Under the pieces are notes generated by a model, which was not told the DNA's origin, did no database searches, and worked only from the letters and a program-made list of their open reading frames with translations. From Orbicella franksi (lineage: Eukaryota): a stretch of 64,000 nt of DNA. The position numbers and the translations under genes were made by a program. The number at the start of each line of letters is the position of its first letter. Position 1 is the stretch's first letter. The stretch covers positions 43,710,001 through 43,774,000 of the forward strand of contig OZ116698.1 of assembly GCA_964199315.1 (NCBI GenBank), in the 5' to 3' direction. Below, one piece after another: positions 1 to 64,000 of this stretch.

Positions 1-54
1 TTAGGGATTCATATGGAAATATTGTGACGGAATGCACGAGAATCTTGCATGAAT

Positions 55-200
55 GTTTTAAACGCTGGAAATGAAACTTCGCTTTCGCAGTCATACAGAA
101 CACATTTAAAAAAACGAGTGCGATTGTCTTATGGTTAAATCATTACTTTCCTGGCCGAGTTTTATAAAAATGGCTAAATGTAATCTGATGTTGTTAATTA
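55..200 (+). repeat. Dispersed repeat fragment, second copy at ~1578-1720
   Basis: Shared string aaatgaaactt...tcatacagaac...aaaacgagtgcga.tgt.ttatggtta.atcattactt at both places. Confidence 0.6.
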
Positions 201-247
201 TTTAACAGTAAAATAAGATTGCACGAGCTGGTAGTCCAGCAGCCCAG

Positions 248-474
248 GGGGCCGTTTCTCGAAAGCCCGGGAAACTTTCGGGCCCGTGAAGCCATTTTTA
301 GTTCATCTGTATCTAAACATGGAGAAGTGTATACGCCTGAGACTTCTTGTATGAAGGGAACCTCCGTTCATATTAAGATTATGTGAATAAAACAGCTCTG
401 TAATCGTAAGGTTCGAGATATTACTATGGCTTTCCGGGTTCGAAAGCTTTTCGGGATCTTCGAGAAACGGATCC
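248..474. mobile_element. Non-autonomous TIR element (MITE), ~227 bp, 3-bp CAG target duplication (PIF/Harbinger-like)
   Basis: Termini GGGGCCGTTTCTCGAA (248) and the reverse complement GGATCCGTTTCTCGAA (ending 474) match 14/16, and the inverted similarity extends ~40 bp. CAG flanks both ends (245-247, 475-477). Confidence 0.75.
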
Positions 475-655
475 CAGACCTGTATTTTCATTGCTTCTGA
501 CGAAACGAAAACGGCGATCCTTATAAGTGCTAGGCAGTTCTAACCAAAGGTGTTAACTTTCAAGGGGCTTATAGGAGTCATTCCTTCGAAATTCTTCAAC
601 ATATTTCGAACAACTATAGTCAATTTAAGACCGTTCCCGGTTGTAGGGCATGTAG

Positions 656-979
656 TCACTGCGGAAATAACATTATGGCTGTGTTCAAAACTCCGAGCTC
701 GCACTTCTGTCTTAATTTATCGCCGGGCTGGGAGTTACGTACTCCTCGTTTCTCTCTAGTGTCCCTAGCCCGTCCAGCATTCGAATTGAAGTATAATAAA
801 GTGTAATTGACTGAATTTTGTACCACATCTCTTTCACTTATAGGAAGAAAGGAAGGTATATAGACTGTGCACAGAATAACAACGAGCGGCCATGCATGAA
901 TCAAGAGGCGAATAAACCTAGTATTTAACGGGCGTCTTCTTATCTGGATTGAATAACTGAACGATAAAAGATTTCTCAT
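656..979 (-). other. Possible coding exon or pseudo-exon with a type II membrane-like N-terminus
   Basis: ATG lies just after an AG acceptor-like site. The ORF has a basic tail (IRRRP), a hydrophobic stretch (FIRLLIHAWPLVVILCTVYIPSFL) and a polar stem. No recognisable family; in-frame stop at 656. Confidence 0.25.
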
Positions 980-2041
980 CCTCTCATCCTGACTAAATGA
1001 CCAAACTTCCCTTTTAATGGAGCATGTGAACAGATGTGAATCGAGGAGTTAGAACTCTAATTTCCACGTTGCAATTAGATTTTTATCTCCAACAAACATA
1101 GTTAATAGCAGTAATCCTTTAGTGCATCAAATAGCAATGAAGACATACTTTCCCGAAATCTATATACCAAATATAGCTACCGAATGTTGTTGGTCGATAT
1201 AAGTGAATGAGTAGTTAGATATGTTTAATTTGATACATCTTACAAGCGGGCAGAAATGACGCCATCATGACGTCCAAATATTTATAACCAGGCTGCAAAA
1301 TTCGATGAAAAAACACATTAAAACTTGCTAAGAGTAGCTAAGAGTATTCCATGTTTATTTAGAAACACTATTAAGTGACTCCGAAAGATTTTTGTTCCCG
1401 TAGTGGACGAGTCTTCTTAGCTTGGGCATACCAAAAAAACCTGCCTTGCATGTATATTTCAAACTAACGGATGTACGATATCATAGTCAAGCAGTAATCC
1501 TTCAGTGCGTCGTTTTAACGACGTAAAATAGCGATGAACAAATACTTTTCCAAAATGTATATACCAAATATGATTTGTTTTAAACACTCGAAATGAAACT
1601 TGACGTTTTTACTGTCATACAGAACTTATTTCAAAACGAGTGCGAATGTTTTATGGTTATATCATTACTTTTCAGGGTGATGTTTGTTTAAATTCCTGCT
1701 GTTAATTACTTAAGACACTCATTTAACAATATACGCGCTTCGAAGTGGCTTGATCATTGTAACAAAGAACGGGACGAGTTAGCCAAGTCGAATCAGCCAC
1801 ATTTGATCTGTTAATCAAATTGTGTACACCTGATAATATCAGTCATACAAAATAAACGCGAGGCTCCCAGCTGCAGAATCGAACGTTATCTTGCTAACAT
1901 GTACATTGCAAGACTTGTTGTACATTTGCCGCTCTAAAATAGACATATAAAGTCAAGTGTCGCGAAACCAAGTAGCTTGTAGCATCTAACTGACAACACG
2001 AGAAAACTGTTGCTTGTGATTCATTACACGTGCCCACGTAC

Positions 2042-2272
2042 CTTTACTATAACAGACTCCGCTTTAGCTCCCTCTTCAACTGCACCTACGTGTTCTATGT
2101 ATTATATCATATATTAGGCACCTTAAGATACCAGCACGGGAAGAGCTACGACGGCTACCGGAAGTAAATTGACTCAACCGGGCATGCGCACGAGAACTCT
2201 CGCCTAATCTCTCTGCCGTTCTCATCTCGTCGAGGACGCCATTTCGCCCGACTAGCCGTCGTATCGAAGACG
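2042..2272. promoter_or_regulatory. Putative bidirectional housekeeping-type promoter with first exons on both strands
   Basis: ETS-like CCGGAAGT 2158-2165, NRF1-like GCATGCGCA 2182-2190 and YY1-like GACGCCATTT 2236-2245. Plus-strand donor GAC|GTGAGT at 2272; minus-strand donor AAAG|GTACGT at 2041. Confidence 0.55.
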
Positions 2273-2448
2273 TGAGTATTTTGCACTTGTTTTGCCCCGA
2301 TAACTGTTCCAATCGACTTTACTTTCAGTTATATTGATAGAAATGTTTATAGCGTTCACAGTTTTCGTGATTGTAGTGTAGAATACTACGCTGAGATACG
2401 AAAATGTGAGTAAAAATATTCCTCGTCTGTTCGTTTGTGTTTCTGCAG

Positions 2449-2516
2449 CCACTGTGCAGACGCTATCACGAGTGTGCAAGCTCAATACAAACTCTATGCA
2501 TTGAGAATACAACAGT
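2449..2516 (+). other. Putative second (non-coding) exon of the + strand transcript; next acceptor at 2677/2678
   Basis: Pyrimidine tract and ctgcag| at 2448, donor |GTAAGT at 2517, next acceptor ttacag|ATG at 2678. Confidence 0.45.
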
Positions 2517-2984
2517 GTAAGTACAGTTGATAAATTGTTGTAAGAATGATTGCCATGGAGCATCTATCGAGCAAATAAAATACACATTTTCAAACTGATG
2601 TTTAGTTGTTGTTTTTATACTACCCAGAATTTGATGCAACGTTTGTTTGATTTTTATAATGCTTGTTACAATTACAGATGGAAATTGAAACGTTCAACAA
2701 AAGTCAGGATTCTTCGGCGACAGAATTCCCAAACGCTTTAGTGGTAAAAAGCCATCTGAAGCAGGTCGATCAGATTGTTCGTTTAATTTTTTCATACGGA
2801 AATTATGGTTTCTCTATTAAAATATTGACAGATGTTTGCTTCGCTTATAAAGAAAAAGAAATTCAGCATCGCTGTTCACTATCGTTTAAGCCTAATAGGA
2901 TAGGATTTCTATCATCTCTTTTATAGTCTAATGGATGTCATTGCTTCTGTGAATAGCTTGTACGAGGTTCCAATTATTGACGTC

Positions 2985-3115
2985 GCCGTCCTTTGCGAAA
3001 ATGCACATCTTAAGCATTTTGTTTTTGGCGACACGACGGGACCGGCGAAAGTTTCCCGCGTCCACTGCCGTTGCCGTCCTGGCCTTCCCGTCCTCGTATC
3101 TTAAGGTCCCTATTA
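2985..3115. mobile_element. Partial anthozoan-type MITE (gacgtcgccgtc...cttaaggtccctat terminus)
   Basis: The terminal motif gccgttgccgtcc...cttaaggtcccta resembles the terminus of the element at 4813-5115 (gacgttgtcctcggcgtc...gtaagctcctaat). Confidence 0.5.
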
Positions 3116-3124
3116 ATTCATGGA

Positions 3125-4030
3125 TATACATGGGTAAGCAATATCTAGACAACGCCCCATTCAAACTATGTCTGGTTGAGACAAGAGATTATGATCTTGG
3201 TTGACGGACTGATTTGTCGTTGAAAGTTTTAAAGTGTAGAACGACGGAGAGGTCAGTTCACCAACGGTTATTAAATTCTTCAAATCAGAAACCCCTTTTC
3301 TAGACGTACAAGTCTACTTACTACAACAAATTCTCGGTGATCGAAACCTCACAGATATAGACAAGCACCCATAAGCAGAACGTCAGTGCTAACCTGCTCG
3401 TAACAAACCTACGATTCCATTCAGTCTTGCTCCTGTAGACGTCACGTTTACTCCGGGGGGGAGGGGGGTATTCCCTTATATGGGCTATATATGTTTGGCG
3501 CTAAAGGGCATGGTTTTTCAGCCGTTTTGGTCATAAATAGGGTATGGTTTTAGCACTCTAGTCTTGAATTGAGTATGTTTCTTAGACGAAGCTACTTTTT
3601 CGTCATTATCAATAAGACGGTCAACAAAAGCCCTTTATAACTTATGTTTAGAGTAACTGTGCCAGCGGCAACGGTCATAAATAGGGTGTCGAAATTTTGG
3701 CCAGGTAGGGTAGCAAAAATCGCAGATTTTGGTCATAAATAGGGTAAGGGTTTTGGGAAGTGGGCCGCACATTGCCATCCATTTTTTCTGGGAGTACCCC
3801 CCCCCCCGGAACGTTTACTCCACAGACATTTTCTTTAATAAACGCTCCCAAGAATTTATTAACGCTCTAGAATCACTAGATTGCAGTCTCCGCGTTCTAA
3901 ACATGAGGCCGAGTCAACCGTAAACCACGACCACAGAACAATATCAAACTCCATTTGTCAGTACCTTGTCATCTCTGCTCCGCTGTATTGTGCCGCTTCC
4001 TCTACAATTCTCCTTTCGACGCAAACAAAC
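3125..4030 (+). mobile_element. Decayed Penelope-like retroelement RT fragment, interrupted by a MITE
   Basis: Frame-broken peptides occur in the expected order: YMGKQYLDNAPFK, WLR..IMI, PFLDVQVYL, TIPFSLA, RRHVYSTDIFFNKRSQEFINAL, QTPFVST. This matches my recollection of the PLE RT C-terminal half. Many stops and frameshifts. Confidence 0.6.
3452..3810. mobile_element. hAT-like MITE, 359 bp, 8-bp TSD ACGTTTAC
   Basis: Termini TCCGGGGGG...CCCCCCGGA with a GGGGTA.TCCC/GGGAGTACCCC subterminal inversion. ACGTTTAC at 3444-3451 and 3811-3818. Confidence 0.8.
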
Positions 4031-4169
4031 ATTTTAGGTTCCAAACATAGTGGGTTATAAACCTGGTTATAAACGAAGTTGTATCCTACGTGATCTTTTG
4101 ATCAGAACAAAGTTGCGTGACCGCATGCCAGCCAAAATGGCGCGACATTCACGCCACGACAAGGCTTAA

Positions 4170-4812
4170 GGTAATTCCTCTGAAATAAAAGTGACAATAG
4201 ATTTTTGTTCAAACTTTGTCCACTGAATATTTGTCATATGATAACTTCAATTTTGAAATAAAAAAGGGGGGTGCCCATGCTCATTAAGGAGCAATGAGGC
4301 ATTGAAAATGCCCCATTTTGGCATTATTTAATGCTTATCATAAGAACGCATTCCCAGTAATTGTAACATCTTTGTGAGCCCGGACTCATAAGAACACGCA
4401 TTAAACTACAGTCAATACAATGTGTCGGACACAAATAAACGTTTTAAGTGTGATTCAGACGGAAAGCCAAATCCTTGATTAAAAATTTGAACCAAATTTC
4501 TTGACGTGGTTACCGACTGCAAAATAGAAAAGACCACAGTGTATCTGCTATTTTTCTTACTTATTCAATTTTCAGCAATAGAAATTAAATCAGTCTTTTC
4601 TCACGCAAAGCTTATGATTAGTTGATTACAATGACTGGAAAAAAAATTGGGGTACCCGTGCTCGTTGGTGAGCTAGAGCCATTTTTCAACTGACAGAGCT
4701 CAATATCAAGGCAAATCCGTCATGTTTTCAATGTGCGCGTGCACGAGCCCGCGCTAATGACGCAATAAATTATGCGCAGTAAGGATGCGCAATGCAAATG
4801 TGAGGAATGACC
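4170..4812. mobile_element. Non-autonomous DNA transposon with TTAA TSD (Kolobok-like), 643 bp
   Basis: TTAA|GGTAATTCCTC ... GAGGAATGACC|TTAA (TIR 10/11). Copy 2 has the empty site ggcTTAAtgag at 13566-13569. TTAA TSD with RR..YY ends is the Kolobok signature. Confidence 0.8.
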
Positions 4813-5115
4813 TTAATGAGCAGAACAATGGCTGTGCCTGTACGTTATAAATCTTTGTACATTTCTTTGCCGTCTACTGCAAAACAACAACGTGAAATAA
4901 CCAAATTCTGCGTTATCTGGAGAACTTGAACCATGACGGCTAACTGTTTTTAAATTTTGGTTTCCCCGATGTGTCCCAATTTCGTGTAGCTTTGACAGTG
5001 ATAAACAAAGTAAATGACTTCAGGGTAGAGTGAGATTCGTAAGTATAATCATAAAATTATTTTGTAATCGACGTTGTCCTCGGCGTCACTGTCGTGGTTT
5101 CGTAAGCTCCTAATA
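4813..5115. mobile_element. Anthozoan MITE-type repeat (host of the TTAA element); second copy ~13560-13865
   Basis: Characteristic end gacgttgtcctcggcgtcactgtcgtggtttcgtaagctcc. Uninterrupted in copy 2. Confidence 0.55.
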
Positions 5116-5764
5116 AATGAGGTCGTCTTTGGGGTTACTCACGCAACGCTCGGCCAAAGTGCCACAATAAGAGAATCAAAGGCCCTTTGGGCTGCCTCAT
5201 GTCACTAGTTTTAGGAGGCTCTCTGTGGGTTTTTGGCTTTTAGGGCTAACGGTTCCAAGCGTTAAGTTAATTGAGGCGCAGCGCGAAACACAGCGATCGA
5301 AAGAATAGGGAAAAGAATTTTTTCGTCGCGCTTGCCCCTTATTTTTGCGCTCGCCATTTTTCGCGTTGCGCCTGAACGCCTGAAAGAGGCTTGCTGATGG
5401 TTAATATTTTGTTTTTATTTTTTTACGGCTAACGATTAATTTATTTTCTTAATTACGGTTTACCAAAATCTTAGAAATTAATTATCGTTGTTTTAAAGGT
5501 TTTATGAGCATTACGGGAAGGAGAAAAGATATTATCATAAGAATTGTAGACTATTAAAGCTTACACGCAAGCCGCGAAAAGAGACCCAAAAAAGTCTTGA
5601 CAAGCGATCTTGACGATTTTTACGCCTTATTGCTTAATTGTTTGCTCGTTTCACGGCTTACAATTAACCTTATTGAGAATCTCCGTTTATAGAGTTGCGC
5701 CGGACATGTGGGCCAGTTCTTGGTTTCAGTTTGAACTCCATCCTTTGCAACTACAAAATAGCAA

Positions 5765-5947
5765 TAGGCCATTTCCGAGTTGTCTTTTGCCTCAGTGTCA
5801 AACCGAGTCTTCGTGCGGAACTATCCGTATGAAAATGAGTTTGCCTACACGTTCATTTTCAAGCAAATCATTCTCATTTTCATATGAAAGGTTTCGCGCG
5901 AAGACTCGTTTTGAAACAGAGGCACAAGATAACTCGGAAATGGCCTA
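5765..5947. mobile_element. MITE with 17-bp perfect TIR
   Basis: TAGGCCATTTCCGAGTT (5765) and AACTCGGAAATGGCCTA (5931-5947). Confidence 0.8.
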
Positions 5948-6894
5948 GTTGACTACACTTGTAGGGGGAGAACACCACTAGTGCACGGCCTCCCCCCTTC
6001 CCCCAGCTACTGGGTATACGCAAAGAAACAAAGATACACCGGTATTTTGAGGAAGGGTAATCGAGACAACATTTTGTAGACGGGGGGAGGGGAGAGGACA
6101 TAGCTACCAGTTTGGGAGGAAGGGAGGAGAACAACCGTAGCTTGACGAGTAGCTCACAACTGACGAACAGCGGCAGTGAGAGATGTGGTGGGGTAGCTCA
6201 TGCCATGATCACGTGCGAGCATAAGTGGAAAACCACCGGGAGTTTTGCCGTACGAATTTCTAGAGAGAAATATAATTGTTTAGTGTTAGACATAGCGATA
6301 CCTATTCATAAATGGCTGCCAAGTTAAAATTCTTTTTTGTGCATTTAAATTAGCCCTACCAAACTCGTTTGAGAGTAAGGATTCTTTTGAATTATCAAAT
6401 CAAAAATGAGGTTAGTTGGGCTAATTCTAATACTTACAAAATAGTTTTTAATTGACAGCCATTTGTGAAAAGGGTCTATTGATCCCGACCTATTGCACAG
6501 TCAGTGGCGTAGCCGTGCGTTGGCAGGATTATCCAATAATGCCTTTGATGTAGAGTAGGGAGCCAATAAATGGCATAAATTACAGTTTAAATGTTTAATT
6601 TCTAATTTTCGTCGCGTTGTGGAACGAGACGATGAGAATTTTTATTACTCATTCACCCACTTACGTCACCTATGACCATTGAATCTTGCTTTGAAGGAAA
6701 CCTACAATCCCGGAAAAAAGTAGTTGCAACACTTGAGCAGAATCAAGTATCCCCCTTCCTCCCTAATCAATGTTGGCAAATATCGCGTTTTTTTTCCACC
6801 AAAAAGGGAAAAACTCACCTGATTATCATCATTGCCAGTGGGGGAAGGGGAGAACTTTGCTTGCTGTCCCAACCCTTTTGTCCGGGATTGTAGC

Positions 6895-7275
6895 AATAGC
6901 CCCGTAAAAAAATGCAGACCCAAACCTTACCGAAAGTTCTCATTACCGTTAATTAAGCCGAGCCCCACGCTTCAGCAGGCGTCAACATTTTTCCAAAGCT
7001 TTCAGTAATATCATATGAAAACGGAGACGTTAAGGCACCAACGTTTCCAGAAACAATTATCAGTCAAAGCGTGTTTAATCGGGTATTTTAATCCGGACCC
7101 TTTGACCAAGAGCAGGGATGTCGGTAAAATGATCCTATTAAAAAAAGTTCCGCGTCGCGTGTTTCGCCTAACTTATCTGTTTAATAAGGGAAACTTTACA
7201 AAAATGAATCAATAAACAAGCAGACGAACGAACGAACAAATCACTGAATAAATGAATGAATAAATGAATGAAAGC
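6895..7275 (+). repeat. Interspersed SINE-like repeat ending in (GAAC)n/(TGAA)n; copies at ~17235-17655 (+) and ~44216-44530 (-)
   Basis: 44216-44530 is the reverse complement of this segment (e.g. taactta.tctgtttaataagggaaactttac; aaaaatgc.gacc.aaaccttacc.aaagttctcattaccg). The tail is longer in copy 2. Confidence 0.6.
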
Positions 7276-10200
7276 TTCATTGAAATGTCGATGTATCATC
7301 TTACTCGGATGAAAAACGTAAATCAGGCATATGACCGCTGTTTAGCTTTGTAGTTTTAAAGGAAGGAAGCCGTCACAAGACTGTACAGTGAAAACAACAT
7401 TAGTTTTGGCCTGCCGCAAGATTGCCCAAATTCAATCAAAACTACAATAATTTCTGTTCAAGTACATCCGTTAATAAGCGATTTAAGTAACCGCTTGTTC
7501 GCGTGCTCAATTTGCCACAAATTGCACCCTTGCCGTCCACGGTCCAGTGTCTAAACCGCAAATTTGAATATAGCCGCTTTGCACGTATTGGTCAAGAAAA
7601 GCCAAAGGCCAAAGTTAAATTGCAATACATAATACATAAATGGGTATGAAACCTCGTTACAAAGACATTGGTAATGTGAAACATGTTGTTGTCCATTTGG
7701 GACAAATTTTTAAACCCGTGCTGTAGACACTGCACCCTTAACAGCTAATAACCACGGGTTAATTCCCATGATGGCATATGAGGCAAATCTGGTATGATTT
7801 ATACTCTAGGCTTTAAGAAGACCTAGTAACTGTGAGTCCCTAGACTACGATACTATCTTGCCAAAAACCGTTCGGCAAAACATTTCGTGAGTTCGCGCGC
7901 GTAACGCTTCTGTGCTTGGTACGTGGATTCATATCACTGCACGTGCCCTTATTCGCCAGAGCTCTTTTGCATCGGGAAAACTTAACTATAGAACAAGTGG
8001 TGGCACGGCTTCCGACAAATACCACGCAATATAATTAATCTCTTTTTATTGAGGAAAACAATCAAATAGGCAGTCGGGAAATGCGCAGCAAGTTAAGCCT
8101 AATTAATCGCCAATGTCGCAGTGCCTTTAGGATATCTTTATTCTTCAGCAGTGCGGAAATTTACTGACCGCGAATTAAAAGAAAAAAACATGCAACAGGT
8201 CCTTGCATATGCGTACATGAGTCCACTACCATCTTCTCTGTTGTCAGTTACCTACAGGTGAGCTTTCCTATAGCTAAAAACTAGTGTGGAAACACTTTTG
8301 GATAATTTCTCCATTTTGGTTGACAATCGTTTACTTCGTTGTGAAAACTAACTAACCAATCAGTTCATATGACAATTGTGACGCACTTCGCACTTTGCTG
8401 GTTAGGCCGCAATGGCGGGAAATGGTGGCAAATGGGAAAGACTGACCAGCGAGCTTGCCAAATACGATCTTAATTTTTGTTACAAATACCCAATCAAAGT
8501 AATTTAGGAGATAGATATAATTAGAACTTAGTTCCCTAGAAGTGACAACTTCTCAGAACTTGTAGGTAACTTCCAATGTAGGTTGAGCTACCTTGATACT
8601 AGAACTTTGCAATTGTGAGTGCGGTACATACGTTAAAGAATAAATGTAATGAACTAACTACCGGGCAAGTTAGCTTCAGGAAATATAAGTCAAGAAACGT
8701 TTTCTTGTTGGATCGAACTTCAACAGAATTTCTTTGGGTAAGTTGTATTTCAAAAAGCCTTTTTTTGGTCAAGTCTCTATTGACTGACGCGACACAAAAC
8801 GCTTTAAAAAATACAACACATGCTGGAGAGGAAGGCGGTTTGTGTGTTATTTGCAGTTGAAGTAGAACCAAGTCGACTCCTTTTAAATGAGTTGTATTTC
8901 AAAAAGTGTTTTGTGTAGCGTCTCAACTGAAGCTACACAAAAAACTATATGAAATACAACACACGTTCCGGGCAAAATTATCAGGAGCTTTCTAGGGAAA
9001 AGAGGCCCTGTAGAATGAAAACTGGACTTCAAAGAGCGGCATACTACAAAAGCTGGAATGGCGGGCAATGAGTGTTTAGCCCTTTGATTCCAATGTTTTT
9101 GTTTCGCGTTTCCAACAATTGAGACACGCTAATCTTGTTTCGCATTCTAGCTTGCTTCTTTGCTACTTTGCTTTCTTCTTTCACTTTCAGCTAGATTCCT
9201 GTCGACACCTTTGTCGAATTTCCAAGCTTGACGCTGCAATCAAGTAAAAAGAGAATCATTTTGCTACAAGGAAGCTCAATGACCTTACCATTGTCTTAAT
9301 TCTAACAGTAGCAGATTTAGCCAAAAATCTGATTTTTGCCTCGTTTTTAAGTCGCACAATCTGCTATTAACCGAAAGGAAGAGTTGTGCAGTCTTGTTTG
9401 CTGGTAAAAATTGCAGTCTTTCAGTGTGACATTGTTTCCAGTGACGTAACAGTTGAGTTAATTCTTCATTAAAGAGTGCACGCGCTTCTTTCGAACGGCG
9501 GCGCGCGCGCACTTTACAAGTAATTGAAGATAAACAAAGAAATTCAATGACAAACTACGATTAAAAACAGGAATATCAAGGAACAGCAATCATATTCAAA
9601 GAAATCTATAGAAAAAAACACGAAATGGGTTCCAAAGAGATAAGCAAAAGTAATTCGAGCTGTGAATTTTTTTTAGCCATGACGTCACCTTTTCGGCCCT
9701 ATTCAGTGACACCACTAAGTTGGAGTATAAAGAGGTGACCATTTGACTGGACAATTATAATTTGTTCCCAACATCTCTCCCTTGCATTGACAATACGCCG
9801 TTCTTAAAAAAAAACAGGATGTTCAGAGAACACAACTCGAGAACATGTCTTAAGGAATTGAGCATTATTAATTTGTGCTACTTGTTCATCTGACGTTCAA
9901 AGAGAATCAAATTTATTAGTTTCTACAGAAAAATACATTATTTGAAACCCTTTCGGAATATATAAAACCAGCACCTTTACTGAAAAAGGTTTCCTTGTCA
10001 AACATTCGTTCTTTTATGTTGCATTCAATGACTGAATCGATTGACTTTCAAATGCTAACCAATTTAACGTTGCGTGTTCTGGTACGTATTTCAACAGTAT
10101 ACTCAGCTTTCAATAATAGTTGTTTGGAACAGGGCCAAAAAGTACTAGACCACTATAACCTTCCTTCGTTCCAATGCAGCTTAAAAATGCGACATTTTCA

Positions 10201-13200
10201 ACTTTATCATACCAAATAACACTCCATGTCATGCTGGGGACTTAAGTTCGCTTTAAGCGATAGAAAGGTGTAGCTTTATCACCCTAAAATACCCGCGAAT
10301 TCTGAAATTTGGGACGTACATGAGGAAGATAAGTTGTAGTATTTCACTTTGCCTTCTGCTCAACGAAATGTACATCTTTTGTTTCTGTTTCGCGCCATAG
10401 ACGCATTTTGGTAATTTTAATAGCTTCTAATTCAGCATTTCAACGAGCACGTTGAACGAATGCGGTAGGTCTCCTTATTCAAACGGAAAAGGATTGTCTG
10501 TCGTTGTAAGTGCCATTGTTAATTGTGGTGAGACACCGCGTCATCGAAATGATTGGATTTGCTGTGACAACAAGGACCGCACAACGTGAAGCCCACGAAC
10601 GCCTTATGCTTGGCTCTGATAAACAAGTTGAGGATTTCTTGAATGAAAACCTAACCTGTTAATCTGTCTCAGAATTCTTGATTACAACTGCGTTTGTCCT
10701 GGGTTATTCCTTTCTCTTTGCCATCTCTATGGGTGATGCATTTTGTTGTATTTCAATCCACCAACTTTTTGACAACCGGACCTAATAGCTAATGTGCCAA
10801 ACCTTCTACAAACAGTCAAAATTGACAGGGCTCTGTGTGTTGCTTTCAAATAAGGCTTTATAAGACATTAAAATGCTAACAATCCTTCCTTGTTGACAGA
10901 CCATAAGTTTAAACATATTATTTGAGATGAACAGGTTCCAAATCTCAACCCCTTGCACTCTTGCAACGGAGTACACCCTTCAATTTGACTGTACTCTCGC
11001 AACTGGCGTGTTTCTGGCAAAGCATACCACAGAAGCTGAATTACTTGAATACGTGAAATATTCACAGGATGTTTCACGATTTCATAATCTCTCGGTAATT
11101 TTGTAGCTCGTGGTAATATGGAAATATAAAATGTGCGAGGTCAAAAACTTGATATGTCCCTCAGGGGCGGTAATCGTCGGTGGGAGATTTCTTCTTACGT
11201 GAAATTCAAAATGTCGGTCAGAACTGTTGGTGATAGAGAATATAGACTGTGGCTAAATGGGTTAGACTTTAAATATCGTATAACAAATTCTCTGCGAATA
11301 ACTAAGCAATGTTAAGGTCTACAAGAACTGAAAATAATACAACAAACACTGAAAACCAGATGAGAGGTACATATGATCTTATAAAGATGACTCCAGACAT
11401 GTACATAACAAGTTTGTTATATTTTTAGTTCTATTTCCGAAAGTGTCTTCCATGGATTAAATTATCATATGTCCTGGAAAATTACAGATGCAACTAAGAT
11501 TTTGCTTACGATGTAGAAAATTCGTTAAGCACCGTAAAAATCAACGCTGTTGGCACTGCTACAGGCATGGCCATTCATAGTTCTTCGTTTACTGATAGAA
11601 ACACACATGGAGAGCTTTCACGGCCACCATATTGAGAATTGGTGTTTCGAAACAATAGAAAATTTTTCCGTCAGAAAATAATTCCGATCTATTTTCCAAA
11701 ACTAAGAGGAATGACTTTGTTTCGAGGCAGCCATAACTTTGATTATACTCGAGTCTCTAGAATGCCATTTTACAGACAACCTTGTTGTTTTCTCTTAGTC
11801 GAATGCGAATGAGGAACATACTTACACTAGACACGCGTGGGAGGAGACTCGACACGCGATGAAACTCGCGTGTCAGTATAATCACGCGGGAAAAACCAGC
11901 ATGCGAAACAAGGCTCAATAAAATGCAAGCAAATTATAAGTGACAGCCAAATGGTATGAAGAGGAAAAGAACACATTCTAGAAGCTGGGTGTGGTGTTTT
12001 TCCCCATAAATCCTGGTATTCTTAGCCTATAATGGTAACATTTTCTTTAAAAAAAAAAAGCGTCATTGCAAACCTGCGCGCGGGAAGCAAACATTCGCGA
12101 GTGAAATATCGCACTGTTATTATTCATAACGAAAGCAGTTGATAAGTTCTTATTACTGAGATGTAGGTCTGTTCTAAATTCAACATATTACTGTGATATT
12201 TTGCGACTGGTGTTCCTATGGGCGAAAAATATGCGATGTTGCAGTCTATTACCATAACTTATGGCATTAGTATTTGACTGATAAGTAGGTTTGATATATC
12301 TTAGTCATGAGTTTATTTATGTACACATATTTTTGATCTGAACCTCAGATAACCCTGCATATCTAACTAACAAGAAAGCAAAATACACTGTTATCTCATG
12401 CAATATCTCGTGATGTGATTGAAATAATTATCATATCAGCACGCTCGACATCAATAGCGTTGTAAGCGTTTCCTTATTGCTCGAAAAGTAAAATTGTAGA
12501 TCTTATTTTCTTTGTTATTTTAAGATCAATTTTATTTGGGATCAGGAGAAGCGCTGAAGCTGATGGTCAAAGAAACATATCTTGGAATTAGGATGAAAAT
12601 ATTTCTGAGCTTAAATGGGTTGAACCTGATACGTTTAGCGTTAGATTATAGGCCGTATTTCAGCATTGTTTAAGGACCTTTTGAACTTATCATCTCGTTT
12701 TGTTTGTAAAAATATTACGCTGTTAAAACCAGATTGAAATGGGTCACCTTGCTTACGCAAATCGGGTGAATAATTGAACAAAAAAATCTAATTTTACAGT
12801 TGTTAACTAAATTTTCTTCATATGATTCAATGTTTTTAAAATTCTCATAGTTAAATAATTCTTTAAAAATTTACAAAGATTCACTGTTACTCAGCTTAAT
12901 TCAAATTCCCACTCATCTGTGATAATCATTAATCTTGCATGGGGTCAAAATGGTGCCTGTCGTAAAACGAGCAGTCAAAAGCGGTTTTAGCTACTTTTTC
13001 ATCATTATCAATAAGACGGTCAACAAAAGTCCTTCATAACTTATGTTTAGGGTAACTGTGCCAGCCGCAACGGTCATAAATAGGGTATCGAAATTTTGGC
13101 CAGGTAGGGTAGCAAAAATCGCAGATTTTGGTCATAAATAGGGTAAGGGTTTTGGTAAGTGGACCGCACATTCCCACCCATTTTTTCTGGGAGTACCCTC

Positions 13201-14507
13201 CCCCCCCCCCCCCCATCACCGGACGTTTACTCCACAGACATTTTCTTTAATAAACGCTCCCATGAATTTATTAGCTCTCTAGAATCACCAGAATGCAGTC
13301 TCCGCGTTCTAAACATAAGGCCGAGTCAACCGTAAACCACGACCACAGAACAATATCAAACTCCATTTGTCAGTACCTTGTCATCTCTGCTCCGCTGTAT
13401 TGTGCCGCTTCCTCTACAATTCTCCTTTCGATGCAAACAAACATTTTAGGTTCCAAACATAGTGGGTTATAAACGAAGTTGTATCCTACGTGATCTTTTG
13501 ATCAGAACAAAGTTGCGTGACCGCATGCCAGCCAAAATGGCGCGACATTCACGCCACGACAAGGCTTAATGAGCAGAACAATGGCTGTGCCTGTACGTTA
13601 TAAATCTTTGTACATTTCTTTGCCGTCCACTGCAAAACAACAACGTGAAATAACCAAATTCTACGTTATCTGGAGAACGTGAACCATGACGGCTAACTGT
13701 TTTTAAATTTTGGTTTCCCCAATATGTCCCAATTTCGTGTAGTTTTGACAGTGATAAACAAAGTTAATGACTTTAGGGTAGCGTGAGATTCGTAAGTATA
13801 ATCATAAAATTATTTTTTAATCGACGTTGTCCTCGGCGTCACTGTCGTGGTTTCGTAAGCACCCTATTAATAAATGAGGTCGTCTTTGGGGTTACTCACG
13901 CAACGCTCGGGCTAAGCGCCACAATAAAAGAATCAAAGGCCCCTTGGGCTGCCTCATGTCACTAGTTTTAGGAGGCTCTCCATGGGTTTTTGGCTTTTAG
14001 GGCTAACAGTTCCAGGTGTTCAGTCAATTGGGGCGCAGCGTGAAACACGGCGATCGAAAAAATAGGGGAAAGAATTTTTTCGTCGCGCTTCCCCCTTATT
14101 TTTGCGCTCGCCGTTTTTCGCGCTGCGCCTGAACGCCTGTTTTTTTGCGGCTAACGGTTAATTTGTTTTCTTAATTATGGTTTACCAAAATCTTAGAAAT
14201 TAATTGTCTTTGTTTTAAAGGTTTTATGAGCATTACGGGAAGGAGAAAAGGTATTATCATAAGAATTGTACACTATTAAAGCTTACACGCAAGCCGCGAA
14301 AAGAGACCCAAAAAAGTCTTGACAAGCGATCTTGACGGCTAAGACCGGGTTAAAATTAATTTTTACGCCTTACTGCTAAATTGTTTGCTCGTTTCACGGC
14401 TAACAATTAACCCTATTGAGAATCTCCGTTTATAGAGTTGCACCTGACATGTGGGCCAGTTCTTGGTTTCAGTTTGAACCCCATCCTTTGCAACTACAAA
14501 ATAGCAA

Positions 14508-14690
14508 TAGGCCATTTCCGAGTTGTCTTTTGCCTCTGTGTCAAACTGAGTCTTCGTGCGAAACTATCCATATGAAAGTGATGTTGCCTACAGGTTCATT
14601 TTCAAGCAAATCAAACTCATTTTCATATGAAAGGTTTTGCACGAAGACTCGTTTTGAAACAGAGGCACAAGATAACTCGGAAATGGCCTA
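14508..14690. mobile_element. Same MITE in duplication copy 2
   Basis: Same 17-bp TIR pair. Confidence 0.8.
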
Positions 14691-15289
14691 GTTGACTACA
14701 CTTGTAGGGGGAGAACACCACTAGTGCCCCCCCCCCTCCCCCTTCAGCTACTGGGTATACGCAAAGAAACAAAGATACACCGGTATTTTGAGGAAGGGTA
14801 ATCGAGACAACATTTTGTAGACGGGGGGAGGGGAGAGGACATAGCTACCAGTTTGGGAGGAAGGGAGGAGAACAACCGTAGCTTGACGAGTAGCTCACAA
14901 CTGACGAACAGCGGCAGTGAGAGATGTGGTGGGGTAGCTCATGCCATGATCACGTGCGAGCATAAGTGGAAAACCACCGGGAGTTTTGCCATACGAACTT
15001 CTAGAGAGAAATATAGTTTTTTTAGTGTTACACATAGCGGTACCTATTCATAAATGGCTTCCAAGTTAAAATTCTTTTGTATGCATTTAAATTAGCCCTA
15101 CTAAACTCGTTTGAGAGTAAGAATTCTTTTGATTATCAACTCAAAAACGAGGTTAGTTGGGCTAATTTTAATACTTACAAAATAGTTTTTAATTGACAGC
15201 CATTTGTGAAAAGAGTCTATCGATCCCAACCTATTGCAGAGTCAGTGGCGTAGCCGTGCGTTGGCAGGACTATCCAATAATGCCTTTGA

Positions 15290-15290
<1 letters not shown>

Positions 15291-15344
<54 letters not shown>

Positions 15345-15350
15345 GAGTAA
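15291..15350. repeat. (GTAA)13 microsatellite, the LINE 3' tail
   Basis: 13 perfect GTAA units at 15291-15342, then GTGA GTAA. Confidence 0.95.
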
Positions 15351-16895
15351 CTTTATTTAATGAGGGTAAAAACACTTTACAGTCATTGACTGATAAACTC
15401 GTGGCCCTCCCTTAAACAATTAAAATATAAATCACAATGATTTTAAAAATATCTAACTATGAATAATAATAAGTATAAAACTGGTAAAATTACTAACATC
15501 AATAAAATGGACTAAAATCTTGTTGGTGCATGCGATACAAAGAGTTAGAGGACACTAAGAAATTGTGAAATGTTCAATATTTGCATACCCCGTCTTTATA
15601 AGCTTGACGCATTTCTCTTTAAAAACATTAATGCTATCACAGGATCTTATGTTAGGAGGTAGGGAATTCCATAGTGAAGTTGACGTAGAAGCAAAAGTTT
15701 TTCATCCTTCTGTCGCTCTGTTGCTCTTAGGGCATCGTAGCGTGATGTGACTATAACGCGAGGATCTTACCGATATGTCACTCACACGTATCAACTTACT
15801 AGATATGTATTCTGGGCATTGACCATGTAGACATTTAAAGATAAGGCATAGCTTATTAACATTGATTTCTTCATAGAAGGGCAACCAGTCCAACTTGTTA
15901 AATAAGTCAACAGTTCGTTCATCCCTTGCTGTTTTAACATCCAATATTACCCTGGCCGCTCTCTTTTGCAGTCGAAAGACTCGTCTGATATTTGCTTTAG
16001 ATGTTATACTCCAGACTGCTCCGCCATACAGAAAAAGGGGCTTTATGGTTGCATTGTAGAAGAGTATACGCTCATTTAAAGGTAAATAATGCCTAATTGA
16101 TCTCAAGATACCGATGCGCTTAGTAAGTTTCTCACATAAATGTTCAACATGCTCGTTAAAAGAAAGGTCCGGGTCAATATATATTCCAAGTAGTTTATAG
16201 CTTGTAGTAGTTTCCAATACATCTCCCTTGCTGGAACGGATTTCCATCTGGTCGCAGTGGTCCATCTTTGCACTCAGTCTAGTACCGGTTACGAACATGG
16301 ATTTTGTTTTGGCCATGTTCAGCTTAAACCGGTTATTGCCTGTCCATTTTTCCAGTTCTACAGTACTTTGACATAGTCTGGAACAAAGTCCAGGGGTATT
16401 TGTGTAAGGTGAGTGTGAGCTCAGAGTCGTGTCATCTGCGAAGATGTCCACAGTAGTGGGCTGCGATACTGCCTCCGGGAGGTCGTTTATATGCACTAGG
16501 AAAAGAAGAGAAGAGAGTACGGATCCCTGTGGTACTCCATGCGTCAAAGCCTGGGGCGAGGATTGTGCACTCCGGATAACCGTGCGCTGCGTTCGGTTTT
16601 GAAGGAATGAACGCACAAGGACCAGGCTGTTGTCCTCTAGACCATAAATGCGCAGTTTTTCAATCAATATCTCATGGTTAACAAGATCGAAGGCCTTCTG
16701 GAAGTCGGCGAAAACTAAGCCATTTATCCGGTTGTCATCAAGATTTAACAGCATTCGGTCGACAATGTCTATTAAGGCTGTCTCAGTCGAGTGGTGTTTC
16801 CTAAAGGCAGATTGCAATGAATATAGGAGATTATTGTCCTTGAGAAAAGCAGATAGAGAGTTGTGCAAATGTCTCTCGAATATTTTTGAAAGTAC
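15293..16895 (-). mobile_element. 5'-truncated non-LTR retrotransposon (CR1/L2 group), RT domain, one premature stop
   Basis: ORF VLSKIFERHLHN...FADFQKAFDLVNH...GVPQGSVL...FADDT...LGIYID. After TGA at 15702-15704 the frame continues KTFASTSTSLWNSLP... to TAG at 15555. 3' tail is (TTAC)13. Empty site ttgatgt/agagtaggg in copy 1 (~6545-6560); no TSD. Confidence 0.92.
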
Positions 16896-19800
16896 AGAGT
16901 AGGGAGCCCATAAATGGCATAAATTGCAGTTTAAATGTTTAATTTCTAATTTTCGTCACGTTGTGGAACGAGACGATGAGAATTTTTATTACTCATTCAC
17001 CCACTTACGTCACCTATGACCATTGAATCTTGCTTTGAAGGAAACCTACAATCCCGGAAAAAAGTAGTTGCAACACTTGAGCAGAATCAAGTATCCCCCT
17101 TCCTCCCTAATCAATGTTGGCAAATATCGCGTTTTTTTTCCACCAAAAAGGGAAAAACTCACCTGATTATCATCATTGCCAGTGGGGGAAGGGGAAAACT
17201 TTGCTTGCTGTTCCAACCCTTTGGTCCGGGATTGTAGCAACAGCCCTGTCAAAAAATGCAGACCCAAACCTTACCCAAAGTTCTCATTACCGTTAATTAA
17301 GGCGAGCCTCACTCTTCAGCAGGCGTCAACATTTTTCTAAAGCTTTCAGTAATATCATATAAAAACGGAGACGTTAAGGCACCAGTGTTTCCAGAAACAA
17401 TTATTAGTCAAAGCGTGTTTAATCGGGTATTTTAATCCAGACCCTTTGACCAAGAGCAGGGATGTCGGTAAAATGATCCTATTAAAAAAAGTTCCGCGTC
17501 GCGTGTTTCGCCTAACTTATCTGTTTAATAAGAGAAACTTTACAAAAATGAATACGTAAACAAGCAGACGAACGAACGAACAAACCATTGAATAAATGAA
17601 TGAATGAATGAATGAATGAATGAATGGATGAATGAATAGAGGAATGAATGAAAGCTTCATTGAAATGTCGAGGTATCATCTTTCTCCGATGAAAAACGTA
17701 AATCAGGCATATGACTGCCGTTTAGCTTTTTAGTTTTAAAGGAAGGAAGCCGTCACAAGACCGCACAGTGAAAACTACATTAGTTTTGGCCTGCCGCAAG
17801 ATTGTCCAAATTCAATCAAAACTACGATAATTTCTGTTCAAGTACATCCGATAATAAGCGATTTAAGTAACCGCTTGTTCGCGTGCTCAATTTGCCACAA
17901 ATTACACCCTTGCCGTCCAAGGTCCAGTGACTAAACCGCAAATTTGAATATAGCCGCTTTGCACGTATTGGTCATGAAAAGCCGAAATCCAAAGTTAAAT
18001 TGCAATACATAATACATAAATCGGTATGAAACCTCTTTACAAAGGCATTGTAATGTGAAACATGTTGTTGTCCATTTGGGACAAATTGTTAAACCCCGTG
18101 CTGTAGACACTGCACCCTTAAAACTACTAACCACGGCTTAACAGTTATGATCGCATATGAGGCACATATGGTATGATTTATACTCTGTCCCTAGACTACG
18201 ATACTATTTGCCAAAAACCGTTCGGCAAAACATTTCCAGAGTTCACACGCGCAACGCTTCTGTGCCTGGTACGTGGATTCATATCACTGCACGTGCCCTT
18301 ATTCTCCAGAGTTCTTTTGCATCGGGAAAACTTATTTAACTTTAGAACAAGTGGTGGCACGGCTTGCAACAAAAACCACGCAATATAATTAATTTTTTAT
18401 TGAGGAAAACAATCAAATAGTCGTCGGGAAATGCGCAGCAAGTTAAGCCTAATTAATCGCCAATGTCGCACGTGCCTTTAGGATATCTTTATTTTTCGGC
18501 GGTGCGGAAATTTACTGACCATGAATTAAAAAGAAAAAAAAAACATGCAACAGGTCCTTGCATATGCGTAAATGAGTCCACTGCCATCTTCTCTGTTGTT
18601 ACCTGCAGGTGAGCTTTCCTATAGCTAAAAACTAGTGTGGAAATACTTTTGGATAATTTCTCCATTTTGGTTGACAATCGTTTACTTCGTTGTGAAAACT
18701 AACTGACCAATCAGTTCATATGACAATTGTGACGCACTTCGCACTTTGCTGGTTAGGCCGCAATGGCGGGAAATGGTGGCAAATGGGAAAGACTGACCAG
18801 CGAGCTTGCCAAATACGATCTTAATTTTTATTACAAATACCCGTTCAAAGTAATTTAGGAGATAGATATAATTAGAACTTAGTTCCCTAGAAGTGACAAC
18901 TTCTCAGAACTTGTAGGTAACTTCCAATGTAGGTTGAGCTACCTTGATACTAGAACTTTGCAATTGTGAGTGCGGTACATACGTTAAAGAATAAATGTAA
19001 TGAACTAACTACTGGGCAAGCCGAGTTAGCTTCAGGAAATATAAGTCAAGAAACGTTTTCTTGTTGGATCGAACTTCAACAGAATTTCTTTGGGTAAGTT
19101 GTATTTCAAAAAGCTTTTTTTTGGTTAAGTCTCTATTGACTGACGCGACACAAAACGCTTTAAAAAATACAACACATGCTGGAGAGGAAGGCGGTTTGTG
19201 TGTTATTTGCAGTTGAAGTAGAACCAAGTCGACTCCTTTTAAATGAGTTGTATTTCAAAAAGTGTTTTGTGTAGCGTCTCAACTGAAGCTACACAAAAAA
19301 CTATATGAAATACAACACACGTTCCGGGCAAAATTATCAGGAGCTTTCTAGGGAAAAGAGGCCCTGTAGAATGAAAACTGGACTTCAAAGAGCGGCATAC
19401 TACACAAGCTGGAATGGCGGGCAATGAGTGTTTCGCGCTTTGATTCCAATGTTTTTGTTTCGCATTTCCAACAATTGAGACACGCTAATCTTGTTTCGCA
19501 TTCTAGCCTGCTTCTTAACTACTTTGCTTTCTTCTTTCACTTTCAACTAGATTCCTGTCGACACCTTTGTCGAATTTCCAAGCTTGACGCTGCAATCAAG
19601 TAAAAAGAGAATCATTTTGCTACAAGGAAGCTCAATGACCTTACCATTGTCTTAATTCTAACAGTAGCAGATTTAGCCAAAAATCTGATTTTTGCCTCGT
19701 TTTTAAGTCGCACAATCTGCTATTAACCGAAAGGCCGGGAAGAGTTGTGCAGTCTTGTTTGCTGGTAAAAATTGCAGTCTTTTAGTGTGACATTGTTTGC

Positions 19801-22800
19801 AGTGACGTAACAGTTGAGTTAATTCTTCGTCAAAGAGTGCACGCGCTTCTTTCGAACGGCGGCGCGCGCGCACTTTACAAATAATTGAAGATAAACAAAG
19901 AAATTCAACGACAAATTACGATTAAAAAAAGGAATATCAAAGAACAGCAATCATATTCAAAGAAATCTATAGAAAAAAAAGCGAAATGGGTTCCAAAGAG
20001 ATAAGCAAAAGTAATTCGAGCTGTGAATTTTTTTAGCCATGACGTCACCTTTTCGGCCCTATTCAGTGACACTACTAAGTTGTAGTATAAAGAGGTGACC
20101 ATTTGACTGTATAATTATAATTTGTTCCCAACATCTCTCCCTTGAATTGACAACACGCGGTTGTTTAAAAAAAAAAAACAGGATGTTCAGAGAACACAAC
20201 TCAAGAACATGTCTTAAGGAATTGAGCATCATAATTTGTGCTACTTGTTCATCTGACGTTCAAAGAGAATCAAATTTATTAGTTTCTACAGAAAAATACA
20301 TTATTTGAAACCCTTTCGGAATATATAAAACCAGCACCTTTACTGAAAAAGGTTTCCTTGTCAAACATTCGTTCTTTTATGTTGCATTCCGGCAATGGCT
20401 GAATCGATTGACTTTCAAATGCTAAACAATTTAACGTTGTGTGTTCTGGTACGTATTTCAACAGTATACTCAGCTTTCAATAATAGTTGTTTGGAACAGG
20501 GCCAAAAAGTACTAGACCACTATAACCTTCCTTCGTTCCAATGCAGCTTAAAAATGCGACATTTTCAACTTAATCATACCAAATAACACTCCATGTCATG
20601 CTGGGGACTTAAGTTCGCTTTAAGCGATAGAAAGGCCAAGGTGTGACTTTATCACCCTAAAATACCCGCGAATTCTGAAATTTGTGACGTACATGAGGAA
20701 GATAAGTTGTAGTATTTCACTTTGCCTTCTGCTCAACGAAATGTATATCTTTTGTTTCTTTTTCGCGCCATAGACGCATTTTGGTAATTTTAATAGCTTC
20801 TAATTCAGCATTTCAACGAGCACGTTGAACGAATGCGGTAGGTTTCCTTATTCAAACGGAAAAGGATTGTCTGTCGTTGTAAGTGCCATTGTTAATTGTG
20901 GTGAGACACCGCGTCATCGAAATGATTGGATTTACTGTGACAACAAGGACCGCACAACATGAAGCCCATGAACGCCTTATGCTTGGCTCTGATAAACAAG
21001 TTGAGGATTTCTTGAATGAAAACCTAACCTGTTAATCTGTCTCAGAATTCTTGGTTACACCTGCGTTTGTCCTGGGTTATTCCTTTCCCTTTGCCATCTC
21101 TATGGGTGGTGCATTTTGTTGTATTTCAATCCACCAACTTTTTGACAACCGGACCTAATAGCTAATGTGCCAAACTTTCTACAAGCAGTCAAAATTGACA
21201 GGACTCTGAGTCTCGCTTTCAAATAAGGCTTTATATGTCGTTAAAATGCTAACAATCCTTCCTTGTTGACAGACCATAAGTTTAAACATATTATTTGAGA
21301 TGAACAGGTTCCAAATCTCAACCCCTTGCACTCTTGCAACGGAGTACACCCTTCAATTCGACTGTACTCTCGCAACTGGCGTGTTTCTGGCAAAGCATAT
21401 CACAGAAGCTGAGTTACTTGAATACGTGAAATATTCACAGGATGTTTCACGATTTCATAATCTCTCGGTAATTTTGTAGCTCGTGGTAATATGGAAATAT
21501 AAAATGTGCGAGGTCAAAAACTTGATATGTCCCTCAGGGGCGGTAATCGTCGGTGGGAGATTTCTTCTTACGTGAAATTCAAAATGTCGGTCAGAACTGT
21601 TGGTGATAGAGAATATAGACTGTGGCTAAATGGGTTAGACTTTAAATATCGTATAACAAATTCTCTGCGAATAACTAAGCAATGTTAAGGTCTACAAGAA
21701 CTGAAAATAATACAACAAACACTGAAAACCAGATGAGAGGTACATATGATCTTATAAAGATGACTCCAGACATGTACATAACAAGTTTGTTGTTTTTTTA
21801 GTTCTATTTCCGAAAGTGTCTTCCATGGATTAAATTATCACATGTCCTGGAAAATTACAGATGCAACTAAGATTTTGCTTACGATGTCAGAAAATTCGTT
21901 AAGCACCGTAAAAATCAACGCTGTTGGCACTGCTACAGGGATGGCCATTCATAGTTCCTCGTTTACTGATAGAAACACACATGGAGAGCTTTCACGGCCA
22001 TCATATTGAGAATTGGTGTTTCGAAACAATAGAAAATTTTTCCGTCAGAAAATAATTCCGATCTATTTTCCAAAACTAAGAGGAATGACATTGTTTCGAG
22101 GCAGTCATAACTTTGATTATACTCAAGTCTCTAGAATGCCATTTTACAGACAACCTTGTTGTTTTCTCTTAGTCGAATGCGAATGAGGAACATACTTACA
22201 CTAGACACGCGTGGGAGGAGACTCGACACGCGATGAAACTCGCGTGTCAGTATAATCACGCGGGAAAAACCAGCATGCGAAACAAGGCTCAATAAAATGC
22301 AAGCAAATTATAAGTGACAGCCAAATGGTATGAAGAGGAAAAGAACACATTCTAGAAGCTGGGTGTGGTGTTTTTCCCCATAAATCCTGGTATTCTTAGC
22401 CTATAATGGTAACATTTTCTTTAAAAAAAAAAGCGTCATTGCAAACCTGCGCGCGGGAAGCAAACATTCGCGAGTGAAATATCGCACTGTTATTATTCAT
22501 AACTAAAGCAGTTGATAAGTTCTTATCACTGAGATGTAGGTCTGTTCTAAATTCAACATATTACTGTGGTATTTTGCGACTGGTGTTCCTATGGGCGAAA
22601 AATATGCGATGTTGCAGTCTATTACCATAACTTATGGCATTAGTATTTGACTGATAAGTAGGTTTGATATATCTTAGTCATGAGTTTATTTATGTACACA
22701 TATTTTTGATCTGAACCTCAGATAACCCTGCATATCTAACTAACAAGAAAGCAAAATACACTGTTATCTCATGCAATATCTCGTGATGTGATTGAAATAA

Positions 22801-25800
22801 TTATCATATCAGCACGCTCGACATCAATAGCGTTGTAAGCGTTTCCTTATTGCTCGAAAAGTAAAATTGTAGATCTTATTTTCTTTGTTATTTTAAGATC
22901 AATTTTATTTGGGATCAGGAGAAGCGCTGAAGCTGATGGTCAAAGAAACATATCTTGGAATTAGGATGAAAATATTTCTGAGCTTAAATGGGTTGAACCT
23001 GATACGGTTAGCGTTAGATTATAGGCCGTATTTCAGCATTGTTTAAGGACCTTTTGAACTTATCATCTCGTTTTGTTTGTAAAAATATTACGCTGTTAAA
23101 ACCAGATTGAAATGGGTCACCTTGCTTACGCAAATCGGGTGAATAATTGAACAAAAAAATCTAATTTTACAGTTGTTAACTAAATTTTCTTCATATGATT
23201 CAATGTTTTAAAAATTCTCATAGTTAAGTAATTCTTTAAATATTTACAAAGATTCACTGTTACTCAGCTTAATTCAAATTCCCACTCATCTGTGATAATC
23301 ATTAATCTTGCATGGGGTCAAAATGGTGCCTGTCGTAAAACGAGCAGTCAAAAGCAGTTTTAGCTAATTTTATAAAAACAAACGTTTTCAGTGTTGCATT
23401 TCTGCCAGACCATTGCATGGAAAATTCGTTTAGCTTGTTTCCTTTGCTGGAGTGAACAGCTAAACAAACAACCAAAACTACCTCGTTAAACACCAGATGT
23501 TTTCTAAAGTTTTCTTTGAACAATTTTCAAGAAAACTTGTTCGTCTGTTTGCTGTCGTCAAAACAAACCGACAAAAATGATAAGAAAACAATCTGTTTTC
23601 TCGACAAATTGGAAACAGTATATCTAAAGTAAACCATTAAACTCCACCAAAGAAATGTATTTACTTTAACACACGGCGATTTTGCTTTAACCCCTGCAAA
23701 GCTTGAGTAACATGGGTTTTATGACATCTTTTCTTTGTTTTAGATAGGTGAACGGTGCCTTCACAATAGAATGCCAATTTTGGAAACTGATATTCAATGT
23801 TGCGGTGAGGAGGACATTTAATGAAGTCAAACAAAAGGACAGATTTTTATTCACGCCCAGACCAAACCCGAATAACTGACCACCATGTAAAAATTCTTTG
23901 TATCACTGCATGTGAGACAATTTTCTTTACAGATATCGACTGACAGACATGTATCTTTTTGATCAAACCAGACTGGGTGTCACTTTTGCTGGCGAAACCC
24001 AAAAAACGACCAGTCGCTGACTCTGCCTTTTTTATTAACTTCCAGTGGGTTGTTTAGAGAGAATGCTGAAGTCTAACTGACCTAACTCATATCATATCGA
24101 TATAAACATGTCTTCGCTTATTGTAATCAGGTTTTGCCCTGTTACATGTTTGGAAGCAAACAGGGTGTCAGAGCAAAATACAGTATCATGACTCGAAAGA
24201 TTAGTGTTGAATGCCAAAAGCAAATCAAAAAGCAAACAGTTTTCTAACATCGGCTAAGGAAAGCTCAAGAGTAAAATATGTCCTTACCATTTAAGTGATT
24301 GCTTCCATTTTCCTGCGTGCTTTAAGGTGAACAAGAACCAGGATATTTATGAAATCATTCAGAGATTGGAGACAGTCAAAGAGATGATACAGAATTAAAG
24401 CACACTCAGAAAGACCGGTGATATGGCAGTCCTCGTTTTAATTTTATACATATGTAGTAAAATTAAGTTGCATGCCTCTTCTAAAACGACAAAATGCTTC
24501 ACTCGACAGGACTTCCTCATAAGACCCCATAAAGAGCCAAGTCTATTTTTTCCGATGACTCAAACCTTAAAAATGTCTGACGCACATTTCTAAGCGGAAA
24601 AAGTGCCTGTGGTTTGAATTGATCTAAATATAATTCTGCACAAGTAAACAACAGCGCAAGCCACTCTTGATTATGAATAGAGTAAAGTTCCGATATATTC
24701 CGGTGTGAAGTAAGTTAGGAAAATACGGTTTTTAACTGCTCATTACAGTGCTAGCGTATCGGCATATTAACTTGAAAAGGCTTTTTTATTACGTCATTCT
24801 TGGGGAAACATCGATTCAATATGCACTTGCGGCAAAGCAAGGTATATTTTTTCCCTTGTATTTTACTTCAAACATGATATTTCAGCATGGAGGTACTGTA
24901 CATATTAGCACGAAATGAAATGTGCACAGAAAATAATTTCCGTATCGACCTCGGTCGTTGCCAGACCTGCATATTCACCTTCCAATACTGTAGATTTCAT
25001 TGCATCTGTGTTCTTTGTCTTAATACCCATTCATGTATTAAAGAAAATTCCCGCTTATTGTAAATACTTGCTGTATCTAAGACGGTAGTTACTGATAAAA
25101 CTGAAGCACAAGCACTGTCCGACTGGAACACTGACATCCGAATGGAAACAGTAATTAGCCTTTTTTGCGAAACTGGAACCGACACAATAGGACTTAAAGT
25201 ATCTTAAATAAAACCTCAGTGGAACCTTTCGATCGAAATCTCGCGGTCGCGAGCATAAAAAGGGCTTATTCCATACCGTTGTTTTTTCAGACATTTAAAC
25301 CGATTTATCTCCCAAAGCCGAGTCTCTCCTTCGTGACTTATCAACAACATCTGAAAGTTTCACGTGACTTGAAGAAAACATACCATGACTGTTGGTGTTA
25401 AATCGTGTTTTATAATAGTATCACAAGAACTTTAATCTCTCAGCATGAAATTGTAATATTGGTGAAATTGTGAGTGCATCTGGTTTACAGTCCTGTGAGC
25501 CATAATTAGGTATAAAAGAAAACTGCAACCTGCATCTTCAAAGTGTTATCATGTTCTACTGGGTGTGGAAAAACAGGGAATGCTATACGGGGTGAATACG
25601 CGCATTTCACCCGCAGCATTCACAATATAAAAACAGAATATTATAAGTAGATTAGCAAGCAATGGAAAAGTTATGAAAGCTTTAGAAAGATTAGAAATTA
25701 GAACATTATCAACAAAAGGAAAGGAGACTTTGAGGCATCGATTTTCTAATACCCTAGAAAAGAATTTCCTAACCTCTCGTTTTAAACAAAGGCTTTTCCG

Positions 25801-27509
25801 CCGAAAAATGCTTCCAGAAAATTGCCTCAGTCATCGGCCTTTTTTTCGGAATATTAATCCAGAGTTTAGTTAATCGCCTGTAAAAATAGGAGTTTCTCGT
25901 TTTGTTCTGTCCGGTACAGGGAAATCCCGATTCCTTATCTTTAACAAACATCTGAGAATTAAAAACGGGGATAAACTCACCCAGCTTAATCAAGCTCTAG
26001 ATTTGCAGTGGATTATCTAACCTTTTAAAATGCGGTTATTCTTGATTTAATTAATGCGAAATGAAAACAAATTTTTGCAAGGAATGTAGCGCTCTCCGAT
26101 GTTACAAGTGCAACTTTTTTTTTTTGTTTTGTTTTTTTGTTTTGCCCAAGAATTAAGGAATTTTGCTTGTAAACATGTAAAAATTATTGCTGGAGAGAAC
26201 ACTGTCTGTTCGCTTCCTGTTTATGGTTAGTTAGCTTGCTACACCCTTCCGTACAATCAACGCGGGCACAGATCATCTTTGACAAATGAAAAGCAAGATC
26301 GTCCTAAAAATAGATTCTAAGGCAAAGAGTCCTTTACTTGATTTAAAGTTGAGCTTTATTAATTCGCAATGTTTCCATTTGTAATTACACTTGTTGTTGT
26401 CGAAGATTCACTAAGGGCAGGTTTAGTTTAGTTTCAAAAGTTAATGGAGACTTGCTTGGCGAACTCAACTTTTAAATTATATTATTTCAAGCCATTAACA
26501 TTAAGAGGGAGGGTGGATTGAGTAACGTCATAAAAATTCCTGAGGTTAAAGTGGTAGGTGCGTTTTGTATAACGCGAAGATTGCGGTGAGCGAACAAAAA
26601 CTTGAATAAACTGTGATGTCCAGACTTCCTTCCTGCTCAGTTGCAAATTAAATTTTTTCGGGGCAGACAAATCCAAGATAGTTTTGGGTTGCAGAAATTA
26701 TGCCTCGATTGCAATTGTATCGATTTATATCAATGCTCTGAGCATAACAGCTCGGAGGTCCGGAGAAACTGGGACACTAAATTGTAAATCATTAAATGAA
26801 GAATTTTAACGGAGAATGTAAAATCGCTTGACCTGTAACATAGCAAAATTCCTCAGCGTAATTCAGCCATCGACACATGTATAATATTCTCACGCAAACC
26901 GATTCGTATAAAAAAATCCCATCGAAAAGCAAACGTAACCTCAAACACTGATTTTGTTTGCTTTTTGCGGCCGGCTCGAAATAAATGTGAGTTAAATGAT
27001 TGCTCTCCTAATCAATGACTTCACATCTATTGAATTCCAATTTGGAAAAACATTTAGACCGAAAGCTAAACCTAACCATGTCATTATCCCCACTAATCGT
27101 TCAAGTACTACAGATATATATATTTTTTTCTCTGCATGGTCTAATGATGAGAAAAATGCATGCAACACTGGAGATAATTATTTTAACACCTAACGTAATC
27201 GATTCTCTTAGCACGTCGAGCCCATTTCTGTACACTTAACAAAATTTACAGCCTACCAGATTGTCCATATACGCGTTTGTAACGATTTAAATAAAATTTT
27301 CAAACAGTTTATGGGGAGTGATTAGCAAATATTGCTAACGTTCTCCTGAAGTAATGACTTGTGAACAACAATTTTGAAATGTACTTCAAATGTTCTTTCG
27401 CTGGATCGATCGCGAAACGCGTTCGGTGTTTTTCAAAGTCTTTCTCTAGAGGCTTGCACAAGACTTAAGATGACCCTCTTGAGTGGTATAAACAGTCTCT
27501 CGGTGAAAC

Positions 27510-28487
27510 TCACAAGGCGGATCTCACATCTTCTGGTTCTTCGGCAGCGCTTTCCAGTGGCTTCGACTCGATCAACTCTCTGATCATGAAGCTTCGTCGA
27601 GCGTTCGGGACGGGTTGAAATGCACCAACATGCACGTGCGGGATCTCCAAAGACCCATAGCGTGCGGTTGGACGAATAACACTCTGTGGTGTCGGGGACA
27701 ATTGGAGATGAATTGGAGCCGCTACACAAGGTTCATTTGCAGTGATTCTCTGCGGAAAGGCGCTAAATTCACAGTGGGGCGGGAATTGCAAGCTACAAAA
27801 CTGATGGCTAAATCCTTCGACGAACAAACTGAAGTGATGATTCGAGTTCACTTTGCGCACGAAGGCAGGCTCGTTCGGTTTTTGCGGAGGACGACACTTA
27901 AACCTCTTGGCTCGGCGTAAAAAGCTGCCACTTCCAAACATGTCCCCAGAGGCTGGATGCAAAGTCCAGTAATTCCCCTTGCCTGGTTTGCCAAAATAGC
28001 TTCGAGGAACTTTTATAAAGCAGTCGTTCAGGGACAGATTGTGTCGAATAGAATTCTGCCATTTCTGCTGGTTGCTGCGAAAATATGGAAATCGCGTCAT
28101 GATGTATTCGTAGATTTCATTCAGTGTTCTCATGCGATATGGAGAGCTGTCGATGGCCATTGCTATCAATGCGATGTAGGAAAATGGCGGCTTCACTTCT
28201 TCGGAGAGGTAAGGCTTGCTTCTTGACTGCATGGTAGGTTTAGTTGCTATGTTGTTTCGCTTCGGCTCGGGGCTTTTTATATCGGCCGCAAAGAGCGAGG
28301 ATTGGATAGACGGCTGATGAAAGTTTCCTGTATGGTACACCAGTGGAATATCAGAAGTTATTTCCTTGTGTCCGCTCATCGGAACCAGCATAGTGTCAGC
28401 ACTCGACGGGCTTCCTGTGTCTATTCCTGTCTGTTCTTCAACGCGATCCTTCCCGACTGAAGCACCTCTCACGACCGGCAGCTCCAT
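27510..28487 (-). CDS. FoxAB: Single-exon forkhead-box transcription factor, ~325 aa, best fit FoxAB
   Basis: Complete winged-helix domain at 27894-28193 ([14 protein letters not shown]...[20 protein letters not shown]...[29 protein letters not shown]) mixing FoxA-like and FoxB-like residues. eh1-like FMIRELI at 27570-27590. First ATG at 28487. Fox family is certain; the subfamily call is from memory, not a tree. Confidence 0.85.
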
Positions 28488-28819
28488 GAAAAATTCAATC
28501 AAAGACCTCTTGCACTTATCTAGCGGTTTTGTTACTTCCTAAGCTGTTTCCAGCAGTGAAATCCACTCAGGCCCGTGCGAGTCAGTCTACCTTGCAACAG
28601 TCAACACTGCAACTGATCCGAGAGCTGAGGTCTCGCACTTCTTCAGCGTAAAAGCTTCTAAACTCTTTTATTTTGAACCTGCCAGCAAGACTTCAGACCA
28701 CCCACAAATTGATGTGCAACCTATGTTTTCACAGCAAACCTTTTGCGGCGCTAAATTTTGTACGCTGTCTTCGAGCAGACCAGAAAGTCCTCAGAATCAT
28801 GTAATGCGGTCGAAAGGGG

Positions 28820-28900
28820 TGTGCTTTGACTTGTCAGCTCGGCTCATTTATATCTTTCTACTCATCATTTGAAGGCGGTCGGTCAGCCTTTGATTACTGC
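28820..28900 (-). promoter_or_regulatory. Putative core promoter of the Fox gene
   Basis: TATAAAT on the minus strand at 28846-28852, ~360 bp upstream of the ATG. TCF/LEF-consensus CCTTTGAT at 28887-28894. Confidence 0.45.
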
Positions 28901-31900
28901 GGCACACATGAGGAATGCTACGGCATCTGGTGTAAATTAAAACTATCTGTCAACTCAACATCAACTCCGTTCTGTGCACATTCCTTACAAAAACAAAAGA
29001 GTTCTCAAGTTGTTTAGGGTTGTTTTTCGCTTTGTTATTTTATCTAATTTTATAACATGCGCGTTCAAAGTCCTCTTGAACTGCGGTCGTTAGCTTTAAA
29101 TGCGACTGTTGAGACTCAGAAACTTTGAAAACTAGGAATTTGTACGTAATTCCGTGTATTGATTTCTATTTTAATCCACAAAAAGGACGTATTTCAGGAA
29201 ATGCACGTAGCCTTTAACAAAGTAAACAACAGATTAGATCTAAAAACAAATTAGCAATTAAGCGGGCGATTAAAGCTAGCCGAGACGCGATAACAGATCG
29301 GCTATCACAAGTCCGAATTTAAATGGATTAAAAGTGATTCTTTTTAGCTTTGTGGATTTTTCTCACAAGGTTCTTTACCTAGCATTATTGTTCGAAGAAG
29401 CGTGTTTGGATTCCCAGGCGGGTTTAAGTCAACAGAAACCAGTTAGTGTCTCGAGAATTGTTTATAGTTGTTTTCATGCAGCATGTTTATTTGAATTAAT
29501 GAGTGTAACACGAGCCGTTTATGGAAAAAAGTGCCCAGTCTGACGCGTGCTATAGACAGCTGGCAAAGGAAATGAGCGAATACCTTTGTAAAAAGGCGTG
29601 GAGTAACTAAACAAGTTTGCTTAAAATAATCTGGCAATTTCCATACCAATTTTAGCGCATTGTTTTTAGGTATTTTTGCGGCAGGGTTGTGTTTATAAAC
29701 GGCTTCTAATGGATTTTCGTTGCATCCCGTCGTTTGGAAAAGCGGAATGCGTTGTATAAATAATCTGCAATGTGGATTTGCAATAAAGTTATACCAGCTT
29801 ATTCTAAACCAGACACGAGCCATGCACCTCAGTAAGCAATTTCAACACTTTTTTTTATCAAGGCCGATCCCTTTAATTGTTGTCTACTGGAGCAGTGAAA
29901 TTGGTCCAAGACTGCACTAGCACGTGCTTTTTAGCGTTCAAGCACAGCTTCCATCGCATAATTTCTTTTGAAGTTAAGTTAAGTAAATACCCTCCAAGAG
30001 AGCCATTATCACTGCCTATTGACGCACGAGTGAAATTACATGAACGCGCGCGCGACCTGCGGTCCAATAATTGTGTTACCACATGCGACAAGATGTTGCA
30101 TACTTCTACTTCCTGAAAATCGAATTCCAGGCCCTTTTTCTTCCTGAAAATGGACGCTTCCTTTGTTTTGGGCAGTTTCCGGCAACTGCAGAGTTTTCCT
30201 GTAAATGTTTTCACTTGTAACCAAGCCGAATCTACCTTGTGACCCGTAACATCGTTGCTCTGAAAAAGATTATGGCCATCCACGCGTTACCTTTGCTTCG
30301 TGGTTCCATCGCGCGTGACCTCGCGTGAAAGGTGTCCTAACAGCTGACAACTGAAGTAAGTTTCGGTTTCTGAAGGCAAATATACATTAGATTTCTTTCA
30401 TTTGTCGTCATATCCTTACTGGGGTAGATTACTTTGAAGTGGTGTAATCGCCACAAGAACTGAGTGAATGATTTGTTGTTTATTCGTACCCTCAAAACCA
30501 TCAACATGGGGGATGAACGAATTATCAATTGTACCGTGGGGGCGAAGAGGAAACCTTGTTGTTACACCCTTGTCAGAAATTAAGCTTTAAATTCAAACGC
30601 CGAGGGGTTCCAAGCTTATTTGAAGTACACTTAAACGGGTAACAATGGCTTTTTCGATTGGCGTTTTAGTAAGACTTGGTACGTGACTCTAAGATGGAAT
30701 GTTAGAGTTTGTGGTTTTCTGAATCGAAGCGGCACAAGAGCAACTAAACCAAGGTAACCTCATTTGTTATACATTTAACACACGTTCACCTTTAATCGCT
30801 TGTTATCGGATGTATATCAAAATTGAAAGTGAAAGTTTAATTGCGTTTGGACAGTGTAACTGCGACTCTACAGTCCAGGAGAGCTCTCGCTTTTTCACAA
30901 GGAATAGCAGAAAAGATTGTGGCGGAGAATTCCACAATAAGAGGATAGATACTCCTTACAATGTCTTTAACTGATTACAGATACCATATTTAATCAGCTT
31001 TGACTAAATTCTGGCCCATTTGGTGCCTCAAAGTCTCCAATTGTCGTATCGCTAAAAGGCTTTCGGAATCTGCAATCGATTGCCGGCCAAACTTCTAAGT
31101 TGATTTGAGTGAAAGAATTGAAATTACGTTATAAGCTCTGGTCTGAAAACAATGCGACCTCGGAAAATCCGAGGATTTGTATGCGATACCAAAAATCGGG
31201 TCGCTCTAGATAAGAAAACCAAGCTTAAGGTTATTTTGATGTCGTATTAGGTTAAAAGAAGATTGCGAGATAAAATTATGCTGATTTCGAATGATAATCG
31301 AAACGCAAAGAACTTTCCACGGTTTTGGAAATCTCTTTAGTATATTATTAAAACTAACATTTTTCATAACTTCCCGTTTGTTCTGTGTTGCCAACAATTT
31401 GGTCACATTTTGCAATTTGAGAACCTTTCTCACTAACCATGTAATATTTTCATCAACGATACACAGAAATTTGATGTGAAGTATGATTTAGCTTAAAGTT
31501 TCAAGTAGGCACTATGAAAGAACAAAGATAGGAAAGAATTTAAATTGATTAACAGACACATCGAAAATTACCCTTGATGTTTGGCGCCGGAAGAATTCTT
31601 TACTCATGCCGCTCGGACAGAAATGCTTCAGTTGAACAACTAGCTTCGGCAATGGTAAAAAACCGATTAGTATTAAAACTATTGTCAGGATTCCTCAGCC
31701 TTAATTCTGAAACATCGGGTTGATAAGAATTATTTTTATAATCTGCAATCAAACTATAGTCTGTTATTTTGTAAATTTACGAATTTTTGCATTGGTGTCA
31801 TTTTCTATGATTGTTCATCAGCCATTAATGTATAAGGCTTATTGTTTTAAATTAAATTGGAATGGAGAAGTTGTAGTTAGACATACCAAATGATACCGCT

Positions 31901-34900
31901 AGTTAGCTAGGCTGTACTCTATCTGTAATATTTTAATTTTTTATTTAACTACACGTGTTTTTCCTGAAGCACTTTGCTAAAAAACCCTTAAAGAGGGAGG
32001 ATAATAAAAACTACACTGAAGAAAACAGGCAAACAAAAACTGTGACAAGCAACAAACACAAATTGATTTAAATTTCGTGTTTTTATTGTTTTTTCTTTTA
32101 CTGTACAATTACTCAGTCGTGAATTTCACTAGCCCCTCTGTAGTGCATGTAGGGCGATTTTGTTTCCTTCAATGTTGCACTTAGAGAAATGAGCTCATCA
32201 ATTTGTCCGGACTTCATTTATATGTGGACTCTTCAAAAGATGATTCTATTCACTGTTGTTCACTGTTGGTCACTATTGAACTGAAAAGTTATGATATCTG
32301 CATTAAGCTACCTTTTCCCTCAAAACTGCCTCTGAAAGATTCAGGACTAGCTAGTAAGTAAGGCAAATTAAGTCTATTAATTTATTTAATCAAGTGCTAC
32401 AGATTCACCTTTCCTTTCGCTTATGATAAGTTTCTATCTGCAGTCGCCTGTGATGAAAACGCTTGTTCCATCAACCTGACATTCAAATGAAATCAAAAGT
32501 TACTTAATTTATGAACTTAAATTGCTCATTGTCTTAATCGTTAACATAGCAATTTCAGCAGGTGAAGCAAACAATTACAATTAATATAAGTTCAGTATCA
32601 TTGTCGTATTAAATTAAAACAGCAAATGAAATTTTAAGAAGACAACATAGCTGCATAAGTTGAAAGCAAACCAGATCGATCCATGCATGCTTTCATATCT
32701 TCGCTATTTGTCAAAGTGCCTCAAATGCAACTATTTATCTGGTTAGCCAGCATGGCTTGTTAGCAAGACTGGACAAAGTTAACTCTGATTTAGAATTTAA
32801 AGGCTTGTAAGAGTGTAGTCGCAGTTATTCAGTTAGCGAACAAAATTCAATAACAGAATGATGCTTAATATACGCAGTGCCCAATGTATTCACTTCGATC
32901 ATTCAAAATAAAAAATAGGCAAGAAATTCCTGGGTTTTATTCAAGAAACCCGAGTGCTTATAAGATTGAATTACACATTCAAATGCTATTGTAGAAAACC
33001 GAGAGTTAATTTTAAATAATTTCGTTGATCTTGTTTGCTAAAGTATAGAAACATGCACTTCGCCTTTCTCAGAAGTTGAAAGACATAAAGGCCAATTTAT
33101 TGTATTGCAGTACAAATGCACTCAGTGTCATTACTAAACTTATGAAATTTGGGGCCAGTTTTCACGAAGCTCTCCTCTAAGTTAAAATACATCCTAAGCA
33201 TTGCTTCGTAAGAATAAGCTTTTGCAGTCGAAGAATACTTACGAGACAACTTAATCTAAAGGGCCCTTGTGAATCGTGGCCCCTGTTTCTGATCCCAAAT
33301 CCGAACTAGTCTAATTACAAACTGCCTAATGTTAACGAAACAACCATAAAGTTTACCTTATTTTAAGATTGTTAGACCCTTTGAAACCGGCTGAGTCTCT
33401 CGTGAATACAAGATTTGCCGGAGAAAATCGATCGCTGTGTCTTCATTCTGAGAAATGTTAAAGTGAGGTCATGTTTGTAAAGTCTATTAAGATAGAAAGC
33501 CTTTTCATAAATCTATTCAGGCTGAGGAATTTAACCACAACAATAACTTTGTGTCCGTGTTTAAAAGGTTTTGGTTTTCAAGACACCTCCTCGAAGAATT
33601 GTAGTTCACTGTTTAGAGCGGAGGACTTTCGGAACCACTTCCAGGCTTGTGGTTTCGCCTGCCTGAAAACAAACTTCCTCAGTTGAGTTCGCTGTATGTT
33701 AGTCAGGAGACAGGAATAATCCATTCACGGACAAATGGTTTGGTCGCCGGGCACTAGATTCTTGATTGAGGATTTCCTTTCTTCACCTGAGGAAATAACC
33801 GAGTGGTGAGTTAACAGAATGAATGGATGGATGAAGCTCGATCAATTCGAAAGGCTATGACTGGCGCAAAACTGTATTCGATGGAGCTTTAGCTAGAGTG
33901 ATGTTTAACCTAGAGGTCAATTGGCTTATGCAGGCCAGATTTATATAACTAAACTAGCCATAAGCAGTTAGCCAGTTCCATTCGTTGCTGGTTGAAGTGA
34001 GTCTCTGGGAGAAGTATTGAAATCACTCTTGTGTTTACGTCGACCAACCTTCCTTATCAATAAAGTTTGTCCTGGCAGTAACCGACTTCATGTGATTACG
34101 TAACTGTCACATATAATGTGGACTGAAACAAACATTACTTGATTAAAAATGTGAGGAACTAATACTAGTATAAGAACAATTTTATTCTAAGAAGTAGAAT
34201 GTTTAAGTCTATATTGCCCACTATCAAGCTCTGCTTATAACCGACTGTTATGTTTAGCAAAACTGAATTTAGGTTGGCAATTGGAAATGGTGTGAGTTGA
34301 AACTGAAGAATTCGCGACCGCCGAATTAATGCGAGCGTTAGAGAACAGCTGTAGAGAAATTATGAACGGCCATGTATAAACTTTGTTTCGTTGTTTGTGG
34401 CCCTCGACGTCTTTGAAATCTTCAGGCAAATCTCTCTGCCCTTACATTTAGCTGGTAAGTCTTGATATATTAGTACGTACAATTGAGTACACCTATTTCA
34501 TTTCTGTCATGCTGCATGTCTTGGAAAAATCAGTGAGGTGGTAAGCATTCAATGCTATTCCGAACTGACTTGGAATGAGTTTTTCCCCCAAAATTCTGCC
34601 TGCTAATTCAATTCGCTTGATCACAAGTTTATCACTCTATTTAAAAGGGTGTCATTTGGTCAAAGAACGTCAAAACGTTGAGCTGACACGCTGAATAACT
34701 AGTGAATTAAAATGTCCGTCTTTCATATTTGAAAAACGTCGAAGAAAATTCAATTCGCAGCCTCCGACACTCCAAAATTGCTTTAACAGATTACGTTTCC
34801 GCTTTCGGGAAGGCTTTGTTTTGATTTAAGTTTATAATTTCCAAGCAGAATAAGAGAACTTCTCTAAAACCGGGATTTTTCGAGTGAAATACTATTGTAT

Positions 34901-36639
34901 GAATTGGTACAAAAATCTCGACTCCCCACTAAATTCGGCTAAAAACCGGGGCTGAAAACCAACTTGCTTAGGGATGAATAGAGAAGGATTGGCAAGGTTA
35001 CACAGCAACAAGTCAACAAATTAAGGGATTAATCTACCCCGATGCAAAAGATTGCTACTTCAATTCCTTTAAACATTCATCGAATTCGAGCCAGTCTCAC
35101 TACAATATATATAAGTAAACTGTTCTTCAAATAGTATAATGTGTTTTAATCTCAGAAATATAAAAAGTTCAGGATTTTTGGCCTACGTGACCATGTGGTC
35201 AGTTTGGCAGCAATGTGTTGACAAGACATGTTTTGGAAGCAGGCAGATCTGAATTTTTTCTTACGCAATCAATCGGTTGTTCAGTCTCGAAAACATTTAG
35301 TTCAAAATCTTACCTTGGTTTCTTGCAGAGATGTCTCGCTTCCGGAAAATTGAAACAACAAAGCGATCCATATCAAGGGGAACAGATCCGGGGAATATTT
35401 CTCATATCAACTGACATGTGCACGCGCGAAGGGAATACCGATTGTCCGAAACGGATATTTCGTGATTTCGTCGACGGCTTGATCGGAAGGGCGGGGGTGT
35501 TTATTTGCAAAAAAAGCATGTCAATTAGTTAAAACCGTATGTAGCAATTTGAATAGAGATTACTAAGAAGGGACCCTTGATATTGTTAGCTTGAAATGTT
35601 TTGAATATTGAGCTAAGAGGACAGAAAACAGACGGTGTTAACAAACAAGTTGCATGAAAATGAGTTTTTTTTACTTTTTGCGTGAAAAAGTACAAAAAGC
35701 TCCTTGTTGCCCAGACTTGTCTTTCCTCAAGGGTTAACATTTGTGGATCATAGAATATTAAGTTTCCTTCAATCCCCCAGTTTAAGTGTCAATAACTCTT
35801 AAATCCTTTATTTCTTTAGTTCCAAATTGTATTAAAAGGGCACTATGTTGCATTTTCAATGGATCGCTCGAATTAATGGGGAATGCTGCATTTAATACCA
35901 GTCAAATATGTGGTTTGTACACCACATTACAGCTTTAAGAAAGCGTTCGTTATGTTTCCATATAGACATTTATTTTTACAGGAGAGGAATTTGATGAAGA
36001 TAAACAAGGCTTGTCCAAATGATTAATTTACAGACATCGTGACTATAATCTTGAGATTAATTCATTTACTCTTTTCACTTCTTGTTGATATGAGGCTTGT
36101 AAATGATCATTTAGGCTTTTTCAATAGTGCCAAGTATATTACAGTCTTAAGTCTGTTGTATGGAGAAACTTCTCAAAAATGCACCAAACGTCTAATAGTA
36201 AATTAAACCTCATAAGTACATCGTGAATTTGTTTAAATTAAATATCGATCGTATGACCTTGTATTGTTCGTGCAAAAATTCAGTCTGTGGTTTCTTGATA
36301 TCACCCTCAACCCTGCGGCAACTGTGTAACTCCATTTCGATTCATCTAATTGCAAAAACAAACTCTTAAATGACAATTTATATTCTATGAATTATTTGTT
36401 CAAAAGACTTTGACGCGAGCCGGGGCAAACCAGCGCAAACAGGCACGCGAACAGTCTAATAACAAATTATAACTGATTTTGATATGTAATTAATTAACCT
36501 AGCGACCATTAGAAACATATGCTTTCTTAAAGTCAGGAATCAGCCTGCCTCAGGAATAATATCTTTTTATAAATACAAAGACATTATTATTCTGGTGGAA
36601 TAACACAGCTTTCCATTGATCTTTCTGGGTTTTAAGGGG

Positions 36640-37400
36640 AGAGTATCGGTGAACAATCTCTTTTCGTACATCAATGTTTTTATTACTGTAACATGGATAA
36701 GTATTGTTCAACATTTAGACTGCATAGAAAGGTTCCTGTCGGGGTAAACCAAGAATTTTTCAGTGTTTTAGATATAAAGTGTGTCGTAACCATTTTTAAT
36801 ATAGGGGAATGGTTATGAAACTCGACAAAGTTCTTTGTTGTACGTTTTTGTTCTCTTTTTTGGCCTTGACCGTGCACAAAATACAATAGTTGTTTACTAC
36901 TGACCGAAAAACTAACCAATAGAAACGTTTTGATTACGTAACTTATGCATAATGTATGAACGCAAAACAAAAGATTGTGCACGGTCGTGGACCTTCCAAC
37001 ATAAGTCTTGGCATCTTTGCTTGCTCCTTTGATGTTTGCCTGGCTTCGTAAGCATTCTCCTCTATTAACTATGGTCGCAACTATACACTTATTGATAATT
37101 TGATCGTTGATTTGCTGCAGTAATCCCTATAAATCTTGTTGATTCAACTTCCCTAATCTCTTTATTGTTTGCTTTTATCCTTAATTCTTCGGTTTTTCTA
37201 CTTCTTCGTTTTCGTTTTAAATTCGTTTTGGCTCTAATCGCGAGTATACAAAATGTCTCGTTCAGGTAGTTTTGACATCTTTGTGAGAGTAAACACATGT
37301 AACATCGTCTGCAAAAAGAATAAGTGATACGATGTCAGAATTTCACCTTTAAAGAAGATTATATTCAAGAATGGGCCTAAAGCCTATTAAAGCAACCACG
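36640..37400 (-). mobile_element. Old, heavily decayed LINE RT relic
   Basis: Minus-strand remnants in order: LGPFL, LILFADDVTCVYSHKD, ELRIKANNKEIREVESTRFIGI. Multiple stops and frameshifts. Confidence 0.6.
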
Positions 37401-39343
37401 TTAAAATATTGCGTTCCAACCACTAACGACGTTTTAGTCATCTCCTGATTTTATCAGGCATTTTAACTCACATCGGCTCACAACTGCGTAAATTTCTTCT
37501 AATTTGAGCATTTGATCAGTTGAGTTAAGAAAAAAACCGTGACTTGTTTCAATCACACTTAGCAAACCATCCTTACAACATTTCGTTTATAATTATATTA
37601 ATGGCGAGATTTTCTATAACAATAACAAAGGGTTGGCCTTTAGCTTTGAGGGCGAGTATTCTTACAATAGGGTCTTTGATAATATTATAAAATCGCAATG
37701 AAAGATTGGGAAATTCACTTAAAACTTAAATTTGCTTAAATGGAGCATTGAAGCAACGAATCGAAAGAGATAGACTTCAGTCACAAGGTGAGGCTTCCAC
37801 GTTGTGTTCGGCGTTTTAAATGGGTTTGTGGTTCAGTGATTGGTTTGCATTTAATTGTAGCTCATTGTATCCAGTTGCATCTCTCCCTCAACAAGCAGGA
37901 AAGATTGTGCTCCAGTATAGTTTCTATACACTAAATACTGAGACATTTCTAAGCCACATACACTTACCTTTTAACCAATATGTATCATTAAGTCGCAACC
38001 ACAAACTCAGAGCTATACATAGCTTTGTAAATGAGACTCAACTGAGGAACCCATCTCAATGCACATGAACTCGTTGTTAGATGGAGCACGAGCAAGCTGC
38101 TTAGGCACGGGCTACTTAGGTACATTTCAAGAGATAATCGAGTCGACGAGAGGTTTGCCAGGACAGAAGCCAAGACCAAAACCGCAATCTTTTATAAAAA
38201 GCATTTTTCTACGAGAGAAAATTGGAGCAATGGCCTTATCAGTTAGAAAGATTAAAAGAAAACGAATTGATGAAGTGGCAAAAATGTCCCACGCAAAGAT
38301 CGAGTGGCTGGCGTCAAAATGGGGCACTAGCTCTGAACTCTGTCAATACAAGAATCTTGCGATGAAAAGGAAACGAGAGGTCGATTGAAATCATATGTGA
38401 AAAAGGCACTGATTAACCAATGTGAATAAGCCATGAAGAAAAGAAGAAAAAATTACCATTATTATATTATTTGCATAAAAGTTGTTGCTTTGTGAAGAAA
38501 CACTGTCACGTGCCCATTTTAAATCTCGTTTTAACCACCCGAAGTCTTGACACAAACGCTCAAAATTGTATAGCTGTGAGAACAGCCGTTCAAGACAGCC
38601 AGATTGTGGTATCTGAAGTAATGAAAGATAAAATAACTTCTTTCATTAGGCAGATGACTTTATGGTAGTTGGATGTTTCTTTAGCTGCAGGAATATGTTT
38701 TGATCCCACGTTTGCTTTCCTTGGTGATAACATATAAATTGCATTCTGTTGTGTATATCAATTAGATGGCAGTTTAGATTTATAAGTAACTTTTTCGAAG
38801 CAGAAGAAGCCATATTTAACTGTTGTGCAATACGTATTGATATCTTACCCGACAGACATGAGAGAGAAGCGTGTTGAAAACTCAAGTTTTTCTGGGAGGA
38901 GTTGTGTATGATAAAATCCATCTGTGCCTTTTAACCCGTGCCTCCGTTCTCCAGGATTGATTGTTAACAAAAATGTGTCAGGGTTTCTGTTGACTAGACA
39001 CTAATTAAATTGTGAATTTTATGATCCTTTTCAATGCTGACTTTTCGCTTAACCTTTTCCACTATTCTTGCTAATTTTAAACCATAGCTCCAGTTGGTCC
39101 CTTGTTGTTTCCGTCTTTTTCTTGTTAGTCTGCTTTGTTCGTGATACTCATCTTTTCAAAGATTATAGCGAATGGGAAAGGATATCTTTCAGACATTATA
39201 ACTCACTGACATTTTATGTTTCACAACAAGTTTCAACGTTCTTGTTTTCTCGGTCACAGATTTCGGACATACCGGACGATAGACACGATGTAAGTAGCTT
39301 ATTCAAGAATTGAACTCCCCCCGGTTGCGTTTACCATTTCTAG

Positions 39344-39940
39344 TTTGGAGCGAGGAAGCATTTCTTCGGTCAGGTTTGAGGATTGCGACAAAGAGACAGA
39401 ACTCAGTAAAGAAAGAGAACCTAACAAAGCGCCGAAGGAACGTAGTAAAGCGCCGAGACAACCCAACAAATCGACAGAACCCAACAAAGCGACAGAACCC
39501 AGTAAAGAAAGAGAACCCAACAAAACGCCGAAGGAACGTAGTAAAGCGCCGAGACCGCCCAACAAATCGACAGAACCCAACAAACGCTGAGAAAACCCAA
39601 CAAAGCGACTGAACTCAGGGTGCGTTCCTTTGGGATGATCTGGATCAGGATCAATGATCCAAGATCATTCGGATCATGGTGCATCAAAGGAACCGATGAA
39701 TCCGTGACCAGAGTGGATTCGGCGGTTCCTTTGATGTACCATGATCCGAGTGATCTTGGATCACTGATCCGGATCCGGATCACCCCAAAGGAACGCACTC
39801 TCATTAAAGAAAGAGAACCCAACAAAGCGGCCAAACCTAGCAAAGCGTTAGAAGTCGGAACAAAGCAACAGAACACAACAAAGGGACAAAATACAACTTC
39901 ACATCGCGGAAAGACAAGTCCCTACAAAACGAGTATGTAG
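39344..39940 (+). pseudogene. Lys/Glu/Pro-rich repeat-coding exon or pseudo-exon with a 1-bp deletion and an in-frame MITE
   Basis: Acceptor ttctag| at 39343. 18/21-bp subunits (EPNKA-type) form a 96-bp higher-order repeat (39399, 39495, 39611). One subunit is 20 bp, shifting the frame by -1; the frame continues to TAG at 39938-39940. Confidence 0.45.
39618..39800. mobile_element. Near-fully palindromic MITE, 183 bp, 3-bp TSD TCA
   Basis: GGGTGCGTTCCTTTGGG...CCCAAAGGAACGCACTC (16/17) with internal arms also inverted. TCA at 39615-39617 and 39801-39803. Confidence 0.88.
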
Positions 39941-42734
39941 ATTCCAACAAAATGACCAAAACCAACGATATACTCGCAAAACTGAAGTGATCTGAACCCA
40001 AGAAGTTACGTTGAACCAGTATTTTTCTATCAGTACAGTGCTAGGTACAGTTAGCATTCTTTTAAATAAAGTAACTGAACCGCTCTCAATCTGGATTTAA
40101 ACAGAGCAGGAGCCGTTGGATAGTGATACAGAAACTAGTCTTTCACCGCTGGTTGAGTATCTTTTAACGGCAAAGAATAGATGAAGCTGTTTTGATCACA
40201 GGATTTGGTAGGGCATTTTGACTTTGTAACATACTACTGAGAAATTAAACAATGGGGAATCTTGAAACAAAAACCTTACTCTAGTCATCTAAAACTCTTT
40301 TTCATTTTTCTGTGTTCTCATTTTTCATTCCACTCTATACAAGTGGCTTAATGACCTTAAAGTCTTCCACTCAATTTCAAGATGGGGTCTTTTCTCCATA
40401 TCAAAGATTAAAATGGATTCACCAAGAACATACTTAGAAAAACGATCTTCAACTTTCACATCCTATTCAATGGCCCAATATTTTCCATTTTCATTTTCAG
40501 CCTGTTTGGCACTGTTATACGTGGTGTTCCCACTACACTTTATCTATAGTAAATACCGTTGTTTTTTGCTATTTTTCATTTCAACTTTTGAAATTGAAAA
40601 CGACATCTGGTACATTGGTTGTAACAGTTTTCAGGGGCACAAACAAATGTCTCCACATCCGTCGATTAATTCATTGTGATTTGCGCTCTTGGGGGTAAAG
40701 TACTCTTGAGAAAAAATCTGGAAATTAAATATTTTACACCGATTTTGAACAGACATCATCGTGTCTCAGATCAAAAGCTGTTTTCATTAAGGATTGAATT
40801 TGCTAGTTCGATCAATGTCAGACCTCGGACCTGGGACCCCAGTGTATGAATTCGTTTGCATTATAATACCTTCCTTCCCATACGCTTCCTTCCTAATTTT
40901 GCTTCATCTGCCGGAGATAATTGCTTATTCATGGATTGTACACCGGTATCTCACCTTGTCGACCTGCTGAGGTATTTCGCGAGTGAATAAAGGGCTTGTC
41001 CCTCGATTATTTTTATCTTAGAGGTTTTATACCGTCGATATCTTCCCAATCTTATAAGAACCTATCCTTTAGTACATTTCACCGCCCCGTGTTAAGGGTC
41101 TATCAAACAATCGCCCCAAAATGCCAGAGATATTTTCAGCTGTTTTCGGTTGGTGGTATTTTCGCTTTCCACACTGGCGTGGTTTACCAGATGAAAATAA
41201 AGTCGGCTACAATTGTTTCTCTTTGTTTCAAAAGGGATCAACAGCAAACAAGATTCGTACAAAGACAATCTACTCATACGGGAGTCTGTATATACCAGTC
41301 AATAAATCAATTATTTCTATTTCTAGAAAGATAACATTTTCATTTTGAAGGGTGTGTAAGTTTATATCAGGAAAGATCATCACTGATCGGTCCGGCGTGC
41401 TTTCTTGTTTTTAAAATATTGACATATTCTTATCAAAACAAGTTGATTGAGAAACACCTTACAACACCCATTTATTGCGTGCGAGCGCATTTGTGTAAGG
41501 TTTTCTTTCAATGCCACCCTGCAATTTTGAGATTTTGAAGAAGAAATGCTTGCTCTCTTAAAACTGAGTAAATGAGTGCAAGGAAATCATTGTTAATGTG
41601 AAACGCTTATAAAACCATTACGGTTCGTCTAAATCCAATAAGATTTTCACGAAACGGAAGTTTGAATTATAAATCTTTTCTTTTGATTAAGAACACTTGA
41701 CAGCGGGTGTTACAGTACAAAACCTTTTATCATGAAATACGTAAATACTATTTCATTCACGTCAATGGAACTATTTTTACCTTATCGGTAGGCCGGAAAA
41801 CAAAGAATAGTTTGTGAAGATTGAGCCGCGCATTTCCTCTTTTAGACTACGTTTACAGCGGGAAGGGTCTAAAATTAGCCACGAAAATTAGGGAGAGGAA
41901 AATTTCTAGAGTTCGAGGGTGCAATTTGTTTACCAAGCTACAAGATTGTTTTAAACAGGAAAGAAATAAACATACGGTAGGCGAAATACGAACTACTCAA
42001 TTCAGCAGAACAATCTTTGGAATAGAGAAGAGACAATGAAAGATTCAAGCACTGAATTTTCTAAGGGTTAGGTTTTGAAAACTGTGATGACAAAATGGCT
42101 AAAAGTTTCAAACTTTCATTTCTCTCAGAATCTGCGTTTCGATCTTCCATGTCCTGGGCATTACCTCGAATTATGAACAAGTGCTTTAGTAACTGAGAAA
42201 ATTTCTTAATTTGTGCGGCATCTTAAGGATTTTAAATCTTAACCACATCAAAACAAATAAAATCAGAATATAGTCCTAATAAAAGAAGTGAAAATAAAGA
42301 TCATCTCCCTGTCCCATTTTTGAGTTTCCTGTCGCGGCGTTTTATCTACGAGATGCCGTTTTCCAGCGCAATTGCACGTGGACATTTATTTACGGAAATC
42401 TTGTTTTTTTTTTCCTGGCATTTACGATACGATAATACACTTAGATTGAAACTGGAAGCTTGGGTAACCAATCGAAATAGTTCAAGTGCCCCGCACCGCC
42501 TGGGATTAACTGGAGTTTATCTTTCTTGCGGCTTTCCAATAATCTTTGGAAACTTCGTTGTCCCGCCTTTGATCATGGCCCTATGTAAACGAGTTGCTTT
42601 GTATAACACCCATCCCCCTCTTCCTGAAGACATCAAATTTCGAACAAAATATACAACATATCTTGTGAAAACCCACAAAAGACAAATAACCTCTTGAATA
42701 AAAACATCTGCGTCAGGGCATTGCCGGTTCCGCA

Positions 42735-42952
42735 TCATTAGGTGACTAGGAGCATTTCTATCCCTTCCTTCTGGATAGAGTGGCAGTCTATCATAGGGTT
42801 ACCTTCCCCGCTCCCCGCATTAAATCTACCGGTATCCATTTAAATACTTGGATCGAGCCGGCGGAGCACTGTGAGAGTAAAGTGTCTTGCCCAAGAACAC
42901 GACACAATGGCCCAAACCTGTAGTCCAACTCAAATGGGCCACCGCGCCACTA
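42735..42952 (-). mobile_element. Degraded copy of the tRNA-derived SINE seen at 59701-59993
   Basis: Shares gcactgtgagagtaaagtgtcttgcccaagaacac.acacaatg, gactaggag.atttcta and ggccaccgcgcc. Confidence 0.75.
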
Positions 42953-43842
42953 AATTCTTAAACATTGTGACCATGGTTACAGTAACTTTCACATCACCCA
43001 CAAGATCGACAGAAAAGGGTTTTCCTCAACAAAGCTAACATTGAAAAATAGACTATCAGTCCAAAAATCAAATCACCACCATGCGCTGAAGAGTGTAAAA
43101 GGCCCTTTTCAGCAAGGACGCTAAAAGTGTGACCGCTATTAATTTATTCACATTCTCGTACTATCCAATCAGAAACCAAGAAAAGCTATCTTCGGCCTCT
43201 GATTGGATAGTCTTAATACATGAAAGAATGTGAATTAATCATGTAAAAAAAACGTTCACACTTCTGGGCTCCTTGCTCTAAAACATTCTCAAGCAATCGT
43301 AGCACCAAAGGGCTTTTAAGTCTCTCATGAGAGTAATAAAGAAAAATATATTTCTCTCGCAAACAGGTGAAGAGCGGAAACAAGGCATTGAAGTAGACAA
43401 AATTTTCACCACGAACAAATGAGAGAAAAGTCGACAATTTCCATGCCAGCAGTTACCTTACATTCCGCAGGTAACAACTTCAATTCAACATATAATTCTC
43501 TTTATAAACTAAATAAATTGTCGCAAGTCGCCTTTGCGAATATTAATTAAAGCAAATTGTTTTGTTTTGTAACAAATTCTCCTAACTGACATTAATAAAG
43601 AAAGTATAACAGTTGGTTAGGAGAATTAACATTTTGAGAAGAATAATCAAGAGTACATTCACCCTGCAGCTGCTTCTAGGGATACAAATATTAAGAAGAA
43701 TTCATTCCGAAACAAATGTCTTGGTAAATTAGCCTTGAAGGCAACAATCCCCACCCTGTCATGTGCGTAAATATTGCCTGTTTTACTTAACTTGATTAGC
43801 TTTCAGCTACAGTGAATAATCATATCTGGCACTAAATAAATT

Positions 43843-44215
43843 AGGCCTGTCCACACTACGCTAGAGGAATTTGAAAACGAAGGTTTAACTCTGAAAACAC
43901 ATCACATGCTTTCCGTCCACACTACGCCGGAGAAATTTAAAAACGCCATAATCACCGGTCATTTTGATTTCTGTTTGAGAAAAACTCGGTCAGGGGAATC
44001 ACATGGTTATCGTGACACCATTATTTTCGAAACTCTGCGTTTTCAAAATGTTTTCCATCCACACGAAAACGAAACGCCGACGTTGAATAATTCCGTCAGT
44101 TTGAAGAGCGTTTTTGAAAAGCTCCGTTTTCGTGACGGATTGGTATTGACGACACGCCTAATCGTAGAAATAAAGCTACGTCTTCAAATTTCTCCGCCGT
44201 AGTGTGGACTGTGCT
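43843..44215. mobile_element. MITE with GTCCACACTACG-type TIR
   Basis: AGGCCTGTCCACACTACG ... CGTAGTGTGGACTGTGCT. A second partial family member lies at ~44578-45065. Confidence 0.75.
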
Positions 44216-44801
44216 AGCTCATTCATTAGTTCGTTCGTTCATCCATTTATTCATTGTGGTAAAGTTTCCCTTATTAAACAGATTAAGTTATGCGAAGCAT
44301 GCAACGCACCTCTTTTAATAGGATCTTTTCACATGACATCCATGCTCCTGGTCAAAGGGTCTGGATTAAAATACCCAATTAAACATGCTTTGCCTGATAA
44401 TTGTTTCTGGAAACATTGGTGCTTTAGCGTCTCCGTTTTCCTATAATATCGATGTTTGAGGCTCAGCTAAATTATCGGTAATGAGAACTTTGGGTAAGGT
44501 TTAGGTCCGCATTTTTTTTTGACAGGGATGTTGTTAGGTTTTCTGCTTTCCTTCCCCCCTCACCCCGCATCACGTTTTTTGTCCACACTACACCGGACAC
44601 CAGCAATTATCGGTCATTTTGGATTTGTGTTTGAGGAAAACTTAGACAGGGAAATCACATGATTATCGTCACACTATCGTTTTCGAAAAGCTCCGTTTTC
44701 AAAATGTTTTCCGTCTACACGAATACGAAAAGCTGGCGGTTTCAAATTTCTCTCGTTTGAAGAGCGTTTTCAAAAAGCTCCGTTTTCGTGACGTATTAGT
44801 G

Positions 44802-45003
44802 TAGAATACGAGTAGTCCCTCTTTCACTTAGTTCGTCGTGCGTGACGTGAAAGGAAATCGTGAGAAAAAAATGGCCGCGCGAACTCCCTGCGAACTCCTT
44901 TCGCGCGCGTCCCGCCCCCAGGATTTCACGCGGCCACTTTTTTTCGCGGTTTATTTACGTCTTGCTCGACGGACTAAGCGAAAGAGGGACTACTCGTAGT
45001 CTA
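44802..45003. mobile_element. MITE with ~37-bp TIR nested in the second GTCCACACTAC-family element
   Basis: TAGAATACGAGTAGTCCCTCTTTC.CTTAGT.CGTCG ... CGACG.ACTAAG.GAAAGAGGGACTACTCGTAGTCTA. Host sequence resumes on both sides. Confidence 0.8.
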
Positions 45004-46114
45004 GATTAGGGTGGACGGTAGAACTAACCGCATAAATAAAGCTGCGATTTAAAATAATTCCGGAGTGTGCCTCATACAGTAAATGTCAAATATAATGTAA
45101 ATGAAGTGTATGTTGCTTGCCACAATTTATACAATCTATGTCAGTTAATTGACTCTCAGGAATTAAAGACACATAATCCAGCAAGTCATCTTTGGTCCCA
45201 TTCTTTTGTACTCTTTCTACAAAATTAAGTGACCTATTTTCAGCACAACTGACAAAGTGACATGGCGCTGAAAACGTTTACCCTATCTACAGCTATCACA
45301 CATCAAGAAATAACTCTTATAATTGCTGTTAGCGCGAAGGACGAATGACGCTTGGTAATTTTTTTTAACATCCTGGGCTGCCACGCCTAGCTGGAAGCCT
45401 TGTATTGGTATCAGTCCTTGTTGCTGGCAACCTCTTCTTGGTACCAGTCCTACACTGTTATAAACAGTTCTCAATAAATCCCCGTATCTCATCAATAATT
45501 ACAGTTCTCTGAGAGGGTTTTTCAATTCCACACTAAAAGTTCTCTATCGGCTCGTGCTCAGTACTGTCGATTGAGAGATATTCTATAGACTATGAATCAT
45601 TAGAGCAGTTTTCAAATGATGTTTTAGAGACGAGAAAGAAAGAAAAATCAGTGCTTGCAGTATGTTATATACCCGCTTAAAACAAAGATTCCTCTTCAGC
45701 CAACCATAATCAATCGTTACTTTGTAAACGCGTTTTTCCCGCGCTTAACACGGATTCCATATTTCCAGCGTACGCCACCAGTTTGCGAGTCTTCCCGCCA
45801 TTACGTGCCACCACTTCTTCGTTTGCCTACGCTTGTTCCTGGCCCATACTTCCCACTTTTGCACCAGTTAGACGTCTTCCTGTGCTTGCCATTGGTTACA
45901 AGTTGTGATCAGTTTATCTCCTTACTTGTGGCTGCAGGTATTGATCAGTTTGCGACAGTTGATACAGAATTAAACTGCTATAAACGAGCGAAATAGAGGC
46001 ATACCTGTCGAAGTTAATCACCTTTTTCGTAAGGAAAAAAACTACAGCCTAACTAATCAGTTATAAGACAATTCTCGTAAGAACAATTGAATTGCCCTTT
46101 TCAAACCTGAATTT

Positions 46115-49113
46115 TCAGTACAGATCTTTGTGCAGTTTGTGCCATTTTTCAATGTGTCTGCTCGGTGATTCAATCATTGACTTCCACTGCTCCTGCCCAG
46201 AATCAAACGAATCAAATCCAAGAATAACCGTTCCCAATCCCCCACCGCCAACGTTGATCTCGGAATGATTGACAATCTTGAGCACTACGGTAGTAAGAGA
46301 TATCTGGTCAGCGGACACATTGAAGTTGAACTTTTCATTGAACACCGGATTGAGGCTGCGTCTTTTGACACGTGTGTTGGCTTTGGATAAGCGGACGCCA
46401 TCACAGTACAGGGCGAGCTTAACGTAAGGGTCTGCAGAAGGAAAAGCATTCAAAGTTAAGTTGGCTCTCACTTATTGCACAACCATACCAACTTTTCCTA
46501 TGAACATTGGCACTGGATTGTAAAATGGAGAAAGTCTGCAATTCGTTATCGATCGTTATGTGACTTGTATTTTTCACCATTTATTGATTGGGGAGTTATA
46601 AGTTATCTTATTCTACATGTAGTTTTACTTTTATTTTTATTCTGTTTTTGCTTTTTGAAATCAATGCCTTCGTAGGTGCCCGCAGTAACTTACCTGTGCG
46701 GTCAGCCGTTGCCTTTGGTAAGCCGCGAATCTTCGTGACTGTTACAATGAGTCGGCCGCTGATTGGTCGAAAGCATAAAGAAACACAAAGCTCTCCAAGG
46801 TCGTCTGCCTCCATCTTGAAATTTAAGAGAATAAAGATGTGGGTTTGTGAGATTAATATCAAATCTAAGAAATGATTTCCGACGAAAAATTTTGAGAAAA
46901 AAAAAAAAAAAAAAAAACACGTAAAGAATCTGAAGGACAATTTACCGGGTTTGTCAAAGGTCGCAGGCGCGAAATTCAATAATTTTCGTATTTTACAAAG
47001 TGGTTTTAACTTACTTTAAGCGCAATCTCTGTTTTTCTGTAAAGATCTACGAACGAGAGGCAACAGGCAATTAACAGAAAAAGCTGACTACGGTAAAACA
47101 AGACGGAACACAAGGAAACCGACTCGTCCCCAGTTTTTGCACGGCCGAATTTCTTCGGCTGGCAGTCTTAGTGTGAATGTCACCGATAAATCATCCCCTT
47201 ATTGAACAAAACTTAAATTGAAACGGACGAAGATAAGTTTTGACAATAATTTGATAAACAAAGCGTAACTGAAATGGCCACAAGACAGTTTCTTCCTAAT
47301 AGTTCGCATACCCAAAAGGATAGAGAAGCATTGAGAGGTAAGCCTCTGCCCTTCCCTCGACCGTCCTTTCTCAACATTTTGAGCCTTGCATTCTCAGACC
47401 CTTGCTGCAGTGTGATCTAGTCAACTTACCCCGTAGGGATGCGGAGGTGCAAGATACAGCCATTTGGTGATTGAGAACGAGGCTCTGTTTTCCATCAACT
47501 TCAACTCTGACAAGGGGAAAAGGATCTCTCCTATGACGTCATCACCATAACGGTCTTTCAATTTGTCGTGAAAATTCACCACCCTGAACTTAAGCTCGTA
47601 TTCTTTGATTCTGTCTTTTGAGAAACCTGAGATGACAAATGTCTCGTTAAAAATAGGGTCTGGTGTTCCTTCGATGATCTTGGTGCGTTGCCAACAGTAT
47701 TGCTGCGGGAGCAGGGATATCTTCACCAAAGGGTTGATACCTTCCTTATTGTCAGCTATGGGAAGATCGACCGCTTTTATGATGTTCACTTGCAGTTCTG
47801 TCTTAGCGACATTGTAGTGAAGCGCGAAACGAATCTTTCCAAGTTTACCATCTGTATTGTCAGGCGAAGGTGTTCTGTCTTCACCTATGAAGCCAACTTC
47901 ATTTAAGTTTATCTCCCTTGAATTGCTTTCTGGTAAATCTAATCTCTTCTTTTCAGGCGTCGCTGGAATATTAGCGCCAGAATTTGCTTTCTTTCTTTTC
48001 GCAGGGCTGTTTTCATCCCCAGAAACGCCAGAATCCTTGTCTTGTGTAAAACTTTTCTCTTCTCTGTCGACCTCCTCTTCAGTCTTATCCAAATTATCCT
48101 CAAGTGACGCATGCGTACTAGAGTTAGAGTCTTCAACATCCGGGGCACTCACTGGAGATTTCTCACGTGACCTGCTATCTGTCTCTTCCCCGGATAGGGA
48201 GCTTTCGTCAATGTAGGTTTTTGCATTACCATTCACAACATCGTTAGAATAGCTACATAAACGATGATAGTAGTATTTTGTCGGAGGAGGACAACCATAA
48301 CTACGATTCTTCGTCTCTTGAACGTTCAAAGAAACGGTTTTAGGGAAGGACGAATCCACGACTTTGTCTCCCATAACAACTTGAATCTTTTCCGATGCTT
48401 CCTTCACCGCCTTTTCTCGTGAACGTTTACCCGTTAAATTCTTGTACGCGCTGACTCCCAGAATTATAAACAGGTAGCCGAGAGCGAGGCCAATGAGAAT
48501 TGGCAAAACCAGGATGCCAAAGAGACATAACAAACCCGTGTTGTTAGAGGCAAAACGCGTCATAAAATTACCTGATTGTGGCTTACTGCGAGGATCAAAA
48601 TCTAAAAAAAAAAAGAGAGAGCAGAAAAGTTTGTGCGTTAAATATACAATAAATATTGGGATTCCCTCAACAATATTTAAATGTCGGTAACCTATATTAT
48701 ATTTCATATTTACAAAGTGTAAAGAGGTTTTTGAAGTTTTTACAGTTTTTGCAAGCTGCTATATATATCGTGATCGGTCAGTTCAACACGAAAATAAGCG
48801 ATATAATCGCACAATAAAATGGCTATTTTATTCCTACTGAGATTATAAATCAAAATATAGTTTATACCCACATTTACCAACCGACGCAACCGAATTTGCA
48901 ATTCCCGGACCAATTATTTGAAGAGGGCTCGTAAAAAAAAAATCAAAGCGACTGCGAGAAAATTCAAAGGACCTAAAATGACGGATGAAAAGATGACATT
49001 GAAACGGTTAACTTAATTCAGTAATGAAATATCTTACCGCGTGTTTTTCTGTTATTGTTTTCTGCTCTGGCCGATTTATAATATCGCTGTGAGCTCGACA
49101 GAAGAGGTGCCAT
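46115..49113 (-). CDS. Synaptotagmin-like protein A (TM + C2A + C2B), ~561 aa; exons 49113-49038, 48601-47430, 46814-46694, 46431-46115
   Basis: All introns are GT-AG and the phases join (1,0,1; 1686 nt total). TM LLCLFGILVLPILIGLALGYLFIILGV. C2A LGKIRFALHY...DPIFNETF. C2B LGELCVSLCFRPISGRL...DPYVK...LNPVFNEKF...KWHKL. Confidence 0.88.
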
Positions 49114-50699
49114 GATATTTTCTGGAGTACACACAAGACCAGTCGAGATCAACACGCAGTTTAGCCTCGCACATTGCCACTATATCGCATATAATTTTAG
49201 CCTTTGCGTATAAATTCACTTCTCTCTTATCAATTCATGATCGAATCTCACTCGCATTTTCATAAGACCAATTTTCAGCGGGATGCTTCACAATTTTACA
49301 CAATTTACGTTGTCGCATTGTGAATAATCATTTACATTTGCATATGAAAAGATCAACGTGTCTATTTTTGTTAGTTTTTTCGGCCGAGGCAATTGTTTTA
49401 CAGTTTGCACAGGTGGAATGCGGTCACTCATTGCTACAATAACACGATAGCCAATACAAACACTTGTGAAACTGTATAAGTATGTTCACATCAGACCAGG
49501 AGATACATGTCAAATGAAATTTTCTACCCTTTTCATTGGAAAATATATTCGAAAGTAAATTGTTAAAATTAATGCTCTGAGCATGCATGCAGGAGAGTTC
49601 AATTGCTGTTGCCAAGTTAACAACATACATTAGCTTCGGAAGCTGTCAGATATAAAGGAAAAAAAACAGCCCGAACTAACACAAATTTCTGTCTCAACTT
49701 TTAATTTCACCTTCTGGGAAGACCTTTAAAAACACTCTCCTCCCATGTCCTCCGACTAGTATTGGAAAGAATGATAGAAATTAAGTGTGTGCCAGGATGG
49801 CTTCGTAAGTCATATTTCCTCAACGTGTATTTTTAACCGTTCTTTCGATAACAAAATATTATTCTTAACTCTTTCCGCCACTAAAGCGTTATTTCTATTA
49901 GCGCCATCTACCATTCGCTAACTTCATAAAATCCACTTTGGCGCCAAAATCGAGTAACTCACTATGATTGGTCAGTATGTAGTGAAATGTTTTGGCAGTG
50001 GCAGACAGACTTGCTACACTGCTTCAAATCGAGACTGCTACAGCTGATTTCGAGAGCTCAGTCAGACAAAATTATTTTCTCCGCTTAATATTTCATCTTT
50101 GAACTATGCCGCATTTGGGCTCAAATTCATTTGGAAAGCATTCATTCCGTACTTCAACCATCAAAACTATGACAACGCTTGTATGAAAAAAAGGTCTTAG
50201 AGTATTTTCAATAACTGTTTGTTGAGAGTCAAAGATTGGCGTCGGCTTCATAAATTAAGGAAACTTTCCTCTATAAACTTAACTGCAGCACTTCATATAG
50301 TATAATTAATAATTCCCGCACAAAACGAACAAAGGCCAAGCAACAAAACGATTAGAGATCAGTAATACATTACTTTAGTGTCTATTTGAATTGTTACTCA
50401 AAGTCTCAAGTAAATATCTGTTTATGACTTCAGAACTATCACAAACCATCTCCTGAAAGCTGGTTTTCAGCGTATCAAGAGAGGAAAGTAAAGAATTAAA
50501 ATTATAATTCATTGCTGGTTTAACGCCATATTTCTTTGTTTAGAACTAAATTAGTCGCCGCTGCAATGGTTCTGCAAAACTCTCTGCAAAACAATTATCG
50601 CTAACTAAATCAAGCGTTCTAGAATTAGCTTTAGCTTGCTAAATCAAGCGTTTCTTACCCTTAAAAGTAGGTAGCGTCATGCTTGGGGAATCTAGAGAT

Positions 50700-50770
50700 T
50701 GCCGCCATTTCATCATGGCGTCCAAACAAAGGAATCGATCCTCTTCCACAAGAAGTGACGTCATCATGGC
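50700..50770. promoter_or_regulatory. CRE and YY1-like motifs in the divergent intergenic region; second CRE at 51399-51406
   Basis: GCCGCCATTT 50701-50710, TGACGTCA 50756-50763 and 51399-51406, CACGTG ~51455. Confidence 0.35.
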
Positions 50771-51534
50771 CACCGGCAGTGATCTGCGGGTCCTGTCGCT
50801 TTCATCTCAAGCGCAGGAACGTAGCATGTTACAAATATGTTATAAAAGTGCACTGAAATGCGCCAATACGATGTGGAGGGTGTTTCCAAGATTTACAAAG
50901 CGAATAGAAACCGGTGCTACATGAACTAACCTAAAAAGCTTTAATAACACAGGCTTTACATATTACACGTTGAGAGAGTTGAGAGCAACCGCACTGAGAC
51001 ACATACAAATGCCTTTAGACTTAATATACAGTCCAAGTTAGTCACTATCATAAACCGTACGGAAAACTCTGCGCCTAGGGTCCAATTTCCTCGCGGTGTT
51101 AAACATGATCTTCTTTGGCTCTCATATTTAAAAACGCATGAAGCGTGCTACCGAAAAAAAAGCAAACTTCAAATCACCACTTAAACAATTAAACAGAGAC
51201 AGGTGGATCTATTTATTTCATTTACACTTGCTTGTGATGAAAGATCACACGATTTCTGTCTCTAGAATTTCAATTATCTTCGGAAGAGACACTAGCAAAA
51301 TCGGGGACAAGCGTCTCTGTACCAGAGAAGACTGAGTGAGCAAGATACTTTTTGGTGCTCCTTTGGCGCGGAAACGATGGAAATGAAAGCAAAGTTTATG
51401 ACGTCACTGTTGCCATAACTACTCTGAAGTGCCTTTCTCACGCCACGCGCGACACGTGACTGCTGGGGTGAAGTTCAAGTGGAAGATGCTGGAGGAGGAC
51501 GGCGGAAATTTTAACGGGGTGTTCCCTTTGGATT

Positions 51535-54500
51535 ATGGAAATACTGTCAAATGGAACTAAACAATACGCTTTGAGTAAGTATTGCTTAAATCTTTTACTT
51601 CGTAAAATGTTATGAAAGCTATAGGGGTACATAGTTCGACCTAGAACAACGTTATATTCATTGTAAAATTTGCATCCCATACTGAAAGAATTTGTCTGTG
51701 CAAATGCTGCTTGAACTTTTGTTCCACCTTGGTTGGACAGTTAAGTTCCTTTATGTAAGTTTAATCATTTCTAACTTAGCTTTGCATGAAAGGTTCTGCA
51801 AGCTTTCTGCTACAAAACAGAATAACCTGCAATGGAAAATTTCACATTTTCTTCAGGGTACGAGAGTTGTACGGTTACAGCAATACATATGTTTACCTTT
51901 CGAGTAACTATTTTCTGAGACTAAACAATTTGGAGATATGGTGCTAAGCGACAGATTTGCTTGCAGATGTTTAATGTGAAAAGCATGTTAGAAACAGAAC
52001 AACAGAAATACTATTATTTTCTTTGTACATTTGAGCTTTTGCAGCTACGCCCTGCATGGGATGGTGTTTCCCAAAAGGGCGGCATTACGTACAGAACTGA
52101 ATTGGTTTACCTTAGATTTCTTAGGCTTTATTTACAACTATAAGCATTCGGTTATATATGACTTTTGACCATTTTTATTCACCTCTTTCATGCTGTAGCT
52201 CAAACAATTTGCAATTACTTGATTTACGAAATAAAAGATTTCGTCCTGACAATTTTTGTGCCGTTCTGATACGGCAGGTGGAGTGACAGGTGGCAACCAG
52301 CCGAGTTATGTTTCGGGTATAACAATCAGATGGCTTTTATTTTAAACTATCATCTAATTAGCAAATTTCAATATGATCAGGAAAACACTTTTAGATAATT
52401 GCTAATTGCTGATCAAAAATATTTAAAACATTATATAGCCTGAAATGAATTGATTTTAAGCTCAGGGTAAATATACCCGGGAACTAATATTTATTTTGAA
52501 CCCTCTAATATGTAATTGTTACATGATTGCTGCTGCTCTGTGAAACATAGAGTTTAAATATTATTACAGAACCATTCTAATGCTTTTAAATATAAAGTTA
52601 AAATATAAGACTTGAGGAAACCTGTATTTCCAAACTCGGTCCATTTTGCTTCCGTACAATCACGTTATGTTGTATTCAATCAGCTGTGGTTTGTAACATG
52701 ATATTAAAAACGTTATTCTATACTTAATAATATCATCTAAATATAGGCAAAACAAAGACAAAATGGAATGCGATTATTGGAGTGATTTATTTTAAAATTG
52801 AATGTTTCCTCTAATAAAGTATTTCACCGAACTTTTTTTTTTACAGATCTCTCGGACCAGTCCCCTGACGAAGCTGACGTCATAGCACAGGAAAACTCGA
52901 CTGACGTCACAGCGTTTCTTTTTCCCGCCATTGGCGCTGTGCTTATGCTCATGTTTGGTGGGTTATTGTTTTCAAGCGGAACATCCTTCAGTAAATCTAA
53001 AGCAATGTCCGACCACAGGTTCAAACGAAAATTTGAACAGCAGTATGGACGAAGGACAATACGTTTTCATAACATACCAGACAAGATTGCGAAAGAGCCG
53101 TCGTCTGTTCTACAACAAGAAAATAATGACGTTGTTGATGCTGTGATGAAAGAATATCAAGATTTACCGCAGTACCAACCGCTCAGTGGATTAGCTGGCA
53201 ATATGGCTGGATTACGCAGGCAAACATGCGCAGTAAATCTTATTCGACCAGAAGTGACAGAGAGGGGAGTAAGTCCGATCCATTTGACGGCAAGAGAATA
53301 CACTTCGGATTACGACAATCCGTCGTATAAAGATAAGGACAGTGAGGCGGAACATGAAGATGATGTAAACAAGAAAAGCTCGCTTACTATTACGCTTCAA
53401 AACAAGGATATTGTCGTTGAAGATGATTTTACGCAACGAAATAGCGCTACATCTAGTGGCATTGGTACAAACTCACCAGACAGCTACGAAATTGATAGTT
53501 TAGAAGAATTTCCTGCTAGTAACAACGATTCTCTCGACCTTGCTGAAGCAGAGTTTCCTGGGTTACGAGGCGGAGCTCCTTTAAATGACGGCACTCGCCT
53601 GTCTGTACATGCTTATGACCGTGGGGTGTACGGTGGGGGGCGATTAAGTGTGCTGGAGATGGAGAGAGCGCCTAGCTCCATGTGTTTAAGGGGTTGTAGC
53701 TGTCCCATGCATAGAACAGAGGGTGGGAGAATGGACACCAAACGGAAGGATGCTCGAACTAGCGATGAGCGACTCACTTGGGGTGATATTGCACTAAATG
53801 TAAACGGTAATTTGACCTTGGAGAACGAAAGTGACGTTAGCAAAGCGTGTGGTAATATGTTAAGGCTCGCTACTCCATCAGCAGAAATATCAGGTCCGCT
53901 GACTGCAGACAACATGCGAGAGATGGATCAAAGTCCGTTACGGCGAATGGATTTGGAGAAGTGGCTTCACGATGTGGAGAAGTCCCGCAAAACAGGCGAG
54001 GTAGTTTACGGTGAAACGTTAGAATTCCCAGATGCGAAAACAGACAAGCGTCGCAGAGATTACTTGACCACACAAAAGAAAGAGTTTGTGCCTAGTCGAA
54101 GGAAAATGCGAGCACCACTTCAAGAAAGTTTACAGCTGTTGAAAAAGTTGCAGCTTGTTGCAGACAATGATTTGGTTCCAGCGCAGAATCCAGTCCACCT
54201 CGGCGGTCGCGCAAGCTGCTTGGACACTGTGAGAGCACCAAGCTCGCTATGCCTTTGTGGAGGCCAATGCAGCGTGCATGGTCAGAATGAGATAACCTCT
54301 GACCAGTGTAGTGCGCCAGTGAATGTAATTGAAGATGACACTGAAACTGATGAGAGTACTGAAGTTGCGAAAGGCAGCCATCAGCTTAATTCAACAAGAA
54401 CAGAACGTATCACAAAAGGCGGAAGACAGAGTACTTTGAATCTTCTTCGCGCGTCAAGTGGAATGTGTATTCATGGCCCTACATGCACGGTTCATTGCCA

Positions 54501-55872
54501 CAAAATGGGAAATGCTGAGTCATCGATACCAGAATCTAGGATTGAGAGTGGGAGAAGTCAAGTGCTTACTCAAAAGCAAGATACACATTCCGAATTAAAA
54601 GAATTGAGAGGAGCCAGCGTGTTTGGTGAATCGCAAGTTTCACTCACTTACAACACATTGAATAATCAAGGAATTGGCGATTGCGCACAAGAAGAAAGCG
54701 TCTCTATGACAACGGAGTGCAGTGAAAATGAACAGCGTGGAGCGAGCTCCTTTGGAAATTCACGCTCATCAAAAACTCAAGAGATCAATGATCTAAACAC
54801 TAGAGGTGCTAGCAGTTTTGCAGAACAGCCTCTGAAACAGTTGCATGCTAACTACAGTCATGAAATGAACAGTATCCAATCATCTTTGGGCGAAATTAGG
54901 GGCGCCAGTGGTTTCGCATCGCTGGATGAAAGTATTGCGGGCACATCGAGTGTAACGTTAAGTTTTGCAGTGGAATCTGACGTCGAAGGTTTGAGCACTG
55001 ATAACTCTTTGATGGAGAGAAAAAGGGCTATAAGTGTAGAGACATCTGTTGAAAGCGGCAGAGCCCCTGATCGAAAGCGTGGCTCCAAAAACACAGCCAA
55101 AGCACCTGTGAGCCCCACAGAGAAACAGAACTATCATACGACCACGTGGAAAACTGAAGACAAGGAAAACCTTGTTGAACCAAAAAACAACTTGTTCATT
55201 AGTCGCGACAAAGGTTGTAAAATTGGAACAATTGCTCGTGCAGAAAAGATGGATTTTAGCGATGAACAAAAGCAACACTTCAAACCGTTTGACGAGCGCA
55301 TTCTTAAAGTGGGTAAAGACACAACAATGATGTGTACACTGTTAAATGCACTTCGGCGAAATGGAAAACAACAACGAAAAGACACTGAAACTTCCAAGCA
55401 CAATGTTATTCATCGTATTGACGAAGAAAACGTTACGAATGGCAAGGAAACTTCAGTCGGGAGTCTTAAATTTTCAGTTTTGTATAAGGGAGCTGATTCT
55501 GGGACGCCTTTGCTTTACGTCACTGTTCTAGGTCTCGAAGGTGTGACAACTGAAACAGTTACGACAGACAGTACGGTTTATATAAAAGTTTGTTTATCTC
55601 CTAAATTCACAACATGGAGACGAACAAGAGCTCTGAATGTTTCAGAGAAGCTGGAGTTTAAAGATCATTTTATTATATCAGGGGTGAAGCCAGTTGACTT
55701 GGAGGGAGCTATCCTTCGATTTGTCGTTGTTTGTGTCGGAGAAGATGAAAAAGTCATTGGTCAACTTGACGTGCCTCTTGACGAGCTCAAGTCGCGTGAC
55801 AAGTTTAAAAGGACTTGCGCGCTTCATGTACCTTATTGCGCAAGGAATGATGGGATTACTGAACTTGAATAA
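51535..55872 (+). CDS. Synaptotagmin-like protein B (TM + very long linker + single C2), ~1021 aa; exons 51535-51574 (tentative), 52847-55872
   Basis: 3-kb open exon after a strong acceptor (T-run, acag| 52846). TM FLFPAIGAVLMLMFGGLLF. C2 GSLKFSVLY...VYIKVCLSPKFTTWRRT...IGQLDVPLDEL. Phase-1 upstream exon MEILSNGTKQYAL|GTAAGT. AATAAA at 56189. Confidence 0.8.
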
Positions 55873-57358
55873 TGAATGAGTAACTTTGAAAAAGAGGCTC
55901 CATTAGGGGGTGGGGGTGGGGTGGTCTGAGTATCCCACATTCGGTTAATTTTTGACTTAAATATCCCGTACCATGAGTTCAAGTAGCAAAAACTAAGGAT
56001 TCGTTACTCGATATCCTGTTTTATCTGGTCTAGATCTCCCGTTAATAATTTCCCCCAAATATCCTGTATCCTGTTAATTTTTTACCTATTAACCCGTATC
56101 CCGAAAAAACTCTAATAGGGCTTCAAAAACAGTAAACCGTTCGAGCTGTACGTTAAATTAAGCATGATTTTCACCTTTATAGCAAAGTAATAAAACTTGA
56201 TATGACAAACAATATTACGTACTTAGTGTGCCTTTTAAAAGAATTCATTTAATATCTTCAGTTTGCGTCAAATGGAATTAGTGTAGACGTTCTTTGTATT
56301 GTGCACTTACAGAATTTTCACACCACATCAGCAAAAAGTTGTATACCTTTCAATAAGGAATTAATTAAGACAGGACTAATTGAGTTTGCTAAATTGAAAC
56401 TTGAATTTATTTACTACAAATCAGAAATTTTGAAAGTAAATAACGAACACTGCCTTCTGTATGCTTTTACCGAGCTTCTCTTTACGCCATCGCGGAAAAA
56501 ATAAGATTGAGCGATGCGTTTGTTGTTTTAAATGAACTGCGAGAAAGGTGTCTTCGTTTGATCAATTGAGCCACGAGAAATGTTCGCTCATTTACTTTTG
56601 GCCTGAATTTCTTTGTTGCTTAGAAGAATACATCATTCCCACGACAACAACAATGACATAACCGCCTATTATCTGTTTCTTACTTTAAAAGAGGCACTTT
56701 ACCGGCAGGTGCTTTGCGACGATAATTGCTATTTCTCTTGGAATGTTTTCTAAACCCGAAAATAAATTAACAAAGCAATTCACTGCAAGACGTCGAAACT
56801 CGATGAAAAAGCAAACTCAAGGATTACAAACCAACTTTAAAATGAGCGGGAGTGAAGTTTTATTTACACGACATCGACCTTTTAAAACTCGATCAAAATT
56901 TTATGATGAGAATACAGAAGGAAAGGGTGTTGAAAAGACAGATTGGGACCAAAACATAATTTGACATTGATTGAATGATAGTTTAATTTACGTAAAGAGA
57001 AATACGATTTATTCCGGGATGAAATATCTATTGCTCTGTGACGCAAAGTGTCACGAATCGAGTGGGCTTGTTTTGCATAACAACCACTGTACTGTCACTG
57101 TTGAAGCAAACAAGCAGAGCTTTACGCACGGATGAATGTACGATGTGAATGACAGACAGACACAAAAGGCTTTATAATTAGCTTTATTTAAATTCAAAAC
57201 TCCTTCAGCATATCAAAATCCTCGACCCCGCGAAAAGTCCAGGTCAGAAGAGTTGTCGACACGTCTTCATTTCTCAAGTTCCCGTTTGGCGGCTCAATCT
57301 TCCGCGACAGATCAACGTTTTTCAGCGCGAAAAACGAAACATGACTTAGAAAGTTCAA

Positions 57359-58389
57359 ATGACGGTAGGCACTCTAAAACAATGGCTTTTTAAACTTTCG
57401 CGTTTTTTAAAGTCTTGGGTTACCCTTGTTCAAAGTTTTAAACTAATCACTATTCGTCATTGTGTTTTCAGGACTCGAGTGTTCTTGGCGTGATTCTTGG
57501 CTCAGTGCTTGGTTTTCTGGCCGGCGCAATAGTGGTGTGTGTTGGATATTTCGTTTACGCCAGACGATCCAAGACATACAATCCACAGTCGCGCGATGTG
57601 CGCGCGAAAATTGATTATTACTCGGCGAGTAGTCCTGAAGGTGCTTTTCTCGTCGCGCAAACACGACCAGTTCAAGTACAGCCAAATGTGTACACGTTGG
57701 CCAAGTCCTCGGCGGAATCATACCCGGAAATTACCGAGCTAGATGATGGTGAACAACAGAGAATTCGAATAACCAGGCCGTATCAAACTGGCGCTATTAC
57801 CACAATCGACGAAGACGGCGAGGATGTCCAAGACGGTAGCGAAAGGCCGCAAAGTCTTGAGAGCGAGGCCATGACCGGTGGCCACAAACCCAAGCTAACA
57901 AAGCGAATGAGTTTGCCTACTACCTTAAAATCAGATGGATTAGTTCACCCAAACCCAGAGGAATTCTTTAGAAAGAAAAGTTCGACCGACGAGGAGGAAT
58001 GCCGGCTTGAGTTCTCGTGTTTTTACGACACGGCAAGTCGTGAACTACACATCACTGTAATTCAAGTTGTTGGGATTTCTACACCAGACGAGAGTTTCCT
58101 CCGCCCGCCAAACTGCAGTGTGAAAATGCGCATCTTGCCCGAGATGTTGTCCTGGCAGTGGACGAGGAAAATTTCTCGAACAACAAGCCCCGCTTTCAAC
58201 GAAACCTTTATTGTGCCTGGTTTTGTTCACAATAAGCTGCGAGAATGTACCGTACACTTTGTGGTGTTGGATTTTGATCATGTACAAGACAATGTTTATG
58301 TGATTGGAGAAGTTTTCATGCCGTTATCTGAACTAAGAGCGAACAGGCTGGAGAAAATTATCAAAAGGGTGAACCCACTTTCCTTCTAA
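57359..58389 (+). CDS. Synaptotagmin-like protein C (TM + single C2), ~307 aa; exons 57359-57364, 57472-58389
   Basis: ATGACG|GTAGGC, 107-bp intron, ttttcag|. TM VLGVILGSVLGFLAGAIVVCVGYFVY. C2 RLEFSCFYD...PAFNETF...VLDFD...IGEVFMPLSEL. AATAAA at 58956 and 58967. Confidence 0.82.
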
Positions 58390-59700
58390 AAATGTTTAAT
58401 AACAATTCTGTCCTAATTCCGCAACAGAGTGGAGTTTTCAGAACAAGGCCAATATGCTAAATAAACACACATAAGGCAAACAGGAAAAAATTCCTTTAAA
58501 TTTCATAGCTCATTAGCAATTTAAAATGCGTGCGAGGCAAATCAAAGTCGTTGAAATAATCTCAACGTTGTATTTATTTACGAAACAAGACTTAAAAATT
58601 TAATGTTAGCAATGTAACAGTTACAATTTGGACAAAGTTTCTCTTTATTTCATGTGTTACATTCTTTCAAGGGGTTTTTATAATATCTGAATAAGAATTT
58701 GCTGTGTAAATATTATTTAGATCTTCACCTGGTTTAGTCAAGCGAAACTTCTATGTTGTAGTTTTGTCACGCATTTCATCATCCAACTATCTGCTGTTAA
58801 AAAGTGAGAATTTTGCCTTAACATTTCTTGAAAACTTTGTTTTCCACAATACACGGGTACAATCCTTTGCAAAGAAATATTTGTATCTTTCTAACTTGCA
58901 TATATTATTATATATTGTGGCTCACAATTTGGGTTTTGTTAATTAGCTGACAGCAAATAAAAGTCAAATAAAACAAAAGTAATTGCAACGAGTTGTCTTG
59001 TTTGATTTTATGGAATTATAATCCCGTTTTTAATCTTCCAGATACAATAATTATTGCGGTAACGAAAAGACGTGGGCAGAGATGGAAACATCGTCATAAA
59101 TTATTCAATAATTTGTAATGAGCCTGAGTGCCAGTCCTCGAGAATTGAAATTTTTATCGTGGCTTTTTAGTGGTCAAAACTAACGTTTTCAATCCCAGTG
59201 TCATTGTGTCACTTCTTCCGAAATTTGTTTACGAACGGGTTATAATATTCTGCACAAATTATTGAGAAATTCCCGTCTCGAAAGAAGTCAAAGCCAGTTT
59301 CTCTCTTTGTTTACACTACACTCTTAAACCAGAATACGGTAAGGACACTTTTGGTGTGACCTTACCGGCTAGATTGTTTCAACCCTTCATTTACATAAGC
59401 CACAAGATTGTTCCAAAAACTTTCGTGAAGTATCAGTGCAGTGATTGTAGTGACCTCCAACATATAATATGATTTGATTTGGTATCACTACATACAGAAG
59501 ACAAAGAGTTGAAAAAAAAAAATTATAAAAAAAGTCTTTAGTAAGACTAATAATCACAAGCTTTTTAGGGTAGCAACGGTATTACAACTCTCTTCTATTT
59601 TTATCACAGCTTCCCTAATGCCCCTATGAGACCAACAGTCCGTCGCTTACTACCCACGAAATTAAAAAATAAGCCACAAACGCTAGCAGCTACATTGTAG

Positions 59701-59993
59701 GTAAAGTCTGCATGCGAGCCAAGTGGCCCATCAGGCCGGAGCTTATCCCGGTTTCCGTAGCATGAAGCGACTAGGAGTATTTCTACTCCCCCCTGGATGG
59801 GATGCTAGTCCATCGCAGGGTTACCCCCAGCATTAACTTCGCCGGTACCCATTTATACACCTGGGTGGAGAGAGGCACTGTGAGAGTAAAGTGTCTTGCC
59901 CAAGAACACAACACAATGTCCCCGGCCAGGGCTCGAACCCGGACCGCTCGATCCGGAGACGAGCGCACTAACCATGAGGCCACCGCGCCTCCT
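59701..59993 (-). mobile_element. Full-length tRNA-derived SINE with CORE-like central block, 11-bp TSD
   Basis: Minus strand head GGAGGCGCGGTGGCCTCATGG (A box) and GGTTCGAGCCC (B box), then TTGGGCAAGACACTTTACTCTCACAGTGCCTC. CTACATTGTAG at 59690-59700 and 59994-60004. Confidence 0.9.
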
Positions 59994-61009
59994 CTACATT
60001 GTAGAGACCTTGTCAATCATGTGCGAGCTGAATTTCACATCCTGTTATGCGGAAAAAAAACGCATAGGAAAGCTTACATTTACCAGAAAACTCTAAGAAT
60101 GTGCAAATTTATCCGGGATACTTTCATTGAAATGTTTCTCCTCTGTTGGACAAAGCATGACTTCCGCTCGAAGATTGACGGGCTAATTTTTTCGCACTAA
60201 CCTTTTTAATTTATTGCCTGTTATTTCGACCTCTGACTTTTAAAGCATTTCTAGCCTATCAATTTATACGTGTAGAGCTCTTCATTTCACGGCGAAAATA
60301 TTGATTCGTGAACAAACTGGACCAAAATTCTACGACCCCAATCAGTTATGCAATGGGTATGAAAATTGAACTGTCGCTTTATCCCGCAGCTGTCGACTTT
60401 TAATTTGACATTACTTCCCGCCTGAATAATTGAATATTAAATATACGTCTACTTATGAAATATGAGTTGATATTCTTTTCCCGTGAAGCCGCCGTTATGT
60501 GGGTGGTCACGCGATCCCTCCGTAACAAACGAAATCAGAGTTCGTAATTCGTTATAGAAGATTGGCAAAGTTAACTGAGGTTAAAAACTCATTCTCAATA
60601 CTTAAAGTCACTAGCCTTCTCCCATTCGTTTTCTTTATAAGGAATGTACTAAAGGCTTTGTTCAAACTGATTGGAACGCGGTACGTTTTCAGACGGTCAA
60701 AGTCACTTCCGGTGGCTTTAAGCGTGACAAATTTAATCGTTTTTTAAGAGACCTGATTGGTTACTGAAGTGAACCGGAAGCCAGTCTGTCCACAGAACAC
60801 GTAAAAACGGGAACATAATTTATTTTTGACTCTACCACTTTGCCATACGAGCGCGCTAATATCCAACGAAAATGTGACCTCGCACTTTCGACACCTATCT
60901 TCGCCCAAATCGTAAAATCTTTCTGTTTCTTTTAACCATGCAGAAGAATGTAGAAGGTTTTTGGTTCTGTTTTGATAATCGGCCGATGACAAACCGTCAA
61001 GTTTCCTAA

Positions 61010-63824
61010 ATGGTCAACCAAGGTAAGTGTTTCAGTCCTTTTTGTATTGTTTTACTCGTCAGTTGACAATATTTACAGTCCGCTGTAACAGCACTTTAAT
61101 CCTTATGTTTTCGTTTTGTTTCTTTAAGTTGTTTTGGCGGTTGGTTTGGGGCTGGTCGCTGGATTTGTCGTCGTAATTATCTACTTCATGGTACAGTTTA
61201 TTCGCAACCGTTCTGTGAACAACGAGTATAAATATAAAAAGCTGACTTCTGATCCGGCTTATGGGTCTCGAGCAGTTATCAAACAGGACATTCCACCGTT
61301 CTATATTCCACAGTCTGTTCCCGTACAACTCCAGCAACCGATAAGGAGTGAGAGATCGGGAAGTATTTCAAAGGATGACTATCGAAATGGACACTCACTT
61401 CTGTCGGCGACAGTTCACAGCGTCAATGTAAAAGGCAAAGCGGAAGATCGCGGGACGGGAATTCAACTGAACGCTATCAACACAGGTCCTCTCAGTCCGC
61501 CGCTCACTCCACGATCCCTAAAACCTCCCCGTAAAATTTCGCCGACGAAAAAGCAACTGCCCCAGAAAGAAAATCTCTCACTCCCTCAGCATAGAAAGGT
61601 CGCGGTTTACAAGAAATTTCCCGACAGCAATTTGGGAAAATTGGAGTTTTCCCTTTACTACGATCAATCGTTTCGTTTGTTGCAGATTTACGTTATCCGC
61701 GGGATAAAAATCACGAGTTCCGAGGACAATGTCCCACCCGATGTCTTAGTAATTGCATCGTTGAGTTTTAATAAGAATCAAATTTGGGAGCAGAAAACTC
61801 GAATGGTGAAGAATTCAAATGATCCGCAATTCAATGAAAAATTGGAAGCGCACGGGATAACCTCAGCAAAACTTCATGAAAGTACGTTACACTTTCAGCT
61901 CTTCAATGATGGCGCCAATACAATAATTGGGGAAGTTGAATACTCACTAAAGGAACTTCCTGCGAACAAGTTAACAAGTCAAATACTTCCTCTCATTCCA
62001 GTGGAAATAGATGAAACTTACTGCAATATTGAGGTACGTGCACTTAATAACAACATCTTATTTTCTTTCATTGCGTTACTATTTCGTGTCACTTTGTTTA
62101 TTTCTTTTCTTTTCTCATGGTCGCTTCGAATCAAAATGATTGGTAAAGTTACAAAATCTCTATAAGTAGAGAATATGAGCTTTAGGAAACCAGATATCAG
62201 AAACAACTCAGAGGAATCTTAATTAATTGAAGTAAAAGTGTTTTAACGGACCCAAATGCAAAACAGTCAAACTTTCCTCGTTCCAATCTATTCAAACTTC
62301 ACAAAAAGTTTCTCGCTTCAGTGCGCACTTTATATTTTTAGTGTCACAAAGGTTTTTTTTTTCCTGATCATAAATCGTATATAAATCTATCTTTTTATCT
62401 TTTAAAGGCCCCTTTTTTTACTTCATATTCATCATTTTAAAAGGCATTTTCACCAACATAAAATTTTAACTTTTTTCGAGTGAAAAAAAAATCACTGAAG
62501 ACATATTTCATGGGTAAAAATAGAGAGACATTCGGAAATTCGAGTTCCTATAGGACAATGAAACACGTCAGAAAGTCAACAAACGTGACGCAAATACATT
62601 ATTTTTCCTGCTTGCTGGAAAAATACACTACAGTTCGAAAAATTAGACAAATTAGGTAAACCCTGAAATGATGAGAGCTCGTAGTTTCAAGCACGTAGTT
62701 TCACATCCTTGCGTCTCGTTTATATCTGTTTATCAGTGTACATATGTCTCATGTATAAGGGTTGGGAAGCGTTTGGAGCTTAGTTTTGCCTAATTAAATC
62801 AAACAATTCCAGAACGAGCCGCTAGAGGGGACTTTAAATCTGAAAACGTCTTTATTTATTTGTTATTTTTGTAAACTATCCGAGAATGCACTCGATGTCT
62901 CATCGTCAAATACCAGATTACCGCATTGAAGGCGTTTTTGTAAACGCCCTAAAAGGTGGTGAACGATGAAACTGGCTAACTTCAATTCACAAAGTCCATG
63001 CAGCTAAAATACGCATGATGAGGCCATGAGTCGTGTAATTAAAACGGTAAAACCCTCATCACTGTAACATGTTTCATTTACGCTCAGTTTACAAAAATAA
63101 AAATGCCAGTTTATTGCTCTTAAAGAGCTTTGAGATAGAAGGGTATCATTTTTGACATTTCAGGGCATAGCTCTTTAGCTAGGCGTAACTCGCAAATTCC
63201 TGTGTATCAAAGAAACATTCTATGATTTGGTATTCGGTTTCATTGTAAGTAAGTTTGTAATTAATTATCTACATTTTTACACTTTTTGTGGTTTTTGTTT
63301 CATCATTCTGCACTGTTTGACATGGTCATGGTTACTGCACGTTCCCAAGTGACTAAAACAAAAACAAAAAAAGGAAAACAAAGAGATTTTCGATTGTTTT
63401 GACGAGGTAAGGTTACTCAAAAAGTTCAAGTGAAAGCCATTTGCTGATAGACAGAATTCCAACACGTTTTTTAATGCACAGAAGAGCAAAGAAGTCAAAA
63501 TAGCAGTATTCCAGCCACAATGATTACTAATGATCTCTATTTAAAGACAAAAGGGCTAGGTGTAATTACATGTGATGGGGCTCTTTTTCGTATTACGTCA
63601 CTGTAGAGTTCCAAGGTTTGCATCGTGGCTTCTAGACAACTGAAAATATTGAGAGTCTGAAATGGGTTTTGCCGTTTAATGTACTTGTCCTTTGTAACTG
63701 ACACTTCAAAACTCAAAGACTTCCACGTGTCACTCGTTTTTAAAGCAACACTTTTACCAACTTAAACCATAGAGTGAATCAATATTTCTTTTTGCAGACC
63801 GTTTGGAGTCCACAACTCTCTTGA
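61010..63824 (+). CDS. Synaptotagmin-like protein D (TM + C2); exons 61010-61022, 61129-62033, tentative last exon 63798-63824 (~314 aa)
   Basis: ATGGTCAACCAAG|GTAAGT, then tttaag|. TM VVLAVGLGLVAGFVVVIIYFMVQFI. C2 LGKLEFSLYYD...DPQFNEKL...IGEVEYSLKEL. Strong phase-0 donor GAG|GTACGT at 62034. Acceptor tttgcag| at 63797 gives TVWSPQLS*, followed by AATAAA at 63905. The 3' end is uncertain. Confidence 0.78.
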
Positions 63825-64000
63825 CGTCAGAATTCTATAGTAACCTAATACGAAAAAGAACCCCATTATATGTAAACCAAGCCTTTTTCTCTTTTAATAG
63901 AGACAATAAATACTCATTGTGGATTGTCTGATACTGTTGCCAATTAATTCGTGTGTCTTCAGAAGCATCTCTTCCTCGCGTGTGCCAAGCTCCGCCGGCT

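Follow-up and report, generated by a model that had tools for sequence, protein, structure and literature searches.

A syntenically conserved and probably ancient cluster of four synaptotagmin-like genes in hexacorals, with at least one single-C2 member

The closest described relatives of the genes analysed here are the synaptotagmins, which carry a single N-terminal anchor, with little or no luminal part, followed by tandem C2A and C2B domains. The bilaterian members that do not bind Ca2+ (Syt4/11 and Syt12-15) likewise combine an N-terminal transmembrane (TM) segment, a linker and synaptotagmin-type C2 domains with incomplete Ca2+ ligands. The Syt18 group has members with tandem C2 domains, with a single C2B or with none (Craxton 2010, PMC2823689), and is thus a precedent for the loss of one C2 domain in some lineages. 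In the same catalogue Nematostella Syt24-43 are called unique and divergent, and two of these, NvSyt41 and NvSyt40, are the orthologs of the genes termed A and C below (PMC2823689): NvSyt41 carries the A signature CWQKTRIVED and NvSyt40 the C signature WQWTRKVSR, both being on one scaffold. Extended synaptotagmins, ferlins, MCTPs and Slp/rabphilin also join C2 domain(s) to membrane attachment, but the extended synaptotagmins have an SMP domain between the anchor and the C2 domains. In A-D and their orthologs Pfam gave C2 only, with no SMP, FYVE/SHD or ferlin domain. A literature search found no paper on the four-gene cluster, its conservation or its pattern of C2B loss.

The window, a stretch of 64,000 nucleotides of Orbicella franksi (contig OZ116698.1, positions 43,710,001 to 43,774,000), holds four paralogous genes that each code for an N-terminal hydrophobic anchor, a disordered linker and synaptotagmin-type C2 sequence. 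They are arranged as A(-)|B(+)C(+)D(+), with A head-to-head with B, C and D, and to this extent the first-pass annotation of the locus was right. A family profile search of the window and 10 kb downstream gave exactly 4 C2A-type exons and 2 C2B exon pairs. The N-terminal hydrophobic stretch is present in all four genes, in keeping with the single anchor of the family, and no C-terminal TM was found in A-D. The C2 domains are of the synaptotagmin C2A/C2B type, as judged by sequence for C and by fold for C and B. Tandem C2A and C2B domains are found in A and D and are lacking in C and coral B, and the latter two are therefore derived variants rather than canonical synaptotagmins. They differ from Syt4/11 and Syt12-15 in having no C2B at all, and from the Syt18 group, compared here by domain content, in that a C2A-type domain is retained whereas Syt18 retains C2B. 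The WHxL-like motif at the C-terminus of C2B is seen at the end of A (...EKWHKLHKDLY), of D (...EQWHPIQDYFVE) and of Nematostella B (...HKWHQIYK); C and coral B, having no C2B, fall outside this comparison. The exon plan of A-D is common to other synaptotagmin genes of the same genome, and the paralogs are mutually 25-33% identical. Two motifs had been put forward as unusual shared features. A Trp before the beta-4 T(R/K) strand (CWQRTK in A, TWRRTR in B, SWQWTR in C and IWEQKTR in D) is real: most orthologs of each of the four genes have it, and the genome's own Syt4-, Syt7- and Syt24-like genes lack it. The second, F-x-(I/V)-x-G, is present, but since ordinary Syt4-like and Syt7-like C2A domains carry it too, it is not unusual. 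The spacer between C and D also contains, outside the genes, a tRNA-derived SINE copy at 59690..59995 on the minus strand (Rfam tRNA, 25.5 bits), for which there are at least 2242 candidate copies at 98-99% identity and the RNA depth is very high.

Gene A, on the minus strand, starts with a first coding exon at 50659..50680 (MTLPTFK and the first base of the next codon, with a phase-1 donor), located by regular expression and translation and matching the N-terminus of the Pocillopora ortholog. The large exon at 47430..48601 (open reading frame; Pfam C2 4.8e-16), with its donor GT at 47429-47428, codes for a 31-residue hydrophobic anchor, an acidic linker and the whole C2A (CWQRTK). The TM-C2A-C2B plan proposed for A is borne out by two further C2B exons on the same strand, at 46694..46814 (phase 0 in, phase 1 out; C2B profile 1.4e-12) and at 46115..46431 (ending in ...IEKWHKLHKDLY and a stop codon; Pfam C2 2.9e-12). 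The spliced protein has 523 aa from an internal Met, or about 543 aa with exon 1, and the orthologs have 488-559 aa.

In gene D the start codon (MVNQ and one base) closes a 5′ exon at 61010..61022 on the plus strand, as given by the RNA splice joint 61022>61129 (16 raw reads and one contig of 1534 bases), and the 5′ UTR starts at or before 60393. The large exon at 61129..62033 (+; Pfam C2) contains the TM, the linker and C2A (IWEQKTR) and ends at a donor GAG|GTACGT at 62034. The two C2B exons of D, both on the plus strand and found by tblastn and profile, lie 785-2157 bases past the window end, at window-equivalent positions 64785-64955 (contig 43774785-43774955) and 65843-66157 (contig 43775843-43776157), and for this reason could not be seen in the first pass. 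As the O. faveolata model of D has 456 aa and transcript-derived D orthologs have 456-460 aa, C2B included, the gene model is to be corrected: D is a normal tandem-C2 gene. Hence, of the three genes for which a single C2 had been proposed, D falls out, C stands, and B stands within what the DNA and the NCBI O. faveolata model show. An added C2B, which would contradict a single C2, is seen in transcripts and models of D and in the Nematostella B ortholog. The atypical architecture of a TM with one C2 thus holds for at least C.

The evidence for C is the most complete. Its start codon (ATG ACG) lies at 57359..57364 (+) at the end of a 5′ exon beginning near 57200, and the splice joint 57364>57472 is covered by 26 raw reads of one RNA run and by one RNA contig. 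The main exon at 57472..58389 (+; Pfam C2 3e-10; RNA) contains the TM, the linker and the single C2 (SWQWTR) and ends in ...KRVNPLSF and a stop, which gives a protein of 307 aa. Raw RNA reads span 57200-58950 with the 5′ intron joint only; they cross the stop codon with unbroken depth and define a 3′ UTR of about 560 bases, to about 58950. The NCBI models of C orthologs have 307-308 aa, and all close relatives of C (38/38) have 213-365 aa though proteins of up to 540 aa were eligible. No C ortholog in the protein collection searched carries a C2B, and neither a ten-domain C2B profile nor word-size-2 tblastn with the Nematostella B C2B gave anything above noise as a C2B remnant behind C. In the alignment 18 hexacoral orthologs terminate at the same residue, and within the last six codons four third positions have changed between coral and Nematostella while the peptide has stayed the same. 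Between these two the C2 of C is 86.5% identical, as against 67% for A, 38% for D and 33% for B. AlphaFold predicts a TM helix (residues 2-32, pLDDT 80-93) and a C2 sandwich; the best sequence matches among solved structures are Syt7 C2A (1.1e-13) and Syt4 C2A (6e-13), and the predicted fold matches Syt5, Syt1 and Syt7 C2A at TM 0.80-0.89. The model was also considered as evidence against splicing after ...KR, but this argument was dropped, as the last strand (EKIIKR) precedes that point. C is a genuine protein of a TM and a single C2.

For B the main exon at 52847..55872 (+; open reading frame, with the acceptor position inferred) runs to a stop shared with the 1022-aa NCBI model of O. faveolata; the position of a short 5′ exon was not found. 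The exon codes for an N-glycosylation sequon, the TM, a conserved VLQQENNDVVDAV motif, Cys/His modules, RGASSF repeats and one divergent C2 (TWRRTR). Pfam gave no C2 on coral B at E<=0.1; the domain is seen instead through a B ortholog (31.7 bits in Pfam), the family profile and a structure model with pLDDT >90 and TM 0.80-0.86 to solved C2 domains (KIBRA, PI3KC2alpha, DOC2B, Syt5). B orthologs have 955-1501 aa, an Actinostola protein is likewise a B ortholog, and the frame of about 1000 codons is open in several coral lineages at 45-68% identity. Expression of the gene is weak: at best 0.46 of its words are found in RNA contigs, its 3′ end is not seen in any read, and splicing onto distant exons is not contradicted by the reads. 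The Nematostella B ortholog has both C2 domains, and the same C2B profile and tblastn searches as for C found nothing above noise downstream of coral B (55873-57360); on these grounds the coral lineage probably lost the C2B of B.

The cluster had been taken for a lineage-specific, locally expanded family, and on this point the comparison with other genomes decides otherwise. On Nematostella chromosome OW051989.1, A (512 aa) is head-to-head with B (1506 aa), followed by C (308 aa) and D (413 aa); in O. faveolata the cluster holds B, C (307 aa) and D at the lengths given above for B and D; and the A(-)|B(+)C(+)D(+) plan is also present in two more divergent assemblies, ENA ERZ25073809 and GCA_949826985.1. 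Each gene forms its own ortholog clade in the tree (support 94/93 for A, 100/100 for B, 95/94 for C and 93/86 for D). The C2A domains of A-D cluster at 87/89, a moderate value, separate from cnidarian Syt4-, Syt7- and Syt24-like C2A in this tree of A-D, their orthologs and other cnidarian synaptotagmins, and the Nematostella B C2B groups with the D C2B at 98/93. Because order and strands are the same in Nematostella and the two assemblies and each gene has its own ortholog clade, the cluster predates the split of corals and sea anemones, and the conservation gene for gene makes the duplications ancient. Our main reading, to which we give a probability of about 0.78, is therefore an ancient, syntenically conserved cluster of four synaptotagmin-like paralogs found in cnidarians, at least in hexacorals, with early loss of C2B in C, loss in the coral lineage in B, and an action that would be Ca2+-independent.

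A bolder reading holds that C is a deeply conserved 'hemi-synaptotagmin' with an essential cnidarian-specific trafficking role (e.g. as a regulator or decoy of the tandem-C2 paralogs), or that the B/C/D array is partly a variable-exon locus sharing the C2B exons of D. An essential role would be implied because the C2 of C, at 86.5% identity, is held between stony coral and sea anemone so far above its tandem-C2 neighbours. We consider this reading unlikely.

In variable-exon loci such as clustered protocadherin and UGT1A, each variable exon is joined by splicing to constant exons that lie downstream and are common to all. In the same way the large exon of C, and perhaps that of coral B, could be an alternative exon spliced to the C2B exons behind D, and B, C and D do lie on one strand with one exon plan, with a GT after the KR codon of C in both coral and Nematostella and with coral B having no C2B of its own. 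Craxton's manual NvSyt40 in fact joins the C exon (…KIVKR) to the exon starting the D C2B (TFGKLL…), at an acceptor where the C2B exon of Nematostella D does begin (PMC2823689 supplement). However, the RNA depth over C is about 50 before the putative donor and about 60 after it, and continues through the 3′ UTR; the putative donors (GTGAAC, GTCAAT) are weak; the six codons past them are under protein-level constraint; and the C orthologs, by the NCBI models and the protein collection, end without a C2B. Such splicing is accordingly improbable as the general plan of the locus. Loose RNA ends at 58371 with fewer than about 20 reads would go unlisted, and a minor C isoform spliced from there may exist. 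The published NvSyt40 model includes the C2B of the neighbouring D, whereas a single C2 follows from the current NCBI models and from the RNA reads of the coral; NvSyt40 is probably a C/D chimera. A recent, lineage-specific local expansion, in which B, C and D would all have a TM and a single C2, is very improbable: inside the window alone C2B exons are visible for A only, and the Trp motif is common to the paralogs, but the C2B exons of D lie just beyond the window and are included in the 456-aa models and in transcripts, the paralogs share just 25-33% identity with an ortholog clade for each, and gene-by-gene conservation of the cluster extends to Nematostella and two more distant assemblies. 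Their lack of C2B, the C2 of coral B below Pfam detection and the weak expression of B might suggest that B and C arose as partial copies of a tandem-C2 gene and are now in decay, as pseudogenes or truncated copies. This is hardly credible against the expression, splicing, conserved C2 and invariant C-terminus of C, the long open frame of B in several coral lineages and the confident model of its C2.

As regards bilaterian relatives, and in agreement with the first-pass annotation, the searches of solved structures, of the Atlas and of Swiss-Prot folds brought out no apparent one-to-one ortholog among the synaptotagmins. For D the Atlas clusters that come nearest are Syt15 and Syt13, and the Swiss-Prot fold matches are Syt10, 11, 4, 15 and 6 at 18-22% identity; because the Atlas and Swiss-Prot names are mixed (Syt15, 13, 5, 9, 10, 11, 4), no single ortholog is picked out. 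A-D may still have orthologs in one bilaterian group, which the Atlas result would make Syt15/13-like. NCBI names the A ortholog 'synaptotagmin-1 isoform X1/X2', the C ortholog 'synaptotagmin-4' and the O. faveolata D 'synaptotagmin-7-like'.

The five-Asp set of the Ca2+ sensors (Syt1/2/7/9 type) is not found, with 0 to 3 of the 5 ligands kept across the six C2 domains. The aligned ligand positions read D-N-N-H-D in A C2A, T-D-N-S-G in A C2B, T-T-C-G-K in B, D-N-D-D-Y in C, E-D-N-G-T in D C2A and T-N-H-G-V in D C2B, as against D-D-D-D-D (5/5) in the Syt7-like C2A of the same genome, taken as control. With the full set in 0/6 domains, A-D are probably Ca2+-independent trafficking proteins. Some Ca2+ binding by C may occur, since it keeps 3/5 acidic ligands and these are conserved in all hexacoral orthologs. 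Under our main reading the N-terminal helix would anchor the proteins in vesicle or organelle membranes, and the C2 domain(s) would bind acidic lipids or the fusion/endocytic machinery without Ca2+. Such Ca2+-independent action has been proposed for the non-Ca2+-binding mammalian synaptotagmins. With one C2, a protein could bind a single membrane or partner and would not bridge two membranes as tandem C2 pairs do; a passage of PMC2726287 describes membrane cross-linking by tandem, and not by single, C2 domains.

The ancestor would have been an ordinary cnidarian-type synaptotagmin gene, with a tiny 5′ coding exon, one large TM/linker/C2A exon and two C2B exons. Tandem duplication of this gene, with one inversion, would have preceded the divergence of stony corals and sea anemones, and both C2 domains would have been retained in A and D. 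The C2B exons of C would have been lost early, C being kept since as a strongly conserved 'half synaptotagmin' (TM, linker and one C2A-type domain), and B would have gained a linker of about 850 residues, the coral lineage then losing the C2B still present in Nematostella B. No new kind of system is revealed by the locus. What it indicates for the family is that synaptotagmin-like genes can persist for hundreds of millions of years after loss of C2B, inside a conserved four-gene array, and the array offers a natural comparison of one versus two C2 domains on the same membrane anchor.

Four long open frames lie between 46.1 and 62.2 kb of the window (G000:C1:43710001-43774000). Gene A runs on the minus strand and genes B, C and D run on the plus; each combines a C2 domain with an N-terminal hydrophobic segment and a long linker of low complexity. 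Pfam C2 matches occur twice in A and also in C and D, and tblastn relates the large exons of all four to one another. The window is 98.7-99.7% identical to Orbicella faveolata GCA_002042975.1. In the window and the next 10 kb, a family profile matched four exons of C2A type and two pairs of C2B exons, and no more. The first-pass annotation was right about a four-gene C2 cluster but overstated its oddity, as one gene (C) is certainly and one (coral B) probably single-C2, not three.

Gene A has a first coding exon of 22 bases (50680-50659), a large exon with anchor, linker and C2A (48601-47430) and two C2B exons (46814-46694 and 46431-46115), all on the minus strand. The protein of ~543 aa has a C-terminal WHxL-like motif, and the model is backed by 488-559-aa orthologs in Pocillopora, Montipora, Exaiptasia, Actinia and Nematostella. 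Its hydrophobic anchor (48440-48540, minus strand) is unusually long, spanning 31 residues around a central Pro (GLLCLFGILVLPILIGLALGYLFIILGVSAY). Orthologs keep this anchor, which is preceded by ~25-45 residues and might be a hairpin or tilted anchor rather than a plain TM helix. The gap of ~2.2 kb from the first coding exon of A to the B main exon (plus strand, from ~52847) suggests a shared bidirectional promoter region at 50659-52847.

The exon plan of D is that of A. RNA reads join its 5′ exon, ending at 61022, to 61129, and by sequence the large exon ends at 62033 (GAG/GTACGT). Since the O. faveolata D model (P0053, 'synaptotagmin-7-like', 456 aa) and orthologs of 456-460 aa, several on short, transcript-like contigs, run into C2B, and the C2B exons map from D models to 64785-64955 and 65843-66157 (plus strand, window numbering, just beyond the window end), D is a tandem-C2 gene. 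The 343-aa frame earlier read as a single-C2 D is the large exon read through into the intron. The long D intron also holds an inverted repeat of ~95 bases at 79% identity (63515-63611 and 63830-63922), which may be a small foldback element, and the product of the gene after D (O. faveolata locus L003:15991-19825) is 411 aa long and has a Hint domain. The exon plan of the cluster recurs in other Syt genes of the genome. Two genes with the A/D plan are a Syt7-like gene (G000:C2:30412000-30421999), in whose C2A the five Ca2+ aspartates are all present, and a gene similar to Nematostella Syt24 (G000:C1:31478000-31487999); in both, a single exon encodes TM, linker and C2A, and C2B is divided between two exons at the identical place.

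For C, the proposed single C2 held. Raw RNA reads (run X23) report one splice joint, 57364 to 57472, which places ATG ACG on the 5′ exon and gives a 307-aa protein, the length of the O. faveolata model. Reads cross the stop, with depth ~50 upstream and ~60 downstream, and continue to ~58950 before falling to zero. All 38 close relatives in a protein collection where proteins to 540 aa were eligible have 213-365 aa, and 18 hexacoral orthologs stop at the identical residue in (V/I)NP(L/I/V)xx. The last six codons differ between coral and Nematostella at four third positions yet both encode VNPLSF, so the tail is translated. The C2B profile found no C2B-like exon between C and D. C is therefore a certain single-C2 gene. 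Its nearest relatives in the genome are A, D and the Syt7-like gene, with no further close copies. The coral and Nematostella C2 domains of C are 86.5% identical, while those of A, D and B reach 67%, 38% and 33%; on these sequences the C2 of C is the most constrained of the four, which argues for a specific, conserved partner.

The C-D spacer holds a tRNA-derived SINE of ~295 bases (59690-59995, minus strand; tRNA-like head 59923-59985), which dominates regional RNA depth. Its family is very young and abundant, as at least 2242 candidate copies in the genome show 98-99% identity. It is exactly around this element that the O. faveolata assembly and the window differ, with the alignment broken at 59738-60753.

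Gene B is probably single-C2 in coral. Its 1024-codon frame contains a divergent C2 and stops 12 codons past the final strand of this domain, and the NCBI model of O. faveolata (1022 aa) has the identical stop codon. The C-terminal 140 residues are predicted as a C2 sandwich with pLDDT >90, matching C2 domains of KIBRA, PI3KC2alpha, DOC2B and Syt5 at TM 0.80-0.86. Behind B, in 55873-57360, no C2B was found with a ten-sequence C2B profile or with a permissive tblastn search using the C2B of Nematostella B. Transcription is weak (RNA contigs of several studies contain at most 0.46 of B words; depth 3-4 in two runs), and the 3′ end for this reason has no read support. In the linker (52950-55300; also in the B-related proteins P0136 and P0139 and at locus L006:5525-7369), B orthologs have in common a motif that immediately follows the TM, VLQQENNDVVDAV..Y.DLPQYQP, together with several copies of RGAS(S/A)F and repeated modules of the form GGRxS...APS..C..G..C..H; from coral to Nematostella all of these are conserved. 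The motif and the RGAS(S/A)F repeats also occur in a more distant lineage, and Nematostella B has expanded a 9-residue IHGTACCER unit about ninefold.

The expansion had been proposed to be local and lineage-specific, which the same array in Nematostella and two more divergent assemblies, with one tree clade per gene, contradicts. On Nematostella OW051989.1 the orthologs of A (512 aa) and B (1506 aa) are arranged head-to-head, and those of C (308 aa) and D (413 aa) come next on the B strand; here B carries a C2B of its own in two exons, ending ...HKWHQIYK. Matching arrangements occur in ENA ERZ25073809 and GCA_949826985.1, where C is ~30% identical overall to coral C. The former has A-like (minus), B-like (plus), single-C2 C and tandem-C2 D in order, the B-like gene being recognised by LQQ(E/D)xN(D/E)V(V/I)D and RGASxF repeats, and in the latter a C-like gene accompanies B-like and A-like genes that lie head-to-head. 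In a maximum-likelihood tree built from 56 C2 domains, with cnidarian Syts for comparison, each gene forms its own clade (UFboot/SH-aLRT: A 94/93, B 100/100, C 95/94, D 93/86). The A-D C2A domains group apart from cnidarian Syt4-, Syt7- and Syt24-like C2A (87/89), and Nematostella B C2B groups with D C2B (98/93). By these comparisons the cluster is an ancient conserved array. In the simplest history, a normal tandem-C2 gene would have duplicated in tandem before the coral/anemone split, with C2B disappearing early from C and, at a later point, from B in the coral lineage.

With the genome's Syt7-like C2A as reference (5/5 aspartates kept), alignment shows that the six C2 domains keep 0-3 of the five Ca2+-ligand aspartates: D-N-N-H-D (A C2A), T-D-N-S-G (A C2B), T-T-C-G-K (B), D-N-D-D-Y (C), E-D-N-G-T (D C2A) and T-N-H-G-V (D C2B). 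Because so few remain, A-D would be expected to bind membranes or partners independently of Ca2+ from a vesicle or organelle anchor, much like non-Ca2+-binding Syts. Tandem C2 pairs bridge membranes, according to PMC2726287; single-C2 forms would be unable to do so.

The nearest named relatives in sequence and fold searches were Syt7, Syt4, Syt15, Syt13, Syt10 and Syt11 (~20-28% identity), and no single named Syt ortholog stood out. Craxton 2010 (PMC2823689) listed the genes Syt24-43 of N. vectensis as unique and divergent, with only one C2 in some of them. The supplement places on one shared scaffold NvSyt41, which is the A ortholog, and NvSyt40, the C ortholog. The C2B of the NvSyt40 model starts TFGKLL... 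and is in its first part an exact match to the initial C2B exon of the adjacent D gene; this model is either a C/D chimera or a hint of C splicing onto constant exons of D. A minor isoform of this kind may exist, since the read analysis covered well-supported loose ends. Three observations weigh against such splicing as the main form: the coral RNA reads, the lengths of the orthologs and the constraint on the C tail. The four-gene array is already in catalogues and annotations, and the new points are modest ones: conserved microsynteny, stepwise C2B loss and a single-C2 gene that is very highly conserved.

Follow-up and report, generated by a model that had tools for sequence, protein, structure and literature searches.

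The coral Orbicella franksi encodes a synaptotagmin-type membrane protein, referred to here as protein B, in whose long linker an ancient composite module, some 26 to 30 amino acids in length, occurs three times. Each copy joins an N-terminal half, G-G-R-x-S-x-L-x3-R-A-x-S, to a C-terminal Cys/His cluster whose framework is C-x2-G-x2-C-x2-H and which has one more Cys or His, and in many cases two more, close by. Purifying selection acts on the module, the gene for protein B is its only location in the O. franksi genome, and that gene was found, within the range of the searches, in stony corals and sea anemones only. Tentatively, and judging from sequence, the module is best read as a putative zinc-clasp-like Zn site, disordered alone, that lies beside conserved R-x-S / R-x-x-S serines. 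The coordinates of gene B and its features within the window, which is the whole 64,000-nucleotide stretch of DNA that was analyzed, are collected in Table 1.

TABLE 1 Positions of gene B and the features of its product in the window
Feature	Position	Strand	Description or evidence
Gene B exon 1, coding part	51535..51574	+	ATG plus 13 codons (MEILSNGTKQYAL) plus first base of an Asn codon
Gene B intron 1	51575..52846	+	GT..AG, 1272 nt; RNA contig and sequence
Gene B main coding exon (exon 2)	52847..55872	+	ends with the stop codon
Single transmembrane helix	52909..52977	+	sequence; AlphaFold2 helix at aa 42-53
Juxtamembrane block	53026..53187	+	linker segment best conserved between corals and anemones
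Unit 1	53635..53712	+	aa 280-305; core C-x3-C-x-C-x2-H; 65.9 bits in own-genome profile search
Unit 2	54202..54279	+	aa 469-494; core C-x-C-x3-C-x2-H; 66.5 bits in own-genome profile search
Unit 3 plus trailing Cys567-His568	54418..54501	+	aa 541-566; core C-x-H-x3-C-x2-H-C; 65.6 bits in own-genome profile search
RGASxF repeats, four	54607-54624, 54736-54753, 54802-54819, 54898-54915 (span 54607..54915)	+	sequence
Single C2 domain, divergent	55453..55827	+	synaptotagmin/Doc2/RIM/PI3KC2alpha structural type; Pfam, AlphaFold2, Foldseek

Gene model and transcription

The mechanical open reading frame at 52798-55872 comprises 1,024 codons, and the amino acid numbering of the units follows it. Its codons 1 to 16 (52798-52845) are intronic, and base 52846, which falls in its 17th codon, is the final base of intron 1. 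The junction of exons 1 and 2 is seen in a polyA RNA contig in which 163 nt are spliced onto 52847; the last 30 nt of those 163 nt map to a unique position, 51545-51574, and a GTAAGT donor at 51575 directly follows exon 1. The spliced coding sequence specifies 1,021 amino acids, with an N terminus similar to that of the Montipora model. No further splicing was seen in gene B, and RNA contigs run unbroken across 52847-54649, all three units included. Splicing and polyA RNA contigs together place the three units in the mRNA. The transcription evidence consists of assembled Logan RNA contigs; two raw-read RNA runs contained zero reads on this stretch of DNA.

Architecture of protein B

Protein B is composed of a short glycosylation-type N terminus bearing three N-x-S/T sequons, one transmembrane helix followed by a basic stretch, a disordered linker of ~820 amino acids, and one divergent C2 domain. 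We infer that the linker lies on the cytosolic side from the sequons of the N terminus, the transmembrane helix and the basic residues that follow it, and the C2 domain. A Cys or Cys-Cys is found directly after the transmembrane helix in the anemone and in many coral orthologs. The C2 domain was missed by the Pfam scan of full-length protein B, which returned 0 families at an E value of ≤1, and was the only domain returned when protein B was scanned in four pieces. Scanned by itself, it scored 24.2 bits against a cutoff of 22. Its AlphaFold2 model has a pLDDT of 75 to 89 and gave Foldseek matches at an E value of 1e-8 with a target TM score of ~0.8, the top matches being the C2 domains of PI3KC2alpha and KIBRA and the C2A domains of RIM, Doc2, and Syt1.

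An N-terminal transmembrane helix combined with a synaptotagmin-type C2 domain that is probably cytosolic relates protein B to the synaptotagmin family, with which it shares the glycosylation-type N terminus, the one transmembrane helix, the presumed cytosolic linker, and the C2 fold. The coral protein differs from that family in the length of its linker and in having a single C2 domain without a downstream C2B exon. The tandem C2A-C2B arrangement is absent, as no C2B-like sequence lies downstream on the plus strand, and the sole C2B-like sequence in the window (46127-46438, minus strand) is part of a neighboring gene. The Nematostella ortholog contains two C2 domains.

The linker had been described in the initial annotation as acidic and poorly conserved. 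It is acidic only mildly, with a net charge of -13 over 823 amino acids, and its poor conservation is not uniform, since it includes several other conserved islands as well as the four RGASxF repeats. These repeats form a second conserved R-x-x-S motif family of the linker and number 4 to 6 across orthologs, where other short conserved motifs are also numerous.

The three units and their conservation

Translation of each unit gives exactly the ungapped 26-residue string reported in the initial annotation, and the consensus GGRxSxLxxxRAxSxxCxxGxxCxxH, with its 12 invariant positions, matches three places in protein B and none else. The extra Cys or His claimed for each core is likewise present, as C300 in unit 1, C487 in unit 2, and H559 in unit 3. 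Unit 2 also has an invariant upstream His467 and an invariant Cys474, and the trailing Cys567-His568 of unit 3 is conserved. The best pair of units is identical at 15/26 positions and all three units at 12, in comparison to a best pair of 12 and a best triple of 4 shared positions in 300 residue shuffles of protein B. At the DNA level, the units are identical at only 38 to 44 of 78 nt (49 to 56%), and 8 to 12 of the 13 to 15 residues shared between units are encoded by different codons, which argues that the units are old duplicates held by protein-level selection and not a recent DNA repeat. A profile search of the 497-Mb O. franksi genome returned three matches of 65 to 66 bits, all in gene B, followed by one of 19.9 bits (E value, 0.4).

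All three units are present in 26/26 aligned stony-coral orthologs (45 to 92% identity), and three copies occur in both named coral clades, that of Orbicella and Stylophora and that of Montipora. The sea anemones Nematostella and Actinostola carry one or two copies, the retained unit being of the unit 3 type. In Nematostella, the Cys/His core has undergone ~tenfold tandem amplification as a Cys-Cys-bearing decapeptide. The two halves of the module are separable: one Nematostella copy has kept the Ser half but not the Cys core, and in two distant homologs the Cys/His tail is all that remains. The initial proposal had staked itself on conservation in orthologs, and the units are kept in both stony corals and sea anemones. 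No homologs outside the Hexacorallia were found among the 1.84 billion representatives searched.

It has to be considered whether the units have no function of their own, their similarity being what an internal duplication left behind in a linker under little constraint. The predicted disorder of the region fits this explanation, but at the DNA level the units have diverged almost to saturation and the protein motif has nevertheless been kept, both stony corals and sea anemones retain the motif, and the conservation scores of the units (0.78 to 0.83) exceed the linker average of 0.66. This explanation is therefore extremely improbable.

Column counts were taken from 137 unique units (44 of unit 1, 51 of unit 2, and 42 of unit 3). 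At least four Cys/His residues occur in the 16-residue core of 124/137 unique units (~90%), the other 13 having three or fewer; a core typically holds 4 to 5 Cys plus His, compared with 0.47 expected from the remaining linker, a ~tenfold enrichment. The His at the fixed C-x2-H spacing is found in 41/44 unit 1 and 40/42 unit 3 sequences. The position of the fourth Cys/His varies from unit to unit, and sporadic replacements occur at ligand positions (C to W, F, Y, or G; H to R, Y, Q, N, or L). Where unit 2 lacks His29, Cys30 is mostly present instead (15 sequences with R+C versus 2 with R+V). In a column-shuffle test, the variance of the ligand count in unit 2 was below expectation (P, ~0.005 to 0.01, uncorrected for phylogeny), and units 1 and 3 showed no buffering of ligand number. 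Little weight is placed on such buffering because it is significant in unit 2 only and is uncorrected for phylogeny. A heme-regulatory Cys-Pro motif was dropped as a candidate, since Pro follows Cys in only 10/44 unit 1 sequences.

The initial annotation had also proposed RxxS phosphosites. The Arg/Ser pairs are indeed among the best-kept positions, with Ser8 in 43/44, 51/51, and 28/42 and Ser17 in 41/44, 46/51, and 41/42 unique sequences of units 1, 2, and 3, respectively. Arg6 is Arg in 42/44, 51/51, and 29/42, and Arg14, although retained in units 2 and 3, is present in just 28/44 of unit 1, with Ser or Cys in about one-third of the unique sequences. The Arg at -2 or -3 gives the basophilic pattern R-x-S / R-x-x-S, by which these serines are predicted, and stay candidate, phosphosites.

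Comparison with known domains and folds

The first reading of the sequence had recognized no named domain in the units, and none emerged from Pfam, from sequence and fold comparisons with the PDB, from the ESM Atlas, or from the literature. A Pfam scan of aa 255-581 gave two chance-level matches (13.4 and 12.5 bits), both between units 1 and 2, and the unit spacing fits no known Zn-binding consensus in Pfam. When a 70-row alignment of the repeats served as a profile against the PDB, the matches were at chance level only (cardosin and MAT1; E values of 0.58 to 1.4), and ESM Atlas feature searches with aa 265-575 and aa 536-572 gave no usable match. Literature searches on the gene and protein identifiers found nothing, and those on the motif strings returned only papers that, judged by their titles, do not concern this motif.

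In the AlphaFold2 model of the whole of protein B, all three units have a pLDDT of 26 to 30 and no secondary structure. A lone unit modeled with the 70-row repeat alignment reached a pLDDT of 65, with the highest values (~70) in the Cys/His core and one helical turn. A VIA-align fold search with this low-confidence model found no chain with a Z score of ≥2 among 48,161 representatives. Complex prediction with three units and two Zn ions scored 0.01 in a run without controls and counts neither for nor against Zn binding.

The cores are comparable to the CCHC zinc knuckle (C-x2-C-x4-H-x4-C; PF00098) and other mini zinc fingers in size and composition (10 to 14 residues with three Cys and one His) and in having a Gly near a ligand. 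The units instead read C-x-[C/H]-x3-C-x2-H or C-x3-C-x-C-x2-H and have no fold predicted by AlphaFold2. A CCHC-type zinc knuckle was rejected on this difference in spacing and on the lack of any PF00098 match in the repeat region in a scan to an E value of 10.

Possible functions of the module

If the Zn reading, our tentative preference, is correct, each Cys/His cluster would most likely bind one Zn(II) through three or four ligands. The cluster would be a minimal knuckle or "zinc clasp," unstructured alone and ordered only with metal, and possibly also with a partner protein or another unit. The near-invariant serines 2 to 3 positions after an Arg, directly upstream of the cluster, would be sites for basophilic kinases, and their phosphorylation could switch metal or partner engagement on or off and so control which molecules are bound by the long tether linking the vesicle anchor to the C2 domain. 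Counted for this reading were the four or more ligands in most units, the tenfold Cys/His enrichment, the substitution of Cys30 for His29 in unit 2, and the pLDDT peak on the core of the lone-unit fold. The fixed C-x2-H spacing favors it as well, since lipidation would not demand such spacing. Counted against it were the unstructured AlphaFold2 units, the shifting fourth ligand, the sporadic replacements, the separable halves, the lack of buffering in units 1 and 3, the loss of Arg14 from unit 1, and the departure from known Zn spacings. Disulfides are unlikely because the linker is probably cytosolic.

A close precedent for such a site is the zinc clasp between CD4/CD8alpha and Lck, in which CxCP and CxxC motifs surround one Zn; it is ordered only with Zn, and nearby palmitoylated cysteines modulate its Zn affinity (PMC12198760). 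In both systems, the Cys motif is very short and lies in the cytosolic tail (presumed, for protein B) of a single-pass membrane protein, a tail that otherwise has no structure; unit 1 of protein B reads C-S-C-P-x-H. The units differ in having no sequence relationship to the clasp, in offering 3 to 5 candidate ligands each, including His, and in occurring three to a chain.

A close rival of the Zn reading, possible though on the doubtful side, is that the units are phospho-gated S-palmitoylation clusters; the initial annotation had already named palmitoylation as its alternative. DHHC enzymes would acylate the cysteines and thereby staple the linker at three points to the vesicle membrane, and phosphorylation of the upstream R-x-S / R-x-x-S serines would oppose acylation or membrane contact and alter the reach of the C2 domain. 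The host is a synaptotagmin-type transmembrane protein whose linker appears to be cytosolic, the core cysteines are flanked by hydrophobic residues (M/L before and I/L/V after), and the number of Cys per unit (2 to 6) and their positions shift between lineages. The Cys-Cys decapeptide of Nematostella resembles a cysteine string, and the juxtamembrane Cys or Cys-Cys of the anemone and many coral orthologs is also consistent with lipidation. The unit clusters resemble those of SNAP-25 and synaptotagmin, and with the SNAP-25 linker, cysteine-string protein, and the juxtamembrane cysteines of synaptotagmin they share a cytosolic location, hydrophobic flanks, and a host in trafficking or at membranes. 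Cytosolic cysteines beside hydrophobic or basic residues in a membrane protein, as the units provide, are nonetheless a permissive indication only. In the BK-channel STREX insert, acylation is gated by a basophilic Ser site that lies immediately upstream (PMC3256903). The exocytic and STREX clusters are, however, loosely spaced and lack a conserved His or Gly, and palmitoylation leaves unexplained the strict, ungapped C-x2-G-x2-C-x2-H spacing of the units with its conserved His and Gly. The units also lie far from the membrane anchor, 220 to 500 residues from the transmembrane helix, and their upstream half is not polybasic (net charges of ~0, +1, and +2).

Unlikely, though still to be weighed, is a partner-docking linear motif (MoRF) free of metal and lipid. 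The 26-residue unit would then adopt a fixed conformation on a folded partner (for example, a kinase, phosphatase, adaptor, or 14-3-3-like reader), with Cys and His as contacts and three copies giving avidity. Conservation is ungapped over 26 residues and extends to nonligand positions (G4, G5, L10, A15, and P16 and hydrophobic columns 1, 13, 19, and 21), the units lie within predicted disorder, and the linker holds many further conserved short motifs, the RGASxF repeats among them. Such Cys/His enrichment, with four or more ligands in 90% of units, would be unusual for a plain docking motif, and the units depart from the canonical 14-3-3 modes, in which Pro occupies +2.

Redox sensing, also proposed in the initial annotation, would make the module a reactive-cysteine sensor in which reversible thiol oxidation (for example, under oxidative stress in symbiotic tissue) alters the state of the linker; this is very improbable. 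Clustered cytosolic thiols beside His are chemically suitable, which is the sole point in its favor. Nothing specific speaks for it, and Pfam and the PDB profile search gave no redox-family similarity. The same module is also conserved in Nematostella and Actinostola, which to our knowledge host no algal symbionts.

Returning to zinc, a stronger form of the preferred reading would make the unit an undescribed, autonomous, phospho-regulated Zn(II)-binding mini-domain, so far confined to the Hexacorallia. This is a rather doubtful but possible proposal. The putative mini-domain would be below the size of a CCHC knuckle. With its three copies in stony corals and its tenfold His-Cys-Cys array in Nematostella, it would make the long tether of a vesicle C2 protein a scaffold under metal and kinase control.

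Hardly any of the membrane-trafficking proteins specific to anthozoans have been characterized, and the family of protein B has been labeled just "uncharacterized" or "hypothetical." The analysis defines this family, corrects the gene model, and locates within the protein a compact module under strong selection. Should the module bind zinc, it would supply a new minimal metal-binding motif and, in early-branching animals, a case in which Zn or a kinase controls a synaptotagmin-like tether; should it be palmitoylated, it would show in a new instance how a long linker can be stapled switchably to the membrane at several points. Whichever reading holds, the general impact stays moderate, because a single lineage-restricted protein family is concerned.

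Among more specific assignments for the serine motifs, RGASxF and RAPSS were considered as PP1 RVxF or 14-3-3 mode I/II sites and rejected because they depart from the consensus. Units 1 and 3 agree with the pattern of CaMK/AMPK/PKD-type kinases, hydrophobic(-5)/Arg(-3)/hydrophobic(+4).

Architecture of gene B and its product

The window holds a cluster of four genes, each encoding a transmembrane (TM) helix, a variable linker, and a C2 domain; one of them is gene B, the synaptotagmin-type gene whose linker carries the Cys/His repeats. A polyA RNA contig of a related coral covers 52847-54229 unbroken, with more contigs extending to 54649. In the first contig, 163 nt are joined at 52847, the last 30 of which map uniquely to 51545-51574, and gene B therefore starts in a small upstream first exon, giving a spliced product of 1021 aa. 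The Orbicella RefSeq model XP_020631963.1 starts within sequence that is gene B intron here; the Montipora model carries the spliced-type N terminus, as gene B does.

Features of the gene cluster and of the gene B linker (residues follow the 1024-codon open frame, 52798-55872, which is the true numbering + 3)
Feature	Positions	Strand	Residues or remark
TM-linker-C2 gene	47421-48707	-
TM-linker-C2 gene (gene B)	52798-55872	+
TM-linker-C2 gene (third paralog)	57460-58389	+
TM-linker-C2 gene	61134-62165	+
Gene B exon 1	51535-51574	+	small, ATG at 51535; RNA contig junction
Gene B intron	51575-52846	+	GT..AG; RNA contig junction
Gene B main exon	52847-55872	+	to stop
Unit 1	53635-53712	+	280-305
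Unit 2	54202-54279	+	469-494
Unit 3	54418-54495	+	541-566
RGASxF repeat	54607-54624	+	downstream of units
RGASxF repeat	54736-54753	+	downstream of units
RGASxF repeat	54802-54819	+	downstream of units
RGASxF repeat	54898-54915	+	downstream of units

Three N-x-S/T sequons mark the N terminus, and a single hydrophobic helix and then a basic stretch come after them; from the positive-inside rule and analogy with synaptotagmin, the remaining ~960 residues are probably cytosolic. Scanned alone, the C-terminal 150 residues passed the Pfam C2 threshold (24.2 bits; threshold, 22). AF2 modeled this region confidently (pLDDT 75-89), and Foldseek matched it to the C2 domains of PI3KC2alpha and KIBRA and the C2A domains of RIM, Doc2, rabphilin, and synaptotagmin (E about 1e-8). 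A search of the window found no second C2 downstream of gene B. Within the window, C2B-like sequence occurs only in an exon at 46127-46438 (minus strand; E 5e-12 to the Nematostella protein's second C2), which belongs to the neighboring gene with main exon 47421-48707, a paralog that thus has tandem C2 domains. Just upstream of the third paralog, an RNA contig contains a 107-nt GT..AG intron (57364-57470, plus strand) at a depth of ~550, far above that of gene B.

An old, family-specific repeat in the linker

Translation of the three units reproduced exactly the 26-aa strings quoted in the initial annotation, and the strict pattern GGRxSxLxxxRAxSxxCxxGxxCxxH, with 12 fixed positions, matched these three places in the gene B protein and no other. 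Compared with 300 protein shuffles, the best ungapped 26-mer pair had 15 identities (12 in the best of the shuffles) and the best triple had 12 invariant positions (4 in the shuffles). DNA identity between units is only 49 to 56%, with different codons for most shared residues. Together, these results show a genuine and old repeat that is preserved as protein sequence.

Querying with the linker in a word-indexed search recovered 125 relatives, whose identity ranges from 96 to 40% and whose length is almost always 850 to 1050 aa; those with names are uncharacterized proteins of Orbicella faveolata (96%), Stylophora pistillata, and Montipora foliosa. When 1.84 billion representatives were searched exhaustively with a profile, only 40 proteins reached E<=0.001; among the full-length matches are XP_032226717.2 of Nematostella vectensis and a protein of Actinostola. 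The motif is conserved in orthologs, all three units being present in 26/26 alignment rows (45 to 92% identity to the window protein), and mean column conservation is 0.78 to 0.83 in the units versus 0.66 in the whole linker. Three copies occur in both the Orbicella/Stylophora and the Montipora branches of the tree, and also in two deeper rows, one with three good copies and the other with two good plus one weak. Anemone proteins carry one or two units, and two divergent homologs retain the Cys/His tail alone. In the 497-Mb genome of this coral, a profile of 70 units matched only the three copies (65 to 66 bits; next best match, 19.9 bits, E 0.4). The ortholog and genome searches indicate that the module is specific to the gene B family and that stony corals and sea anemones diverged after at least one copy had arisen. 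The original observation is confirmed, and the orthologs strengthen it.

Its description as an undescribed module also stands, as the units had no relevant match in Pfam, a PDB profile search, the ESM Atlas, or full-text literature queried with motif strings or gene identifiers. In the AF2 model of the full protein the units are unstructured (pLDDT 26-30); a single unit modeled with the repeat alignment reached a pLDDT of only 65, formed a single helical turn in the core, the C-terminal Cys/His half, and gave no fold match.

The RGASxF repeats appear to form another undescribed motif family in this linker. Their R-G-A-S is invariant in 26/26 coral orthologs, and anemone homologs have 3 to 6 copies, with four tandem RGASAFVEDT units in Actinostola. 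A juxtamembrane block at 53026-53187 (plus strand; …VLQQENNDVVDAV…LPQYQP…) has the highest coral-anemone conservation within the linker; it is helical in AF2 at modest confidence and had no Pfam match.

Anatomy of the unit

Column profiles were built from 137 unique units. In the N-terminal half, each type has the two glycines in at least 94% of its unique units, Ser8, Leu10, Ala15, and Ser17 are near-invariant, and Arg occupies position 6 in 42/44, 51/51, and 29/42 unique units of types 1, 2, and 3; Arg14 is retained in units 2 and 3 and substituted in one-third of unit 1 sequences. In the core, Cys20 and Cys26 hardly vary, Gly23 never varies in unit 3, and His29 is retained in 41/44, 28/51, and 40/42 (types 1, 2, and 3). 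An extra Cys/His lies at column 24 in unit 1, at 22 in units 2 and 3, and at 30 in unit 3 and many unit 2 sequences. The 16-residue core holds 4 to 5 Cys plus His, against an expectation of 0.47 from the remaining linker, and at least four are found in 124 of the 137. Where unit 2 lacks His29, Cys usually occupies position 30; compared with column shuffles, variation in the ligand count is reduced in unit 2 only, by a test that does not correct for relatedness.

The two halves are separable: one Nematostella copy is a Ser half without cysteines, and the two divergent homologs have just the Cys/His tail. At aa 438-527 of XP_032226717.2, a ten-residue core piece (one His plus Cys-Cys) is amplified ~tenfold in tandem. 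Two C2 domains and, near aa 1095-1170, another internal repeat (SIEPIAS...) are further features of this protein. At 54494, an RNA contig of a related coral reads G for A, changing the unit 3 His566 codon (CAT) to Arg; the cause may be RNA editing or a difference between species or alleles, and Cys567 and His568 stay as possible ligands.

Possible roles of the Cys/His core

With the linker placed in the cytosol, disulfides are unlikely for the unit cysteines, leaving metal binding, lipidation, or direct partner contact to explain their conservation. We tentatively favor the core as a small candidate Zn site because the spacing of the conserved His and Gly is fixed, four ligands are usually present, and the 26-residue register is ungapped. 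Such a site would become ordered only upon binding metal, in which case low AF2 confidence would be expected; membrane proteins with disordered tails offer a precedent in the CD4/CD8alpha-Lck zinc clasp (PMC12198760). Metal binding, as first proposed for the module, is a reasonable, unproven hypothesis.

Palmitoylation, already named as the alternative, is a close rival if a rather doubtful one: the cysteines would form a cluster gated by the upstream serines, by analogy with the STREX insert of the BK channel (PMC3256903). The variable Cys number, the hydrophobic residues neighboring the cysteines, the trafficking context of the host protein, and the Nematostella Cys-Cys array speak for it. 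It can coexist with Zn binding, as in CD4. Partner contact through a metal-free docking motif seems improbable, and redox sensing very unlikely.

The unit serines match R-x-S and R-x-x-S kinase patterns, and in units 1 and 3 Ser17 is additionally flanked by hydrophobic residues at -5 and +4, a feature of CaMK/AMPK/PKD-type sites; the four RGASxF repeats supply additional putative kinase-pattern serines. A short Cys/His cluster beside putative phosphosites in a disordered cytosolic tail is a known kind of element, of which this would be a new version, hosted by a lineage-restricted, uncharacterized protein family.

Other genes in the window

The ORF at 27510-28502 (minus strand) encodes a forkhead (winged-helix) DNA-binding domain, which marks it as a Fox-family transcription factor gene, and the ORF at 15702-16868 (minus strand) has reverse transcriptase motifs typical of a non-LTR (LINE-like) retrotransposon.
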